DNA from: an uncultured Holophagales bacterium
Lineage (GTDB): Bacteria > Acidobacteriota > Thermoanaerobaculia > Multivoradales > UBA5704
Assembly (NCBI GenBank): GCA_963842525.1
Contig: CAWJGT010000023.1
Location: 224,001-288,000, forward strand
Length of the DNA: 64,000 bases
Reading direction: 5' to 3'
Positions 1 through 64,000 of the stretch are shown here, piece by piece. How positions within the stretch are numbered: position 1 is the first letter of the stretch; every line of letters begins with the position of its first letter. The notes below the pieces were generated by a model. That model ran no database searches, was not told where the DNA came from, and saw only the letters and a list, made by a program, of their open reading frames with translations. The translations under genes were made by a program, and so were the position numbers.

Positions 1-595
1 GCTCCGGCTCGCGGGAGTCGGCGCCACCCTCGTGCTCGCGGCGCTTTATTGCGCCGTGTATCCAGAGCGGATCTCCGGCGCCTGGGGAAAAGAGCTCCAG
101 CAGGCCCGCTGGGGCGGGCCCTCGCCGGCGGTTCTCGCCGCGGCAGCGTTCCTCTTGGCGGCGGGCGCGGCTCTCGGGCTCGCAAGCCCTCGTGGCCGCG
201 CGCTTTGGCGACGCGCCCGGGCCGCTCTGGCGGAGGCGGGCCGGGCCCTGCGCCGGATCCGCCCTGCCCAGATACCCGGCCTCACGCTCGTCAGCCTCCT
301 GATCGCGGCGGCAAGGGTCGTCTACCTCTATCTCCTGGCGCGCAGCTTCGCGCCGGACGTGTTCCTTCCCGACCTCGCTCCGGTGGCCGCGGCCGGCGTC
401 CTCGCCGGCGCGATCCCCCTGACTCTCGGCGGCCTTGGCATGCAAGAGGGAGCGCTCGCGGCCGGTCTCGTTCTCTTCGGCCTCCACTACCCCGAGGCGA
501 TCGCGGCCTCCCTTCTCAACCGGGGTTTCCTCTGGGCCGCTGCCGCGGCCGGCTGGGTCGTGGTGGTGAGCGCGAGGAGGCGCACGGGCCCTTGA
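1..595 (+). CDS. Lysylphosphatidylglycerol synthase TM / UPF0104 flippase-like membrane protein (5' part outside window)
   Basis: Hydrophobic ORF with the family motif IPLTLGGLGMQEG...A(S)LLNR; sits in a glycan locus. Confidence 0.7.
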   Translation, partial: LRLAGVGATLVLAALYCAVYPERISGAWGKELQQARWGGPSPAVLAAAAFLLAAGAALGLASPRGRALWRRARAALAEAGRALRRIRPAQIPGLTLVSLLIAAARVVYLYLLARSFAPDVFLPDLAPVAAAGVLAGAIPLTLGGLGMQEGALAAGLVLFGLHYPEAIAASLLNRGFLWAAAAAGWVVVVSARRRTGP

Positions 596-653
596 GAGGT
601 GCCGGCGAGTTGCGGCGCGCGAAAGAGTCCACTATGCTCCGCGGAGAACTCTG

Positions 654-2450
654 ATGGACCTTCAAAGCCTCCACGGCGGCGCGGCGCCGGCCCTCGCGGA
701 TTCGAGCGGGAAGACCGGTGCGGCAAGCAAGCAGACGGGGAAGCAGGCGCTTTGGCTGCGGCTCCGGGGGCCGGGGCCCGCCTGGCTGGCCTTCCTCCCT
801 CTGGGCCTGCTCGCGGTCAACTCGAACTGGATCTTCAGCGGCCCGCACCGCGACGCGTGGATCTATTACGGCTACTATCAGAATGCGATCTTCTACCTGA
901 GACAATTCCCGGACCTCTATTACTCTTCCCGTCTCGCGGTGGCCCTCCCCGGCTTCCTGGCCCACCACATGCTGCCGACGATGGCAGCCAACTTGGTGCT
1001 CCACCTGGCGCTTTACTGGGCCGCGGTCCTGTCCTTCTATCTCGTCGTGAAGGATCTGTTCGGTGCCCGCGTCGCGCTGCTCGCCTCCCTCGCCCTGGGT
1101 TGCCACCCATTCTTTCTGCAGGCTGTGGGCTGGAATTACGTCGACGGCTTCGGTATCGCCTATTTCCTCGTCACACTGCTGCTCCTGACCCTCGCCAGCC
1201 GATCGCCGTTGTGGCGACCCTTGCTCTTGGCAGCGGGGGCCATGGTCACGGCCCTCGTCTCGACCAACGTCTTCTATGCGGTCTACCTGCCGGTGCTGGC
1301 CGGGCATTTCCTCGTGCTCAACCGGCAGCGCAGGCAGATCTCGCCGCTCGCCGCCGCCCTCTGGGCAGGCCTGGGCGCAGCGAGCCTCTTCGCCCTCTTC
1401 AGCTCATTCACCAGGGTCCTGGGCGGGAGCTCCTTCTACCTGCACGCCTCGCTGCAGTTCCTCGCGGGCTCCATCGGGACCGCAAACGTGTTCCGCGACG
1501 CCACCTACTCATGGCTCCCCAAGGCGGTCTGGCTCGTCTTTCCGGCGGCCACTCTCCTCGGCAGCGCCATCCTCTTCAAGCGCGCGCGGACCGATCCTTC
1601 CCTGCGGCGGGACCTCCCGCTCCTCTGGTCGCAAGTCCAGCTCGTTTTCCTGGTCCTGGTGGCCCTCTACTTCCAGGTCGCCGGAGATGCCGCGGTTCTG
1701 CAGCATTTCTACTATGCGAGCCTGCTCATTCCCGCTGCCTTCCTGGCTTTCGCCGGCCAGATCGCGACGCTTGTCGCAAAGCTCTCCGACCAGCGGTTCG
1801 GCGTCCTCGCAGCGGTGGTCACTCTGCTTCAGGTCATACCTCTGTTCCTGCCGCACTTTCAGGTCTTCTCGCCCACTGATGAGCCCTCGTCCGCTCCGGC
1901 GCTCCTCGCTCTCCTTGCCGGGATCGGCGCCGCGATCGCCCTCGGATGGAGGCGGGCCGGCACGCGCGTGGTTCTGGCGGTCTTCCTGTGTCTCGCCGTG
2001 TCGCAGGGCCTTGTGCGGCAGGAGGCCTCCATCTTCTGGAGCTCCGAGCGCCATGGCGGCGACGGCCCCGGCATCTTCCGGCAGCTCAGCCAGGCCGTGG
2101 CCGACATCGAGGCCTTCGACCCTTCCCAGGACGTGCGCCTCTGGTACGACCAGGACGCGGAGGACGGGATCCTCTACGATGCCGTCGCCTCGGCGTTCCT
2201 GCTCTGCCCCCGCATGATCAATCTCGACTTTCCGGACCTCTCCGGCGGCAGGATGTGTGACGGCTCCCCGCTCGCGCCGGGCGTCATGATCGCCGTTCTC
2301 TCGGCGGACCCGTCCGCCTTCGACCAGGCCGCCGCAGCCATCCGGAGCGTCGGGCTCTCCGCCCGCCTGGTCAAGCGCGACGAAATCGAGGGACCGTCTC
2401 GCGAGTTCACCATCACCTACCTGCGGACCGAAGCGGGAGCCGTTCCATGA
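654..2450 (+). CDS. Multi-pass membrane glycosyltransferase (GT-C fold, ArnT/PMT-like)
   Basis: 598 aa with about 12 TM segments, an N-terminal loop acidic motif (RDAWIYYGY), WNYVDG, and a C-terminal extracytoplasmic domain; near a GtrB/ArnC-like GT2. Confidence 0.55.
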   Translation: MDLQSLHGGAAPALADSSGKTGAASKQTGKQALWLRLRGPGPAWLAFLPLGLLAVNSNWIFSGPHRDAWIYYGYYQNAIFYLRQFPDLYYSSRLAVALPGFLAHHMLPTMAANLVLHLALYWAAVLSFYLVVKDLFGARVALLASLALGCHPFFLQAVGWNYVDGFGIAYFLVTLLLLTLASRSPLWRPLLLAAGAMVTALVSTNVFYAVYLPVLAGHFLVLNRQRRQISPLAAALWAGLGAASLFALFSSFTRVLGGSSFYLHASLQFLAGSIGTANVFRDATYSWLPKAVWLVFPAATLLGSAILFKRARTDPSLRRDLPLLWSQVQLVFLVLVALYFQVAGDAAVLQHFYYASLLIPAAFLAFAGQIATLVAKLSDQRFGVLAAVVTLLQVIPLFLPHFQVFSPTDEPSSAPALLALLAGIGAAIALGWRRAGTRVVLAVFLCLAVSQGLVRQEASIFWSSERHGGDGPGIFRQLSQAVADIEAFDPSQDVRLWYDQDAEDGILYDAVASAFLLCPRMINLDFPDLSGGRMCDGSPLAPGVMIAVLSADPSAFDQAAAAIRSVGLSARLVKRDEIEGPSREFTITYLRTEAGAVP

Positions 2451-3625
2451 GCGTGCAGCCGGTGCACGCCCGGGCGCTTCCTCAGGCAGAGGCAGTCAAA
2501 GCCCCGATCCCGTTCAACCGGCCGGAGCTCACCGGCCACGAGCTCGACTACCTGCGCGACGCCGTCGGCCGGGGGCACCTGTCAGGTGACGGCTTCTACA
2601 CCCGCCAATGCCAGGATCTCCTCGCCAGGATTCTGGGCGGCGCGCGCGTCCTGCTGACGACCTCCTGCACGCACGCCCTGGAGATGGCGGCGCTTCTGCT
2701 CGACATCGGGCCCGGAGACGAGGTGATCGTACCCTCGTTCACCTTCGTCTCGACCGCCAACGCCTTCGTGCTGCGCGGGGCTCGCCCCGTCTTCGTCGAC
2801 ATCCGCCCGGACACGCTCAACCTCGACGAGAATCTGCTCGCTTCTCGCGTTACACCGCAGACGCGGGCGATCGTCCCAGTCCACTACGCCGGGGTCCCCT
2901 GCGAGATGGACCACATCCTCGAAGGAGCGCGCGCCGCAGGAGCTGCCGTGGTCGAGGACAACGCTCACGGCCTCTTCGCCTCCTACCGAGGCCGCCCCCT
3001 GGGGACCTTCGGTGCCCTGAGCACGCTGAGCTTCCACGAAACCAAGAACGTGTTCTGCGGCGAGGGGGGAGCCCTGGTGATCAACGACCGCACCCTGGCA
3101 GACCGCGCCGAGATCCTGCGCGAGAAGGGCACCGACCGGAGCCGCTTCTTCCGCGGCGAGGTCGACCGCTACACCTGGGTCGACCTGGGCTCCAGCTACG
3201 TGCCCTCGGATCTTCTGGCCGCCTTCCTCCTGGCCCAGCTCGAAGGGAGGGAGCAGATCCAGGCGCGGCGGCGCCGGATCTGGGAGCGCTACCAAGAAGG
3301 GCTCGCCGGCTGGGCCGCCGCGCGCGGAGCCCGCCTGCCGATGGTTCCCAGTCACTGCCGGCAGCCCTGGCACCTCTTCTACGTCCTCCTCCCGTCACTC
3401 CAGGAGCGCCAAGACCTCATCGCCCATCTCAAGAAGGCTGGGGTTCAGGCGGTCTTCCATTACCTCCCTCTCCACCTGTCCGAGGTGGGACGGCGGCTCG
3501 GCGGCCGGCCGGGCGACTGCCCCGTCGCGGAGAGCGTCAGCGATCGGCTCCTCCGCCTCCCTCTCTTCCCGGGGTTGACCGAGCCCGAGCAGGAGCGGAT
3601 CCTGGAGGCGATCCACGCTTTCTGA
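2447..3625 (+). CDS. wecE: dTDP-4-amino-4,6-dideoxygalactose transaminase (DegT/DnrJ family)
   Basis: IPFNRP, LLTTSCTHALEMAA, SFHETKN (PLP lysine), REKGTDRSRFFRGEVDRYTW, VFHYLPLH. Confidence 0.92.
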   Translation: MSVQPVHARALPQAEAVKAPIPFNRPELTGHELDYLRDAVGRGHLSGDGFYTRQCQDLLARILGGARVLLTTSCTHALEMAALLLDIGPGDEVIVPSFTFVSTANAFVLRGARPVFVDIRPDTLNLDENLLASRVTPQTRAIVPVHYAGVPCEMDHILEGARAAGAAVVEDNAHGLFASYRGRPLGTFGALSTLSFHETKNVFCGEGGALVINDRTLADRAEILREKGTDRSRFFRGEVDRYTWVDLGSSYVPSDLLAAFLLAQLEGREQIQARRRRIWERYQEGLAGWAAARGARLPMVPSHCRQPWHLFYVLLPSLQERQDLIAHLKKAGVQAVFHYLPLHLSEVGRRLGGRPGDCPVAESVSDRLLRLPLFPGLTEPEQERILEAIHAF

Positions 3626-3628
3626 GCG

Positions 3629-4249
3629 TCAGCTCCTCCGTGCCCGCATCAGGAAATGGCTGTAGGGAATGGCGAGCCGGTCCGTCACCAGGCTCGTTTC
3701 GATCTCGGAGAAATAGGGCGCAACGAGCGCGCGGTATCCTTCAGGCGAGCGGACCTGGCGGCCCCGGTCCCGCGAGACGAGGAAGCGGGCGATCCGGGAT
3801 TGCCCGGGATGGAGGACGGGATCCGCGGTGACGAGCCAGCCGCCCTCCCGCAGATGCGCGCGCGCATTGCGGACCAGGCGGTCCGCGTCGGCATCGCTCA
3901 GGTGGTGCAGGACGCCCTTGGCGACCACGAGGTCGAAGCCGCCCGCCAGTGGCGGCTCGTCTCCCACCCGGGCACAGAAGAACTGGCCGCGGCTTCCGTA
4001 GCGCCGCTCGGCCGCGGCGATATAGCTGGGGTTGGGATCGTAGCCGGCGTAGTCCACGTCCGGCGGCAGGTGATCGAGCAGCGAGCCCGTGCCGCAGCCG
4101 ATGTCGAGGAGCCTGGCTCCAGGAAATGGGCGCAGCCGCTCCTCGACGAACCGCTGCCGCACGGCCTGGGCCCCCAGAAGACGCTGGAACCACTCGTAGA
4201 GGCCCGCCCTCTCGAGGAGCCGGTAGATTCCGTGCGAGACCTGATCCAT
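3629..4249 (-). CDS. Class I SAM-dependent methyltransferase
   Basis: LLDIGCGTG motif I; FDLVVAKGVLHHL. Confidence 0.9.
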   Translation of the reverse strand: MDQVSHGIYRLLERAGLYEWFQRLLGAQAVRQRFVEERLRPFPGARLLDIGCGTGSLLDHLPPDVDYAGYDPNPSYIAAAERRYGSRGQFFCARVGDEPPLAGGFDLVVAKGVLHHLSDADADRLVRNARAHLREGGWLVTADPVLHPGQSRIARFLVSRDRGRQVRSPEGYRALVAPYFSEIETSLVTDRLAIPYSHFLMRARRS

Positions 4250-5187
4250 CAGCGGTGCTCTTCGCCTGCGGGAAGGCCGACTCGGCGGCGGACGAAGTAG
4301 GTGGGCCGGTTCTCGCTGCTCTCGATGATCCGGAGGAGATACTCCCCCACTACGCCCAGGCTGACGAGGAGCAGGCCGCCGATGAGCAGCAGGGCCGAGA
4401 ACAGGGAGGCCCAGCCCTGGACGGCCACACCGTACATGATCTTCTTGTAGATCACCAGCGCCGCGAGAAGGAAGCTGATCGCGGCAAAGGAGATGCCCAC
4501 CGCGCCCACCAGCCGAAGCACCAGCGAGGAGTTGCTGATGAGCAGGTTGCTGAACACACGGACCAGCTTCCGCAGGGTGTAGCCGCTCTGGCCCCCCCGC
4601 CGGGCGCCGTGGCCCACGGGGACGCTGACGACGTCCTTGCTCACATGGAACATCAGGGCCGGCAAGAAGGGGTGCGGCGTGCGGATCGAGAGGATGCCGT
4701 CCACGACCGTGCGGCCGAGCAGGCGGAACGAGCTGAGCTGAATGCTCTTGGGCTTGCCGATGAGGATCTGGTCGAAGTAGCCCTTGACGCGGCTCGCGAC
4801 GCGCCGGAAAAGACTGTGCCGTTTGCGCCTGAGCTGGGCGATGACAATATCCCGGTCGGCATGGGCCAGCAGCTTCGGAATGTCCTGCGGGTCGTGCTGC
4901 AGGTCGTCGTCCAGGGTGACGACCACCTCGCCGCGGGCCTCGCGCAGGCCGCAGAGCGTCGCCGCCTGCTGGCCAAAGTTGCGCGTCAACTGGACTGCCT
5001 TCACCTGCTCCCGCTGGCGCGCGAGCCGCTCGAGGGTTGGCCAGACATCGGTGGCCGGGGAACGGTCGTCGACGAAGATGACCTCGTAGTCGTCCTCGGG
5101 ACGGTCCCGGAACACGGCGTCGATCCGGTCGGCGAGCTCCTCCAGGACCGGGCTGCCGTAGACAGGGATCACGATGGAGACGCGCAT
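4249..5187 (-). CDS. Glycosyltransferase family 2 (polyprenyl-phosphate glycosyltransferase, ArnC/GtrB-like)
   Basis: VSIVIPVY, FVDD, RNFGQQAA, LDDDLQHDP, two C-terminal TM helices, GEYLLRI...RPTY. Confidence 0.9.
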   Translation of the reverse strand: MRVSIVIPVYGSPVLEELADRIDAVFRDRPEDDYEVIFVDDRSPATDVWPTLERLARQREQVKAVQLTRNFGQQAATLCGLREARGEVVVTLDDDLQHDPQDIPKLLAHADRDIVIAQLRRKRHSLFRRVASRVKGYFDQILIGKPKSIQLSSFRLLGRTVVDGILSIRTPHPFLPALMFHVSKDVVSVPVGHGARRGGQSGYTLRKLVRVFSNLLISNSSLVLRLVGAVGISFAAISFLLAALVIYKKIMYGVAVQGWASLFSALLLIGGLLLVSLGVVGEYLLRIIESSENRPTYFVRRRVGLPAGEEHR

Positions 5188-5891
5188 GCCTCCTCCGTGC
5201 GGAGAAGATGGCTCCGTGCCCCTTGCGGTCCTTCGTTGAGCAGCAGGTCCAGAATGCTCACCTCGTGAATGAAAGGGGGGGAGAAAAGCTGCTGGTACTC
5301 CGGGTAGCCGGAGTAGTCCATCCAGCGCACGGCGATGCCCTTCTCGGCAAATCGGCTCTCTTCCAGGTAGGCCCTGGCCGCCGGCCCCGAAAAGTACTCT
5401 CCGGCCCCGGTCTGCTCGCAGAGATCGACCAGGCGATCGACCCGGTCACCCTGCAGGCAGTAGTCCGTGGAGCGGGTGATGCGAGTGCCGACTCCCAGGA
5501 GCCCGCAGATCTCCCGCAGAAACATCTCGTTGACACGGGTCAGGAGCAGCTCGCCGGCGGCGCGCTCGTACAGCCCGCCGAGGATTGGCGCGAGCGCTGG
5601 AAACCAGGGCGCCCGGGCGTAATGGGTCTGGATGGACGTCCAGTGTCTCGCCGCCCAACGTGGATCGCGGATCTCGACCTCCCGGATCAACTGTCCAAAG
5701 CGGCCTGTCTGGAGCACCGGGATGGTGATCCAGGCCGTTCCTTCACGGGTCTTGATGCGGTTGCGATTTCGCCAGCCGTTCTTGCTGTATTGGACATCGT
5801 CGTAGAGGATGAACTCGTCCACGGCGCCGATGATGTCGAAGTACCCCTTCCAGGGGACGTAGGACGACTGGAGGATAGCGACGCGTTTCAT
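5169..5891 (-). CDS. WbqC family protein
   Basis: QSSYVPWKGYFD, DDVQY...WRNRNRIK, SGPAARAY, SILDLLLNEG. Confidence 0.92.
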   Translation of the reverse strand: MKRVAILQSSYVPWKGYFDIIGAVDEFILYDDVQYSKNGWRNRNRIKTREGTAWITIPVLQTGRFGQLIREVEIRDPRWAARHWTSIQTHYARAPWFPALAPILGGLYERAAGELLLTRVNEMFLREICGLLGVGTRITRSTDYCLQGDRVDRLVDLCEQTGAGEYFSGPAARAYLEESRFAEKGIAVRWMDYSGYPEYQQLFSPPFIHEVSILDLLLNEGPQGARSHLLRTEEACASPS

Positions 5892-5962
5892 CCGGGCGGT
5901 GCTGGCTGTCGCGGATTCTAACGCAATCTGTTACCGTTCCGGGCGCTTCCCCGCCACGCCTC

Positions 5963-7097
5963 ATGAATGGCTTCACTGTCTTCCTCACCGGCATGCAGCG
6001 CTCGGGCACGACGTTGCTCGAAAGGCTGGTCGATCTCAACCCCGACGCGTCAATGCTTGCGCAGCCGTTCCCCCTGCTCTTCGTAGAGGCGAAAAGGGAC
6101 TTTCTGCGCGGGCTCGGCAGGAGCGATCTCCGCTATCCTCTGGGCCACCTCTTCCGCGAGGACGGGTATCGGCAGGAGGACTTCGACCGCCACCTGACAG
6201 AGCTGCGGATCGACGGCGCGCGCCTCGAACGGATCTTTGAGGAGATGCAGGGTTTCTCCGGCCAATACACACGCTTCAACCGCTCCGTCTTGAAGCGGGC
6301 CATCCGGCAGCTTCCTCCCGTCGGCTTCGCCGAGCTCCTCGCTGGGCTCTACCGCGCCCTCTCGCCCGAGCCGAAGGCCCCTGTAGCGGGTGGCAAGGAG
6401 ACGATCTGCGAGGAGCTGCCTCCCCTACCTCCTAACCCGCGGATGGCGATGCGTGCTCATCCTCCGCGACCCGCGCGACGTGGTGGCGTCGCTCAACCAC
6501 GGCCGGGGCCCCGAGTACGGGGGCCGGCTCAAGCCGACTCTCTTCAACATCCGCAACTGGAGGAAGAGCGTCGCATACGCCCTCCACCTGGAGGGCTGTC
6601 CAGGGTTCCTCTGGCTGCGCTATGAAGACCTGGTCGACGATCCTCCGAAGGCCCTTCGCCGGATCACGCAGGCTCTCGGGCTCGGACCCCCGAGCTTCGC
6701 TGCCGGCGAGATCCGCGACCGCTCCGGCCATGTCTGGACCGGCAATTCCTCCCATGGCGAGCGCCCCGGCGTGAGCGGCGCGTCGGTGGGCGCCTATCGG
6801 CAGATCCTCGAGCCCACGGTCGCCCGGTTCATCGAGGCCTCCTGCTTGCCGGAGATGCGGCTCCTCGGCTACCCCATCAGCCTGGACGCCGAGGAAGCAC
6901 ACGGCGTCCTCCGCGCCTTCGAGGAGCCTTACGAGATCACGCGCGAAGGCCTGGAAGGCGACGCCGCCGGCCCCGCAAACGCGAGCCTGGAAGTCCGGCG
7001 CCTGGAGCTCCTCGCCGGCCCTCCGGACGCCGCAACACTCCCCTGGTTCCTCTTCGAGCGCGCCCACGCACGGCTCCGGGAGGCCCTCCGACCATGA
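5963..7097 (+). CDS. Sulfotransferase (one frameshift near 6417, probably a sequencing indel)
   Basis: 5'-PSB motif TGMQRSGTTLL in ORF 5963; RDPRDVVAS and RYEDLV in overlapping ORF 6390. Confidence 0.8.
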
Positions 7098-8074
7098 TCG
7101 TCTTCGCGGCCCGGGCCTGCTCCATTCTGTACGACCTCCTGCGCTCGCGCGGGGAGGAGCGACCTTTTCTGATACCGGCCAACGTCTGCCCTATCGTCCC
7201 GGTAACCTTCCTGGAGGCGAGGCGCCGCTTCGAACTGATCGACATCGCCGAGCCCACGCTCGGGATGGACCCCGACGCCTGCCTTGACCGCCTACGGCGG
7301 GAGCCGGGGAGGATCGGAGGAGGCCTGTTCGTCAGACCGTACGGCAGCGAGCGGGATGCGGACCCCTTCTTCCGCCAGCTCAAGGAACTGCAGCCGGACC
7401 TGCTCCTGATCGACGACAAGTGTCTCTGCCGCCCGGATTGCGAAGGCGTCAAAATCTCGCCCTGGGCCGATGTGACCCTATTCAGCACAGGGCAGCGCAA
7501 GCACGTCGACCTGGGGTATGGCGGCTTCGCGCATATCCGGGAGGGCGTTCCCTACCGTCGCGGCAATGGGCCACCGTACCGCGAGACCGCGCTGGACGAG
7601 GTGACCCGCCGATACGAGAAAGCTATCGCCGAGAGGTTTCCCTTCGGAGGGATCTGCGAGGGCTGGCTCGATTTCCGGGTGCCGGAGGTCCCCTGGGAGG
7701 AGCACCGCCGGCGCACGATCGAAGCGCTGCGCCTGGTCGACGAGCACAAGCGCCGCCTCAACGCCCTCTACACGGACGCGTTGCCGCGGGAGATCCAGAT
7801 GGCACCCGAGTTCCAGTCCTGGCGCTTCAATATCCGGGTACCGGCACCGGAGAGGCTGGTCGAGCGCCTATTCGCGGCGGGACTCTTCGCCAGCCGGCAC
7901 TACGCCCCGCTGGCGGGCTCTTTCGGAGAGGGCGGTTTCCCGGTCGCCGAACGCCTCCACAGTGAAGTGGTGAACCTCTTCAACGACTGGTACTTCGACA
8001 AGGATAGAGCGGCGCGAGCCATCGACCTCGTGCTGCGGCATCATGGGGCAGAGCGGCCCGGCCTACTGAAATAG
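7094..8074 (+). CDS. Divergent DegT/DnrJ/EryC1/StrS-like PLP-dependent enzyme
   Basis: IPANVC, IDDKCL, FSTGQRKHVDLGYGG (putative PLP lysine), SRHY; start overlaps upstream stop. Confidence 0.6.
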   Translation: MIVFAARACSILYDLLRSRGEERPFLIPANVCPIVPVTFLEARRRFELIDIAEPTLGMDPDACLDRLRREPGRIGGGLFVRPYGSERDADPFFRQLKELQPDLLLIDDKCLCRPDCEGVKISPWADVTLFSTGQRKHVDLGYGGFAHIREGVPYRRGNGPPYRETALDEVTRRYEKAIAERFPFGGICEGWLDFRVPEVPWEEHRRRTIEALRLVDEHKRRLNALYTDALPREIQMAPEFQSWRFNIRVPAPERLVERLFAAGLFASRHYAPLAGSFGEGGFPVAERLHSEVVNLFNDWYFDKDRAARAIDLVLRHHGAERPGLLK

Positions 8075-8079
8075 AAAGC

Positions 8080-8105
8080 GGAGACCCAGCGAGCACTGGG
8101 TCTCC
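8080..8105. terminator. Hairpin between convergent genes (probable bidirectional terminator)
   Basis: GGAGACCCAG-cgagca-CTGGGTCTCC perfect 10-bp stem. Confidence 0.6.
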
Positions 8106-8133
8106 ACTCCAACAGGGAACAAACTACCGAGAT

Positions 8134-9927
8134 CTACTGATTGGGAAGGTCGTTCGCCCGCTCCACCTCGAAATCGAGGTAGCCCTTGCGGACACCCTGC
8201 ACGAGGTAGTCGAACTCCAGGTCGGACGTGCCCGGAGCCGCGCGGATGACGAGCCGCTCGGGCGACTTCTCGGCGACGAAGAGCTGGCCCCAGCCGCCGA
8301 CAGGCGTGAGCTGCACTGTCATCCGTTCCCGCTCGGTGATGCGGGAGAAATAGCCCGGGAGCTCGATCACGGCCTCGCCGTTCTTCGTCTTCGTCGTGCC
8401 ACGGAAGTAGGTGCCGGCCTCGGGGCCCTCGAGCGCGGCATAATAGATGGCGCGGTGGGAATCCGCCGGATCCACCATGGCGAACGCCTTGGTGCCCGTT
8501 ACCGTGAAGTTGCCGCTGACCGTCACTGCCCCGGTGGCGCCGTCGATATTCAGACGGTTCACGTTGTTGGTGCCCAGGATGATGGTGTCGGGGCCCGACG
8601 TCCCTATCGCGAGGCCGTTGCCCGCGGGCAGGAGAACCTCGCCCCAGCTCGCAAGGTTCTGGCCGAACCGGTTGATCGAGTGGCCGCTGCCGTGGGCCTG
8701 GAAGTTAAAGGTTGCGCCATTGGACAGGGCGCGCACAACGGCCACGACGTCACTTCCGGTGTTCGGGTTCTCCATCAGGATGAACGAGTTCGCATTCACG
8801 TTCTCGAAAACGTGCAACTTCTCGTCCGGTGCCCCCGTGCCAATTCCCACATCGCCGTCGGAGGAGATGTCGAGGCTGCTCGTGGGCGCGCCGGGCCGGA
8901 TGCGGAAAGGCAGGAGCGAGCCGCCGGTGACATCGCGGACAAAGAAGTTCGCCTCGTTGGCGCCGATGTCCCAGGTCTGGGCGGTGAAACCGCCGGAGTT
9001 GTTCTGCTCGAGGCGGATCGACGGCGTGTTGCTGGTGTTGATATGCAGGTCGAGGACCGGCGTGGAGGTGCGGAGGCCCACCCGGCCGGTGCTGTCGACG
9101 AAGATCGAGTTGGTCGCGGCACCGGCCGTGACGGTGAAGGGGGTCCTGGCGCCGGTGCTGTCCTCGATCGAGAACTTGCTGGACCCGCCGCTCGCCGAGT
9201 CGTTGGCGACGAGACGCCAGTCGTTGGCCGGGAACCCGACTTGCGTCGAGGTATCGTCGAAGTGGATCCGCAGGTTGTTCTCCTTGAGGCGGATCGTGTC
9301 GAAACCGAAGTTCTCGTTGTTGACACAGTCGAGGCCGACACAGGCGCTCCCCTGGACGATCAGGTCGTCCGGGATCACTTGATCGGCGGCGGTGGTGTTG
9401 CGGATTCCGCCGCTGCTCCCGGCGGCCGTGCGGGGCCGTGGCTGGCGCCCCTTCGGCTCTTCCGTCTGGCCTGGGGTGACGAAGCTTCCGTTCGCAATCG
9501 CGAAGCTGCCGGACTGGACCGGCTCTTCGGGCAGCTTGCCCTCTGCACGCATCTGTCGTACAGCCTCATCGTCACCGGTCCGCCGGGCCGCCGCGAGCCG
9601 CTGCTGGACCTCGCGGTTCAGCGATGGGACCGCACGCAGCTCCCAGGTGTAGCTGCCTTCCGGGAGACGCTGGCCCTTCTCGTCGAACAGACCGAGAGTC
9701 GGCGTCTTGGCTCCTTCGAACTCGCGGCGGATGTTCAGACCGTCCGGACCCGACACCGTCAGGACCAGGCGCTCGTAGCTCGCCAGGGGCTGCCATTCGA
9801 CCGCGGCGGGCCCCGCGTTCAGCTCGGCAACCGGCCCTGCTGCCTGGGCTGCGGCCACCGAAATCAAGGGCAGGGCTCCCATCAACAGCACCACCACCCA
9901 CAAGTTTCGTCGTGCGCTGCTCATCAT
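8134..9927 (-). CDS. Secreted protein with fibre-like beta repeats and a putative C-terminal phage tail-fibre/chaperone-like domain
   Basis: AGGAGGAGG RBS, then signal peptide MMSSARRNLWVVVLL...AAAQA; GRVGLRTSTP/GDVGIGTGAPDEKLHV repeats; C-terminal GTKAF...DP...YYAALEGPEAGTYFRG. Confidence 0.6.
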   Translation of the reverse strand: MMSSARRNLWVVVLLMGALPLISVAAAQAAGPVAELNAGPAAVEWQPLASYERLVLTVSGPDGLNIRREFEGAKTPTLGLFDEKGQRLPEGSYTWELRAVPSLNREVQQRLAAARRTGDDEAVRQMRAEGKLPEEPVQSGSFAIANGSFVTPGQTEEPKGRQPRPRTAAGSSGGIRNTTAADQVIPDDLIVQGSACVGLDCVNNENFGFDTIRLKENNLRIHFDDTSTQVGFPANDWRLVANDSASGGSSKFSIEDSTGARTPFTVTAGAATNSIFVDSTGRVGLRTSTPVLDLHINTSNTPSIRLEQNNSGGFTAQTWDIGANEANFFVRDVTGGSLLPFRIRPGAPTSSLDISSDGDVGIGTGAPDEKLHVFENVNANSFILMENPNTGSDVVAVVRALSNGATFNFQAHGSGHSINRFGQNLASWGEVLLPAGNGLAIGTSGPDTIILGTNNVNRLNIDGATGAVTVSGNFTVTGTKAFAMVDPADSHRAIYYAALEGPEAGTYFRGTTKTKNGEAVIELPGYFSRITERERMTVQLTPVGGWGQLFVAEKSPERLVIRAAPGTSDLEFDYLVQGVRKGYLDFEVERANDLPNQ

Positions 9928-10301
9928 GCTTCCTCCTCCTTCATGTGTTCGCGTTGTCCCCGCACAGGGGGGTTGGGACGCTGCGGAACGCTGGGAGCGT
10001 TCCGACCCGGAAGTAGAAATGAATGCATTGCCATGTGCCACCCGTCTCGCCAAGGTCGGCAGGGCCGCAAGGAATAAGGACAATCATACCTCAATCGGTC
10101 CGCCCTTTTTCGTCCTTTCCACGAGCGGACATCTTTTGGGACTTAGGAGAATGCCGATCCGCTCGGAAGGGAGCACATCTCCTCAGGCGGCCGGCAGCGC
10201 CCTTTCGTTACGGTGTCGCGGTTGATCGGCTCACGCGGGATGGGGTGCAGCCGCGGGGAACCCGGCCGGAGACGCGGACCGGAATTCCCCACGGACTCCT
10301 C

Positions 10302-11201
10302 TTACTGGACTGGGATCGCGGTGAACGGGCCCGGCGCTGTCGAAATATTGCCGGCAACGCGGTTGTTCCCGGCCGACTCGATAGTCCCGGCGGCGGTAAT
10401 ACCAGCGTTGTTGTTGAAGATGTCGTTGTTGGAGAGGCGGATGATTGCGCCACCCAGGGAAGCGTTGATGCCGGCGACGTCGTTGAACGACACCTGGGAG
10501 CTATTCACGTTGATGCGGCTGGTCGCGGCACTGGCGAGGACCCCGTTCGAGGCGTTGCCAGCGATGACTGAATTGCTGATCGTGACCCGGCTGTTGTTGG
10601 CGCCCTCGATTCCGTTGGTCGTGCCCTCGAGGTGGACCCCGTCGAGCATGGCGCGGGCCAGACCACCGGTGGTGTTGACGAAGACGCCGGTGGGAACCTT
10701 GGTGATGTGGGTGTTCCTGACGAACAGTTCGGCGTTGGTCGTCACAGACATGTCGATGCCGCGCGTCGTGAAGCCGCTGATGGTGCAGTTGTCGACGACG
10801 AGGCTCTTGCCGGCAAGGAAGCGGATGCCGCTGATGCCATTCCCGGTACCATTGATCGAGATGTTGCGCAGGACGACCCTGTCGTTGACGCCGGCGTTGA
10901 CGATGACCCCGGTGGTGAGAGAGGCGAGGATGCCGGCGAGCGTGCCGTCGCCGTTGATGGTGATGGACTTGGTGATCGTGATGGCGCCGAAGCCGCCCGG
11001 ATCGAGAGTGGAGATCTCGCCTCCGGCCGCGGTCTTCGAAATGGCGCCTGCGAAAGTCTTGCAGGGAGCAGTGCGGCTGCACGGATTGGCGTCGTTGCCG
11101 ACGCCGGAGACCCAGGTGCGGGTGGCCTGCGCATTGGCGGCCGGCGCCGCCAGCAGGGCGAAGAGGGCGACGAACACAAACGCGGTCGCAAGTGGCTTCA
11201 T
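10302..11201 (-). CDS. Secreted right-handed beta-helix protein (paralog 1)
   Basis: Signal peptide, QATRTWVSGVGNDANPCSRTAPCKTFAGA, Asn/Gly/Ile-rich beta-helix repeats; AGGAGG RBS. Confidence 0.8.
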   Translation of the reverse strand: MKPLATAFVFVALFALLAAPAANAQATRTWVSGVGNDANPCSRTAPCKTFAGAISKTAAGGEISTLDPGGFGAITITKSITINGDGTLAGILASLTTGVIVNAGVNDRVVLRNISINGTGNGISGIRFLAGKSLVVDNCTISGFTTRGIDMSVTTNAELFVRNTHITKVPTGVFVNTTGGLARAMLDGVHLEGTTNGIEGANNSRVTISNSVIAGNASNGVLASAATSRINVNSSQVSFNDVAGINASLGGAIIRLSNNDIFNNNAGITAAGTIESAGNNRVAGNISTAPGPFTAIPVQ

Positions 11202-11365
11202 GAGCGGTTTTCCTCCTGTACCAGAACAACGTTAAATTCGCACTCGATGACCGGACACTAACCGGAAAGGACCGGCTGGAAAAGAGGCGTTCTATGGAGC
11301 TCCAGCGTTACAAACGGGAAATCTTACACTCAGCAAATATTTTAGCACACGAGGCGGAAAGCGAC

Positions 11366-11520
11366 TCCACTGGCTGCGAGGCGTCTCGTACGAGAGGCTC
11401 TGGGGCCCTGCGGGAGGTCTCCCCCACCGTCCGGCAGGGGAGATGATCGGCATCGTGGGCCCAACGGCGCAGTAAGAGCATGCTGCTCACCTACGTTTGA
11501 GCGGCCTCATAAGCCGCCAG
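11366..11520 (+). pseudogene. Degenerate, internally deleted copy of the Wzt ABC ATPase gene
   Basis: 11366-11490 aligns by eye to 13576-13704; 11498-11520 aligns to 14262-14284. Confidence 0.8.
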
Positions 11521-11564
11521 TGCCGGGCCGGGAAGACCCGGACCAGAATTCCCCGCGAGTTCTC

Positions 11565-12473
11565 TTACTGGACAGGGATGACGCCGTTGGGCGGCGTTGA
11601 CGCAGTATTGCCGCCAACGCGGTTATTTCCGGCCGACTCGACGGTCGCGCCGGCGGCGATGGTGATGCCCGAGACGGGGTGGTTGAAGATGTCGGTGTCG
11701 GAGATGCGGATGATTGAGCCGCTGACGGAAGCGTTGAGACCGGCGACGTCGTTGAACGACACCTGGGAGCTATTCACGTTGATGCGACTGAATGCCGAGC
11801 TGGTGAGGACCCCGTTCGAGGAGTTGCCAGCGATGACCGAATTGCTGATCGTGATCCGGCTGTTGAGGGCCCCCTCGACTCCGTTTGTCGTGCCCTCGAT
11901 GTGAACCCCGTCGAGCATGGCGCGGGCCAGACCCGTGGTCGTATTGACGAAGACGCCGGTGCCGACCTTGGTGATACGGGTATCCCTGACGAACAGATCG
12001 GCGTTGGTGGTCACAGACATGTCGATGCCGCGGGTGGTGAAGCCGCTGATGGTGCAGTTGTCGACGAGGACGCTCTTGCCGGCAAGGAAGCGGATGCCGT
12101 TGATGCCATTCCCGATACCGTTGATCGCGATGTTGCGCAGGACGACCCTGTCGCTGGCACCGGCGTTGACGATGACCGCGTTGGTGAGGGAGGCGATGAT
12201 GCCGGCGAGCGTGCCATCGCCGTTGATCGTAATGGATTTGGTGATCGTGACGGCGCCGAAGCTGCCCGGATCGAGGACGGAGATCTCGCCTCCCGCCGCG
12301 GTCTTTGAAATGGCGCCTGCGAAAGTCTTGCAGGGAGCGGTGCGGCTGCACGGGTTGGCGTCGTCGCCGACGCCGGAGACCCAGGTGCGGGTGGCCTGCG
12401 CGTGGGCGGCCGGGGCCGCCGCCAGAGCGAAGAGGGCGAGGCACACAACAAAGGCGGTGGTGAGCGACTTCAT
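11565..12473 (-). CDS. Secreted right-handed beta-helix protein (paralog 2)
   Basis: Highly similar to 10302-11201 over its whole length. Confidence 0.8.
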   Translation of the reverse strand: MKSLTTAFVVCLALFALAAAPAAHAQATRTWVSGVGDDANPCSRTAPCKTFAGAISKTAAGGEISVLDPGSFGAVTITKSITINGDGTLAGIIASLTNAVIVNAGASDRVVLRNIAINGIGNGINGIRFLAGKSVLVDNCTISGFTTRGIDMSVTTNADLFVRDTRITKVGTGVFVNTTTGLARAMLDGVHIEGTTNGVEGALNSRITISNSVIAGNSSNGVLTSSAFSRINVNSSQVSFNDVAGLNASVSGSIIRISDTDIFNHPVSGITIAAGATVESAGNNRVGGNTASTPPNGVIPVQ

Positions 12474-12693
12474 GAGCGGTTTCCTCCTGTACCAAGGACA
12501 ACGTTAAATTCGCACTCGATCACCGGACACTAACCGGAGAACCGGCTAGAAGTGAGGCGTTTCTATGGACCTCCAGCGTTAAAACGGGAAATCTACAGTC
12601 AACGTGTAGTTTAACACAGCGCCGCGGCAAGCGGCCCTGGATGCCGCGGCCCAACTTGCCATCCCGGACCAGGCGTTGTAGAAAGCAACCCGC

Positions 12694-13464
12694 ATGACGG
12701 ACGTCTTCCGCTACCGCGACCTGGTGCGCGCCCTGGTGGCGCGCGACCTCAAGGTGCGCTACCGGCGCTCGGCCATCGGCTTCCTCTGGACGATGCTCCA
12801 GCCGCTGCTGACGATGCTGGTGCTGCAGCTCGTCTTCAGCCAGATCTTCGCCATCCGCCTCGACTACGGCAATTACCCGATCTTCGCGTTGTCGGGCGTC
12901 CTCTTCTGGAACTTCTTCAGCCAGAGCATCGTAGCTTCGATGAACAGCCTCAAGGGCAACGCCATGCTCCTCCAGAAGCTGCCGGTGCCCAAGGCGGTGT
13001 TCCCGCTGGCCACCGTCATCTCCGGCGTCGTGAACCTGGTCTTCGCCCTGGTCCCCCTGCTGCTGATCCTGCTCATTACTGAGCACCACCTCCCGCCGAC
13101 CCTGCTCTTCCTGCCGGTGTCAATCCTGCTGGTGGCGCTCTTCACCCTGGGAGCGGGGCTCCTGCTGGCGCCGCTGGCCGTCTTCTTCAGCGATGTGGTG
13201 GAGCTGGTGGGCGTGCTCCTCATGCTGCTGATGTACCTGACGCCGGTCATCTACCCGAAGGAGATCGTGCCCGAGCACCTGCGCTGGATCATCCGCTTCA
13301 ATCCGGTGCGCTCGATCCTGGAAGTCTTCCGGGACCCCATCTACCAGCGCGAGATCCCGCCGCTCTCGCACCTGACAGTCTCGGTGGTCATCACCGCGCT
13401 CGTCCTCCTGCTCGGCATCTGGGTTTTCCGCCGCAGCAGCGACCGCATCCCGTTCTACGTGTGA
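12694..13464 (+). CDS. wzm: ABC-2 polysaccharide export permease (Wzm/TagG-like)
   Basis: RDLKVRYRRSAIGFLW..LQPL, YLTPVIYP, FNP motifs. Confidence 0.88.
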   Translation: MTDVFRYRDLVRALVARDLKVRYRRSAIGFLWTMLQPLLTMLVLQLVFSQIFAIRLDYGNYPIFALSGVLFWNFFSQSIVASMNSLKGNAMLLQKLPVPKAVFPLATVISGVVNLVFALVPLLLILLITEHHLPPTLLFLPVSILLVALFTLGAGLLLAPLAVFFSDVVELVGVLLMLLMYLTPVIYPKEIVPEHLRWIIRFNPVRSILEVFRDPIYQREIPPLSHLTVSVVITALVLLLGIWVFRRSSDRIPFYV

Positions 13465-14264
13465 GCGTCCGAGACCTGGAGATGACCGAACCCGAGCTGC
13501 GCGTCCACCTCCAAGAGGTCTCGCTCTGTTATCGCCTGGCGAAGCAAAGAATCCCGTCGCTCAAGGAGTACGCCATCCACTGGCTGCGGGGGGCGCTCTC
13601 GTACGAGAAGCTCTGGGCCCTGCGAGAGGTCTCCCTCACCGTCCGGCAGGGCGAGACAATCGGCATCGTGGGGCGCAACGGCGCGGGCAAGAGTACGCTG
13701 CTCAAGGTGATCTCCCGGGTGCTCAAGCCGACGGCCGGCCAGGCGGAGGTCCGCGGCAGCCTCTCCCCGATCCTCGAGCTCGGGACCGGCTTCGACCACG
13801 AGCTGACCGGCCTCGAGAACATCTTCCTGAACGCTCTCCTCCTGGGCCGCACGCGGCGCGAGATCGATGCCAGGGTCGAGGAGATCGTCGAGTTCAGCGG
13901 CCTGGGGGACTTCATCCGGACGCCGATCCGCAACTACTCGTCCGGCATGCTGGCGCGCCTCGGCTTCTCCGTCGCCACCGCCTGGGTGCCCGAGATCCTG
14001 ATCCTCGACGAGGTCCTGGCCGTGGGAGACGCCGCCTTCACCCAGAAGTGCGAAGAGCGGATCCGCCAGTTCCACGACGCCGGCACGACGGTCTTGATGG
14101 TCTCGCACAGCGCGAAGGCCGTGCGCGACAACTGCAGCCGGTGCGTCTGGCTCGACGCCGGACGGCTGCGTGCCGACGGTCCCACCGAGGAGGTTCTCCG
14201 CCTCTACGCTCACGCAGGCACCGAGCCGGACCAGCGGCCGGCCGGTCAGCTCCACCTGGGGTGA
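13461..14264 (+). CDS. wzt: ABC polysaccharide export ATP-binding protein (Wzt/TagH-like)
   Basis: Walker A GRNGAGKST, YSSGMLARLGFS signature, ILILDEVLAVGD. Confidence 0.9.
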   Translation: MSVRDLEMTEPELRVHLQEVSLCYRLAKQRIPSLKEYAIHWLRGALSYEKLWALREVSLTVRQGETIGIVGRNGAGKSTLLKVISRVLKPTAGQAEVRGSLSPILELGTGFDHELTGLENIFLNALLLGRTRREIDARVEEIVEFSGLGDFIRTPIRNYSSGMLARLGFSVATAWVPEILILDEVLAVGDAAFTQKCEERIRQFHDAGTTVLMVSHSAKAVRDNCSRCVWLDAGRLRADGPTEEVLRLYAHAGTEPDQRPAGQLHLG

Positions 14265-15430
14265 GCGGCCTCATAGGCGGCCAGCAGGTCCGCCGCCACG
14301 CGGCCCGGGTCGTGGCGCTCCAGCAGGGCTCGCCTCCCTTCCTCGACCAGCCGCACGACCAGCTCCGGCTCGCCCTGGAGGCGGCCGATCGCGCGGGCGA
14401 AACCCGCTGCATCGCGAGCGACCAGCGCCTCCCGGCCGTCCACCGCCTCCAGGCCGGCCAGGGCCTCCGGAGTCCCGACGACCGGCACGCCGCGCGCCCA
14501 AGCCTCGAGGACTTTCATCCGCACGCCGGAGGCGATGCGGAGCGGCACGGCCAGGATCGAGCCGGGAGCGAAGGCTTCGTCGCTGTCGCGCGGCGCCGGG
14601 CGGACCGCGATGCTCTCCGGAAGCCCCCTCCCGGGACCGGCGCCGAAGAGGTGGAGCCGCGCGCCGGGAAGCCCGGCCGCGACGGCCGGCCAGACCTCGG
14701 CGAGGAACCAGTCCGTCGCGTCCTCGTTCGGCAGCCATCCCCGGCTGCCGAGGACGACGACCGGCGGCTCTCCGGGCAGGGGCGGGACCGCTGCGGCGGG
14801 AAGCCCTGGGAAGGGCGCGCGGACCACACGGACCTCGCCGCTCCCGTGGGCCAGCTCCTGCAGTCGCGAGGCGTCCTCGGTCGTCAGCGCGAGCGTGAGG
14901 GCCACGCGCCGCACCGACTCCCCCTCCCAGCGGGCCAGGCGCCGCGCCTCGACGGCGAGCAGTAATCCCCGCCAGCCCCGCCAGCCGCCACGCCTCCGGG
15001 CGGTCGCCGCCCAGAGGTCGCTCTCCACGTTCTGGGCGCGCAGCACCACCGGCACGCCACGGGCGAACGCGGAGGCGGCCTGCGGCAGGGCCTGGAGCTG
15101 CTCGGCGTGCATTACGTTGAACCGTTCCGCCGCGAGCCGCCTCTCCACTTCCCGGCGCACAGCCGGCAGCGCATGGCGGGCCACCGACCAGGGAGCACGC
15201 AGGAACCGGAGCGGCGCCCAGGCAGGCCGGGCTGGCACCAGGAACGGCTCGCAAAAAGCCGCCAGCTCCTTCCGGACCCGCTCCAGATCGAAGGCCGCCG
15301 GGTCCACGGGCGCTACCAGGGTCGGCCGGACCCCGACGACGGCGAGCGCCCGCAGGGTGTTCCCGAGCAGGAGCCGGCCGCCGTCGACGGGGGGCCAGGG
15401 GGCCTTGGTGGCGACGATCAGGACCTTCAA
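14246..15430 (-). CDS. Glycosyltransferase family 4
   Basis: PWPPVDGG, QNVES, PN.DA..WFL.EVWP, VPLRIASGVRMKVLEAWARGVPVV. Confidence 0.88.
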   Translation of the reverse strand: MKVLIVATKAPWPPVDGGRLLLGNTLRALAVVGVRPTLVAPVDPAAFDLERVRKELAAFCEPFLVPARPAWAPLRFLRAPWSVARHALPAVRREVERRLAAERFNVMHAEQLQALPQAASAFARGVPVVLRAQNVESDLWAATARRRGGWRGWRGLLLAVEARRLARWEGESVRRVALTLALTTEDASRLQELAHGSGEVRVVRAPFPGLPAAAVPPLPGEPPVVVLGSRGWLPNEDATDWFLAEVWPAVAAGLPGARLHLFGAGPGRGLPESIAVRPAPRDSDEAFAPGSILAVPLRIASGVRMKVLEAWARGVPVVGTPEALAGLEAVDGREALVARDAAGFARAIGRLQGEPELVVRLVEEGRRALLERHDPGRVAADLLAAYEAAHPRWS

Positions 15431-15678
15431 GCGAGGCCGATGCTAGCATCCGCCGCCATGGAAGCCTCCCGACGCCAGATCCTGGCCGGCGGTGCTCAGG
15501 ACGCCGAGGCGGTCACCTTCGAGAACTTGAAGGAGATCGGCGAAGACGACCTCACCGTGGTCGAGAACCGCGTCCAGACTCTGACCCCGGGGGTAGCCCG
15601 CGGCCGGCTGAGGTCGAGGTCGACGCGACTGCCGGCACCATCCGGATGCTCGAGCCGGCGGTCGTCTAGGGGCGCCCC

Positions 15679-16077
15679 CATAGGAGCTAACTTAGCCATC
15701 CCGCGGCGGGGAGCCACAAAGCCTGCGGGCGGATGTGCGAAAGGCGTGATCGGGACCGCGGTCCGCGTGACCGGGACCACGAAACGCCGACTGCGGACCA
15801 TGGTCCGTGTGACCGGACTCGCGAATCCGGACCGAGCTTCGCGGTCCGCGCTCCTGGGAGCGCGGTCCCTGTCACAGGGACCACACCTCCAGTCACAGGG
15901 ACCACGGTCCGCGTCACGCCTTTGGCGGTCCCCGCAATACGGACCGCGAAACCCGGACGCGTTTTGTGGTCCCAGCGACAGGGAGCACGGAACCAGTGGC
16001 AGGGACCGCGGCCCCGATGGCGGACTGTGCCATTCTCCGTCCCCAGGATTCCCTCCAACACAAAGTTAGCGCCTATG
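15679..16077. repeat. Degenerate 21-bp-period array bounded by inverted repeats
   Basis: CATAGGAGCTAACTT (15679) and AAGTTAGCGCCTATG (16063) are inverted with one mismatch; (G/C)GGACC recurs at 15752, 15773, 15794, 15877, 15898 and beyond. Confidence 0.6.
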
Positions 16078-16172
16078 AGGGGCGGCCCCCCACCCCCGGA
16101 ATCCGTTCGCCCGAAAAAAGTCGGACGAGTTATGCAAGATTCGGGGTGCGTTTTACGTCTTTTATAAGGGTG

Positions 16173-17696
16173 ATGCTAGCCAGAGCCATCACCGCCACGC
16201 CCTGGGGTATCGACGCCCGCCCAGTCCAGGTCGAAGTCGACGTCCACAATGGACTGCCGCAGGTTCAAATCGTCGGGCTCGCCGACGCCGCGGTTCGCGA
16301 GAGCCGTGAGCGGGTGCGCGCCGCGATCAAGAACTGCGGCTACGACCTGGCCCCGAAGTCCGTCATCATCAACCTCGCCCCCGCCGACCTCCGCAAGGAG
16401 GGCAACCACCTCGACCTGGCCATCGCCCTGGCCCTGCTCGCCGCACACGAGGAGATCCCGCTGGAGATTCTCCAGGGCCGCCTCCTCTGCGGCGAGCTCG
16501 GTCTGGACGGCACGATCCGCTCCGTCCGCGGCGGCCTCGCGCTCGCCGACCTGGGGCAGCGTCTCGGCGTCGAGGAAGTCCTGCTGCCGGCCGCCAACGC
16601 CGCCGAAGCCGCGGCGCTCGGCGTCGCCAGGGTGATCGGTGTCGCCAGCCTGTCCGAGGCGCTCGGGCACCTTCTGGGACGAGCCCCGCTGCCGGCCGTC
16701 GAGCCGCTCCCGATCTCCATCCAGGTGGCGGAGACAGCACCGGACCTCTCCGAGGTGCGCGGCCAGGAGGCCGCCAAGCGCGCCCTGGAGGTGGCCGCTG
16801 CGGGAGGACACAACCTCATCTTCATCGGTCCGCCGGGGTCGGGCAAGACCATGCTCGCCCGGCGCCTGCCCGGTCTGCTGCCGCCCCTCACCCTGGCGGA
16901 GTCGATCGAGGTCACCAAGGTCCACTCCCTGGTCGCCGAAGAGCCGCCGGCCGGGCTGATCCACCGCCGCCCCTTCCGCAGCCCCCATACCGGAATCAGC
17001 ACAGCCGGCCTGGTCGGAGGCGGCAGCTCGCCGCGCCCTGGCGAGGCGAGCCTGGCGCACAACGGCGTCCTCTTCCTCGACGAGCTGCCGGAGTTCCGGC
17101 GCGACACCCTGGAGGCGCTGCGCCAGCCGCTCGAAGAAGGGCACGTCACGGTGGTCCGCGTCCGCGCCCACCTGGTCTTCCCCGCCCGTTTTTCTTTATT
17201 GGCCGCCCTTAACCCATGTCCTTGCGGCCATTTAGGGGATCCTCGGCACGACTGTCGATGTCCGCCACCGCTCATCGAGCGCTATCGCAGCCGCATCTCC
17301 GGTCCCCTGCTCGACCGCATCGACCTGCACGTCGAGGTGCCGGCCGTGAGCCTGCGGGAACTGCGTTCGGGACCCGGAGAGCCGACCGCCACCGTCGCAG
17401 CCCGGGTGGAGGCCGCCCGGGCCATTCAGCGCGAGCGCTTCGGTCCGGCCGCCTCGACACCGGTCAACGCCACCATGGGGACAGAGGCACTGCGGCACTT
17501 CTGCGCCGTCGACCCAGCCGGCCGTGCCCTGCTCGATCGTGCCTTCGAAAAACTCGGCCTCTCCGCCCGCGCCCTCGATCGCATCCTCAAGGTGGCCCGC
17601 ACCATCGCCGACCTCGCCGGCAGCGACGAAGTCCGCGCCGCGCACTTGGCCGAGGCCATCCAGTACAGGACTCTCGACCGGAGGGTGACGGTATGA
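16173..17696 (+). CDS. comM: YifB/ComM Mg-chelatase-like AAA+ ATPase
   Basis: VRESRERVRAA, NLAPADLRKEG, GPPGSGKT, LAHNGVLFLDELPEF, NPCPCG, SGPLLDRID. Confidence 0.95.
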   Translation: MLARAITATPWGIDARPVQVEVDVHNGLPQVQIVGLADAAVRESRERVRAAIKNCGYDLAPKSVIINLAPADLRKEGNHLDLAIALALLAAHEEIPLEILQGRLLCGELGLDGTIRSVRGGLALADLGQRLGVEEVLLPAANAAEAAALGVARVIGVASLSEALGHLLGRAPLPAVEPLPISIQVAETAPDLSEVRGQEAAKRALEVAAAGGHNLIFIGPPGSGKTMLARRLPGLLPPLTLAESIEVTKVHSLVAEEPPAGLIHRRPFRSPHTGISTAGLVGGGSSPRPGEASLAHNGVLFLDELPEFRRDTLEALRQPLEEGHVTVVRVRAHLVFPARFSLLAALNPCPCGHLGDPRHDCRCPPPLIERYRSRISGPLLDRIDLHVEVPAVSLRELRSGPGEPTATVAARVEAARAIQRERFGPAASTPVNATMGTEALRHFCAVDPAGRALLDRAFEKLGLSARALDRILKVARTIADLAGSDEVRAAHLAEAIQYRTLDRRVTV

Positions 17697-17699
17697 GAG

Positions 17700-17815
17700 G
17701 AGGCGGAGTCTTCCGTCGACTATTGGGTTGACGGCCCGATCACCGAGTTCATCGAGGATGTCTGGCGTCTCATGGAGGAACAGAAGGTCTCCCGGGCCGA
17801 GCTCGCGCGGCGGCC
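17700..17815 (+). pseudogene. Fragment of an XRE-type HTH regulator/antitoxin
   Basis: Frame reads EAESSVDYWVDGPITEFIEDVWRLMEEQKVSRAELARR, then similarity is lost; no intact start or second HTH helix. Confidence 0.5.
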
Positions 17816-18138
17816 GCGGCGGCGCGGTCATCGTGAAGCTGCGAGAAGGGGCGCCTTCGAGGCAGCCACTCCCGAGCCCCTCTCTCTAGGAGCGGTTGGC
17901 TCCCCAGCGGCAAGCTCCTGCCTCTTGTCCCAGGGCATACCTCGCGGAGCACCCTGTTGAGTGGGGGGCGGATGGATTGTGCCGTCAGCCAGACGTTGTC
18001 CCGGCTGCTCTGACGATCCTCGCAGGCAAGTGAGCTTGAAACATGCGGTCGTTGCCGCTACACTTCGATCGCTGAACATAAGCGTCCAAGTTGTCTGACG
18101 AACGATCGGTGGGAAACTCCACCAGGCGAGAACCTGCC

Positions 18139-18744
18139 ATGCGGCTCGGTCGAGCACATACGACGATCTTGGCGGCGGCCCCGCTTCTGCTGCTGCTCGT
18201 TGGCTGCAGGCCCTCTCAGAAGTTCAACGGCGAGGTGGTGGAGCCCGCTCAGCCGGCGCCGGAGCTCACCGGCGTCAACTGGGACGGCAAGCCCTTCCGC
18301 CTGAGCGAGCACAGCGGCAAGGTGACGGTGGTCTTTTTTGGTTACACCTACTGCCCTGACGTCTGCCCGTTCACGCTCGCCAAGATGAAGCAGATCTACA
18401 GCAAGCTCGGGGACCAGGCCGCGGGCATGCAGGTGGTCTTCGCCTCTGTCGATCCGCAGCGGGACACGGTCGAGAAGCTGTCGCGCTACGTGCCAAGCTT
18501 CGACCGCCGCTTCTACGGCCTGCGCCTCGAGCCGAAGGACATCGAGGCGGCGACCAAGGGCTTCGGCCTGACCGTCCAGTACGGGCAGCCGAAGAACGGC
18601 CCGGAGTCGAAGAGCTACTACTACGTGGACCACACCGGCACTTTCTTCGTCCTCGACCGTGCAGGGCGGCTACGGCTCAAGTTCCCGCCCAATGCCACGG
18701 TCGAGCAGATGCTGCCGGACCTCGAGAAGCTGCTCGCGACCTGA
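18139..18744 (+). CDS. SCO1/SenC family copper-binding lipoprotein
   Basis: Lipobox LVGC, FFGYTYCPDVCP, SVDPQRDT, YYVDHT. Confidence 0.93.
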   Translation: MRLGRAHTTILAAAPLLLLLVGCRPSQKFNGEVVEPAQPAPELTGVNWDGKPFRLSEHSGKVTVVFFGYTYCPDVCPFTLAKMKQIYSKLGDQAAGMQVVFASVDPQRDTVEKLSRYVPSFDRRFYGLRLEPKDIEAATKGFGLTVQYGQPKNGPESKSYYYVDHTGTFFVLDRAGRLRLKFPPNATVEQMLPDLEKLLAT

Positions 18745-18781
18745 CCGGCGGGCGCGCCTGCCGGCCCGAGAAGGAGGGTGG

Positions 18782-19372
18782 ATGCCGAGCCGAGACATTG
18801 GAGCCCTCAACCTGCTGCCGGGCCTGTGCCTCGGCATCGCTCTCTTCGCAGCGACGGGCGGCTGCGGCGGACCGGCGGCCGAAACCGGGCAGACCGTGGC
18901 GGACCGGCTGGAGGTCCGCGACCCGCGGGTCACCATGACACCGGACGCCGGGGCCGTCTATCTGACCGTGGTCAATCCGGGCCCGCGGGAGGACCGCCTG
19001 CTGCGCGTCGAGACCGCCGCGGCGCGCGGCGCCCAGATCCATGAAAGCATCGAGGAAAACGGCGTGATGCGCATGGTGGCGCACCCGGAAGGCTTGACGG
19101 TCCCTGCCGCCGGCAAGCTGGAGCTGCAACCCGGGGGCAAGCACATCATGCTGATCGGGCCGCACGTGCCGGCGGGAGTGGGGGGCACGATGGGGTTGAC
19201 CCTGCACTTCGAGCACGCCGGGGCGATCGAGGTGCAGGCGGTCCTCGCGGGAGTGGAGGACATGGATCACAGCGGGCACGCCATGGACCACGGCGCCATG
19301 GGTCACGAGGGGATGAATCACGAGGGCATGGACCACGGCGAGCACGCCGGGAAACCCGGCGGAGGGAGCTGA
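18782..19372 (+). CDS. Copper chaperone PCu(A)C with His/Met-rich tail
   Basis: GAVYL, IHES...GVMRM, LQPGGKHIML; tail MDHSGHAMDHGAMGHEGMNHEGMDHGEH. Confidence 0.92.
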   Translation: MPSRDIGALNLLPGLCLGIALFAATGGCGGPAAETGQTVADRLEVRDPRVTMTPDAGAVYLTVVNPGPREDRLLRVETAAARGAQIHESIEENGVMRMVAHPEGLTVPAAGKLELQPGGKHIMLIGPHVPAGVGGTMGLTLHFEHAGAIEVQAVLAGVEDMDHSGHAMDHGAMGHEGMNHEGMDHGEHAGKPGGGS

Positions 19373-19378
19373 GCCGCG

Positions 19379-20356
19379 ATGAGCAAGACCGACGAGCCGG
19401 ACGTCGCCGGACGCGGCGCCTCGCGGCGCCGCACCCTGCGCGAGCAGAAGAGTCAAGAGGAGGCCCTGCGCTGGTTCCGGAAACCGGGAGTTCTCGTCTT
19501 CTTCGGTGCCCTCGCCCTCGCCGCCGCCGGATGGTGGCTCCTGATCCACGCCGCCCGGCGCCTGCCGGTCCAGGAGGCAACGATCGAAGGCGTCCACACG
19601 CGCCTCGACGATGCGCGCTGGGTCCTCGACCAGATGGACCATGGCGAGAACTTCAGGCAGCCGGCGGCGATGATGCCCGACATGCCGCAGCTCGGCCAGC
19701 AGCGCGTCACCATGTACCTGGCGCTCCAGAACCGCGCCGACGAGCTCCGGGAGTACCGCGGCGAGGAGTTCTTCCTCGTCCCCGAGATCGGCGACGAGCT
19801 GCCGCCGTACGGCGCGGTGATCGGGCAGGCCAGCCTGGAGCCCGGGCAGACCATCAACACCGCGATCCATTTCGACGTCGAGACCAGCAAGCCCCACGGC
19901 AGGCTGCTCATGGAGTGGCGCCGCGCGGGCAAGACGGCATACTTCCCCGTCCCCGAGCCTGCCGAGCACTTCCACCTGCGGCCGCGGGGCGGCGCCGACC
20001 TGCCGCCCGACGCGCGGCTGCTGCTGCCGATCGGCAAGGCGGGCCGGGGAGCGCGGCTCTACGCCGGGACCTACGGCTGCGCCGCCTGCCACGGCGACCC
20101 CGAGGTGCCCGACAGCAACAACATCGGCCCTCACCTGGGGCAGATCGGCGCCGTGGCCGCCGGCCGGGTCAAGGACCTTCGGCCCGAGCAGTACATCTAC
20201 GAGTCGATCATCGAACCCGGCGCCTTCATCGCTCCCGATTGCAAGGACGGCATACCCTGCGAGGCGCCCACCGCGATGCCCGAGTACTCCAGCCTGGTGA
20301 CCGTGCAGGACGCCGCGGACCTGCTGGCCTATCTGCTCGAGCTGCGAGGGAGCTGA
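19379..20356 (+). CDS. Membrane-anchored cytochrome c with an Ig-like middle domain
   Basis: N-terminal TM helix, CAACH haem motif, IGPHL, YIYESIIEP, AMP axial Met. Confidence 0.8.
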   Translation: MSKTDEPDVAGRGASRRRTLREQKSQEEALRWFRKPGVLVFFGALALAAAGWWLLIHAARRLPVQEATIEGVHTRLDDARWVLDQMDHGENFRQPAAMMPDMPQLGQQRVTMYLALQNRADELREYRGEEFFLVPEIGDELPPYGAVIGQASLEPGQTINTAIHFDVETSKPHGRLLMEWRRAGKTAYFPVPEPAEHFHLRPRGGADLPPDARLLLPIGKAGRGARLYAGTYGCAACHGDPEVPDSNNIGPHLGQIGAVAAGRVKDLRPEQYIYESIIEPGAFIAPDCKDGIPCEAPTAMPEYSSLVTVQDAADLLAYLLELRGS

Positions 20357-20393
20357 GCCGCAATGTGATCGATTCCTGGAGAGGAGCTGTCTG

Positions 20394-23249
20394 ATGCGTG
20401 CCGGAAGCTCGTTCCTGCTGGCCCTCACCCTGCTCGGCCCCGCACCTTCCCTGGGGCTCACGCCGCGCCTCGTCAAGGACATCAACACGATCCCGGTTCC
20501 CCAGGGCTCCTTTCCGCAGGGATACGCGAGGGTCGGCGGGCTGGCGTTCTTTGCCGCGGATGACGGGGTCAGCGGGACCGAGATGTGGCGCACGGACGGC
20601 ACCGTGGCCGGGACGTTCCAGGTCGCCGACGCCTGCCCGGGGGACTGCAGCAGCCGGCCCGTCATCGTGGCGCGCACCGAGGGGGCCGTGTTCTTTCGGG
20701 CCTTCGGACGCGGCTTCGGCCCTGTGGACCTGTGGGTGACGGACGGCTCGCCGGCGGGCACGCTCCGCCTCGCCGGGCCTCTCCTCCTTCCTGATTCCGG
20801 CCGCCGCAGCCTCTGGATCGCCAGCCGGGGCCTGTTCTATTTCACCGCCAACGACCTCGGCCTCGGCCAGGGCCTGGAGCTCTGGCGGTCCGACGGGACT
20901 CCCGCCGGAACGTTCCAGGTGGAGGATCTGGCACCGGGGCCCGCTGGCTCCGATCCTGACGAGCTGACCGAGCTCGAAGGCCGCCTCTTCTTCCGCGCCA
21001 ACGACGGCGAGCACGGGCCCGCGCTTTGGACGAGCGACGGCACGGCCCAGGGCACGCGGCTGGTGCGCGACCCGCGGCCGGGCACGGCTTCGCACCTCGG
21101 GCCGTTCCTGCTCCGCGCCGTGGGCAAGACCCTCTTCTTCGTCGCTCCGGTGGCGCGGCGCCGCGATGCGCTGTGGACGAGCGACGGCACCCCCGCCGGG
21201 ACCTCGCCGCTGATCGACTTCCCCACCTCCCCGGCGGCGCCGGCCTTCCTCGACGCCGCCGTCCTCGGAAACCGGCTCCTGTTCGTGGCGCTCGATCCGG
21301 GAAGAGGGCACGAGCTGTGGGCGTCGAACGGAACGAAGAACGGCACCCGGCCGCTGACCCGTTTCACCCTCACCTCCCCGTTCTTGCCCCTCAGCAGCTC
21401 CAACAGCCGGCTGCTGCCCCAGACACCCCTCGGAAGCACCATGATCTTCCGCGCCAATGACGGCGTGCACGGCGTGGAGCCCTGGATCACGAACGGCCTG
21501 CCCGGCGGCACCCGCCTGCTCCGCGACATCTGCCCCGGCCCCTGCCTCGGCGCGATCTCGACGGACGACGCCGGCGTCGCCAGCACCGCGGCCGGCAACC
21601 GCCTCTTCTTCTCCGGCAGAAATGTCGGGCGGGGCACCGAGCTCTGGGCGACCGACGGTACGGCACCCGGCACCCGCCTGGTTCGCGATCTCTGCCGGGG
21701 GAGCTGCAGCTCCGAGCCCGTCGCCCTGCATGCCGGAGACGGAGCGGTGTTCCTGCTGGGCCGCAGCGGCCAGAACGTCCTCCAGCTCTGGCGCTCGGAC
21801 GGCACCTCGCAGGGCACGGTCCGGCTCACGGGCTTCCAGCAGTCCACCGCCCTCGCCGGCCCTTCCCAGGGTGTTCCCCTGGGAGGCGCCTTCCTGTTCA
21901 GCGCCGCTGACGAAGACCATGGCCGGGAGCTGTGGAGGAGCGACGGCACGCCCCAGGGCACCGGGCTTTTCCTGGACTTGAACCCGGAGGACTTCGGCGG
22001 CTCGTTCCCCACGCAGATGCGCGTGGCCGCGGGCAAGGCCTGGTTCTTCGCCGATGACGGCATCCACGGCTTCGAGCTGTGGACGAGCGACGGCACCGAA
22101 GCGGGAACGGTCCTGGTCGATGAGCTCACCCCGGGAGAAGGGCCGGAGGCTCCCCCGGACTTCGCAAGCGCCACCGAGCTCGCGGGCAGGGTTTTCTTCC
22201 TGGTCCGCCTCTCCGAGCCGAGCTTCTCGCTGTGGCGATCGGAAGGCATCCCGGGCAGCGCTGTGCGGCTGACGCCTCCGGATCTGCAGATCCTCGCCCT
22301 CGAGCCCCTCCGTGCCGCCGCCGGCCGGGTGTTCTTCGTCGCCGCCGGCGCGGAGCACGGCGAAGAGCTGTGGACGAGCGACGGCACCGTCGAAGGCACC
22401 CGGCCGGCGGCGGACCTCGAGCCGGGGGGTCAGGGGTCGCAGCCGCGGAGCCTGGCGGTGTTCGAGGACCGGCTCTACTTCACCGCCACCGTGGGAGAGA
22501 CCGGCCGCGAGCTGTGGGCGAGCGACGGCACCGAGGCAGGGACCGTCCTCGTCAAGGACATCGATCCGCGGCCGGCCCTCGGGTCCGAGCCCCAGCTCCT
22601 GACGCCGCACGCCGGCCGGCTCTATTTCCCCGCCGCCGACCAGGAGCACGGCCGGGAGCTGTGGAGCACCGACGGCACGGAGGCCGGCACCACCCTCGCC
22701 GCCGAGATCACGCCGGGGCCCAACGGCGTCCTGATGACCCACCTCGTCTCAACCGGCCCCCACCTCTTCTTCTCCGGCGGCCCCGCCGGCATCTCGCAAC
22801 AGGGCCTGTGGGTCAGCGACGGCACCGCCGCCGGCACCCACCGGCTCAGCCAGAAGCCGATCCATATCGACACCCGGGAGATCGGAGCCCCGAGCGCATT
22901 CGACGGCCAGTTCTACTTCGCATCCGACAGCGACGAGATCCTCTGGAGCAGCGACGGCACCGAGGACGGGACCGGGCCGCTCCTCGACGCCGAGGGCTTC
23001 GAGATCGACGAGCCCGAGGCCTTCCATGCCTTTGACGGCCGCCTCTTCTTCACCACCGGCCTCACCAGCCTTCTCTACCAGACCGATGGCACGCCGGAGG
23101 GGACGGCCGTGGTCCACGGGCTGGCGTCGCCTTTCGAGCTCGGCGGCGAGTCCGCTTCGTTCGAGCTGGTCACCATCGGTGGCCGCCTGCTCTTCCGCGC
23201 CTGGCAGCGGGCGACGGGCTCGGAGCTGTGGGCGCTGGACGCCGAGTAG
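20394..23249 (+). CDS. ELWxxDGT repeat (beta-propeller) secreted protein
   Basis: About 19 (E/A)LWxSDGT-type repeats; signal peptide. Confidence 0.92.
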   Translation: MRAGSSFLLALTLLGPAPSLGLTPRLVKDINTIPVPQGSFPQGYARVGGLAFFAADDGVSGTEMWRTDGTVAGTFQVADACPGDCSSRPVIVARTEGAVFFRAFGRGFGPVDLWVTDGSPAGTLRLAGPLLLPDSGRRSLWIASRGLFYFTANDLGLGQGLELWRSDGTPAGTFQVEDLAPGPAGSDPDELTELEGRLFFRANDGEHGPALWTSDGTAQGTRLVRDPRPGTASHLGPFLLRAVGKTLFFVAPVARRRDALWTSDGTPAGTSPLIDFPTSPAAPAFLDAAVLGNRLLFVALDPGRGHELWASNGTKNGTRPLTRFTLTSPFLPLSSSNSRLLPQTPLGSTMIFRANDGVHGVEPWITNGLPGGTRLLRDICPGPCLGAISTDDAGVASTAAGNRLFFSGRNVGRGTELWATDGTAPGTRLVRDLCRGSCSSEPVALHAGDGAVFLLGRSGQNVLQLWRSDGTSQGTVRLTGFQQSTALAGPSQGVPLGGAFLFSAADEDHGRELWRSDGTPQGTGLFLDLNPEDFGGSFPTQMRVAAGKAWFFADDGIHGFELWTSDGTEAGTVLVDELTPGEGPEAPPDFASATELAGRVFFLVRLSEPSFSLWRSEGIPGSAVRLTPPDLQILALEPLRAAAGRVFFVAAGAEHGEELWTSDGTVEGTRPAADLEPGGQGSQPRSLAVFEDRLYFTATVGETGRELWASDGTEAGTVLVKDIDPRPALGSEPQLLTPHAGRLYFPAADQEHGRELWSTDGTEAGTTLAAEITPGPNGVLMTHLVSTGPHLFFSGGPAGISQQGLWVSDGTAAGTHRLSQKPIHIDTREIGAPSAFDGQFYFASDSDEILWSSDGTEDGTGPLLDAEGFEIDEPEAFHAFDGRLFFTTGLTSLLYQTDGTPEGTAVVHGLASPFELGGESASFELVTIGGRLLFRAWQRATGSELWALDAE

Positions 23250-23289
23250 CGCAGACGCCTACCCGGCCCGAGTCATGTAGAATGGAAAC

Positions 23290-23612
23290 ATGGAAGAGAG
23301 ACAAGTTATCCATCTCTTGGTCGACGAGCTCCCTGATGACGAACTGGCAGCGGCTAAGCGCTTCCTTGAGTACCTTCGATTCCGCAGTACGGATCCCCTA
23401 CGCGTGTTCCTCGATGAGGCCCCCTTAGACGACGAGCCGGTGACTGAGGAGGATCGGGCCGTGATCCGCGAAGGCCTTGCCGAGAAGGCGAGAGGGGAAG
23501 TTGTTTCCCAGGAGGAAGCCGAACGTCTCCTCCTGCAGAGTGGACCAAGCGAGCCCTCAAAGAGGCCGCACGCTTGGATTCCACAACTCGGCAAAGGGTT
23601 CTCGCTCGCCCC
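23290..23612 (+). pseudogene. Antitoxin-like gene followed by a truncated RelE/ParE-like toxin fragment
   Basis: LVDELPDDEL...APLDDEP...IREGLAEKARGEVVS; another frame from 23538 reads EWTKRALKEAARLDSTTRQRVL and then breaks off. Confidence 0.55.
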
Positions 23613-23702
23613 AGAGGGGACGCTTACAAGGAGTAGATCTCCTGCCGCAGCATCAACCTTGCGATCCACAATCATTCACTCCCACCATCCTGAGTCCTTG
23701 CC

Positions 23703-23833
23703 GCCGAACGGAGTATGAGTTCAGCGGCGACACCCTGCTGGGCCGCCAAACGAAGCCACAGATGGTGGACGCCAGACGCGACGACGCCACAAGATCTCAC
23801 CAGGGTGTTGTCCGCTGCAACGAGGGGTTAGGC
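23703..23833 (-). mobile_element. Integron attC recombination site
   Basis: Minus strand: R'' GCCTAAC, L'' GTTGCAGC (extra G), stem GGACAACACCCTG...CAGGGTGTCGCC, L' GCTGAAC, R' GTTCGGC. Confidence 0.85.
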
Positions 23834-23890
23834 GTCGCACCGATAGCGTTGGAAATGGATTCTGCGCGAGCGGGCCCGCGGTGGCGAGGA

Positions 23891-24286
23891 CTACTGCAGC
23901 GCGAGTGCAGCAACCAGAATGAACGAGCCGAGCGCAATCGAGGCTATCGCGATGACCTTGAGGTAGCGAAGAGCCTGAGGGACTGTACGTTGGGCGAAGC
24001 GATGATGCCAACGCCAAGGCACAGCCAAGAGGACGACGGTCGTGGCTACCAGAACCCAACCGAAGGAATTGAAGATGAAGGAGTACTGCATCTGCGGCGC
24101 GCGAAGGATGAATGCTGTTCCAACCGTCAGGCGAATGAAGAGCTCGAGGTAGTGGAGAGAGGGACTGGCTGCGTGCCCCAGTAGAAAGCGAGAGCCCAGA
24201 ACGGGTGAGGCCAGGGACACCACGGCGAGCGCGAGGAAGTAGCAGCCTGTTATGACGACAACGAGAAGTGCGGCAGAGTCAACCAT
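23891..24286 (-). CDS. Four-TM small membrane protein carried in an integron gene cassette
   Basis: AGGAAAGG RBS, 131 aa, hydrophobic, visibly lower GC; bounded by GTTAGGC (24338-24344, minus strand) and the attC. Confidence 0.7.
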   Translation of the reverse strand: MVDSAALLVVVITGCYFLALAVVSLASPVLGSRFLLGHAASPSLHYLELFIRLTVGTAFILRAPQMQYSFIFNSFGWVLVATTVVLLAVPWRWHHRFAQRTVPQALRYLKVIAIASIALGSFILVAALALQ

Positions 24287-24454
24287 CTTGCCTTTCCTAA
24301 AAGCGATGTCTGGGGTGCAGCGGCCGTACCGAGCGACGCCTAACTGTAGGCTTCTCCGTAGCCGAAGAGCGTCGTATAAGCTCTCCAGGGTTGTCGCAAA
24401 AGCATCGGCAGGAGCCAGGCCTTGACTCTCGAAGCCCCTGGGCGAAGAGTTTCT

Positions 24455-24569
24455 CCCTGGGACCGCGGGCGTCTCGCCCGCTCTCTCCTCACGCTCGGGC
24501 CGCGTCGGGTTAGCGGCAACGCCGCGGTCGATGAAAGTTTGTGCGGGCGAGACGCCCGCGGTCCCAGGG
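24455..24569. repeat. REP-like inverted repeat pair
   Basis: Perfect 27-bp IR CCCTGGGACCGCGGGCGTCTCGCCCGC / GCGGGCGAGACGCCCGCGGTCCCAGGG; a related arm lies at about 48632-48655. Confidence 0.75.
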
Positions 24570-24670
24570 GGCCCCCACCACGCCCAGAATACCCCTGGCC
24601 TGATACGATGCATGATTCGTCAACACGAAAACCTGCCGCCTGCCTTTTCTCGATCCTGGCGATTTCGGGC

Positions 24671-24700
24671 TTGACAGCCGGGAGCGAGCCTCTCTACAAT
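24671..24700 (+). promoter_or_regulatory. Sigma70-type promoter
   Basis: TTGACA-N18-TACAAT, 180 nt upstream of the 24881 start. Confidence 0.6.
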
Positions 24701-24880
24701 GTAGGCGGTATCAAGGCAGTAACTCGGAAGGGAGGTGGCCGGACAGGAAAGCCAAGAGAGCGTGAAGCGGTGCCGTCGTGTTCTCGCCGGCCGTGCGGTA
24801 TCACGGCTATCCCAAAAAGCGGCCCGGAGGTGAGTGGGAAGCTCACTCCCCGGACCTGACCCAACAAGGAGCGTCACTCC

Positions 24881-25423
24881 ATGAAGGGCTCTGAGAAGGA
24901 TAACACTCCGTCTGTCCCCGAAGTTTCGTCTTCGCAGTACATTCCCAATCCCCCCAATGCGTTCACCCCTGAGTTTCTGAAGCGGGTGGGCGAACGCGAT
25001 GAGCCTCTTACGGCGGGCGAGGCCGATATGGCCGGGCCGTGGCAGATCGAGGAGGTCCCCGGCTCCGGCTGGGGTTTGTTCCGCCTCGGCGAGAGCTCGG
25101 CCCGGCGGTTCCGGCCTTTTGCGGTGTTCCGCCGGCGGTCGGTGGCTCTGCTCGCCGCGGCCATCCTCCCCGGCACGGGCCGGGATGCGGCTTTCCGGCT
25201 GCAGGTCGATCCGGAGCTGGCCGGCTATGCCGTGGTCGGCAGCGGCGAGCTCGTCGGTCATCTGGCCCTCTTTGACGACCAGGTGATCGCCGGGCTGCAT
25301 GTGGCCGAGATGCTGGTGCGGTCGCCCGATTCCCTGGCCCGGCTGCTGGAGGCTGCCGGCGCGATTGCTCTGGAACGGGCCGGAGCGATTCTCGACCGGC
25401 AGGTTACCGGACCGGAAGGTTGA
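24881..25423 (+). CDS. Hypothetical protein
   Basis: AAGGAG RBS, 180-aa ORF with its own promoter and terminator. Confidence 0.65.
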   Translation: MKGSEKDNTPSVPEVSSSQYIPNPPNAFTPEFLKRVGERDEPLTAGEADMAGPWQIEEVPGSGWGLFRLGESSARRFRPFAVFRRRSVALLAAAILPGTGRDAAFRLQVDPELAGYAVVGSGELVGHLALFDDQVIAGLHVAEMLVRSPDSLARLLEAAGAIALERAGAILDRQVTGPEG

Positions 25424-25436
25424 CCTTATTTAGATA

Positions 25437-25471
25437 GGGGAGCGCGCAACCCGCGCTCCCCCCTCTCTCTT
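25437..25471 (+). terminator. Intrinsic terminator-like hairpin
   Basis: GGGGAGCGCG-caacc-CGCGCTCCCC followed by a pyrimidine tract. Confidence 0.6.
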
Positions 25472-25584
25472 CTCCCGCTCCGGCGGCCGACCAGCGCCAG
25501 CTCCGCAGAGCCAGTGCTCACGGCCATTTCTCCCGTCCCGGGACAACGGCGCCGTGCGGGCCGTTCAGTCGTCGCGATAGCCGG

Positions 25585-26484
25585 CTATTGCCCGCTGTTG
25601 AGCCCGGAGTGCGGCACCCCGTTCACCACCGTACGGAAGCCGATGTCCGAGATCCGGTCGATCTCCAGGAGCCAGTAGCGGTGGTAGGTGCGCAGGTAGG
25701 CGGGCTGCAACTGAAAGGCGCCGCCGCGCAGGATCTTTTCCCTGCTCTTTCCCAGGTTGACGGGATTCTTTTTCGGCGAGCTCGCGTAGAAGCCGGGGAG
25801 GTAGCTGTCCTCGCACCACTCCCAGACGTTGCCGGCCATGTTCATGGCGCCATAGGGTGAGGCGCCCTCCTGGCAGCAGTTCACCGGCGCGGTGGAGGTC
25901 AGCGACAGCGGGTGGCCTTCAAACATGGCGCGGTGAGGGGTCGGCTGATCGTTGCCCCACGGGAATTCGCGGCCGTCGGTGCCGCGGGCCGCTTTTTCCC
26001 ACTCCGCCTCGGTGGGCAGCCGCTTGCCGGCCCAGGCCGCGTACTTCTTCGCCTCGATCCAGGTGACGTGGACCACCGGGTGGGCGTTGCGCAGGCCCCA
26101 GTCCGGAGGATGGACGACGGGCTCGCGGACGTTGGGCACCGTGCGATAGGGCAGGCCCGAGGCTTTCCACTTGCGCCAGGAGACCTCGTACTTGTCGATG
26201 TAGAAACCGTCGAGCTCGACCGTGTGTGCCGGCTTCTCCCACTCCTGGCCCTGGTCGCTGCCCATGGTGAACGGCCCCGGCGGGACGTAGACCATGATCG
26301 AGCTGTCTTTCTGCCACACGTACTCGCCGGTCGTCGCGCCGCGTTCGAGCCCTTCCGGCAAAGCCTCTCCATACCAGCCCTTGCGCGGGGTTTGAGCCGG
26401 TGTTTGAGCCATAAGGGCCGGCGCGAAGACGGCGCAGAGGACGGCGGCGGCCAGGATCGACTTCAGACCCGATGCCTTGCACAT
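25585..26484 (-). CDS. Secreted formylglycine-generating enzyme (SUMF1/FGE-sulfatase) domain protein
   Basis: FTMGS, FYIDKYEV, HPVVHVTW.EA..YAAWAGKRLPTEAEWEKAARG, NMAGNVWEWC, RGG, IGFR. Confidence 0.9.
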   Translation of the reverse strand: MCKASGLKSILAAAVLCAVFAPALMAQTPAQTPRKGWYGEALPEGLERGATTGEYVWQKDSSIMVYVPPGPFTMGSDQGQEWEKPAHTVELDGFYIDKYEVSWRKWKASGLPYRTVPNVREPVVHPPDWGLRNAHPVVHVTWIEAKKYAAWAGKRLPTEAEWEKAARGTDGREFPWGNDQPTPHRAMFEGHPLSLTSTAPVNCCQEGASPYGAMNMAGNVWEWCEDSYLPGFYASSPKKNPVNLGKSREKILRGGAFQLQPAYLRTYHRYWLLEIDRISDIGFRTVVNGVPHSGLNSGQ

Positions 26485-26628
26485 CTCGGCTTCTCCTGCT
26501 GGTCAAACGGTGAAAACCCCCGCCGGGCTTGCCCGGCGGAGGCAGTGATCGAGAATCGAAATCGATAACCGAGGCCCGGGTGCCGGAGCACCCGGGTCGT
26601 ACGGCTGCAACAACGGACGATCGGGCGT

Positions 26629-29600
26629 CTACTGCCGCTCGTTCTCGTCCGCCTCCATCTCCTCGAGCTCCGCGAACTCCTGCTCGAACTGCACCTTCAG
26701 GTCGCGCCCGCGCAGGATCTCCTGCGCCGCTTCCTGCAGCCTCTGCGTCCGTTCGGTCACCAGGCCCGCGGTGGGACCGCTCGCCACGCCGCCGCCCGGC
26801 GACTGGAAGCAGACCTGCCTCGGGGCCGTGGCGCCGAGGTCGAACTGCCAACGGCCGTTGCCACGGTTGACCTGGGCATTGCCCAGGCGCTGGCCGGTGC
26901 ACCTGCCTTTGGCTGCGGCGCCGCCGAACACCGCGAGGCGCCCGACGGTGTCGCCGGCGGGCTTGGGGCTGACGACGCCGCGCACAGTCGTCCTGCCGCC
27001 CTTGGCCTCGACGGCGGTGACGGTGATGACGTCGGTTGCGACGAGGGCGCCGCCGGCACCCGGGTCGGTCACCCGCAGGATGTTCCACAGGCCGGTCTGG
27101 AGGAAGTTCTGCGAGCGTTCCAGGAACAGGTAGTCCCCGGGCGCCTGCAGGTCACCCCCGGCGCCGCCGATGTACTCCATGTTGAGCGTCATGCCCGGAG
27201 CCAGCACGTCGTTCCACAGCACCTCCGAGCCGGGCATGCCGGGCTCCTGGAGGTAGCGGTGGCCTTCGACGGTCGGCAGGTGGGGCGTCTCGGCCCAGGG
27301 TACACCGGCGCGGTAGATGAGGGACGCCCCCTTCGGCACGGTGACGACGTGCCGCGGGTCGCCAAAGAGTGCGGTGCGGAAGACGTTGGCCGGGTCTGCG
27401 ATGAAGTTGCGCAGGGACCACGGCTCGTTGCTGTAGCTGACCGAGTTGGTGAACTCGGGTTGGGGTGGATAGGGCATGCGGTCCTGGTTCATCTCGTCCT
27501 CGGCGTCCATGAACAAGGCCACGAACTCGCGGGTGGCGAGCCCGTCCTTGACGATGTCCGCCTGGATGCCGACGCCGCCGCCCGGCAGCGGATTGAGCGT
27601 GCCCGGGCTGCGGTAGGTCGAGCCTTCCGGCTCGACCACGACGCCGCCCCAGGCGCCCACGGCGAGCGAGTCGGAGTCCGCCAGGTTGAGCGCCAGGGTG
27701 AGGCCGAGGTCCTTGTCGGCGTAGTACTCGTAGGTCCGCGTCGAGCCCGGCCCCACCGTCGAGTCGTAGTTGAGCCCGATGGCGGCGCCATAGGAACGCT
27801 GCGGATCGAAGAGCAGCTCGCCGACGCTGAACCCCGACCGCCTGCTGGTGCGCAGGTTGGTCAGGTTGACTTGCAGGCACTGGCCCTTGTTGACGCGCAC
27901 GACGATCGGCGTACGGGTGTTGGTGATCGGATCGCCATTGAGGAAGTAGGCGACGCCGGCCTGGCCGGGCAGCGCGTCGTTGTAGATGATCGAGGTGTCG
28001 GCGATGGACAGGTTGTAGGTCTTCCTGGTCGCACCTGCCGGGCAGGCGTCGCCCGGTCCGTCGGCCAGCGACGTCGGAGGCGGACCAGGCGGGTCAGGCG
28101 CGCCGGCTGCCGCGGTGAACGCCGGGAACCCCGACGAGCCGTTGGGGTATCCGAACCCCGGCAGCGGCTTCAGGTCTCCCTTCTGCTGGTCGTAGACCCG
28201 CAGCAGGCCCCAGGCTCCGGCCTCGAAGTCCCTTGCGAGGGTGGAGTAGTACATGTAGTCGCCGGGGTACTTCTTGGGCCCGCCGGCGCCTCCCTCGAGC
28301 GAGAAGTCGTAGCGTTCGGAGATGCCGAGGAAGGTGGTGTCGCGCAGGTCCGAATTCGCGTTGTAGCGTTCGATGTTGAAGCGGTGCCCGGTCACCCGGA
28401 TGCCGCCCACCTTCTCGATCAGGCCCATGCCGCGGAAGACCACCGGGTCGCCCGCGTAGGCCCTCACCTCCTGGGTGAACGGATCCCCGTGCGTGACCGA
28501 CGAGAACCGGTAGGCCGCGTCGCCCGGACGCAGCGACCAGGGCTCGGCGCGCAGGTTGATGGTGCCGCCGCCGAGGTCGAAGCCGCCGACGACGGGGTTC
28601 TGGTTGTGGACGAAGGCCATGAACTCGCGGAACGAGCCGTTGACGCCCGCGGCCACCGGCTTGCCGCCGAAGAACGGGTTGACGTGGATGTCGGCGAGAG
28701 TCCCGGCACGGATCTCGTCACCGGTGACCGGGTCGTGATAGGTCGAGCCCTTCGGCTCCACGATGTGGGCCCCGAACAGGCCGTGATCCCAGTCCTTGCT
28801 CTCGACGTGGGTGTGGAAGAAGACCGTGCCGAAGTCGACGTCCGAATACCAGTTGTAGCGGACGAACTCGACGCCCACCGCCTCGCCGATGTCGTGGTCC
28901 AGCAGCAACGGCAGGTTGAGCGTAATGGTATCTGTCCCCGTGATCCCGGTGATCTTGCGGATCTCGGTACAGGGGAACGGCTGGCCCAGGATGCTGCCGC
29001 AGGTGCCTTCGCCGAGGCCGATGCCGATCCAGATGCCCACCCGCAGGTTGGTGACGTTGGTCACCTTGAGGGTCGAGCTGAACTGGTCCGCATCCTGGGT
29101 CAGCGTGCGGTTCTCGGTCGCGTACGGGCGCACCGACTGCTCGTAGGAGAAGCCGGTGATCACGCCGTCCGAGGCCTGCGTGTCGAACTGCACGAAGTGG
29201 CTGTGGATGTTGACCTTCGACCAGTTGTTGTTGAGGCCCGAGTCGGCGATCTCGTTGGTGAAGATGATCTCCACGCAGTCCCCGACGTTCGAGCGGATGG
29301 CCAGCGGCTCCCGGGGCTTCGTGGGAGGATTGGCCAGGATGGCGTCCTTGTGCTCGTTGAGCACGAAGAGCATGCCGTCCGGGTCCGTCTTCGACGGCCT
29401 GCCTGGAGGCGTCGCCTTCGTCACGTCGATGTCCAGCTTGACGGCGCTCACCGGATAGAACCGCTGCGCCTTCAAGCCGACGAACACATTGGGATGGACG
29501 AGGTTGTTGGCGCACAGGCCGTCGTAGCGGCCCGGGATCATCTGCTCGCCGAGCCAGGGGGACCCGGAGTGGCGCGCCGTGAAGGGAGGTCGCTGGGCCG

Positions 29601-32166
29601 CATGAGGCCGGAACAGCGGCCAGGCATAGCGGCCGTTCTTCGGGTTGAACTTGACCTCGGGCCTCACTCCCGGGGTGGGCGACTTCCAGTTGGCCATCGC
29701 CAAGGTCTCTTCCGGCTCGCCGAAGGCCTTGTAGGTGGCGTTGGGGGACCCGGTGGTGGTCCAATTCCACACCGTCGCGTCGTTGGCGTCGATGCGCACG
29801 CCCGGCGGCGGAAGCTGGTCCGCGATCCAGTCGGAGAGCTTCACCTGGGTAAAGGGGTTCGAGAAGCTGCTGTCGGCGACGATCGTGCGGCCCCAATCCA
29901 CGCTCAGGCCGATGAGCTGGCCGGCCGAGACCGCCGCTGCCGGCGGCGTGTTGGACGGCGCCTGGCTGTCGGAGAACACGTTGTCGGACTGGAACAGGTC
30001 CGGGTCCGCGAACAGCGCATGGCCGTGGATCTCGTTCTCCGCCGTCTGCTGGGTGGCATAGACGCGCCAGAACGACCACATGCCGGCGACGTAGTGATGG
30101 CCGATGTGGCAGTGGAAGAGGAACTCGCCCTCGCCCTGCTGGCAGCCGCCCGCACCGCACTCGTGCTCGAGGTTGTAGCTGCTGCCGGGTCCGATCGACT
30201 GCGAGTCGAGATGGACCGACTTGAGGGTCTGGTTCGGGACCTTGGTCAGGCCCTTCCAGAAGTTGCTGTTGGGATCGGCGTCGGGATTGCGCCGCCAGCG
30301 GTCACCGCCGCCGTGCAGATGGTGCACGTGGAAGATCTCGGTGCCGGCGTGGAGCACCCGCGTCTTGGTCGCCTCACCCAGGTAGGAGCGCGGCATCGGC
30401 GTCGGCGGATCGCCGAACGGGTACGAGGCGTAGCTCAGGTTCTTGCCGTGCCGGATGCTGCCTACGGCATTGCCGAGGATCAGGTCGTTCAGCTCGATGC
30501 GGCGGCGGAACGGCTCGCTCCGGTAGTTGATGGCACGGCCCACGATCTTGTAGGCGCCGGACAAGGCATTGTTGTCCAGGTGGGGCAGGATCGCGCCCTT
30601 GAAATCGAAGAGGCCGCGGAAGTTCTCGGCGCCGAACTCGTGATACAGGACCACGAACTCGCGGAAGCTCTTGCCGTCCGGCCGGTCGTGCACATTGGGG
30701 TCTTTGATGATCGCTTCCCAGGTGCTGCCGGTCACGGTGTCGAGCGGCTGGCCGGTCTCGACGTCAAGGTAGGTCGAGCCCTCCGGCTCGGCCACCAGGG
30801 CGCCGAACAACCCCAGGCCCTGGCGCAGGCGCCAGTCGAAGCGGCCCGGAGCCGGCGGGTTCATTCCCACGACAGTGCCGGCGCCATGATCGTGGAAGTG
30901 ATAGGCGCGCTCGGCGGCGGGGTCCTTGGGGATCGGGATCTCGTAGGTGACGGTCTGCCCGGCAGCGGCATAGCTGGGGGCGTTCTGGCCGACCGCGCTG
31001 CCCGCGTTCTGGACCGTGTGCGACAGGCCCAGGATGTGCAGCGACGTCGGGTGCCCGTCGACGAGGTCGTTGGTGAAGTGGATCCGCACGCAGTCGCCCA
31101 GGTTGGCGCGGATCACCAGCGGCTGGATCGGGTCCTTGCGCAGGCCCGGGGTCACGCGGGTGATGCCAGGCAGGTCTGCGTTGACGTTGTTGGCGGCGAC
31201 CAGGGCCGCCCGGCTGTTGATCAGGTCCTGCTCGAAGGCCCGAATCGCCGGGATGTTGGCCTCCAGGGCGTACATGAACCCAGGCACGAAGTCGAAATAG
31301 CGGTTGACGGTGTGGACCACGTTGATCGCGTGGACCCTGTACTCCTTGACCGGCCCGCCGGCGGTGCAGGCGTTGTACGGCGCGCCGCCGCCGGTGGGAG
31401 CCACGACCTGCCCGGCATAGGACTGGCCCACGCCGTTGCCGTAGCAGAACCCCAGCAGGCCCACGACGGCGATGGCGCCGAGGCGTACCGGCCGGGCCCA
31501 CCAGCGCAGGAAGGCGAGAGTCTGCTCGCGGTCCGCCCGCGGCAGCCCGGCGCGGTGCCTGAGGAACAGGCCGAGCAGCAGCAGGGGCAGCAGCGCCGCA
31601 AACTGGATCAGCAGGGCGCTGGCGCCGGCCTCGATCCGGTACATGAGCGGCATCCCGGGGGCGTCGGGATCGCCGACGAGGCCCGGATTGCGCACCGAGG
31701 CGAAGGAGCAGAGCTGCTTCGGCTGCTGCACCGTGAGCTCGGTGCTCTGCACCTGGGTGACCTGCACCTCGGCCAGCGACAGGCCATAGGTGTTGCCCAT
31801 CCATTCATGGGCCAGGTCCCGGGTGCCGGCCACCGGCACCATCAGGACGAGGAACACGAGGGAGACCAGGCCGGCGATACCCAGCAGGCCGGACCACTCC
31901 CCCGCTTCCATGTGGAACCTGCGGGCCAGCCGGGTGCCCGCCCACAGGGCGAGCCCCACGAGGGGCAGCACCATGGCGAGGTCCAGAGCCATGTGCGCGC
32001 CCACGCCGGTCAGGTTCCAGTCGACCGGGTTCATCGCCGCATTGAGCAGATACTCCCATGCGACGACGGCGAGGGACAACAGCACCGCCAGCCTCGGCTT
32101 CGTCAACCGGGCCCGGCGTGCTGCTCCCTCATCTTGAGTCTTGGAGACCGTGAACAATGAATCCAT
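26629..32166 (-). CDS. Very large multi-domain multicopper oxidase (MnxG-like) with an N-terminal polytopic membrane region
   Basis: 1845 aa from AAGGAGG-ATG; motifs PLVIRANLGDCV, SLH, YHFHDH, HVHHLHG, FHCHIGHHYVAGMW, NIHSH, FFHTH. Confidence 0.8.
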   Translation of the reverse strand: MDSLFTVSKTQDEGAARRARLTKPRLAVLLSLAVVAWEYLLNAAMNPVDWNLTGVGAHMALDLAMVLPLVGLALWAGTRLARRFHMEAGEWSGLLGIAGLVSLVFLVLMVPVAGTRDLAHEWMGNTYGLSLAEVQVTQVQSTELTVQQPKQLCSFASVRNPGLVGDPDAPGMPLMYRIEAGASALLIQFAALLPLLLLGLFLRHRAGLPRADREQTLAFLRWWARPVRLGAIAVVGLLGFCYGNGVGQSYAGQVVAPTGGGAPYNACTAGGPVKEYRVHAINVVHTVNRYFDFVPGFMYALEANIPAIRAFEQDLINSRAALVAANNVNADLPGITRVTPGLRKDPIQPLVIRANLGDCVRIHFTNDLVDGHPTSLHILGLSHTVQNAGSAVGQNAPSYAAAGQTVTYEIPIPKDPAAERAYHFHDHGAGTVVGMNPPAPGRFDWRLRQGLGLFGALVAEPEGSTYLDVETGQPLDTVTGSTWEAIIKDPNVHDRPDGKSFREFVVLYHEFGAENFRGLFDFKGAILPHLDNNALSGAYKIVGRAINYRSEPFRRRIELNDLILGNAVGSIRHGKNLSYASYPFGDPPTPMPRSYLGEATKTRVLHAGTEIFHVHHLHGGGDRWRRNPDADPNSNFWKGLTKVPNQTLKSVHLDSQSIGPGSSYNLEHECGAGGCQQGEGEFLFHCHIGHHYVAGMWSFWRVYATQQTAENEIHGHALFADPDLFQSDNVFSDSQAPSNTPPAAAVSAGQLIGLSVDWGRTIVADSSFSNPFTQVKLSDWIADQLPPPGVRIDANDATVWNWTTTGSPNATYKAFGEPEETLAMANWKSPTPGVRPEVKFNPKNGRYAWPLFRPHAAQRPPFTARHSGSPWLGEQMIPGRYDGLCANNLVHPNVFVGLKAQRFYPVSAVKLDIDVTKATPPGRPSKTDPDGMLFVLNEHKDAILANPPTKPREPLAIRSNVGDCVEIIFTNEIADSGLNNNWSKVNIHSHFVQFDTQASDGVITGFSYEQSVRPYATENRTLTQDADQFSSTLKVTNVTNLRVGIWIGIGLGEGTCGSILGQPFPCTEIRKITGITGTDTITLNLPLLLDHDIGEAVGVEFVRYNWYSDVDFGTVFFHTHVESKDWDHGLFGAHIVEPKGSTYHDPVTGDEIRAGTLADIHVNPFFGGKPVAAGVNGSFREFMAFVHNQNPVVGGFDLGGGTINLRAEPWSLRPGDAAYRFSSVTHGDPFTQEVRAYAGDPVVFRGMGLIEKVGGIRVTGHRFNIERYNANSDLRDTTFLGISERYDFSLEGGAGGPKKYPGDYMYYSTLARDFEAGAWGLLRVYDQQKGDLKPLPGFGYPNGSSGFPAFTAAAGAPDPPGPPPTSLADGPGDACPAGATRKTYNLSIADTSIIYNDALPGQAGVAYFLNGDPITNTRTPIVVRVNKGQCLQVNLTNLRTSRRSGFSVGELLFDPQRSYGAAIGLNYDSTVGPGSTRTYEYYADKDLGLTLALNLADSDSLAVGAWGGVVVEPEGSTYRSPGTLNPLPGGGVGIQADIVKDGLATREFVALFMDAEDEMNQDRMPYPPQPEFTNSVSYSNEPWSLRNFIADPANVFRTALFGDPRHVVTVPKGASLIYRAGVPWAETPHLPTVEGHRYLQEPGMPGSEVLWNDVLAPGMTLNMEYIGGAGGDLQAPGDYLFLERSQNFLQTGLWNILRVTDPGAGGALVATDVITVTAVEAKGGRTTVRGVVSPKPAGDTVGRLAVFGGAAAKGRCTGQRLGNAQVNRGNGRWQFDLGATAPRQVCFQSPGGGVASGPTAGLVTERTQRLQEAAQEILRGRDLKVQFEQEFAELEEMEADENERQ

Positions 32167-32552
32167 GCCTTCCTCCTTTGCCAGAGGGCCCCCCGAAAGG
32201 GAAGGACCCTGGACAGCGCGGAACGGAGGTCCGGGCAAAGCCCGGCGGCAGGGAAAACGCCACTCCTCAGTGCTGGTCGTACCGAGTTGTCAGGCAGCGC
32301 TCGACCTGACCGATCGACAGCTCATCTCCTGGAGGCACGACTTGGCGTCGTGTCCGGAGAGCACGTCCACGGTGATGAAAGGCACGAAACCTGGGAGACG
32401 GTCGCGTTGGGGCAGGAATGCTTAGATGGGTGCGCCGAGTGCCCCCTCCACAAAATCAAGAACTTCAGGATCTCCCATAGTATAGAGTGCGGCGCTCGTC
32501 GAAAGCGTGACAAGCTTGTTGAAATGACTTCCCATCCCGTCGATGGGCGGAT

Positions 32553-33083
32553 CTACTTGACCTCGAACGAAGCGTCCGCGCGAGCCTCGGCCCCGCTGTT
32601 GCGGTCGCGCGCCACGGCGACCACCTTGTAGGTGCCGGCGAGGTCCTTCGGCTCGAGCTGGATCTTCATATAGGAGGTGCCGAGCTGGATGATCCCGGGG
32701 TGCGGCGCCTTCTGGTTGCGCCAGAGCGGGGCTCCCTTGCGGTTTTCAAAGGCCGAGCCGCGAGGGTCGATGCCGAGCAGGTCGAGGTCGACGTTGCACT
32801 TGCCGGCATTGTCCGGCTTGCAGTTCTGGAAGAAGACGAACGCGGCGATGGGCTTGCCGCGCGGAGCGACCTTGACCGGCTGGGCGATGGCATGCTTGCC
32901 GTCCGGCCCTGTCGTGGGGCGGAACACCTTGTCGGGCTCCGCCGTGACCAGCAGGCGGATGTCGAGCTTCCCCATCGGAACCGCTCCCGGTGTGGCCGGC
33001 GTGCGGGCCTGTGGGAGAGCCGATGGGACGGCGGTCAGGAGCGAGGCGAAGAAGGCCAGGGAGAAAAGAGTCGGGCGCATCAT
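32553..33083 (-). CDS. Hypothetical secreted protein
   Basis: Signal peptide MMRPTLFSLAFFASLLTAVPSA; beta-rich; C-terminal FEVK. Confidence 0.6.
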   Translation of the reverse strand: MMRPTLFSLAFFASLLTAVPSALPQARTPATPGAVPMGKLDIRLLVTAEPDKVFRPTTGPDGKHAIAQPVKVAPRGKPIAAFVFFQNCKPDNAGKCNVDLDLLGIDPRGSAFENRKGAPLWRNQKAPHPGIIQLGTSYMKIQLEPKDLAGTYKVVAVARDRNSGAEARADASFEVK

Positions 33084-33208
33084 AGGACGGATTCTGCCAT
33101 AGACCTCCACTCGATTCCTTCTGGAGGGCTTCCCCTGGTCGTTGTCGTATCGTCAAAAGGCTACCTCCGGCTTGCACCGGCGGATCGAAGATGGTCTGAT
33201 CGGGAGCT

Positions 33209-34507
33209 GTGACGACGGCCACCGAGACCCATCGCGCGATCGACGCAGTCTGGAGGATCGAGTCGGCCCGGCTCATCGCCGGCCTCGCGCGGATCGTGCG
33301 CGACGTTGGACTTGCCGAGGAGCTCGCGCAGGATGCTCTCGTCGTCGCGCTGGAGCAGTGGCCGGAGTCGGGCGTCCCGCGCAACCCGGGCGCCTGGCTC
33401 ATGGCCACGGCGAAGCACCGCGCGATCGACCAGATCCGTCGAAGGACGATGCTCGAGCGCAAGCACGAGGAGCTCGGGCGCGACCTGGAAGCCCGGCAGG
33501 AGTTGGCCGTGGCAGAGCTCAATGCCGCGATCGCCGCGATCGACGACCCCGTCGGCGACGATCTCCTGCGCCTCATCTTCACGGCCTGCCATCCTGTCCT
33601 CTCGACCGAGGCGCGCGTTGCGCTCACGCTCCGCCTGCTCGGAGGCCTGACGACCGACGAGATCGCGCGGGCCTTCCTCGTCCCGGAGCCGACCGTCGCC
33701 CAGCGCATCGTCCGGGCCAAGCGGACCCTCGCCGAGGCGCGCGTCCCTTTCGAGGTCCCCCGCGGCGCCGAGCTCGCCGCCCGCCTGTCCTCGGTGCTGG
33801 AGGTGATCTACCTCGTCTTCAACGAGGGCTACTCGGCGACCGCCGGCGACGACTGGATGCGGCCCGGGCTCTGCGAGGATGCGCTCCGTCTCGGCCGGAT
33901 CCTGGCCGAGCTCGCCCCCGACGAGCCCGAGGCCCACGGCCTCGTCGCGCTGATGGAGATCCAGGCGTCGCGCTCCTGGGCGCGCGTCGGCTCGTCGGGG
34001 GAGCCCATCCTCCTCCTCGATCAGAACCGCGTGCTCTGGGACCGGCTTTTCATCCGCCGCGGCCTCGCGGCGCTCGAACGAGCCGAGACGCTCGGCGGCG
34101 CGCTCGGCCCGTATGCATTACAGGCCGCAATCGCCGCCTGTCACGCGCGAGCGCAGACCGCGGAGGAGACGGACTGGGTGCGCATCGCGGCGCTCTACCA
34201 GGCCCTCGCCCAGGTTGCGCCGTCACCCGTCGTGGAGCTGAATCGAGCGGTCGCGCTCGCCATGGCGTTCGGCCCAGCCGTGGGCCTCGAGCTCGCCGAT
34301 ACGCTGACCGCCGAGCCGTCGCTCAAGAGCTACCATCTCTTGCCGAGCGTCCGCGGCGACCTCCTCGCCAAGCTCGACCGCTTCGACGAGGCCCGGGTGG
34401 AATTCGAGCGCGCGGCCTCGCTCACCCGCAACACCCGCGAGCGCGAGCTGCTCCTCGAACGCGCCGCCGCCTGCGCACGCAGGCCGGCAACACTCGAGCC
34501 GCAGTAA
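33209..34507 (+). CDS. ECF RNA polymerase sigma factor with C-terminal TPR (COG4941/ECF42-type)
   Basis: AVWRIESARLIA, LAEELAQDA, DDLLRLIFTACHP, LIFNEGY-like LVFNEGY, GPYALQAAIAACHA. Confidence 0.9.
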   Translation: MTTATETHRAIDAVWRIESARLIAGLARIVRDVGLAEELAQDALVVALEQWPESGVPRNPGAWLMATAKHRAIDQIRRRTMLERKHEELGRDLEARQELAVAELNAAIAAIDDPVGDDLLRLIFTACHPVLSTEARVALTLRLLGGLTTDEIARAFLVPEPTVAQRIVRAKRTLAEARVPFEVPRGAELAARLSSVLEVIYLVFNEGYSATAGDDWMRPGLCEDALRLGRILAELAPDEPEAHGLVALMEIQASRSWARVGSSGEPILLLDQNRVLWDRLFIRRGLAALERAETLGGALGPYALQAAIAACHARAQTAEETDWVRIAALYQALAQVAPSPVVELNRAVALAMAFGPAVGLELADTLTAEPSLKSYHLLPSVRGDLLAKLDRFDEARVEFERAASLTRNTRERELLLERAAACARRPATLEPQ

Positions 34508-34722
34508 GAGGGCGTCTGGAAAACTCTGCTGCGGGCGTCGCCTTGGCCCCTCCCCCCCGGCCCCTCTCCCATCCGCACTCACACCCGCCCGGGAGAGGGG
34601 AGCCCCCACCCAGGAGCTTCCTGATCATGCATTTCTCCCCTCTCCCGGGGGAAGGGAGTGCGGATGGGAGAGGGGCCGGGGGTGAGGGACCAGGGCTCGC
34701 GCAGGAATTTCCAGACACGCTC
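34508..34722. mobile_element. MITE-like element: terminal inverted repeats enclosing a family-1 palindromic repeat (34548-34688)
   Basis: GAGGGCGTCTGGAAA at 34508 pairs with TTTCCAGACACGCTC ending 34722; internal CCCCTCTCCCAT...ATGGGAGAGGGGCCGGGGGTGAGGG. Confidence 0.55.
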
Positions 34723-34729
34723 GAAGAGC

Positions 34730-35302
34730 CTATTCACCGCCCTTGGGGATTTCCAGGCGGCGCCATCCCTCATGGCCGAGGCGGCGCATCGTCTCGATGT
34801 TCTTTTCGGAAATTTCGGAGGTGTCGGGAACAGAGGCCACCGCGCGCTCGACGCTCGCCTCGCGCAGCAGATGGAGCATCGGATAGGGCGAGCGATTGGT
34901 GTAGTTCCCGATGTCGTCCGGCTCCGTGCCGGCGAACTGGTACCGGGGGTGGAAGCTGGCGACCTGGATCTCCCCCTCCAACCCCAGATCGGCGACGGCG
35001 GCGTCGGCGACGTCCAGGAAGTCGTTGTAGTCCGGGAAGTCGCCGAGCACCCGGGGATGGATCAGCAGCGTGGTGTCGATCGCCTCCGGATCGGCCGCCG
35101 CCAGCGCCCGCAGCTCGTCGTTCAGATCGGCCAGGAGATCCTCCGGCGCCTCCGCTTCACTGACCACGTACCGGATCTGGTCCCGGACATGGACCGCCCG
35201 GGCGAACGGGCACAGGTCGAGGCCGATGACGGCCTTTTCGAGCCAGGCCCTGGTCGCGGCGATGACCTCTTCGTGGGGCGGGTCGGTGGTGTGAGGATCC
35301 AT
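34730..35302 (-). CDS. DUF1415 family protein
   Basis: WLEKAVIGLDLCPFA, TTLLIHP, QVASFHP.YQFAG, NYTNRSPYPMLHLLRE. Confidence 0.9.
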   Translation of the reverse strand: MDPHTTDPPHEEVIAATRAWLEKAVIGLDLCPFARAVHVRDQIRYVVSEAEAPEDLLADLNDELRALAAADPEAIDTTLLIHPRVLGDFPDYNDFLDVADAAVADLGLEGEIQVASFHPRYQFAGTEPDDIGNYTNRSPYPMLHLLREASVERAVASVPDTSEISEKNIETMRRLGHEGWRRLEIPKGGE

Positions 35303-35638
35303 GGCGCTTGGGGGCTGTCGCCTCACCGCTCCCGGTGGGGATGATCCCATTTCATAGTATCGACCGGCAGCCCTGCAGGTGTGGAGAGATCGTACCAGGG
35401 TATCAACTGTTGACCTCTTTGGAGGCCGCCCCCTTCGAGGGTGACGGTCTGAGGAGCTCTGCGCGAAGGAAACACTTGGCCGGCGGAATCCGTATACATA
35501 TAGCTTCGAGCATATGCAGGGTAACCGATTTTGACCGCTCCCCACATCGCCTCGACAGCGTCAATCCGTCGCGGGATCGGATCGTGACGTTCATAGGGAA
35601 CCGCGCTCCGAGCCGCGTCTTCTGAAAGGAGCAGACTG

Positions 35639-35998
35639 ATGAGAAAGCCGCTTTACGCCTTTCTACTTGTCGCCATCGCCCTGATCGCTGCGCCAGTGCT
35701 GGCCCAGCCCTCCGTCACCGTCAATGGTCCGTCGAGCGTCACGATCGTCGACACCTGTGAGAACGTGAGCTGGACCTGTTCCCCCAGCGGCGGCGTGCCG
35801 CCCTATGTCTGGTATGCGTGGAGGCGGAACGGGGCGCTGGTGGCTGAAGGCGAGAGCGTCACCGGCTATACGAAGGCGTACTGCCATCCCGAGGGCTCCC
35901 CGCCGCCGCCCTTCACCGACACGATCTCCTGCACCGTCACCGACAGCAACGGCCGCGATGGCGTCGGCTCGAAGAACACGACGATCACCTTCCAGTAA
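35639..35998 (+). CDS. Small secreted Cys-containing Ig/PKD-like protein
   Basis: AAGGAG RBS, signal peptide ending VLA, SGGVPPY.W..W, CTVTDS. Confidence 0.65.
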   Translation: MRKPLYAFLLVAIALIAAPVLAQPSVTVNGPSSVTIVDTCENVSWTCSPSGGVPPYVWYAWRRNGALVAEGESVTGYTKAYCHPEGSPPPPFTDTISCTVTDSNGRDGVGSKNTTITFQ

Positions 35999-36006
35999 GG
36001 AAAGCT

Positions 36007-36041
36007 GAGGCCCAGGCTCCAGGGAAAGGAGCCGGGGCCTC
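36007..36041 (+). terminator. Hairpin after the 35639 gene
   Basis: GAGGCCCAGGCTCC...GGAGCCGGGGCCTC. Confidence 0.5.
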
Positions 36042-36059
36042 TGTCATGCCTGGGCGAGT

Positions 36060-36385
36060 TGGTGAACCGGTCGTGATTCGCCGTGAACGGAGACGAGATC
36101 GCCGCGAACGCGGCCGATTCATGATGAACGGGGCTGATTCACGGGAAACGGCTTCGCGGTCACGGCGAATCGGGCCGGTTCACGGCGAATCGGGCCGAGA
36201 TCATGACGAACAGCGGCCGGATCGCCGCGATGAGGGCCGGTTCACCATGAATCGGCCCGCGTTCACGGCAAATCAGAGCCAGTTCACCGTGAATTGGCCC
36301 GCGTTCATGGCAAACTAGAGCCAGTTCACCGTGAATTGGCCCGCGTTCGTGGCAAACTAGAGCCAGTTCACCGTGAATCGGGACC
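36060..36385. repeat. 21/42-bp period tandem repeat
   Basis: 42-bp units at 36276, 36318 and 36360 (GAGCCAGTTCACCGTGAATTGGCCCGCGTTC...), preceded by degenerate TTCAC/GTGAA units. Confidence 0.75.
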
Positions 36386-36511
36386 GGTGCTGTTCGCCCG
36401 CCAAATAATAGCACGCGGCTCCCCTCTCCCGGGCGGCGGGTTGCGGACAAGGAGTAGATTGGCGTATCCTTACGTAACCTAGACGGCCAGGCCTAGTAAG
36501 GGAGAGCATGA

Positions 36512-36772
36512 GTGCCTGAGATCAGCCGATTCTTCGGAATCATCGTTTTGATGTACTTCAACGATCACCCTCCGCCCCACTTTCACGTCCGCTATGCTGG
36601 ACAGCGGGCGCTTATCGGCATCGAGTCGCTTACCATCCTTGAGGGGAAGTTGTCGCCGAGGGTTCTAGGGCTGGTTGTCGAGTGGGCGTCCATGCATCAG
36701 GAAGAGCTCATGGTCGATTGGGAGCTTGCTCGGAGGCAGGTGCCTCTTGAGCCCATTGTTCCTCTGGAGTAA
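36512..36772 (+). CDS. DUF4160 family protein (putative TA component)
   Basis: MPEISRFFGI...NDHPPPHFHVRY...EWASMHQEELM..W. Confidence 0.92.
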   Translation: MPEISRFFGIIVLMYFNDHPPPHFHVRYAGQRALIGIESLTILEGKLSPRVLGLVVEWASMHQEELMVDWELARRQVPLEPIVPLE

Positions 36773-36777
36773 GAAAC

Positions 36778-37056
36778 ATGCTTAAAGACATCGTTGAAGC
36801 TCGGTCTATCGGCGGGCATCGGCTCTACATTCGGTTCGAGGATGGAGTCGAGGGAGAGATCGATCTCGAAGCGTTGATCCCCTTCAAGGGAGTCTTTGAG
36901 CCTCTCAAGGATCCAGATGAGGTCGCGAAGGTGAGGGTTGATTCCGAGCTTGGTACGATCTGCTGGGAGAGTGGCGCCGACCTTGATCCTGACGTGCTTT
37001 ATGCGGAACTGACTGGTGAACCGATCCAGCTTCGGGAATCGGCCTCCACTCGCTGA
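36778..37056 (+). CDS. DUF2442 family protein (putative TA component)
   Basis: L.IRFEDG..GEIDL, GTICW.SGADLDPDVLY. Confidence 0.9.
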   Translation: MLKDIVEARSIGGHRLYIRFEDGVEGEIDLEALIPFKGVFEPLKDPDEVAKVRVDSELGTICWESGADLDPDVLYAELTGEPIQLRESASTR

Positions 37057-37109
37057 GAGAGGCCCAAAATCAGGCTATGCCGCTTTCAAAGTAGGGGCCC
37101 TTCGCCGAA

Positions 37110-37215
37110 AAAGGCCCCAGAGGGGCCCACGGCGTGTAGCCCGGGGTCAGAGCGACGAAGGAGCGGCGACCCCGGGTAAATAGCCGAAATATTTCCAAGC
37201 CCCAGAGGGGCGGCA
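37110..37215. repeat. Family-2 REP-like element
   Basis: GCCCCAGAGGGGC twice, flanking TAGCCCGGGGTC...GACCCCGGG; same architecture as the inserts at 54480 and 57998. Confidence 0.55.
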
Positions 37216-37243
37216 GCAGATGCGACAGGGCACGGGCAACTCC

Positions 37244-40200
37244 TCACCGCACCAGACTCCACCGTCTCTTGCCCCCTCCTGCCTCCGCCGTGGTCTCAAT
37301 CGCCACACCGACCGCCGCGAGGCTTTCGAGAAGCTTCTCCGCCTGGTCGACCTGAACCCCCTTGAATCGCCGCGGGATCTCATCGGCCGTTGCCTCCCCG
37401 AGCTCGGCCAGGAGGTCGCGCACGGCCACGACGCGGGCAGGCAGATCCTTCGGCCAGGCAAGCTTGGCGGCCTTTTTACCCTTGGCGGCTTTCGCAGGCT
37501 CGGCGGCCTCGAGACCTGCTTCGACGAGAGTGACCTGGGTCGCAGCCTTCGTGCCCTGCGGGTTCTGAAACTCCGGCCGCAGCCAGCGCACGAGGCCGCG
37601 CTTCTCCTCCTCGGCGCGCTCGTGGTTTAGGGCGACCAGGCGCTCGAGGATCTCTTCGTCCGTCAAGGTCCGCGGCCAGCCGTAGGCATCGAAGACGGCC
37701 GCGTCGAGGTCGTCGTGGATCTGTTTCAAAACCGAGACCAGACCCTGCTCGTGGATCTCGCGCTCCTTGTCGGTGAGCGCCTCGCCGCTCCGGAGCTTCT
37801 CTAGCACGTTATACATCCCGGTCATCGTGAGTGTCGGGTGCTGAGTCTGCTGACGCTTACGGTGAGCGTCGAGAGCTTCGCCGAGGGCTCGGATGCGATG
37901 CTTTAGGATATCCGAGCAGGCAGGGAAGGGGAAGCGGTCGAAACAGACACTTTTTGTATATCGAGGATCATTTCCGACCCCCATTCTGCCGCCGGCTGCC
38001 AGACTCCAGAGCACGTGTATCCGACACGAGAGTATACCGAGCATGGCCGCGTCCTCAAGGGCGACCGCGATAAGCATATTGTCTGGAACAACCTCTGAAG
38101 GGAGAAAGACAAAGAATCGATGCTTCGACGTTTCAACGGTGGCAATAAACCGAGGAAGTCCCCTTAGAGCAGATCGAAGTTCTGTATTCTTTCTCCCGAA
38201 GAGCCACCAGTTCTCGCGCCGGTATCTCTCGTTATTGAGCTCTCGTTCGGGCTTTACGCGCTCAACCACCCACTGGAAGACTTCAGGAAAACGCTCTTTC
38301 AGTTGCGCCTGGGTAAGACCGTGTAAATCGATAACGAGTACACCGCGGCTTCGGTTCGTCAGATCCTTGCCGTTCCGGTAAGGGCGAATGTGCTCTTCAA
38401 GCCCCTTGACGCGGCCGAGACCAAGCCGCTTAGCTTCGTCAGGGGAAACGATGAAACCTGCACCATGAAGCTTTACTCCGGGGCTAGCGAGGCTGTCGTT
38501 GGCTTGAAGCGGCGAAGCCGAAGTGACATCCGCACCGATGGTCAGATTGGAATGAATGCGTCCGCGGTGCTCCACAAGGTCAACTTGGGCGTACTCATCA
38601 TTTGCTTGAGTCTCTCCCAAGACCTCAAACAACTGCCCACTGCCTTCGCCGTTCTTGCCCACGGTCATCGCCACCCTCACCGCGGCGCCGTCCTCTGAGT
38701 TGACCCACGGGTGATCTGGAACGGCGAATACGATCGTTCCTCCTTGATCGAGCAAACTTCTCTCCACGACCCGGCGCCCCAGTGACTGCGAGATGCTGTT
38801 GGTCGTGATCAATCCAAACCGACGCGTACCGCCGGAGCAGACCTGTTCGGCTGCTCGGTGCCACCAATAGAGTACGTAGTCACTGGATTGGGGGACTTCC
38901 GGATAAGTCGAGCGCAAGCTCTCAACATAGCCATCGCCAAAGACTTGGCGCATCCTCCAGTTCCCGATGTAAGGCGGGTTTCCAATGATGAAATCCGCCA
39001 CCGGCCACTCTGCTCGGCGTGGATTCTCATACCGATAGACTGGCACGCGAGCTTTCTCATCCGGTATTTCCTCTCCCGTCGCCGGCGAGACCTTCATCGT
39101 CTCGCCATCCCACCGCGTCACCGGCTTGCCCTTCTCGTCGCGCAGCAACTCCTCCCGGTCGTACGCCAGCACTGCATCACGGCATACGATGTTGCCGTAG
39201 TCGCGCAGGACCGGCTGCGGAACGGTCAGAGCGCCGCCGGGTTGACGCACCTGCCATTGCAGATAGCCGATCCACAGAACGAGCTCCGCCATCTCTTTCG
39301 CCCATCGCTTGACCTCGATTCCCAGGAACTGCTCCGGCGTCACGCGGTAGTCCTTCATCTCGAGACCCAGTTGCTTGTAACCGAGTTCCGTCAGAAGCGC
39401 GAGGACCTCGCTCTCCAAGCGCTTGAACAGGTCGAGCGTCACATAGAGGAAGTTCCCCGTGCCGCACGCCGGATCGAGCACCCGTGTTCTGCACAGCATA
39501 TGGTGAAAACTCAGGACGCGCTTCTGCGCCTCCTCGACCTTGCCCAACTCCACGAGCTGCTGCACCTCCGCCCGCACCAGATCCCAATCGCCTCGCAACG
39601 GTTCTTCGATCGTCGGCTTCACCAGCCGCTCCACATACGCCCGCGGCGTGTAGTGCGCTCCGAGCCGGTGGCGCTCCTTGGGATTCAACGCGCGCTCCAG
39701 CAGAGTCCCAAAAATCGACGGGTCCACCTGCGACCAGTCGCTCTTCGCCGCCTTGAGGAGCAGGATGAGTTGCTCCTTCGTGAGCACCGGCGCGTCATGC
39801 GTCGAGAACAAGCCGCCGTTGAAGTGCAGGAGCTTGCCGGTGACGAAGTCCGCTCCCCGATCCATCGCCCGCCAGAGCGAGCTGACACCGCTGGGGAACG
39901 AGGCAGGATTCGGCAGCCACCAGTTTTCGAGCGCGTGCGAGAAAGGCTTGTCTGTCAGGAGCCCGACATCCTCCGCGAACATTGTGAACAGGCATCGCAT
40001 CAGGAACGTCGCCACCCTCTCTGGATCTTGCCCTGCCGCCTCCAGAGCCCGCGCCAGCGCCGCAATCTGTTCGGCGATCTCACGCGTGACGGCAGCCGTC
40101 CGCTTCGATGGGTCGAGCGAGAACGGATCGTTCCAGACCGCACGCAGCAACTCCACATGCTCAGCGAGATCTCGCAGGAAGAAGCGCTTGCGGTGACCAT

Positions 40201-40248
40201 CCGGGAAGACTCGGTAGACGCCTGTTCCGTTCGAACGAGGCGTAGACG
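37244..40248 (-). CDS. MmeI-like type IIL/IIG DNA methyltransferase-TRD, 5'-truncated (N-terminal nuclease region absent)
   Basis: FNGGLF, IFGTLLERAL, LGAHYTPR, VLDPACGTGNFL, IIGNPPY, GVGNDPRY; homology continues upstream (GTGVYRVFPD) to about 40248 and then stops. Confidence 0.8.
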
Positions 40249-41316
40249 GCGCCGGACTCTGGAACCCCGGCGGAGATCTCGGGCCTTCTCGCCTCGATTC
40301 GTGCTGAGCATGGGGTGCCCGCCCTGGTTGCCGCCGTGGGGCATGCGGACGGCTCCATCCAGACCGGCGCCGTCGGAGCCCGCGTCCTGGGAAGGCCCGA
40401 CAAGGTCACGCCGGACGATTGGTTCCATATCGGTTCGGTCACCAAGCCGATGACGGCCACCGTGGTCGCTCTGCTTGTCGAGGAAGGGAAGCTCCACTGG
40501 TCGACTCCGGTCATCCAGGCGCTGCCGGAGTGCGGCTCGACGATGCGGCCGGAGTACAGGGAGGTGACCGTGGCGGACCTGCTGGCTCATGAAGGGGGTC
40601 TGCCGGCGTTCGACGACGAGAAGGCTCTCCAAACGGTTCCCCGCCTGGCTGGCTCCCTGACCGCGCAGCGGCTCGCGTTCTCCTGCCTGGCGCTCTCCAG
40701 GCCGCCGGTGGTCGGGCCAAGGAAGGCGTTCTCGTACTCGAATGCGGGCTTTACCGTCGTCGCCGCGATCGCCGAGAAGGTTTCGGGGGTCTCTTGGGAG
40801 GAGCTGATGCGGACCCGCGTCTTCGCGCCGCTCGGCATGAGGACGGCGGGGTTCGGGTGGCCGGCGAAGGGCGGGGCGCCTCAACCCTGGGGTCACTGGA
40901 AGCGGCTGTGGAGAGTCGTGCCGCAGAATCCCGACGGCAAGTACCAGCTCCCCTCCTTCCTCGCGCCGGCGGGAGACGTCCACATGAGCATGCCGGATCT
41001 CGCCCGCTTCCTGGCTGCGCATCTGCGGGCCCTTCATGGCGATTCCGCATTGCTGAAGCCGGAGACCGCGCGCCTGATGCACACGCGGCGCATCCAGAGC
41101 GGGCTCGGTTGGGGGGTGCAGCCGCTGGCGGGCTTCGACGCGGTCAGTGTCTATCAGGGAAGCGCGGACACGTTCATCACCCTCGTCGCCATCGTGCACG
41201 ACGGCGATCTGGTGGTCGCCGTCTCGGCAAATTCAGCCACCCAGGAAGCCGACGCCGCGACCAAGCAGGCCTTCAAGCAGCTCCTGGCGCGGTATGCCAG
41301 GCAGCTCGGGAGCTGA
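40246..41316 (+). CDS. Serine hydrolase, beta-lactamase class C-like (N-terminus apparently missing)
   Basis: FHIGSVTK (SxxK), LLAHEGG, YSNAGF, FAPLGM, APAG; in-frame TAG at 40243 and no RBS before the GTG at 40315. Confidence 0.8.
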   Translation, partial: TAPDSGTPAEISGLLASIRAEHGVPALVAAVGHADGSIQTGAVGARVLGRPDKVTPDDWFHIGSVTKPMTATVVALLVEEGKLHWSTPVIQALPECGSTMRPEYREVTVADLLAHEGGLPAFDDEKALQTVPRLAGSLTAQRLAFSCLALSRPPVVGPRKAFSYSNAGFTVVAAIAEKVSGVSWEELMRTRVFAPLGMRTAGFGWPAKGGAPQPWGHWKRLWRVVPQNPDGKYQLPSFLAPAGDVHMSMPDLARFLAAHLRALHGDSALLKPETARLMHTRRIQSGLGWGVQPLAGFDAVSVYQGSADTFITLVAIVHDGDLVVAVSANSATQEADAATKQAFKQLLARYARQLGS

Positions 41317-41399
41317 GCCGGAGAGCGGAAACCCGGCGGCATCACTTTCACCAATTTACACGCTCTGGGCATGCTGAATCACCATATTTTATTCCCCTC

Positions 41400-41427
41400 T
41401 TGACAAGCGCGTTTCGGGCTGTACAAT
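41400..41427 (+). promoter_or_regulatory. Sigma70-type promoter for M23 peptidase/secA
   Basis: TTGACA-N16-TACAAT. Confidence 0.6.
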
Positions 41428-41529
41428 ACGCAGGCTTACATCGTTCCGGTCGTTTCCGGGTCCTGTTGCACCCTGCTGAGCTGACGCAGTTTTGGTGTCG
41501 TCTACTGGATGGTCTTTTGTAAAACGGAC

Positions 41530-42417
41530 ATGGCTCACCAGCACCATACGATCATCTTCGTCCCTCACGCCCACGCCCGGCTGCGCAAGTGGCGGGTGAC
41601 GAACCTCCAGATCGGCCTGGTTGCCGGCGCCCTCGCTCTCCTCACCCTCGCCTCCCTCTACTTCATCTGGTCGCACTTCCACACTCCGGTCAATCCGGTG
41701 GAGATCGCGCGCCTGAAGAAGGAGAACGAGTCGTTGCGGCAGGTGAACACGCAGTTCGAGACGAGCCTCCAGAAGCTCCAGGGTCAGCTCAACAGCTACG
41801 AGGAGCGCACCCGCGACCTCGCCCTCGTGGCCGGTATCGAGAGCCTCGGCGAAGGCGTGGAGGCCGGCATCGGCGGCGATGTGCCCGTCGAGGAAGCTGA
41901 AGAGGTCGGGATCGGGGACCTCCCCCAGATGGCGGCCCGGGCGGCCCAGCTCTCCGGGGCCCTCGACGCGGTCGAGACCCGGCTCGACGAGCGCAAGCAG
42001 TGGATCTCCTCCACTCCGACCATCGCTCCGGTCAAGGGGATCTTCACCAGCGGCTACGGCTCGCGCACCGATCCGTTGACCCATGGGCGCGGCAACCACC
42101 AGGGCGTCGACATCGCAGCGGCCCCCGGCCAGCCGGTGCAGGCGAGCGCCGACGCGATCGTGATCCGCACCGGCGTCCAGGGCGGGTATGGCAAGGCTGT
42201 CTTCCTCTCCCATGGCTACGGCATGACGACCCTCTACGGACACCTGTCGGCAATCACCGTCAAGCCGGGCCAGCGCGTCAAGCGCGGCGACATCGTCGGC
42301 CGGGTCGGCAACACCGGGCGCTCGACCGGCTATCACCTCCACTATGAGGTGCGCCTGGACGGCGACGCGGTGAACCCGGTGGGGTACATCCTGAACGACG
42401 CGGGCTCCGCGCAGTAG
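41530..42417 (+). CDS. M23 family metallopeptidase (MepM/NlpD-like) with TM and coiled coil
   Basis: HQGVD (HxxxD), [19 protein letters not shown]. Confidence 0.9.
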
Positions 42418-42431
42418 GGCCCGCCCCAGAT

Positions 42432-42490
42432 CCTCACCCCCTGTCCCCCTCTCCCATCGCCCTCCCACCGACCGGGAGAGGGGGGACGTA
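42432..42490. repeat. Half copy of the family-1 palindromic repeat
   Basis: CCTCACCCCCTGTCCCCCTCTCCCATCGCCCTCCCACCGACCGGGAGAGGGGGGACGTAG, nearly identical to 63878-63936. Confidence 0.8.
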
Positions 42491-42598
42491 GGCGGTGCTC
42501 TGCGGGAGGGCCGGAGGAATCTTTCTGCTAGACTGCGGGTTGTACCCCGTCGCGGGGTAACACCCCACGCTTCTCCAATTCCTGACGAGATCTCCTCG

Positions 42599-45302
<2,704 letters not shown>

Positions 45303-45322
45303 GGTATCGCTCCGCCGCCCAA

Positions 45323-47052
<1,730 letters not shown>

Positions 47053-47087
47053 TAGAAGCCGGCGGGAATGGGCTATCCTGACCGGCC

Positions 47088-48311
47088 ATGCGGGCCGGTC
47101 TGCCGATTGTGGTCGTGGGTGCCGGAGCCGCTGGGCTGGCGGCCGCGATCTTCGCTATAGGCCGGGGCCGGCGGGTGCTGCTCCTCGAACGTACCCGCGA
47201 CGGCGGGCGCAAGATCCTGGTCAGCGGCGGCGGGCGGTGCAACGTCCTTCCCTCGCAGCTTGAGCCGGGCCGGTTCGTCACCGGCTCCTCTCCGAACACA
47301 TTGCGGAAGATCCTGCTCTCCTGGCCTCTGGCCGAGCAGCGGCAGTTCTTCGAGGAGGAGATGGGGCATCCCCCTGGCCCTGGAGGCCGAGACCGGCAAG
47401 CTCTTTCCGGTCTCGAACCGCGCCCGCGACGTGCGCGACGGCCTCGTAGCCCTCGCGGCCCGGCGCGGCGTGGAGACCCGCTTCGATGCCGTGGTGGACG
47501 ACCTCGCGCCGCGGTCCGGCGGCGGCTGGTCGGTGAGTCTCCGGGATGGCGAGGAGATCGCGGCGGCGGCGGTGATTCGTGGCGACCGGCGGCCTCTCGC
47601 TCCCAGGCACCGGCAGCGACGGGATCGGCTTCGAGATCGTCCGCCGGCTCGGCCACACAGTTCACCCCACCTACCCTGCGCTCACACCCCTCACTGCCGA
47701 TCCCCCCCGGCATGCGCACCTGGCAGGGATCTCCTTGACCGTCACACTCACAACCGGCTCCCGGCAGACCCGGGATGGCTTTCTCTTCACCCACCACGGC
47801 TACAGTGGTCCGGCGGTGCTGGACATCTCCGACATGGCTGTCCGCTCGCGCCTCGCCGGCGGCCCTCTCCAGCCGATCCTCGTCCGGTGGACGGACCTGG
47901 ACGACGCAGCCTGGGACCAGAAGTTGAGGGAGGGGTCCGGCACCGTCGCCGGCCTCCTCCGCCGCGAGCTTCCCCGACCGCCTCGCCGAAACCCTGATCG
48001 ATGAGGCCCGGATCGATGCCGTCCAACCCCTCCACCAGCTCCGCCGCGAGGATCGGCGCCGCCTGGTCGACCTCCTCGCCCGCTATCCTCTTCCCTGGAC
48101 GGACGACGGGGGCTACCGCAAGGCCGAAGTCACCGGAGGGGGCGTCGCGCTCGCCGAGGTCGACCCGTGGACCCTGGAGAGCCGCCGCCACCCTGGGCTC
48201 TTCCTCTGCGGGGAGATCCTCGACGCTTTCGGCCCGATCGGCGGCCACAACTTCGCCTGGGCTTGGGCCACCGGAAAGGCGGCGGGAGTGGGGGCGAGCC
48301 GTGCTGCTTGA
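47088..48311 (+). CDS. BaiN/YhiN (HI0933) family FAD-dependent oxidoreductase (frameshifts near 47362, 47578, 47975)
   Basis: VVGAGAAG, GRKILVSGGGRCN, GKLFPVS, ATGGLS.P.TGSDG, LFTHHGYSGPAVLD, AEVTGGGV, GPIGGHNF. Confidence 0.88.
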
Positions 48312-48313
48312 AA

Positions 48314-48630
48314 GGGAGCGGTTCGACTGCTCGCGGTGGATGGAGCTGCTCCAGCAGTGGCGTCGATCGGTCCCGCGGGAGCGGTTCGACTGCTCGCGGT
48401 GGATGGAGTTGCTCCAGCAGTGGCGTCGATCGGTCCCGCGGGAGCGGTTCGACTGCTCGCGGTGGATGGAGCTGCTCCAGCGGTGGCGTCGATCGGTCCC
48501 GCGGGAGCGGTTCGACTGCTCGCGGTGGATGGAGCTGCTCCAGCAGTGGCGTCGATCGGTCCCGCGGGCGCGGTTCGAACTGCTCGCGGTGGATGAAGCT
48601 GCTCACGCGGTGGCGTCTACCGGTCCCGCG
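48314..48630. repeat. 63-bp tandem repeat, five units (last one degenerate)
   Basis: GGGAGCGGTTCGACTGCTCGCGGTGGATGGAGCTGCTCCAGCAGTGGCGTCGATCGGTCCCGC at 48314, 48377, 48440, 48503 and 48566. Confidence 0.92.
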
Positions 48631-48729
48631 GGCCGGCGAGACGCCGGCGCTCCCAGCGGGCGATGGCTCGGCTCACGTGCCGCAGGCGACTGATGCAGCC
48701 CTCGGCGAGACCCGGATAGGCTCTCCGCG

Positions 48730-49277
48730 ATGGCCCTGACCTCGACGATCTACCAGCTCGACATCGCGCTTTCGGATGTGGACCGGGGCGTCTACGAGAC
48801 GCTCGCACTGCGGGTGGCGCTCCATCCGTCCGAGTCCATGGAGCACATGCTGACCCGGGTGCTCGCCTACTGCCTCCAGTACGAAGAGGGGATCGCGTTC
48901 TCGAAGGGCGGCGTGTCCGACGGGGACCAGCCGGCGGTCTCGATCGTCAGCCTGGATGGCCGGCTGCGGGCCTGGATCGACGTCGGCATGCCCGACCCAG
49001 AGCGGCTCAACCGGGCGGCCAAGGCGGCCGAGCGCGTGGCGGTCTACACCTGGCGCGATCCGGCCCAACTCCGGCGGCAGGCCGCGGGCCAGCGCATCCA
49101 CCGCGCCGGCGAGATCGCGATCCACGCCCTCGACCGCCGCTTCCTCGAACCGTCGTGCCGCTGATGGACCGGAGGACGAGCTTCGAGCTGACGGTGACCG
49201 GTGGACAGCTCTATCTGACCGTGGGCGGGCAGAGCTTCTCGGGAGAGGTTGCCGAGCACCGGCTGGATGGGGTCTGA
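48730..49277 (+). CDS. yaeQ: YaeQ family protein (frameshift near 49153)
   Basis: MALTSTIY...LSDVDRGVYE...ALHPSES...RVLAYCL, WIDVG.PD.ERL.RA.K. Confidence 0.88.
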
Positions 49278-49355
49278 GGCACCGCCCGGCGATGAATCGC
49301 CGGCATTCATGCCCGGGCGGCGAGCCGGCCCAATGCTGATACTGTCCCACAGGTG

Positions 49356-50160
49356 GTGGACAATCCCTATCTCGAGCTGACCAAAGAGCTCGAATCGGGG
49401 GCGCCTGCGGGTCCTGCTCAGCTCGGGCCAAGCGGTGGTTGTCCACCGGTTGGCCGTCATGAGCAAGGACGGTGACTGGATCGTGCGCGAGGACGCCGAG
49501 GCCGTCGGCCACGTGCTGCAAGCTCTCTCCAGCCATGGGGCGCGATACCGCTTCGGAGCGCCGCTCGATGTGCGCTGGCTCGCCGGAGGTTGGAGCGCCC
49601 ATCTCGAATCCCGCCGGGAGTCTCTGCGGCTGCGGACCGATTTCGTCACCCGGCCACCGCGGATCGCTCCGGAGCAGTTGGCTCGCATGTGGGACGAGGC
49701 GGAGGCGACGGGCGACGACGTCGTCGGCCTGGAGCCCTTGGCGGCGCTGAAGCTGACGAACCGGGAGAAGGATTACGCCGTGATCGGTGAGCTGGCTCGC
49801 ATGATGGCCGATCCTCGCTCGCAGCTCCTGTACTCTCGCAGCAGCCGCGATCTGATCGAGCTCGCCGAGGAGCATCCTGAGGCGCTGGCGGAGGCGGTCC
49901 CGCAGCGGCCGCTCCTGGCCCGCATCCCCGAGGGCCGGGACGCCTTGGACGAAGCACTCGATCGGGAGCGCCGCGTGTTGATGCGGGTCAACGAGGAACG
50001 CCTGGCGCGCTACCAGGCCGCGGCCGAAAGCTGGTCCAGGCTCTGGCCGGAGGTGCAGCGCCAGGTGGAGGGCCTTCCGCTGCCGGAAGCCCATCGCCTG
50101 ATCACCGCTCGTGCCGAAGGGGTGCTTCCCTTCGAGCCCGAAAAGGGAGAGACGCCGTGA
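49356..50160 (+). CDS. Putative nucleotidyltransferase-fold protein (frameshift near 49391)
   Basis: N-terminus DNPYLELTKE/NRGRLRVLLSSGQAVVVHRLAVMSKDGDW resembles the G-x-A...D-x-D NTase motif; K.T.REKDY motif. Confidence 0.5.
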
Positions 50161-50411
50161 CCGGTATGAGAGACGAGTTTCTGAGCGAGGAAGACCTCGA
50201 CCTGCGCAATCTGTCGTGGGATGAGCTCATCGCCTACTGGAACCTGTGGCTCCACCAGGCCCAGGCGACGAACGACCTCGACGAGGCACTCTACTCCCAC
50301 GGCGTTTTCGATCGGGATCCGGCGGTGGTGGAGAAACAGTCGGCCAAGCCCCGGAGCGGTAAAGCCCTCATTGCCCGTAACGGGGACATGGGGAACGCGC
50401 TCTATTCGTGA
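50157..50411 (+). CDS. Small acidic hypothetical protein coupled to the upstream gene
   Basis: GTGA start/stop overlap; EFLSEEDLDLRNLSWDELIAYWNLWL..AQATND...YSHGVF. Confidence 0.6.
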   Translation: MTGMRDEFLSEEDLDLRNLSWDELIAYWNLWLHQAQATNDLDEALYSHGVFDRDPAVVEKQSAKPRSGKALIARNGDMGNALYS

Positions 50412-50423
50412 GGAGGTCCCTCG

Positions 50424-51791
50424 ATGAGCCCACGGCTTCGGCTCGCATCCATCCTGACCCTCGCCGTCCTCCTCGCGGCGCTCACGCCCGAGGATGGCTA
50501 CGACCTGATCTCGACCGTCCTCGCAGGGAAGGACGCCGAGCGTGCTGCCGCGGCCCGGAGGCTGGCGGAAACGCGCGACCCTTCGCTCGTGCCCGCCATG
50601 GTGGACGCCCTGTTCTTCACCCCGAAGGCCGGGCGCGAGCCGCTGGTCGAGGCGCTGCGGAAGCTGACCGGCGAGGACGCGGGTCCCCGCTACCACGACT
50701 GGGTGGAGCTGGTGGGCCGGCGCGCCGACCTGAAGCCTGCACCCGGCTATCTCGCCTGGAAGGGTGGCCTCTTCGCCCGCATCGACCCGCGGTACCGGCA
50801 GGTCTTCGACCCTGGCGCCCCGATCCGCCTGCGCCCCGAGGAGATCGTCTGGGGCGGCGTGCCGCTCGACGGCATCCCGTCGCTCGACGATCCGCCGCGG
50901 GTGCCGGCCGCGAAGGCGCGCTCGCTGGACGACCGGGAGAGGGTCTTCGGCGTCAGCCTGGGCGGCGAGCACCGGGCCTATCCGCTGCGCTACCTCTCCT
51001 GGCACGAGATGCTCAACGACACGGTCGGCGGGCAGCCGCTCAGCCTGAGCTACTGCACCCTCTGCGGCACCGGCATCGCCTACGCATCCCGCCTGCCGGA
51101 CGGCACGCGCCATACCTTCGGCACCTCGGGCCTCCTCTATCGCAGCAATAAATTGATGTTCAACCGGGAGACCCTGACGCTGTGGAGCAACCTGACCGGC
51201 GAGCCCGTGCTCGGCAAGCTGGCTGGCAGGCCGGTCCGGCTCGAGATCCTGCCCATGACCCTGACGACCTGGGGAGAGTGGAAGGCGCTGCACCCGGAGA
51301 CGACGGTGCTGGAGCTGGATGCCGCGTATGGCGCGAAATGGGGCTACCGGTATCTTCCTGGCAGCGCGGACCAGAAGCGTGCCGGGGTCTCCTTCCCGAT
51401 CTGGGCGAAGAGCCGGCTCCTGCCCGAGAAAGAGGAGGTCTACGGCCTCCGGCAGGGCGACCGGGCGAAGGCCTGGCAGATCGAACGAGTGCTCCGGGAG
51501 CGGGTGGTCAACGACCGGCTCGGGGACCTGGAGCTGGTCCTGGTCGGGAGTCCGGAATCCGGCGCCGTGCGGGCCTACCGCCGGGACGGCAGGGTATTCC
51601 GTACCAGCGCCGCGCCCGGCGAGCTGCGCGACGAAGCGGACCGGATCTGGAAGGTCACCGAGGACGCGCTGATCGCTGAAGGGGCGGCCCCGCTGCCGCG
51701 GGTCCCCGGCCATGTAGCCCTCTGGTTCGCATGGTTCGGCTTCTTTCCCGAGACCGAGCTGGCGGGCCGTGAGGTAGGCTCTCTCCCATGA
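50424..51791 (+). CDS. DUF3179 domain protein
   Basis: GGVPLDGIPSLDDP, RAYP...L.WHEMLND, SYCTLCGTG, FGTSGLLYRSN.LM, WFAW..F.P.T. Confidence 0.88.
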   Translation: MSPRLRLASILTLAVLLAALTPEDGYDLISTVLAGKDAERAAAARRLAETRDPSLVPAMVDALFFTPKAGREPLVEALRKLTGEDAGPRYHDWVELVGRRADLKPAPGYLAWKGGLFARIDPRYRQVFDPGAPIRLRPEEIVWGGVPLDGIPSLDDPPRVPAAKARSLDDRERVFGVSLGGEHRAYPLRYLSWHEMLNDTVGGQPLSLSYCTLCGTGIAYASRLPDGTRHTFGTSGLLYRSNKLMFNRETLTLWSNLTGEPVLGKLAGRPVRLEILPMTLTTWGEWKALHPETTVLELDAAYGAKWGYRYLPGSADQKRAGVSFPIWAKSRLLPEKEEVYGLRQGDRAKAWQIERVLRERVVNDRLGDLELVLVGSPESGAVRAYRRDGRVFRTSAAPGELRDEADRIWKVTEDALIAEGAAPLPRVPGHVALWFAWFGFFPETELAGREVGSLP

Positions 51792-52315
51792 GCGATCTCA
51801 GCTATCCCATTGGCAAAGAGGACGTGAAGCACGAGCTCACCGACGCCGAGCGGCGGGAGGCGATCGAGGTGATTGCCGGCACGCCTGCCCGTTTCCGTTC
51901 CGCCGTCGAGGGCCTCACGGACGAGCAGCTCGACACCCCATACCGGCCCGGTGGCTGGACCGTGCGCCAGCTCGTCCACCACCTGCCGGACAGTCACGTC
52001 AACGCCTACATCCGTTTCAAATTCGCTCTCGCGGAGGACGAGCCGACGATCAAGCCCTACGACCAGGATGTCTGGGCAGCTCTGCCGGATTCACGGACCA
52101 CGCCGGTCGAGGTGTCGTTGACCCTCCTCGACTCCCTCCACCAGCGCTGGGTGGAGGTGCTGCGCGGGATGAAGCCGGAAGATTTCCGGCGCCGGCTGCA
52201 TCATCCCGAACGGGGCATCCTGACGCTCGACGCGATGCTCAATTCGTACGCCTGGCACAGCCGACATCACGTGGCGCACGTCACGGCGCTGCGGGCACGG
52301 ATGGGATGGGGGTAG
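51788..52315 (+). CDS. YfiT/BstA family (DinB superfamily) bacillithiol S-transferase-like protein
   Basis: LSYPIG, LDTPYRPGGWTVRQLVHHLPDSH, PTIKPYDQ..W, YAWHSRHHVAH. Confidence 0.9.
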   Translation: MSDLSYPIGKEDVKHELTDAERREAIEVIAGTPARFRSAVEGLTDEQLDTPYRPGGWTVRQLVHHLPDSHVNAYIRFKFALAEDEPTIKPYDQDVWAALPDSRTTPVEVSLTLLDSLHQRWVEVLRGMKPEDFRRRLHHPERGILTLDAMLNSYAWHSRHHVAHVTALRARMGWG

Positions 52316-55300
52316 CAGTCCGCCCAATCGCCTGAAGGAGACGGTCCGCCAGCACCCGGACGTTCTCCGGGTCCTCGATCGCGGTCACATGGTTGCCCGG
52401 CACGGGCACGATGTCGATCTCTCTAGTCAGGGCTGCCCAGCCATGGGACAGATCGCTGTCAGTCCCGTCCGGTTGCTCCTCGGCAGCGAAGAAGGTGACG
52501 CGGCCTGGATAGGGGGCTGGATGATCGGTACGCGCCACCTCCAAGTGAGCCTTGAACCGGGCGAGAAGACGGCGCGCGTTGTCGGGGGACCAGTCCGGCG
52601 GCAGGTCGCCCCGGCGCTTCGCCTGCTCGACCAGGGCGGCGACCGGATCGGCGGCGCGCCGCAGCTCGTCGCGGTCGGCCGGAAAATCGCCCAGCGCTTC
52701 GATCAGGAGATCGGCATCGCTCGCTCCCGGCCGGCCGGGCGGCTCGACGAGGCCGGTGTCGATCATCCCCAGGAAAGCCACCTCTTCGCCTTCGGCTCGG
52801 AGCTGGCGGGCCATTTCAAAGACGACCCGGCCGCCGAAGGACCAGCCTGCCAGGAGGTAGGGTCCGGCGGGCTGGACGGTCCGCACATGCCGCAGGTACT
52901 CCGCGGCGAGGCCGGCCAGGCTGCGCGAGGTCTCGGCGGGTGCCACGTCCTGGAGCCCCCAGACCGGCTGATCCAGGCCGAGGGCGCGCGCCAGGTCGAA
53001 ATAGGAGAGGACCTGGCCGCCGGCCGGATGGACCAGGAAAAGCGGCGGACGCGCTCCTCCCTCCTGAATGCGCACGAGCGGTGACTCCTCTCCTTCCGTC
53101 GCCTCCCGGCGCAGGAGCCGAGCCAGGTCCTCGACCGTGGGCGCCTGGAAGAGCGTCGCGAGCGGGAGCGTGCGATCCAGATCCTGCGCGATGCGGGCCA
53201 TCAGGCGGACGGCGAGCAGGGAGTGGCCGCCCAGGTCGAAGAAGTTGTCCGTGACTCCGACCGGCGCGGTCTCCAGCACCTCCTCCCAGATGCAGGCGAG
53301 ACGCAGCTCGAGACCGTCCCGAGGTGGCACCCGGAGGGCGGCGCGCTCGACCGTCGGCAGCAGGTCCGGCAGGGCGCGGCGGTCGACCTTGCCGTTGGGG
53401 TTGAGAGGCAGCCGGTCGAGCGGCACGAAGACGGACGGGACCATGTAGGCGGGAAGGCGTTCCCGCAGCCGCTCGCGCAGCTCGTCCAGAGCCGGAGGCT
53501 GGGCCGAATCGAGCACCACGAAGGCCACCACCCGCTTTTCTCCGCTCGGAGCATCGCGCCCCACGACCACCGACTCGCGCACGCCGGGCAGCCGGCCCAG
53601 CTCGGCCTCGATCTCGCCGGGCTCGACGCGATAGCCGCGGATCTTGATCTGCTGGTCGGCGCGACCGGCCGCCGCCACCTCGCCGTCGGGCAGGTAGCGG
53701 CCGAGGTCGCCGGTCAGGTAGACCCGATCGGCCGGATACCCCGTGAATGGATTGGCCACGAACCGCCTCTCGGTCTGCTCGGGGTCGTCCAGATAACCGT
53801 GCGCGAGGTGCGGGCTGCGGATGGCGATCTCGCCGACCTCCCCGATCCCTGCCAGTCCGGCACCGCGTGAGAGGACGAGAAGCTGGACGTCGCGCTTGCC
53901 GCGGCCCAGAGGCAGGATCTGCCGCTCGCGCGCCTCGCCCTCGCCTTCGAGGCACCCCTCCTCCACCAGGTGATAGCTCAGGGCGCGCTGGGATTCCGTG
54001 GCGCCGTAGACGTTCACGCAGACCGCCTGCGGAGCGAGCCGCCGGACACGGGCGACATCGCGCCGGGTCAGGATGTCGCCGGCGAGGACGGCGCAGCGCA
54101 GATCGGGGAGAACCTCACCCTCTCCCTCCGTCAGGAGCTGCGCCATGGCCGGGGTGAGGTGAGTGACGGTGATCCGCTCGTGCCGCATCCAGTCCGCGAG
54201 ATAGCCCGGCTCGCCGATCCGGCCGGGGTCGGGGATGCAGAGGGTCGCGCCGATCGACAGGGAGTAGAAGACATCGCGCTGGAGCGGGTCATGAGCGAGC
54301 CCCGAGAGCAGGGTGAAGCGGTCGGACTGGTGATAGCCCAGGACGTCCTGGTGCCAGGGGATGAAATGCGACATGGACCCGTGCGTCTGGAGGATCCCTT
54401 TCGGGACCCCGGTTGATCCCGAGGTGAAGGCCACGGCGGCGATATCGTGCGGACCGATGTGGGAAGGAAAGGCCGGCCCTCGCCCTGGGTTTACACCCTG
54501 GGCTACCGAATGCCGCCCTCCGGGCTCTTGAGAGCCGAGGATTCCAGAGCCCGGAGGGCGGAACTGGGTAGCCCCGGGTGTCAACCCGGGGCGAGTGATG
54601 GCCAGCCGGAACACCCCCTCGCCAGCCACATACTCCTCCACCACCGCCGGCAACGGCCCGGCCGCCTCGACGTGCAGCACGGCGCGCGGTCGGGCGAGGC
54701 GAAGAATGTCCACGAGGCGGGCCGGCGGGTAGACAGGGTCCAGGATGCCGAAGGCCGCACCGGACCGCAGAATGCCCAGCAGAGCCTGGATCAGCCCCGA
54801 GCTGCGATGAGCATAGACGGCCACCCGGTCCCCCTTGCCGATCCCCTCGGATCGCAAAAGGTCGGCCAGGTGGTCCACCGCCCGATCGAGCTCGCCGTAC
54901 GTCCAATCACCACAGGGCTCGGTGAGGGCGATACGCTCCGGATGGCGCCGCGCCTGCTCTGTAAAGAGGTCGTGGACCGCTCCCACCCAGAGTGGATCGA
55001 GACGCGCCTGCGGATCGGGCAGCACGGTCCGCGCCTCGACAGTCAGCAGCGAGTAGGTGTCGATGGGCGCTTCGGGCCGCTCCGCGATCTGGGCGACCAG
55101 GCAGGCGTACTGGCGCAGCATCTCCTCCATGCGATTCCGGTCGAAGAGGTCCGTGTTGTAGACCAGGTTCAGGATCAGGCCGTCCCCCCGCTCCGCCAGG
55201 TAGAGGGTGAGGTCGAACTTGGCGAGCACGCCGCCGGGTTCGTAGGGCTCGATCTCCAGCCCCGGCAGGTCGAGCCGGGCGGCCGGCGCGTTGAGCATGT

Positions 55301-58300
55301 TGAAAAGGACCTGGAAGAGCGACGGCCGCGACAGGTCGCGCTCCGGGCGCAGCTCCTCTAGAAGCTTTTCGAAGGGGACGTCCTGGTGGGCATAGGCCCC
55401 GAGGGCGGTCTCGCGCACCCGGCGGACCAGCTCCGGGAACGCCGGACGGCCCGAGAGGTCGGCGCGCAGCACCAGGGTGTTGAGGAAGCAGCCGATCAGC
55501 CCTTCGACCTCGGGCTGGGTACGGCCTGCGATGGGCGACCCCACGGCGAGGTCCTCCTGTCCGCTCAGGCGAGACAGCAGGATCTGGAACGCGGCAAGCA
55601 GGACCATGAAGAGCGACGCGCCCTGCGTCTGACCGATCCTCCGGAGGCGATCGACGAGGGCCGGCGGCAGGAGCCGCAGCTCCGAGGCGCCGTGGAAGGT
55701 CTGGACCGGCGGACGCGGCCGGTCGGCTGGGAGATCCAGAACCGGCGGCAGGCCACGCAGGCGCTCGCGCCAGTAGCCCACCTGGGATTCGAGCGCCTCG
55801 CCCGCGAGCCAGCCCCGCTGCCAGCGGGCGAAGTCGGTGTACTGGACCGGCGGCTCGGGCAGGATCTCGCCGCGATAGAGCGCGGCGATCTCGTGCGCCC
55901 AGAGCCCCATGGACCAGCCGTCGCAGGCGATGTGGTGGGTGAGGAAGAGTGCAGCGCTCTCGTTCCCGCCCAGCCGCACGAACAGGGCTCGGACCAGGGG
56001 GCCGCGTTCGAGGTCGAACGGCCGCAGCGCCTCCTCCCCCATCACCCGTCGCGCCTCCTCTTCTCGGACAGTTTCAGGGAGAGCCGCGAGATCGACCGTC
56101 GCCAGAAGGCTCGCAGGCCCGGGCTCGACCACCTGGAGCGGCTGGCCATCCTGGACCGGGAACCGCGTGCGCAGCGTCTCGTGCCGCCGCACGATCTCGC
56201 AGAGCGCCCGGTCGAGGGCCGCCGCGTCCAGGCCGCCGTGCAGCCGGAAGGCCGTCGGCATGTTGTAGGCCGCGCCGTCGATCTCGAGCTGCTGCAGGAA
56301 CCAGATCCGCTCCTGGGAGAAGGAAAGCGGCGCCGGACCGGCTCCTGGATCGCGACGGATCGTTGGCACGACGGCCGCCGCCGGATGGCGCGCCTCCAGC
56401 CAGGCCGCCAGACCCGCCACGGTCGGTGCATCGAAGAGGGCCGTCACGTGCAGCGTCTCGCCAAGGCGCCGCCGCAGACGATTGATGAGCACGGCGCCCT
56501 TGATCGAATCGCCGCCGAGCGCGAAGAAGTTGTCGTCCACGCCGAAGGGGACCCCCAGGGCTTCGCGCCAGAGCTCCGCGATCAACTCTTCGAGCGGCGT
56601 CTGCGGAGCGGTCCTCTCCTCTGTGCCGGCTTCGATGCCGACGAACGGGTCGGGCAGGGCACTGCGGTCGATCTTGCCGCTGGCGGTAAGCGGCAGGGCT
56701 TCCAGCTCCACGAAGATGGTCGGGAAGCATGTAGTCGGGGAGGCGGTGGCGGAGGAAAGTGTGGACCTCACCCCCTAGCCCCCTCTCCCATCGCCCCCCC
56801 ACCGACCGGGAGAGGGGGAACGTAGTGCTTGCAGGTGTGGCGATAGCAGGCGGCAAGCCCTCCAGGTGTTCCCGCAAGGCCGATGCCTGGACCTCGCCGG
56901 AGAGCTGAGCATGCGTCCCCCCTCTCCCGGTGGAAGAGGGGGCGATGGGAGAGGGGGACAGGGGGTGAGGACCCGGCACCACATACGCCACCAGCGCCAG
57001 CCCCCCGCCTCCCTGCGGCCGGGCCACGACCACGCACTGCCGCACGGCAGGGATGCTCGGCCACGACAGCGGTCACCTCTCCGACCTCGATGCGGAAGCC
57101 GCGGATCTTGACCTGATGGTCGCGCCTGCCCAGGAACTCCAGCACGCCATCGGGCAGGAGGCGAGCGAGGTCGCCGGTGCGATAGAGGCGGGCACCGGCC
57201 TCGAACGGGTCCGGCACGAAAGCCTCGGCGGTCCGTGCCGGATCGCCGAGATAGCCGCGGCCCACTCCCGTTCCGCCGATAAAGAGCTCACCGGCTGCAC
57301 CAATCGGCAGCGGACGCAAGGCAGCATCGAGCACGTGCAGCCGGATGTTGGCAAGCGGCCGGCCGATCGGAGTGACCACCGCGGAAGGACCCGGCGGAGT
57401 ACGCTTCAGGTGCTGGCTCACCCGGTCGGTGCACTCGGTCGGGCCGTAGGCATCGACCAGCGGGATGTGGGGATAGATCGCGTGCCAGCCGCGGGCGAGA
57501 TCAGGCGGCAGCGCCTCGCCGGTGGCGATCAGCCAGCGCAGCGCCTCGAGCCGTGGGTACGAATCGACCGCATGAAGCATGGCACCCAGGAGCGACGGCA
57601 CGACCTCCAGGACCGTGATCCGTTCGCGATCGGCCTCCTCCAGCAGGGAGACGGGATCGCGCACGACCTCGGTCCGGACGATCTGCACGCGGCCTCCCAC
57701 GAGCAGGGCCGCCAGGGACTGCCAGATGGAGATATCGAAGATCTGGGGAGCGGTCTGGGCGACCACGTCCTTCCCGGTCAGATCGAGACTGGCGATCCTG
57801 GCCCGCAGGTGGTTGAGCAGGCCGCGGTGGGTCAGCATCGCGCCCTTAGGTACCCCGGTCGAGCCCGACGTGAAGATCACATAGGCCAGGTTGTCCGGCA
57901 GAGGGCGGACGGGCAAGGCGGCGAGAGCCTCGTCGTTGCCAGAAGCCAGGAGTTGGGCGAGATCAATGATCTCGGGAGTCGGATAGGTGGCGGAAAAAGC
58001 CCCCGCAGGGGGCGCAGGCATAAAGCCTGGGGTTTCAACCCCAGGAAGGGAGTCCCCCCGATTTTCCCCAAGCCCCGAAGGGGCGCAGGCAGCTTCTCCA
58101 CCCACTCGGGGTTGGAACCCCGCTCCCGATGCCTCCGCCCCTTCGGGGCTTGGAATCAATATGGGCTGCTGTCCTGGGGTTGAAACCCCAGGCTTTATGC
58201 CGACGCCCCGTTGGGGCTTCCCCACCCGATCCGCCGCTGAGTCGGGTGATGAAGAGACGATCACCCACCGCGCACCGCTCTGCTCCAGGATCTGCTCCCG

Positions 58301-61300
58301 CCGGCGCGGCGGGTGGGCAGGAGCGAGAGGCAGGTAGACGCTACCAGCCTCCAAGATCGCCAGCAGAGCGATCAGATATTCGGGGCTCCGCTCGCCGAGG
58401 ACGCCAACAACCATCTCGGGACCGACACCGCGGGCGATCAGCCGGCGGGCGGCACGTTTGACGCTCTCGCGCCAACTCGGCATAGGTGAGCGTCCGGCCC
58501 TCGCAGGCCACCGCGATTACTCCCGGCGTGAGCTCGGCCTGGCGCGCGAACAGCTCTGGGAAGCAGGCTTCCGACAGCTCGGTGGCCCGATCGTTCCATT
58601 CGATCAGCGCCTGATGGCGCTCGCCTTCCGTCAGCAACGGCAGGTCAGTCAGCGAGCACCCGGGATCAGCCAGGAGCCCGCGCAGCAGCACCTGGAGCTG
58701 GCCGATCAGGCGCTGGACGGTCGCGCCGTCGAACAGGGCCGTGTTGTAGCGCCACTCGCCGGAAAGGCCGTCCTCCCCCGCTTCGAAGTGGAGCACCATG
58801 TCGAATTTCGTGGTCCGGCTCTCGACCTCCGGGATTTCCAGGACCAGGCCGGGCAGGTCGATCCCGGCGGCCTGGTCGCCCGGCATCTCAAGGACCTGGA
58901 AGAGAACCTGGAAGAGCGGCGTATGGGAGAGAGAGCGCTCCGGCCGCAGCTCGGCGACGAGCTTCTCGAACGGCATGTCCTGATGGGCAAAGGCCGAGAG
59001 CGCTGTCTCGCGCACACGTCCGATCAGCTCCAGGCCGCCCATGTCGGCCGATATCGGGACGCGCAGCACCAGGGAGTTGACGAAGAAACCGATCAGTCCC
59101 TCGATCTCGCCGCGATTGCGGTTTGCGCTCGGCACCCCGACCACGATGTCGCCCCCGCCCGTGAGCCGGTGGAGCAACGCGTCGAACGCGGCGAGGAGGG
59201 TCATGAACAGCGTCGAGCCGGCGCGGCGGCCGAAGGCGTGCAGGGCGGCCGTCAGCTCGGCGTGCAGCACCACCGGTCGCGCATCGCCTTCGAAGGACTG
59301 GGCGGCCGGCCTTGGGCGGTCGAGAGGCAGGTCGAGCACCGCAGGGGCGCCGGCCAAGCGCTCGCGCCAGAAGCGGAGGTACTCCTCCAGGACCTCTCCC
59401 CGCAGCCACTCCCGCTGCCAGAGAGCGAAGTCCGCGTACTGGATCGGCAGCTCGGGCAGGGGCGCCAGCTCGCGCGATCCACCTTGCCGGTAGAAGGTGG
59501 CCAGCTCGCGGATCAGGATGCCCATGGACCAGCCGTCCGAGACCACGTGGTGCATGGTCAGAAGCGCCAGATGCTCGGTCCTTGAGAGCCGCAACAGGGC
59601 GGCGCGCAGCAACGGGCCATCGACCAGGTCGAACGGCCGCTCGGCCTCCTCGCAGGCCAGCCGGCCGGCTTCCGTCTCCCTGAGCCCGGCCGGCAGGACT
59701 TCCAGATCGACCTGCGGCAGCGTGCCGGACCGCGGCGGATCGATCACCTGGACGGGATGCCCTTCAACCGTCGGGAACCGGGTGCGCAGACTCTCGTGAC
59801 GGGCCACGACGGCGTCCAGTCTGCGCCCGAGCGCCGCCGCATCGAGGGTCCCGGTCAGCCGGACCACCATCGGCATGTTGTAGGTCGAGGTCCCGGGCTG
59901 GAGCTGTTCCAGGAACCAGAGCCGCTCCTGGGCGAAGGAGAGCGGCAGGTCCGCCGAGTCGTCCCCATCGCGCGGCACGATCGGCGGTGCCTGCCGGGCC
60001 GGATCGGCGCGCAGGAGGCCGCCGATCCGCAGGGCCAGACCGGCGATCGTCGGCGCTTCGAAGAGCCAGCGCAGTGGGATCTCGACGCCGAATACCGAGC
60101 GCACCCGCGAGACCGCCTGGATGGCGAGCAGCGAATGCCCGCCGAGCGCGAAAAAGTCGCTCTCGATCCCCGGGCGCTCGATGCCGAGCACATCGGTCCA
60201 GACCGCCGCGAGCATCTCCTCCACCGGATCGCGCGGCGCCGTGGTCCCCTCCTCCACCCCCTCCGATTCCAGATCCAGCCGCGCCAGAACACCGCGGTCC
60301 GGCTTGCCGTTCGGCGTGAGCGGCATGCTCGGAAGGACCAGGATCGCCGCGGGCAGCATGTACTCGGGGAGGCGCGCCGCGAGCCAGTCCCGTACCCGGG
60401 CGGCCACCCCCTCCCCCGACCCCTCCCCCGCGCGTCCACCATCCCCCACCCCGAGCGGGAGAGGGGCGCCACCACCCAGCCCGCTCTCCTTCCCCCTCTC
60501 CCGTTCGGGGAGGGAGGTCGGGGGACGCACGGGAGAGGGGGCCAGGGGGTGAGGGCTCGGCACCACGTAGGCCACGAGGCCGCGCCCGCCCGGCAGACCC
60601 TCCCGCACACCGACGACCGCCTCCCGGAGGCCCGGACAGCCGGAGAGCGCCGCCTCCACCTCGCCGGGCTCGATGCGGAACCCGCGGACCTTCACCTGGC
60701 GGTCGATCCTTCCCACGAAGCGGAGGTTGCCGTCGGGCAGCCAGAGGACCCGGTCGCCGGTGCGGTAGAGCCGCGCCCCGGGCTCGCCCTGGAGAGTGCC
60801 CGACGGATCAGGCACGAAGCGCTCGGCCGTCACGTCCGGCCGGCCGAGATAGCCGCGCGCCAGGCCGTCGCCGCCGGTCAAGAGCTCCCCAGGGACACCC
60901 GGCGGCACCGGCTGGAACGCCTCGTCCAGGACCTGAACGGTCGTGCCGGGGATCGGCTGGCCGATCGGCACCGGGCTCCCGGGCGGGATCGGCTCGCGGA
61001 TCGTGAACATGGTCGTGTGCGTGGTGTTCTCGGTCGGGCCGTAGCCGTTGATCAGCGTGCACCCCGGCATCTCGGCCAGCATCCGGTTGACCGCTTCGGG
61101 CGCAAGGACATCGCCGCCGGGCAGGGCCTCCGCGAGGTCGCGCAGGATTTCGATCCCGTGCGTCACGATCTGATGGAAAAGCCCCGTGGTCGGCCAGAGG
61201 ATGGTTACGGCGTGCCGCTCCAGCAGCCCGCGCAGCTCCCCCAGAGAGAGGGCTTCGCCCGGTCCCAGGACCAGCCGGCCGCCGTTCAGCAGCATCCCCC

Positions 61301-64000
61301 AGATCTCCGCCGTGGAGCCGTCGAAGGTGATCGGCGAAATCTGGAGCATGGTCGCGTCCGGCGGGAACCGGCCAAGAGTCAGCCGCACGATGCCGCGGTG
61401 CTCGATCGCAACGGCCTTGGGCACGCCGGTCGAGCCGGAGGTGAACATGACGTAGGCGAGGCCCTCACCCCCCTGGCCCCCCTCTCCCAACCGCACTCCC
61501 ACCTCCCGGGAGAGGGGGGAAAAAGCAGGAGAGATCTCGGAGTTGGAGAGAGCCACATCTCCCCTCTCCCGGAGGTTCGGGAGTGCGGATGGGAGAGGGG
61601 CCGGGGGTGAGGGGTCTGGGCCGACCGTGCGCGCTCCTGGGATCTCGAGGCTCTGCGCGCCCTCCGTCACGATGAGCCCGACCCCTGCCTGCGCCACCAT
61701 CTGCGCCAGCCGCTCCTGCGGATCGCCGAGGTCGAGCGGGACGTACGCACCTCCCGCCTCGAGGAGCGCCAGGAACAGGACGATCCGCTCGATCGAGGGT
61801 CCGAGAGCGATGCCCACCGGAGACTCAGGTCCTACGCCCTGGGCACGCAGCCAGTGGGCCACCTGGTTGGCCCGGACGTTCAGCGCGCCGTAGCTCAGGC
61901 AGGCGTCGCCGTCGACCAGGGCGATCCGGTCCGGCTCTTCCACGGCCTGGCGCTCGAAAAGACGGTGGACAGGGATTTCGGTATCCGGGACCGACCCGCC
62001 GTCTCCCCACGCGCCGAGTTGACGCAGCTCGGTCTCGGACAGCAGAGAGGCCTCCTCGTGGAGCACGTCCGGCGCGGAAACCATGGCGGCAAGCGCGCGA
62101 ACGTAGGTGCCGGCCATGGCCTCGGCCTGGCGGGAATCGACCTCCGATTCCTGATAGCTCAGCCGCAAGTCGAGCCGAGTGCCCGACGGATCGAGCTGAA
62201 AGCTCGGACCCAGCGGAAAGTCGGTCTCCTCGTAGCCGTACCAGTCGAGCAGCTCGACGCCCGGGGCCTCCTGAACCGCCTGGTAGACGTGGAAGTGGAC
62301 GAAGTTGAAGACCGTGTCGAAGAGCGGTCCGCCGTCGCGCTCCGCCTGCAACTCGGCCAGCGGAAAGCGCCGGTGCGGCAGCATCTCCCTTTCCGTCTCG
62401 AAGGTCGCGCGGACCAGGCCGGCCCAGCTCTCGGCGCCCAGATGTGCCCGGAACGGCAGGGTGTTGAGGAAGAGCCCCAGTGCCCGGTCGCTCCCCTCGG
62501 TCTCGGGCCGGCCGTTGGCGACCAACCCGGTGATCACCTCGCGGCGGCCCGTCCACCGGGAGAGCACCTTGAGATGGGCCGCGAGCAGGACGCTCTTCAA
62601 GGGGACGCCGACCGCGCGGGAAACTGCCCGCAGACCGTCGAGGGTCTCGCCGGGGATGGCCACGACCACATCGCGCGCCCTGCCGGCGAGCTTCCCTTCC
62701 ACGGGCCAGCGCGGCAGCCGGCTCGGCTCGGCCCCGGCAAGCCGTTCCCGCCAGAAGCCGCGGGTCTCGGACGATGCGAGGGCCATCTGTTCCAGCCGCA
62801 CGAAGTCGCGGAACGCGGCGGGCGGCGGCTCCTCGTTTACGGGCTTCTCGGAGACATAGCCGCGGAACAGCTCGGCGAGGAGCGACGCCGCGCTCCAGCC
62901 GTCGAGCACCGAGTGATGGAAGCTCAGGGTCAGTTGAAAGACGTCCTCGTCCAGCCGGTGGACGTGGAAGCGCACCAGCGGCGGCCGGCTCCAGGAGAAG
63001 CCGCGGTGCCGCTCCGACTCCAGCCAGGCCGCCACGACTTCCGCCCGCTCGCCCTCCGGCAGGCCCCGCAAGTCCTCCAGCTCGAACGGCGCCTCGACCT
63101 CTCCATGGACGAGCTGGATCGGCTCGTCGAACGAATTCAGATCGAACGAGGTCCGCAGCACCGGGTGGCGGGCCAGGGCGCTCTCGACCGCGAGACGCAG
63201 CCGTGCGGCATCGAAGGGAGCGCGCAGGCGGGCGCTGAAGACGTCGTGGTAGACCGCTGTCTCCGGGCTGTACTCGGTGTGGAAGAGCATGCCGGCCTGG
63301 AGGCGGGCTAGGGGGTAGGCGTCGATGATGGAGACCTCACCCCCTGTCCCCCTCTCCCATCTCCCACCCTCCCATCCCCGGGAGAGGGGGGACGTAGTTG
63401 TTGCCTGTGTGGCGAGCTCGCGGAACGGCTCCGAATGCGTTCCCCCTCTCCCGGCGGGGGATGGAAGGGAGATGGGAGAGGGGGCCAGGGGGTGAGGACT
63501 CCCGCCCACCTCCCGCGCCAGCTCCCGCAGCACCGGATGATGAAAGAGCTGCTGAAGGCTCAGCTCGATCCCACGTTCGCGCGCCAGGGCCAGCACCCGC
63601 AGGCTCAGGATCGAGTCGCCGCCCAGGGCGAAGAAGCTGTCCCGCGCCCCCACCCGCTCGACGCCCAGGACTTCCTCCCAGACCTCGGCGAGCGTCTCCT
63701 CCACCAGCGTAGCCGGCGGCTCGAAGCCCTCCGTGGCCACCACCTCGGGCCGGACCTCCAGCCGCGCGAGAGCCCGCCGGTCCAGCTTGCCGTTGGGTGT
63801 GAGCGGCAGCGCGTCGACCTCCACGAAGGCGGCCGGAATCATGTGGTCGGGGAGACGGATGCGGAGGAAAGCCAGAACCTCACCCCCTGTCCCCCTCTCC
63901 CATCGCCCCCCCACCGACCGGGAGAGGGGGGACGTAGTGCTGGCTGGTGTGGCAATAGCGGGCGTCAAGTCCTCGGGGCGTTCCGCGGGAACAACATCCT
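52281..64000 (-). CDS. Non-ribosomal peptide synthetase, 3' part: (A)-T-C-A-T-C-A-T-C-A-T-TE; three apparent frameshifts (~58470, ~57045, ~56725)
   Basis: T motifs GGDSI/GGHSL x4; C motifs HHSVLDGWS, HHVVSDGWS, HHIACDGWS; A motifs FTSGSTG.PK, YGPTE, YRTGD, TPNGKLDR; TE GWSFGG...PGNH. Confidence 0.93.
54480..54594. repeat. Family-2 palindromic insert, in frame in the last A domain
   Basis: CCCTGGGTTTACACCCTGGGCTACC...GGTAGCCCCGGGTGTCAACCCGGGG, translated RPGLTPGATQFRPPGS...SVAQGVNPGR. Confidence 0.8.
56766..56970. repeat. Family-1 palindromic insert, in frame in the A C-terminal subdomain
   Basis: Translated [18 protein letters not shown]...[19 protein letters not shown] between LVAYVVP and FLRHRLPDYM. 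Confidence 0.85.
57998..58218. repeat. Family-2 palindromic insert, in frame in an A domain
   Basis: GGCATAAAGCCTGGGGTTTCAACCCCAGG...CCTGGGGTTGAAACCCCAGGCTTTATGCC, translated GIKPGVSTPG...GVETPGFMP. Confidence 0.85.
60408..60555. repeat. Family-1 palindromic insert, in frame in the A C-terminal subdomain
   Basis: Translated PHPLAPSPVRPPTSLPERERG...GRAGEGSGEG between LVAYVVP and RDWLAARLPEYM. Confidence 0.85.
61462..61613. repeat. Family-1 palindromic insert, in frame just before core motif A3
   Basis: Translated PSPPAPLPSALPNLRERG...SPLSREVGVRLGEGGQGGEG immediately before LAYVMFTSGSTG. Confidence 0.85.
63335..63497. repeat. Family-1 palindromic insert, in frame in the T-C linker
   Basis: Translated [19 protein letters not shown]...[20 protein letters not shown] between ELAREV and DAYPL. 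Confidence 0.85.
63878..64000. repeat. Family-1 palindromic insert, in frame in the A C-terminal subdomain (continues beyond window)
   Basis: Translated [19 protein letters not shown] before LAFLRIRLPDHM. Confidence 0.8.

Follow-up and report, generated by a model that had tools for sequence, protein, structure and literature searches.

Translated palindromic repeats of two genome-wide families in the NRPS and PKS genes of an Acidobacteriota-like soil bacterium

How does an assembly-line enzyme come to carry seven palindromic DNA elements in its coding sequence, and what are they doing there? The question is raised by an NRPS gene on the minus strand (52281..64000) of the window, the 64,000-nucleotide stretch of DNA analysed here, in which Pfam domains and ORFs give the order ...A-T-C-A-T-C-A-T-C-A-T-TE. 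A preliminary description of the locus had offered several readings, namely tolerated passengers, homology points for module shuffling, mRNA hairpins that pace translation or decay, and sequences removed after transcription or translation. The first of these is the best supported, and the elements are probably selfish, non-autonomous repeats of two genome-wide families (A and B) that are kept by selection in permissive loops. Palindromic repeats that are translated have been described in Rickettsia and in scattered genes that bear REPs; full-text literature searches gave no report of them as a systematic feature of assembly-line enzymes.

All seven of the inverted repeats of about 115-220 bp described earlier were recovered (positions are those of nhmmer loci). 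Their arms are 78-96% complementary, all encode Pro/Gly-rich peptides within the minus-strand NRPS, and their sites are three A2-A3 segments, three A8-A9 intervals and one T-C linker. The first A domain carries a family A element of 238 nt (63878-64115, the window ending at 64000) in its A8-A9 interval, between ...LVAYVV and LRIRLPDHMIP. The family A element of 165 nt in the T-C linker (63334-63498) belongs to a young subfamily and is 87-95% identical to about 26 other copies. A further family A element, 151 nt long (61463-61613), occupies an A2-A3 segment and stops 2 nt short of the motif A3 codons CTC GCC TAC (LAY), and the A8-A9 interval of the same A domain holds a diverged family A variant of about 148 nt (60408-60555). 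The third A domain is likewise doubly occupied, by a 225-nt family B element with two inverted arms of about 95 nt and three hairpins per arm in the A2-A3 segment (57998-58222) and by a 211-nt family A element in the A8-A9 interval (56763-56973), the latter in frame with its immediate flanks (...LVAYVVPG-element-HTFLRHRLPDYMLP). Finally, the A2-A3 segment of the last A domain contains a 139-nt element of a second family B subtype (54468-54606), which has the GTAG-tagged hairpin GTAGCCC..GGG. The search for empty sites in related NRPS genes proposed in the preliminary description was successful: a genome of the same genus (G002) has a collinear ortholog in which none of the seven sites is occupied and an unrelated loop stands in place of the 54468-54606 element, and both sites in the third A domain are also empty in genome G001. 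Thus, the elements are true insertions in this lineage.

The earlier statement that the elements are read in frame holds locally, as Pro/Gly-rich peptides, but the NRPS itself is not one open frame as assembled. It is divided into three ORFs (58341-63998, continuing to 65393; 56768-58483; 52281-56771) by three +1 frame changes near 58465, 57045 and 56715, as judged by eye from ORFs and frames, and the 56763-56973 element sits in the third frame between the shifts at about 57045 and 56715. The G002 ortholog (G002:C96) is a single open frame of 4620 aa. It could be argued from the frame changes that NRPS clusters in this genome are pseudogenes or badly assembled, and that unselected repeats spread at random in decaying genes. 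An eighth element, which lies just outside the window on its upstream side (65476-65641 in window coordinates) where this NRPS is interrupted, and two A2-A3 elements that contain stops would fit this argument, and 44 of the 159 megasynthase ORF pieces start or end mid-domain, so that some clusters may be decaying or mis-assembled. As a general explanation, we nevertheless consider it very unlikely. The frame changes all lie beyond the palindromic elements, and the genome's only canonical secA, 10 kb from the NRPS, is broken over at least three frames while rpoB and class I aminoacyl-tRNA synthetases are intact, which points to local assembly indels and not to decay. Since the nearby secA is also split, the frame changes in the NRPS may be local assembly errors. 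Moreover, the longest open frames in the same genome reach 10975 aa, and 66 copies lie inside called megasynthase genes as against 9 adjoining them.

Both families extend far beyond this gene. Family A has 527 loci genome-wide; among the related genomes searched, it occurs in all 5 of the same genus and in 11 of 18 of the same family. It is an inverted dimer of long CGTC-REP-like hairpins of about 45 nt (stem about 10-11 bp, median loop 19 nt) with arms of about 60 nt, and the dimers measure 120-240 nt, those of 140-240 nt encoding 45-80 aa; a description as a 20-40 bp palindrome was rejected on the hairpin and arm lengths. An arm regex matched 497 of the 527 loci. Counting both strands, 297 of 1466 arm readings have an inner tag of xCGT or CGTT, and the outer tails are ACA (230), CCA (194) or CCG (171). 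So far as a verbal description allows a comparison, this is similar to the published scheme, in which the stem-loop bears an unpaired CGTC tag on one side and a short CCA-like tail on the other. REPs with GTAG and CGTC tags have been described, the CGTC REPs being without a dedicated transposase (PMC3733652). The same was found for family A in a search with PF01797, the transposase family covered, as none of the 19 PF01797 matches checked has a family A locus within 1.5-2.5 kb and no recurrent pair of family A arms enclosing a gene was seen. A classical MITE was also considered and rejected: terminal inverted repeats are present, but inspection by eye revealed no direct duplication in the flanks of 22 young copies, and flank information is absent beyond 4 bases.

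Family B can be tied to transposase genes. Its 120 merged loci include dozens of gene-less inverted doublets, and the arms of the family are the flanking sequences of IS200/IS605-type Y1 transposase genes. The genome holds 8 intact Y1 (PF01797) genes, each flanked on both sides by repeats of 20-70 BLAST copies, and the family B models matched the flanks of 4 of 9 Y1 genes. Two Y1 genes, at C3:199401 and C9:225386, have flanks on either side with which the arms of the 57998 element align full-length, and the subtype of the 54468 element also flanks a Y1 gene at C14:204236. The preliminary search proposal, for Y1 (HUH) transposases flanked by these repeats, was therefore fruitful for family B and without result for family A. 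Inverted repeats around single Y1 genes and two inverted units per locus are shared with the REPIN-RAYT or REPtron arrangement (Bertels & Rainey 2011) and with the TIR-repeat/TIRYT arrangement of Koribacter versatilis (Di Nocera et al. 2013, PMC3733652). Judged by the portions of these sources used here, family B differs from REPIN-RAYT in three respects. Its transposases score as IS200/IS605, since 3 of 3 proteins scanned passed NCBIfam NF033573 (68-77 bits, cut-off 55), and fall below the RAYT equivalog cut-off of NF047646 REP_Tyr_transpos (27.3 and 24.6 bits against 80, and no hit for the third protein). Its arms are three-hairpin modules of about 95 nt, whereas single REPs measure 20-40 nt. 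Lastly, it is not strictly extragenic, as called ORFs contain 19 of the 120 loci and megasynthase genes account for 12 of these.

In the rest of the window, family A is represented by an intergenic copy (34549-34687), an intergenic single arm upstream of secA (42432-42508) and a copy at the 3' end of the IMPDH gene or beyond it (46820-46979), where the ORF running through the copy has a negative coding score on both flanks. These agree with the copies between genes reported earlier, but the fourth one reported, near 37110, proved to be a REP-like intergenic copy of a further family-B-type subtype (37100-37225), whose BLAST seed gave 26 hits and which escaped the two family B models. It had also been stated that no other CDS of this stretch carries an element. 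No well-supported CDS elsewhere in the window does, but genome-wide 62 copies lie in non-megasynthase ORFs.

The proposal that the repeat system is concentrated in assembly-line enzymes was confirmed at the genome level. With gene calls from a home-made caller (77% coding), we counted 66 copies inside the 159 megasynthase genes (1.02 Mb, about 65 per Mb) against the 62 in 6.65 Mb of other CDS (about 9 per Mb), a difference of about 7-fold (binomial p about 6e-25 to 1e-24). A family-blind count of CDS segments with at least 10 matches in short intergenic DNA gave 64 and 63, a ratio of 6.6. NRPS and PKS genes make up about 10% of the genome's DNA, and roughly every eighth A domain has a repeat in one loop. 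The elements are nonetheless mostly found between genes (391-519 intergenic copies per 2.28 Mb). Coding signal is present on both flanks of 41 of the 62 copies in other ORFs and missing for 21; the hosts include a kinase, an AcrB-type pump, a UvrD-like helicase and ABC transporters, and Pfam architecture was normal in all 10 non-NRPS hosts sampled.

The state of preservation does not favour the reading as tolerated passengers. Intragenic copies have predicted hairpins of -0.82 kcal/mol per nt against -0.78 for intergenic copies and similar model scores (p = 0.6), whereas neutral erosion within a protein would be expected to wear them down slowly. The reading frame speaks against unselected spread. 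Of 173 intergenic family A copies, 51 have a length that is a multiple of 3, and 43% of six-frame readings lack stops, from which about one random insertion in eight is expected to be ORF-compatible. In contrast, the A2-A3 sites hold 34 in-frame copies (30 called and 4 missed by the gene caller) and 2 with stops, far above the proportion expected without selection. Neither an equal density in ordinary genes nor a genome-wide mix of in-frame and frame-breaking copies, either of which had been named as a sign of random spread in decaying genes, was observed.

We suggest the following sequence of events. Family B would consist of terminal hairpin modules of IS200/IS605-type (RAYT-like) Y1 units that have been joined without the gene, in a REPIN or TIR-repeat arrangement, and copies would land across the whole genome. 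Within coding DNA, selection would purge those that add stops, shift the frame or strike structured parts, and the survivors would be copies that stay in frame, contain no stops and yield Pro/Gly-rich coils in linkers and surface loops, where they are probably retained in the mature protein. The excess of about 7-fold in NRPS and PKS genes may arise because each module offers several insertion-tolerant places (A2-A3, A4-A5, A8-A9 and inter-domain linkers); these genes may also be dispensable and are probably rarely expressed. After insertion, deletions may trim the element together with the adjoining native loop, and an element would thereby often end up in place of native residues.

The distribution within modules is uneven. 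The A2-A3 segment of A domains alone holds 30 of the 66 NRPS/PKS copies (22 of family A and 8 of family B), the remainder including A8-A9, A4-A5 and inter-domain linker sites. Since the A2-A3 density of about 600-700 copies per Mb (30 + 4 copies over about 49 kb) exceeds the intergenic density, even though only about one random insertion in eight would be ORF-compatible, tolerance alone does not easily explain the A2-A3 excess over intergenic DNA. It is possible, though rather unlikely, that insertion is targeted, the repeats or the enzyme that moves them having a preference for some feature of the DNA at the A2-A3 boundary in genes for adenylation domains; the hot spot would then be due to landing as well as to survival. 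The occupation of this segment by both families would be consistent with such a preference, as would the junction GGGGTGAGG-NN-CTC-GCC-TAC, in which the element end lies 2 nt before the codons for LAY and which repeats with unchanged spacing in many A domains from four genomes (pattern hits: G000 18, G003 13, G010 5, G004 2, G032 2, G006 1 and G018 1; reversed-pattern control, 0 in all 21 genomes). The 61463 copy shows the recurrent spacing although the G002 ortholog is empty, and in paralogous modules that are 87% identical this one site is occupied by different variants of family A. Independence of the insertion events, which favours the main reading, was judged on a tree of 222 A-domain cores: the 30 tips with an element require 24 changes, against a mean of 28.6 and a minimum of 25 with shuffled labels.

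The flanking DNA does not speak for a target. Beyond GGGGTGAGG and four semi-conserved bases, no information was detected in 576 intergenic or 158 CDS flanks, and words of the CGTC/GACG type are not enriched at intergenic ends (80 near against 93 in the control, and 47 against 89). Element offsets from motif A3 are spread over 4 to 32 residues. If the dispensable loop eroded back as far as the essential LAY strand, junctions would likewise accumulate at this place, and such erosion fits the shortened native remainder: the A2-A3 distance is a median of 72 aa in element-free domains (IQR 69-74, n = 157), and of 29 domains with an element, 21 retain a native remainder of 14-59 aa. The element thus often replaces native loop residues, and element plus remainder often comes close to the native 72 aa (75, 78, 83, 72, 77, 74, 77). 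It is possible, though again rather unlikely, that the A2-A3 boundary is an active landing site across several genera of an Acidobacteriota family, or that disruptive copies are routinely healed there into in-frame linkers. If so, mobile hairpin DNA would continually rewrite a defined NRPS loop by replacing native residues, a natural repeat-driven insertion and replacement at just those sites where domains are inserted in engineering work. That the density is higher than in intergenic DNA also raises the question of whether HUH-type or other machineries target specific coding sequences.

Two AlphaFold A-domain models are consistent with insertion into permissive loops. Both have a confident fold (mean pLDDT 79.6 and 82.4) from which the elements stand out as low-confidence coils, at residues 141-186 (the 61463 element) and 500-535 (the 60408 element) in one model, with pLDDT below 50, and at about 101-145 in the other; as a test they are weak, because the fold is largely set by the paralog alignment. 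Naturally interrupted A domains also carry inserts at A8-A9, A2-A3 and A4-A5 with the A-domain fold kept (Labby et al. 2015, cited in PMC8097286; PMC11355689), as it is here in the predicted models. In the sections of these sources used here, their inserts are folded, functional catalytic domains (methyltransferase, KR, Ox), unlike the predicted Pro/Gly-rich coils of 20-80 aa, derived from a mobile palindrome, that we describe. Although the positions match (A2-A3, A8-A9), an interrupted A domain with a folded catalytic insert was rejected, as Pfam lists C, A, T and TE only and no domain in the NRPS inserts. Removal after transcription or translation was not borne out either, and nothing in the Pfam scan (no intein/Hint domain), in Rfam (no intron family at E <= 0.1) or in the junction residues, which vary, pointed to an intein or self-splicing intron.

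It may further be asked whether the hairpins were recruited for a function, being kept because they affect pausing, decay or co-translational folding or serve as recombination anchors. The predicted stability of the intragenic hairpins (about -0.8 kcal/mol per nt, or -120 kcal/mol per 150-nt copy, at least that of intergenic ones) would agree with this, as would the near-native length of element plus remainder, yet we regard it as highly improbable. The module-shuffling proposal in particular found no support, with mosaic breakpoints across A2-A3 in 3 of 25 element-bearing and 20 of 137 element-free A domains (Fisher p = 1.0). The empty ortholog indicates that the enzyme works without the elements, and the same elements occur in unrelated ordinary genes and, above all, between genes.

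Selfish repeats held in tolerant loops have apt precedents. Intragenic REPs and Rickettsia palindromic elements (RPEs), which the preliminary description had named as a model, are high-copy palindromes, often inverted dimers, that are mostly intergenic and in a minority of cases lie in frame within genes for known proteins (Di Nocera et al. 2013, PMC3733652). As with RPEs, we found in-frame palindromes in open genes (66 in megasynthase and 41-62 in other ORFs), a likeness of arrangement and not of sequence. Family A resembles intragenic REPs, as covered in that article, in its lack of a found transposase and in UvrD-type helicase hosts. Contrarily, the units here are longer than REPs, the host is an Acidobacteriota-like soil bacterium, and the NRPS/PKS concentration of about 7-fold, the A2-A3 hot spot and the replacement of native loop residues set the system apart from intragenic REPs and RPEs. 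We did not find such concentration and replacement in the literature searched, which included passages of PMC3733652. The occupied sites, namely A2-A3, A8-A9, A4-A5 and linkers, provide a natural map of insertion-tolerant positions that agrees with experience from interrupted-A-domain engineering, and domain-prediction pipelines should be expected to return split A-domain hits in such genomes.

A last observation concerns RF01687 Acido-Lenti-1, which is listed as a probable non-coding RNA with Acidobacteria among its taxa (Weinberg et al. 2010, PMC2864571). Unlike what that entry, as consulted, suggests, the matches here are ends of Y1-transposase-associated repeats, some of them within the NRPS ORF, and the Rfam family may represent terminal hairpins of such a repeat rather than a free-standing sRNA. 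The model is matched by the outer two hairpins of family B arms, with 38.8 bits at 58173-58218, above the gathering score of 37, and 31.8-33.1 bits, below this threshold, for the other three family B arms in the window.

Seven palindromic elements inside the window NRPS were recovered by an inverted-repeat scan, with arms that are 78–96% complementary, and profile searches place their boundaries at 54468-54606, 56763-56973, 57998-58222, 60408-60555, 61463-61613, 63334-63498, and 63878-64115. The gene lies on the minus strand of a window of 68% GC, in a genome of 9.95 Mb in 34 contigs, and its Pfam domains follow the order ...A-T-C-A-T-C-A-T-C-A-T-TE. The collinear ortholog in the same-genus genome G002 is a single open frame of 4620 aa with 57–62% amino acid identity; it lacks an element at all seven sites and shows a short, unrelated loop instead. 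Fragments from the genome G001 are likewise much shorter at the sites 57998 and 56766. Together, these alignments show that the seven elements are real insertions in this lineage. Three of them sit between adenylation (A) domain motifs A2 and A3, three between A8 and A9 (LVAYVV to LPxYMxP), and the seventh in a T-C linker. An eighth element of the same family as five of these (family A) was observed just past the window, at window coordinates 65476-65641 (contig position 289476-289641), at a break in the same NRPS between a C-terminally truncated C-domain ORF and the point where the long NRPS ORF begins.

The preliminary description had the inserts read in frame throughout the NRPS. The element at 56766 does share the reading frame of its immediate flanks, but the assembled gene is broken into three ORFs by +1 frame changes at about 58465, 57045, and 56715. 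On reading the DNA, every one of these changes falls outside the elements, and the stretch carrying the 56766 element occupies a third frame. About 10 kb away, the canonical secA, the sole one in the genome, is broken across no fewer than three reading frames, and the IMPDH gene across two (window 42599-45739, 45480-47081), which reflects either local assembly indels on this contig or real breaks in essential genes. A second SecA-like gene, C21:95590 on another contig, is a short form of 626 aa. Because secA and IMPDH are split nearby while rpoB and the genes for class I aminoacyl-tRNA synthetases are unbroken and NRPS frames elsewhere in the genome reach 10975 aa, local assembly indels are suspected for the NRPS as well. 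A soil-metagenome run (0.07 share of words) yielded only short, low-depth contigs; its few joints had sides of 20–25 nt at 90% likeness, and none bridged a frameshift or element junction informatively.

The underlying observation is real and extends genome-wide, to 527 loci of family A and 120 of a second palindromic family, B. Our own codon-score caller yielded 6173 genes spanning 7.67 Mb, and seeds for the C, A, T, TE, and KS domains were used in phmmer searches to define a megasynthase set of 159 genes (1.02 Mb); in the genome, matches to C domains number more than 111 and those to KS domains about 45. Megasynthase genes contain 54 family A and 12 family B copies (65 per Mb) and other ORFs 55 and 7 (9 per Mb), while 117 and 11 lie at ORF edges and 301 and 90 between ORFs (391 per 2.28 Mb, or approximately 171 per Mb). 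The proposed concentration in assembly-line enzymes is thus borne out by the genome-wide count (binomial p = 6e-25 for the split among coding sequences). A family-blind count gave 64 segments in megasynthases and 63 in other coding sequences, a ratio of 6.6, where a segment required at least 10 matches in intergenic pieces of at most 500 nt, a limit set because uncalled NRPS fragments contaminated the "intergenic" DNA in a wider count (609 segments). All but one of the 64 megasynthase segments overlap family A or B loci. One pair among the 66 megasynthase copies is double-counted, at contig ends C18:37201-47695 and C19:523703-534190, which share 98.4% identity over 10.5 kb through assembly redundancy or strain variation. 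The absence of inserts from other coding sequences, noted for the window, does not hold genome-wide, as 62 copies lie in non-megasynthase ORFs. Coding signal is present on both flanks of 41 of these, and all 10 sampled hosts have ordinary Pfam architecture; such hosts include a Ser/Thr kinase, an AcrB-type pump, ABC transporters, a UvrD-like helicase, a HisF-HisIE fusion, and a CHAT-TPR protein.

Within the megasynthases, the A2-A3 segment holds 30 of the 66 copies (22 of family A and 8 of family B), and another four A2-A3 copies that fall beyond the gene caller's "inside" class likewise read through in the frame of A3, whereas two contain stops. Regular-expression sorting left 31 of the 36 remaining inserts as "other"; when flanks were inspected by eye, many were located in KS-AT, post-AT, T-C, and C-A linkers or in A4-A5 or A5-A6 loops, with A4-A5 copies in two paralogous modules. 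In interrupted A domains found in nature, the A2-A3, A8-A9, and A4-A5 intervals are the ones that accommodate entire auxiliary domains, according to the consulted portions of PMC8097286 and PMC11355689. A FastTree phylogeny of 222 A-domain cores needs 24 changes to explain its 30 tips with elements (shuffled mean 28.6, minimum 25), so most A2-A3 insertions arose independently and did not come down through duplicated modules. Six further genomes of the family share the junction of element end and A3 motif, with many instances in each of the related genomes G003 and G010, and the reversed control had zero matches. Family B was also seen nested in or abutting remnants of family A at C4:114009-117212 and C25:156341-159259 of the same genome, and at the A2-A3 sites C9:1016892-1021958, C9:1400977-1410417, and C9:1316870-1326982; it is possible that the palindromes themselves may serve as landing sites.

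Among intergenic copies, the length is divisible by three in 51 of 173 for family A and 28 of 72 for family B, and stop-free readings make up 43% and 33% of the six frames, respectively, compared with 57% in random 150-nt genome windows. From these figures, roughly one in eight random landings would keep an ORF open. At A2-A3, however, in-frame inserts dominate by 34 to 2 disruptive ones, an excess that indicates purifying selection on the host genes. It could be supposed that the repeats simply spread through dead genes, but the 34 to 2 ratio and the mere nine non-inside copies adjoining called megasynthase genes argue against this. Despite the selection filter, the number of copies per kb in the A2-A3 segments (approximately 49 kb) exceeds that in intergenic DNA, identical junction spacings are frequent among their copies, and intragenic copies equal intergenic ones in intactness and hairpin propensity. 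Any of three processes could account for this pattern: targeting, the healing of disruptive copies through subsequent deletions, or longer persistence within ORFs. Two suggested roles found no support: recombination mosaics were not enriched at element-bearing segments, as homology points for module shuffling would have them, and nothing in Pfam or Rfam pointed to splicing as a route of removal after transcription or translation.

Native loop residues are frequently supplanted by the element-encoded peptide. Element-free A2-A3 distances have a median of 72 aa (IQR 69–74, n=157), whereas 21 of the 29 element-bearing domains retain only 14–59 aa of native sequence, with the total often returning to around 72–83 aa. 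AlphaFold2 models, built on an alignment of 17 paralogs and the G002 ortholog, offer a weak test, since the fold is dictated by the alignment itself. The window A domain at 60249-62036, which carries the elements at 61463 and 60408, was modelled with a mean pLDDT of 79.6 and with both elements unstructured (pLDDT <50, residues 141-186 and 500-535). A model of a replacement case reaches a mean pLDDT of 82.4 and has a single long stretch of low confidence, the element itself, where means over 10-residue blocks are 40–75 across residues 101-150.

Family A, which supplies five of the seven NRPS elements, is an inverted dimer with arms of about 60 nt. Each arm has a 10–11-bp stem whose loop spans about 19 nt, together with an inner CGT(C/T) tag, an outer (A/C)C(A/G) tail, and the terminus GGGGGTGAGG. 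Tags and tails resemble those of CGTC-tagged REPs, which by the description in the consulted part of PMC3733652 have no dedicated transposase. No Y1 transposase gene was found near any family A copy, and in this search of the Y1 family neither a family A master copy nor a transposase for it emerged next to Y1 genes or between arm pairs; neither target duplications nor a flank or target motif was detected beside its copies. Among the genomes searched, family A is present in all five of the same genus and in 11 of 18 of the same taxonomic family. A single marker protein, whose best named hits are Thermoanaerobaculia/Acidobacteriota MAGs at 61–68% identity, puts the genome close to that group.

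Family B comprises the NRPS elements at 57998 and 54468, with arms of about 95 nt that each form a three-hairpin module. The proposed search for HUH transposases flanked by such repeats found eight intact Y1 (PF01797) genes, each with inverted repeats on both sides that are present in 20–70 copies. The three Y1 proteins scanned pass the NCBIfam IS200/IS605 model and fail the RAYT equivalog. Since both arms of the 57998 element align full-length with the upstream and downstream flanks of the Y1 genes at C3:199401 and C9:225386, family B is a gene-less doublet of Y1 units, in a REPIN or TIR-repeat arrangement. The subtype found at 54468 likewise borders a Y1 gene, the one at C14:204236. Its arms also match Rfam RF01687 Acido-Lenti-1 (window 58173-58218, 57998-58045, 54483-54526, and 54548-54591; one above threshold), which is listed as a probable sRNA in the consulted part of PMC2864571. 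Here the matches are terminal hairpins of Y1-flanking repeats, and the motif may be a mobile-element end. Elsewhere, C32:133126-133426, upstream of the Y1 gene at C32:133626, carries another repeat, a unit of about 63 nt with CAGCGTGAGCTCACGCTGG, that has 142–228 BLAST hits genome-wide and is unrelated to families A and B. Three near-identical Y1 units lie within 4 kb at C34:527792-531498, each with flanking repeats of about 47 copies, whereas RAYTs are usually single-copy.

Translated REP/RPE-like palindromes are an already known kind; set against the consulted part of PMC3733652, the concentration in NRPS/PKS genes, the A2-A3 and A8-A9 hot spots, and the loop replacement are new here. Elsewhere in the window, an MmeI-like type IIG restriction-modification gene (37244-40156) lies in a dip of 59–61% GC (genome 68%), and this region may be a horizontally acquired island. 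Clusters of other short repeats, inverted or direct and of the GGTGAACCGGTCGTGATTCGCCGTGAACG and GGCGTCGATCGGTCCCGCGGGAGCGGT types, occur at 36061-36388 and 48359-48651 and fall outside families A and B.
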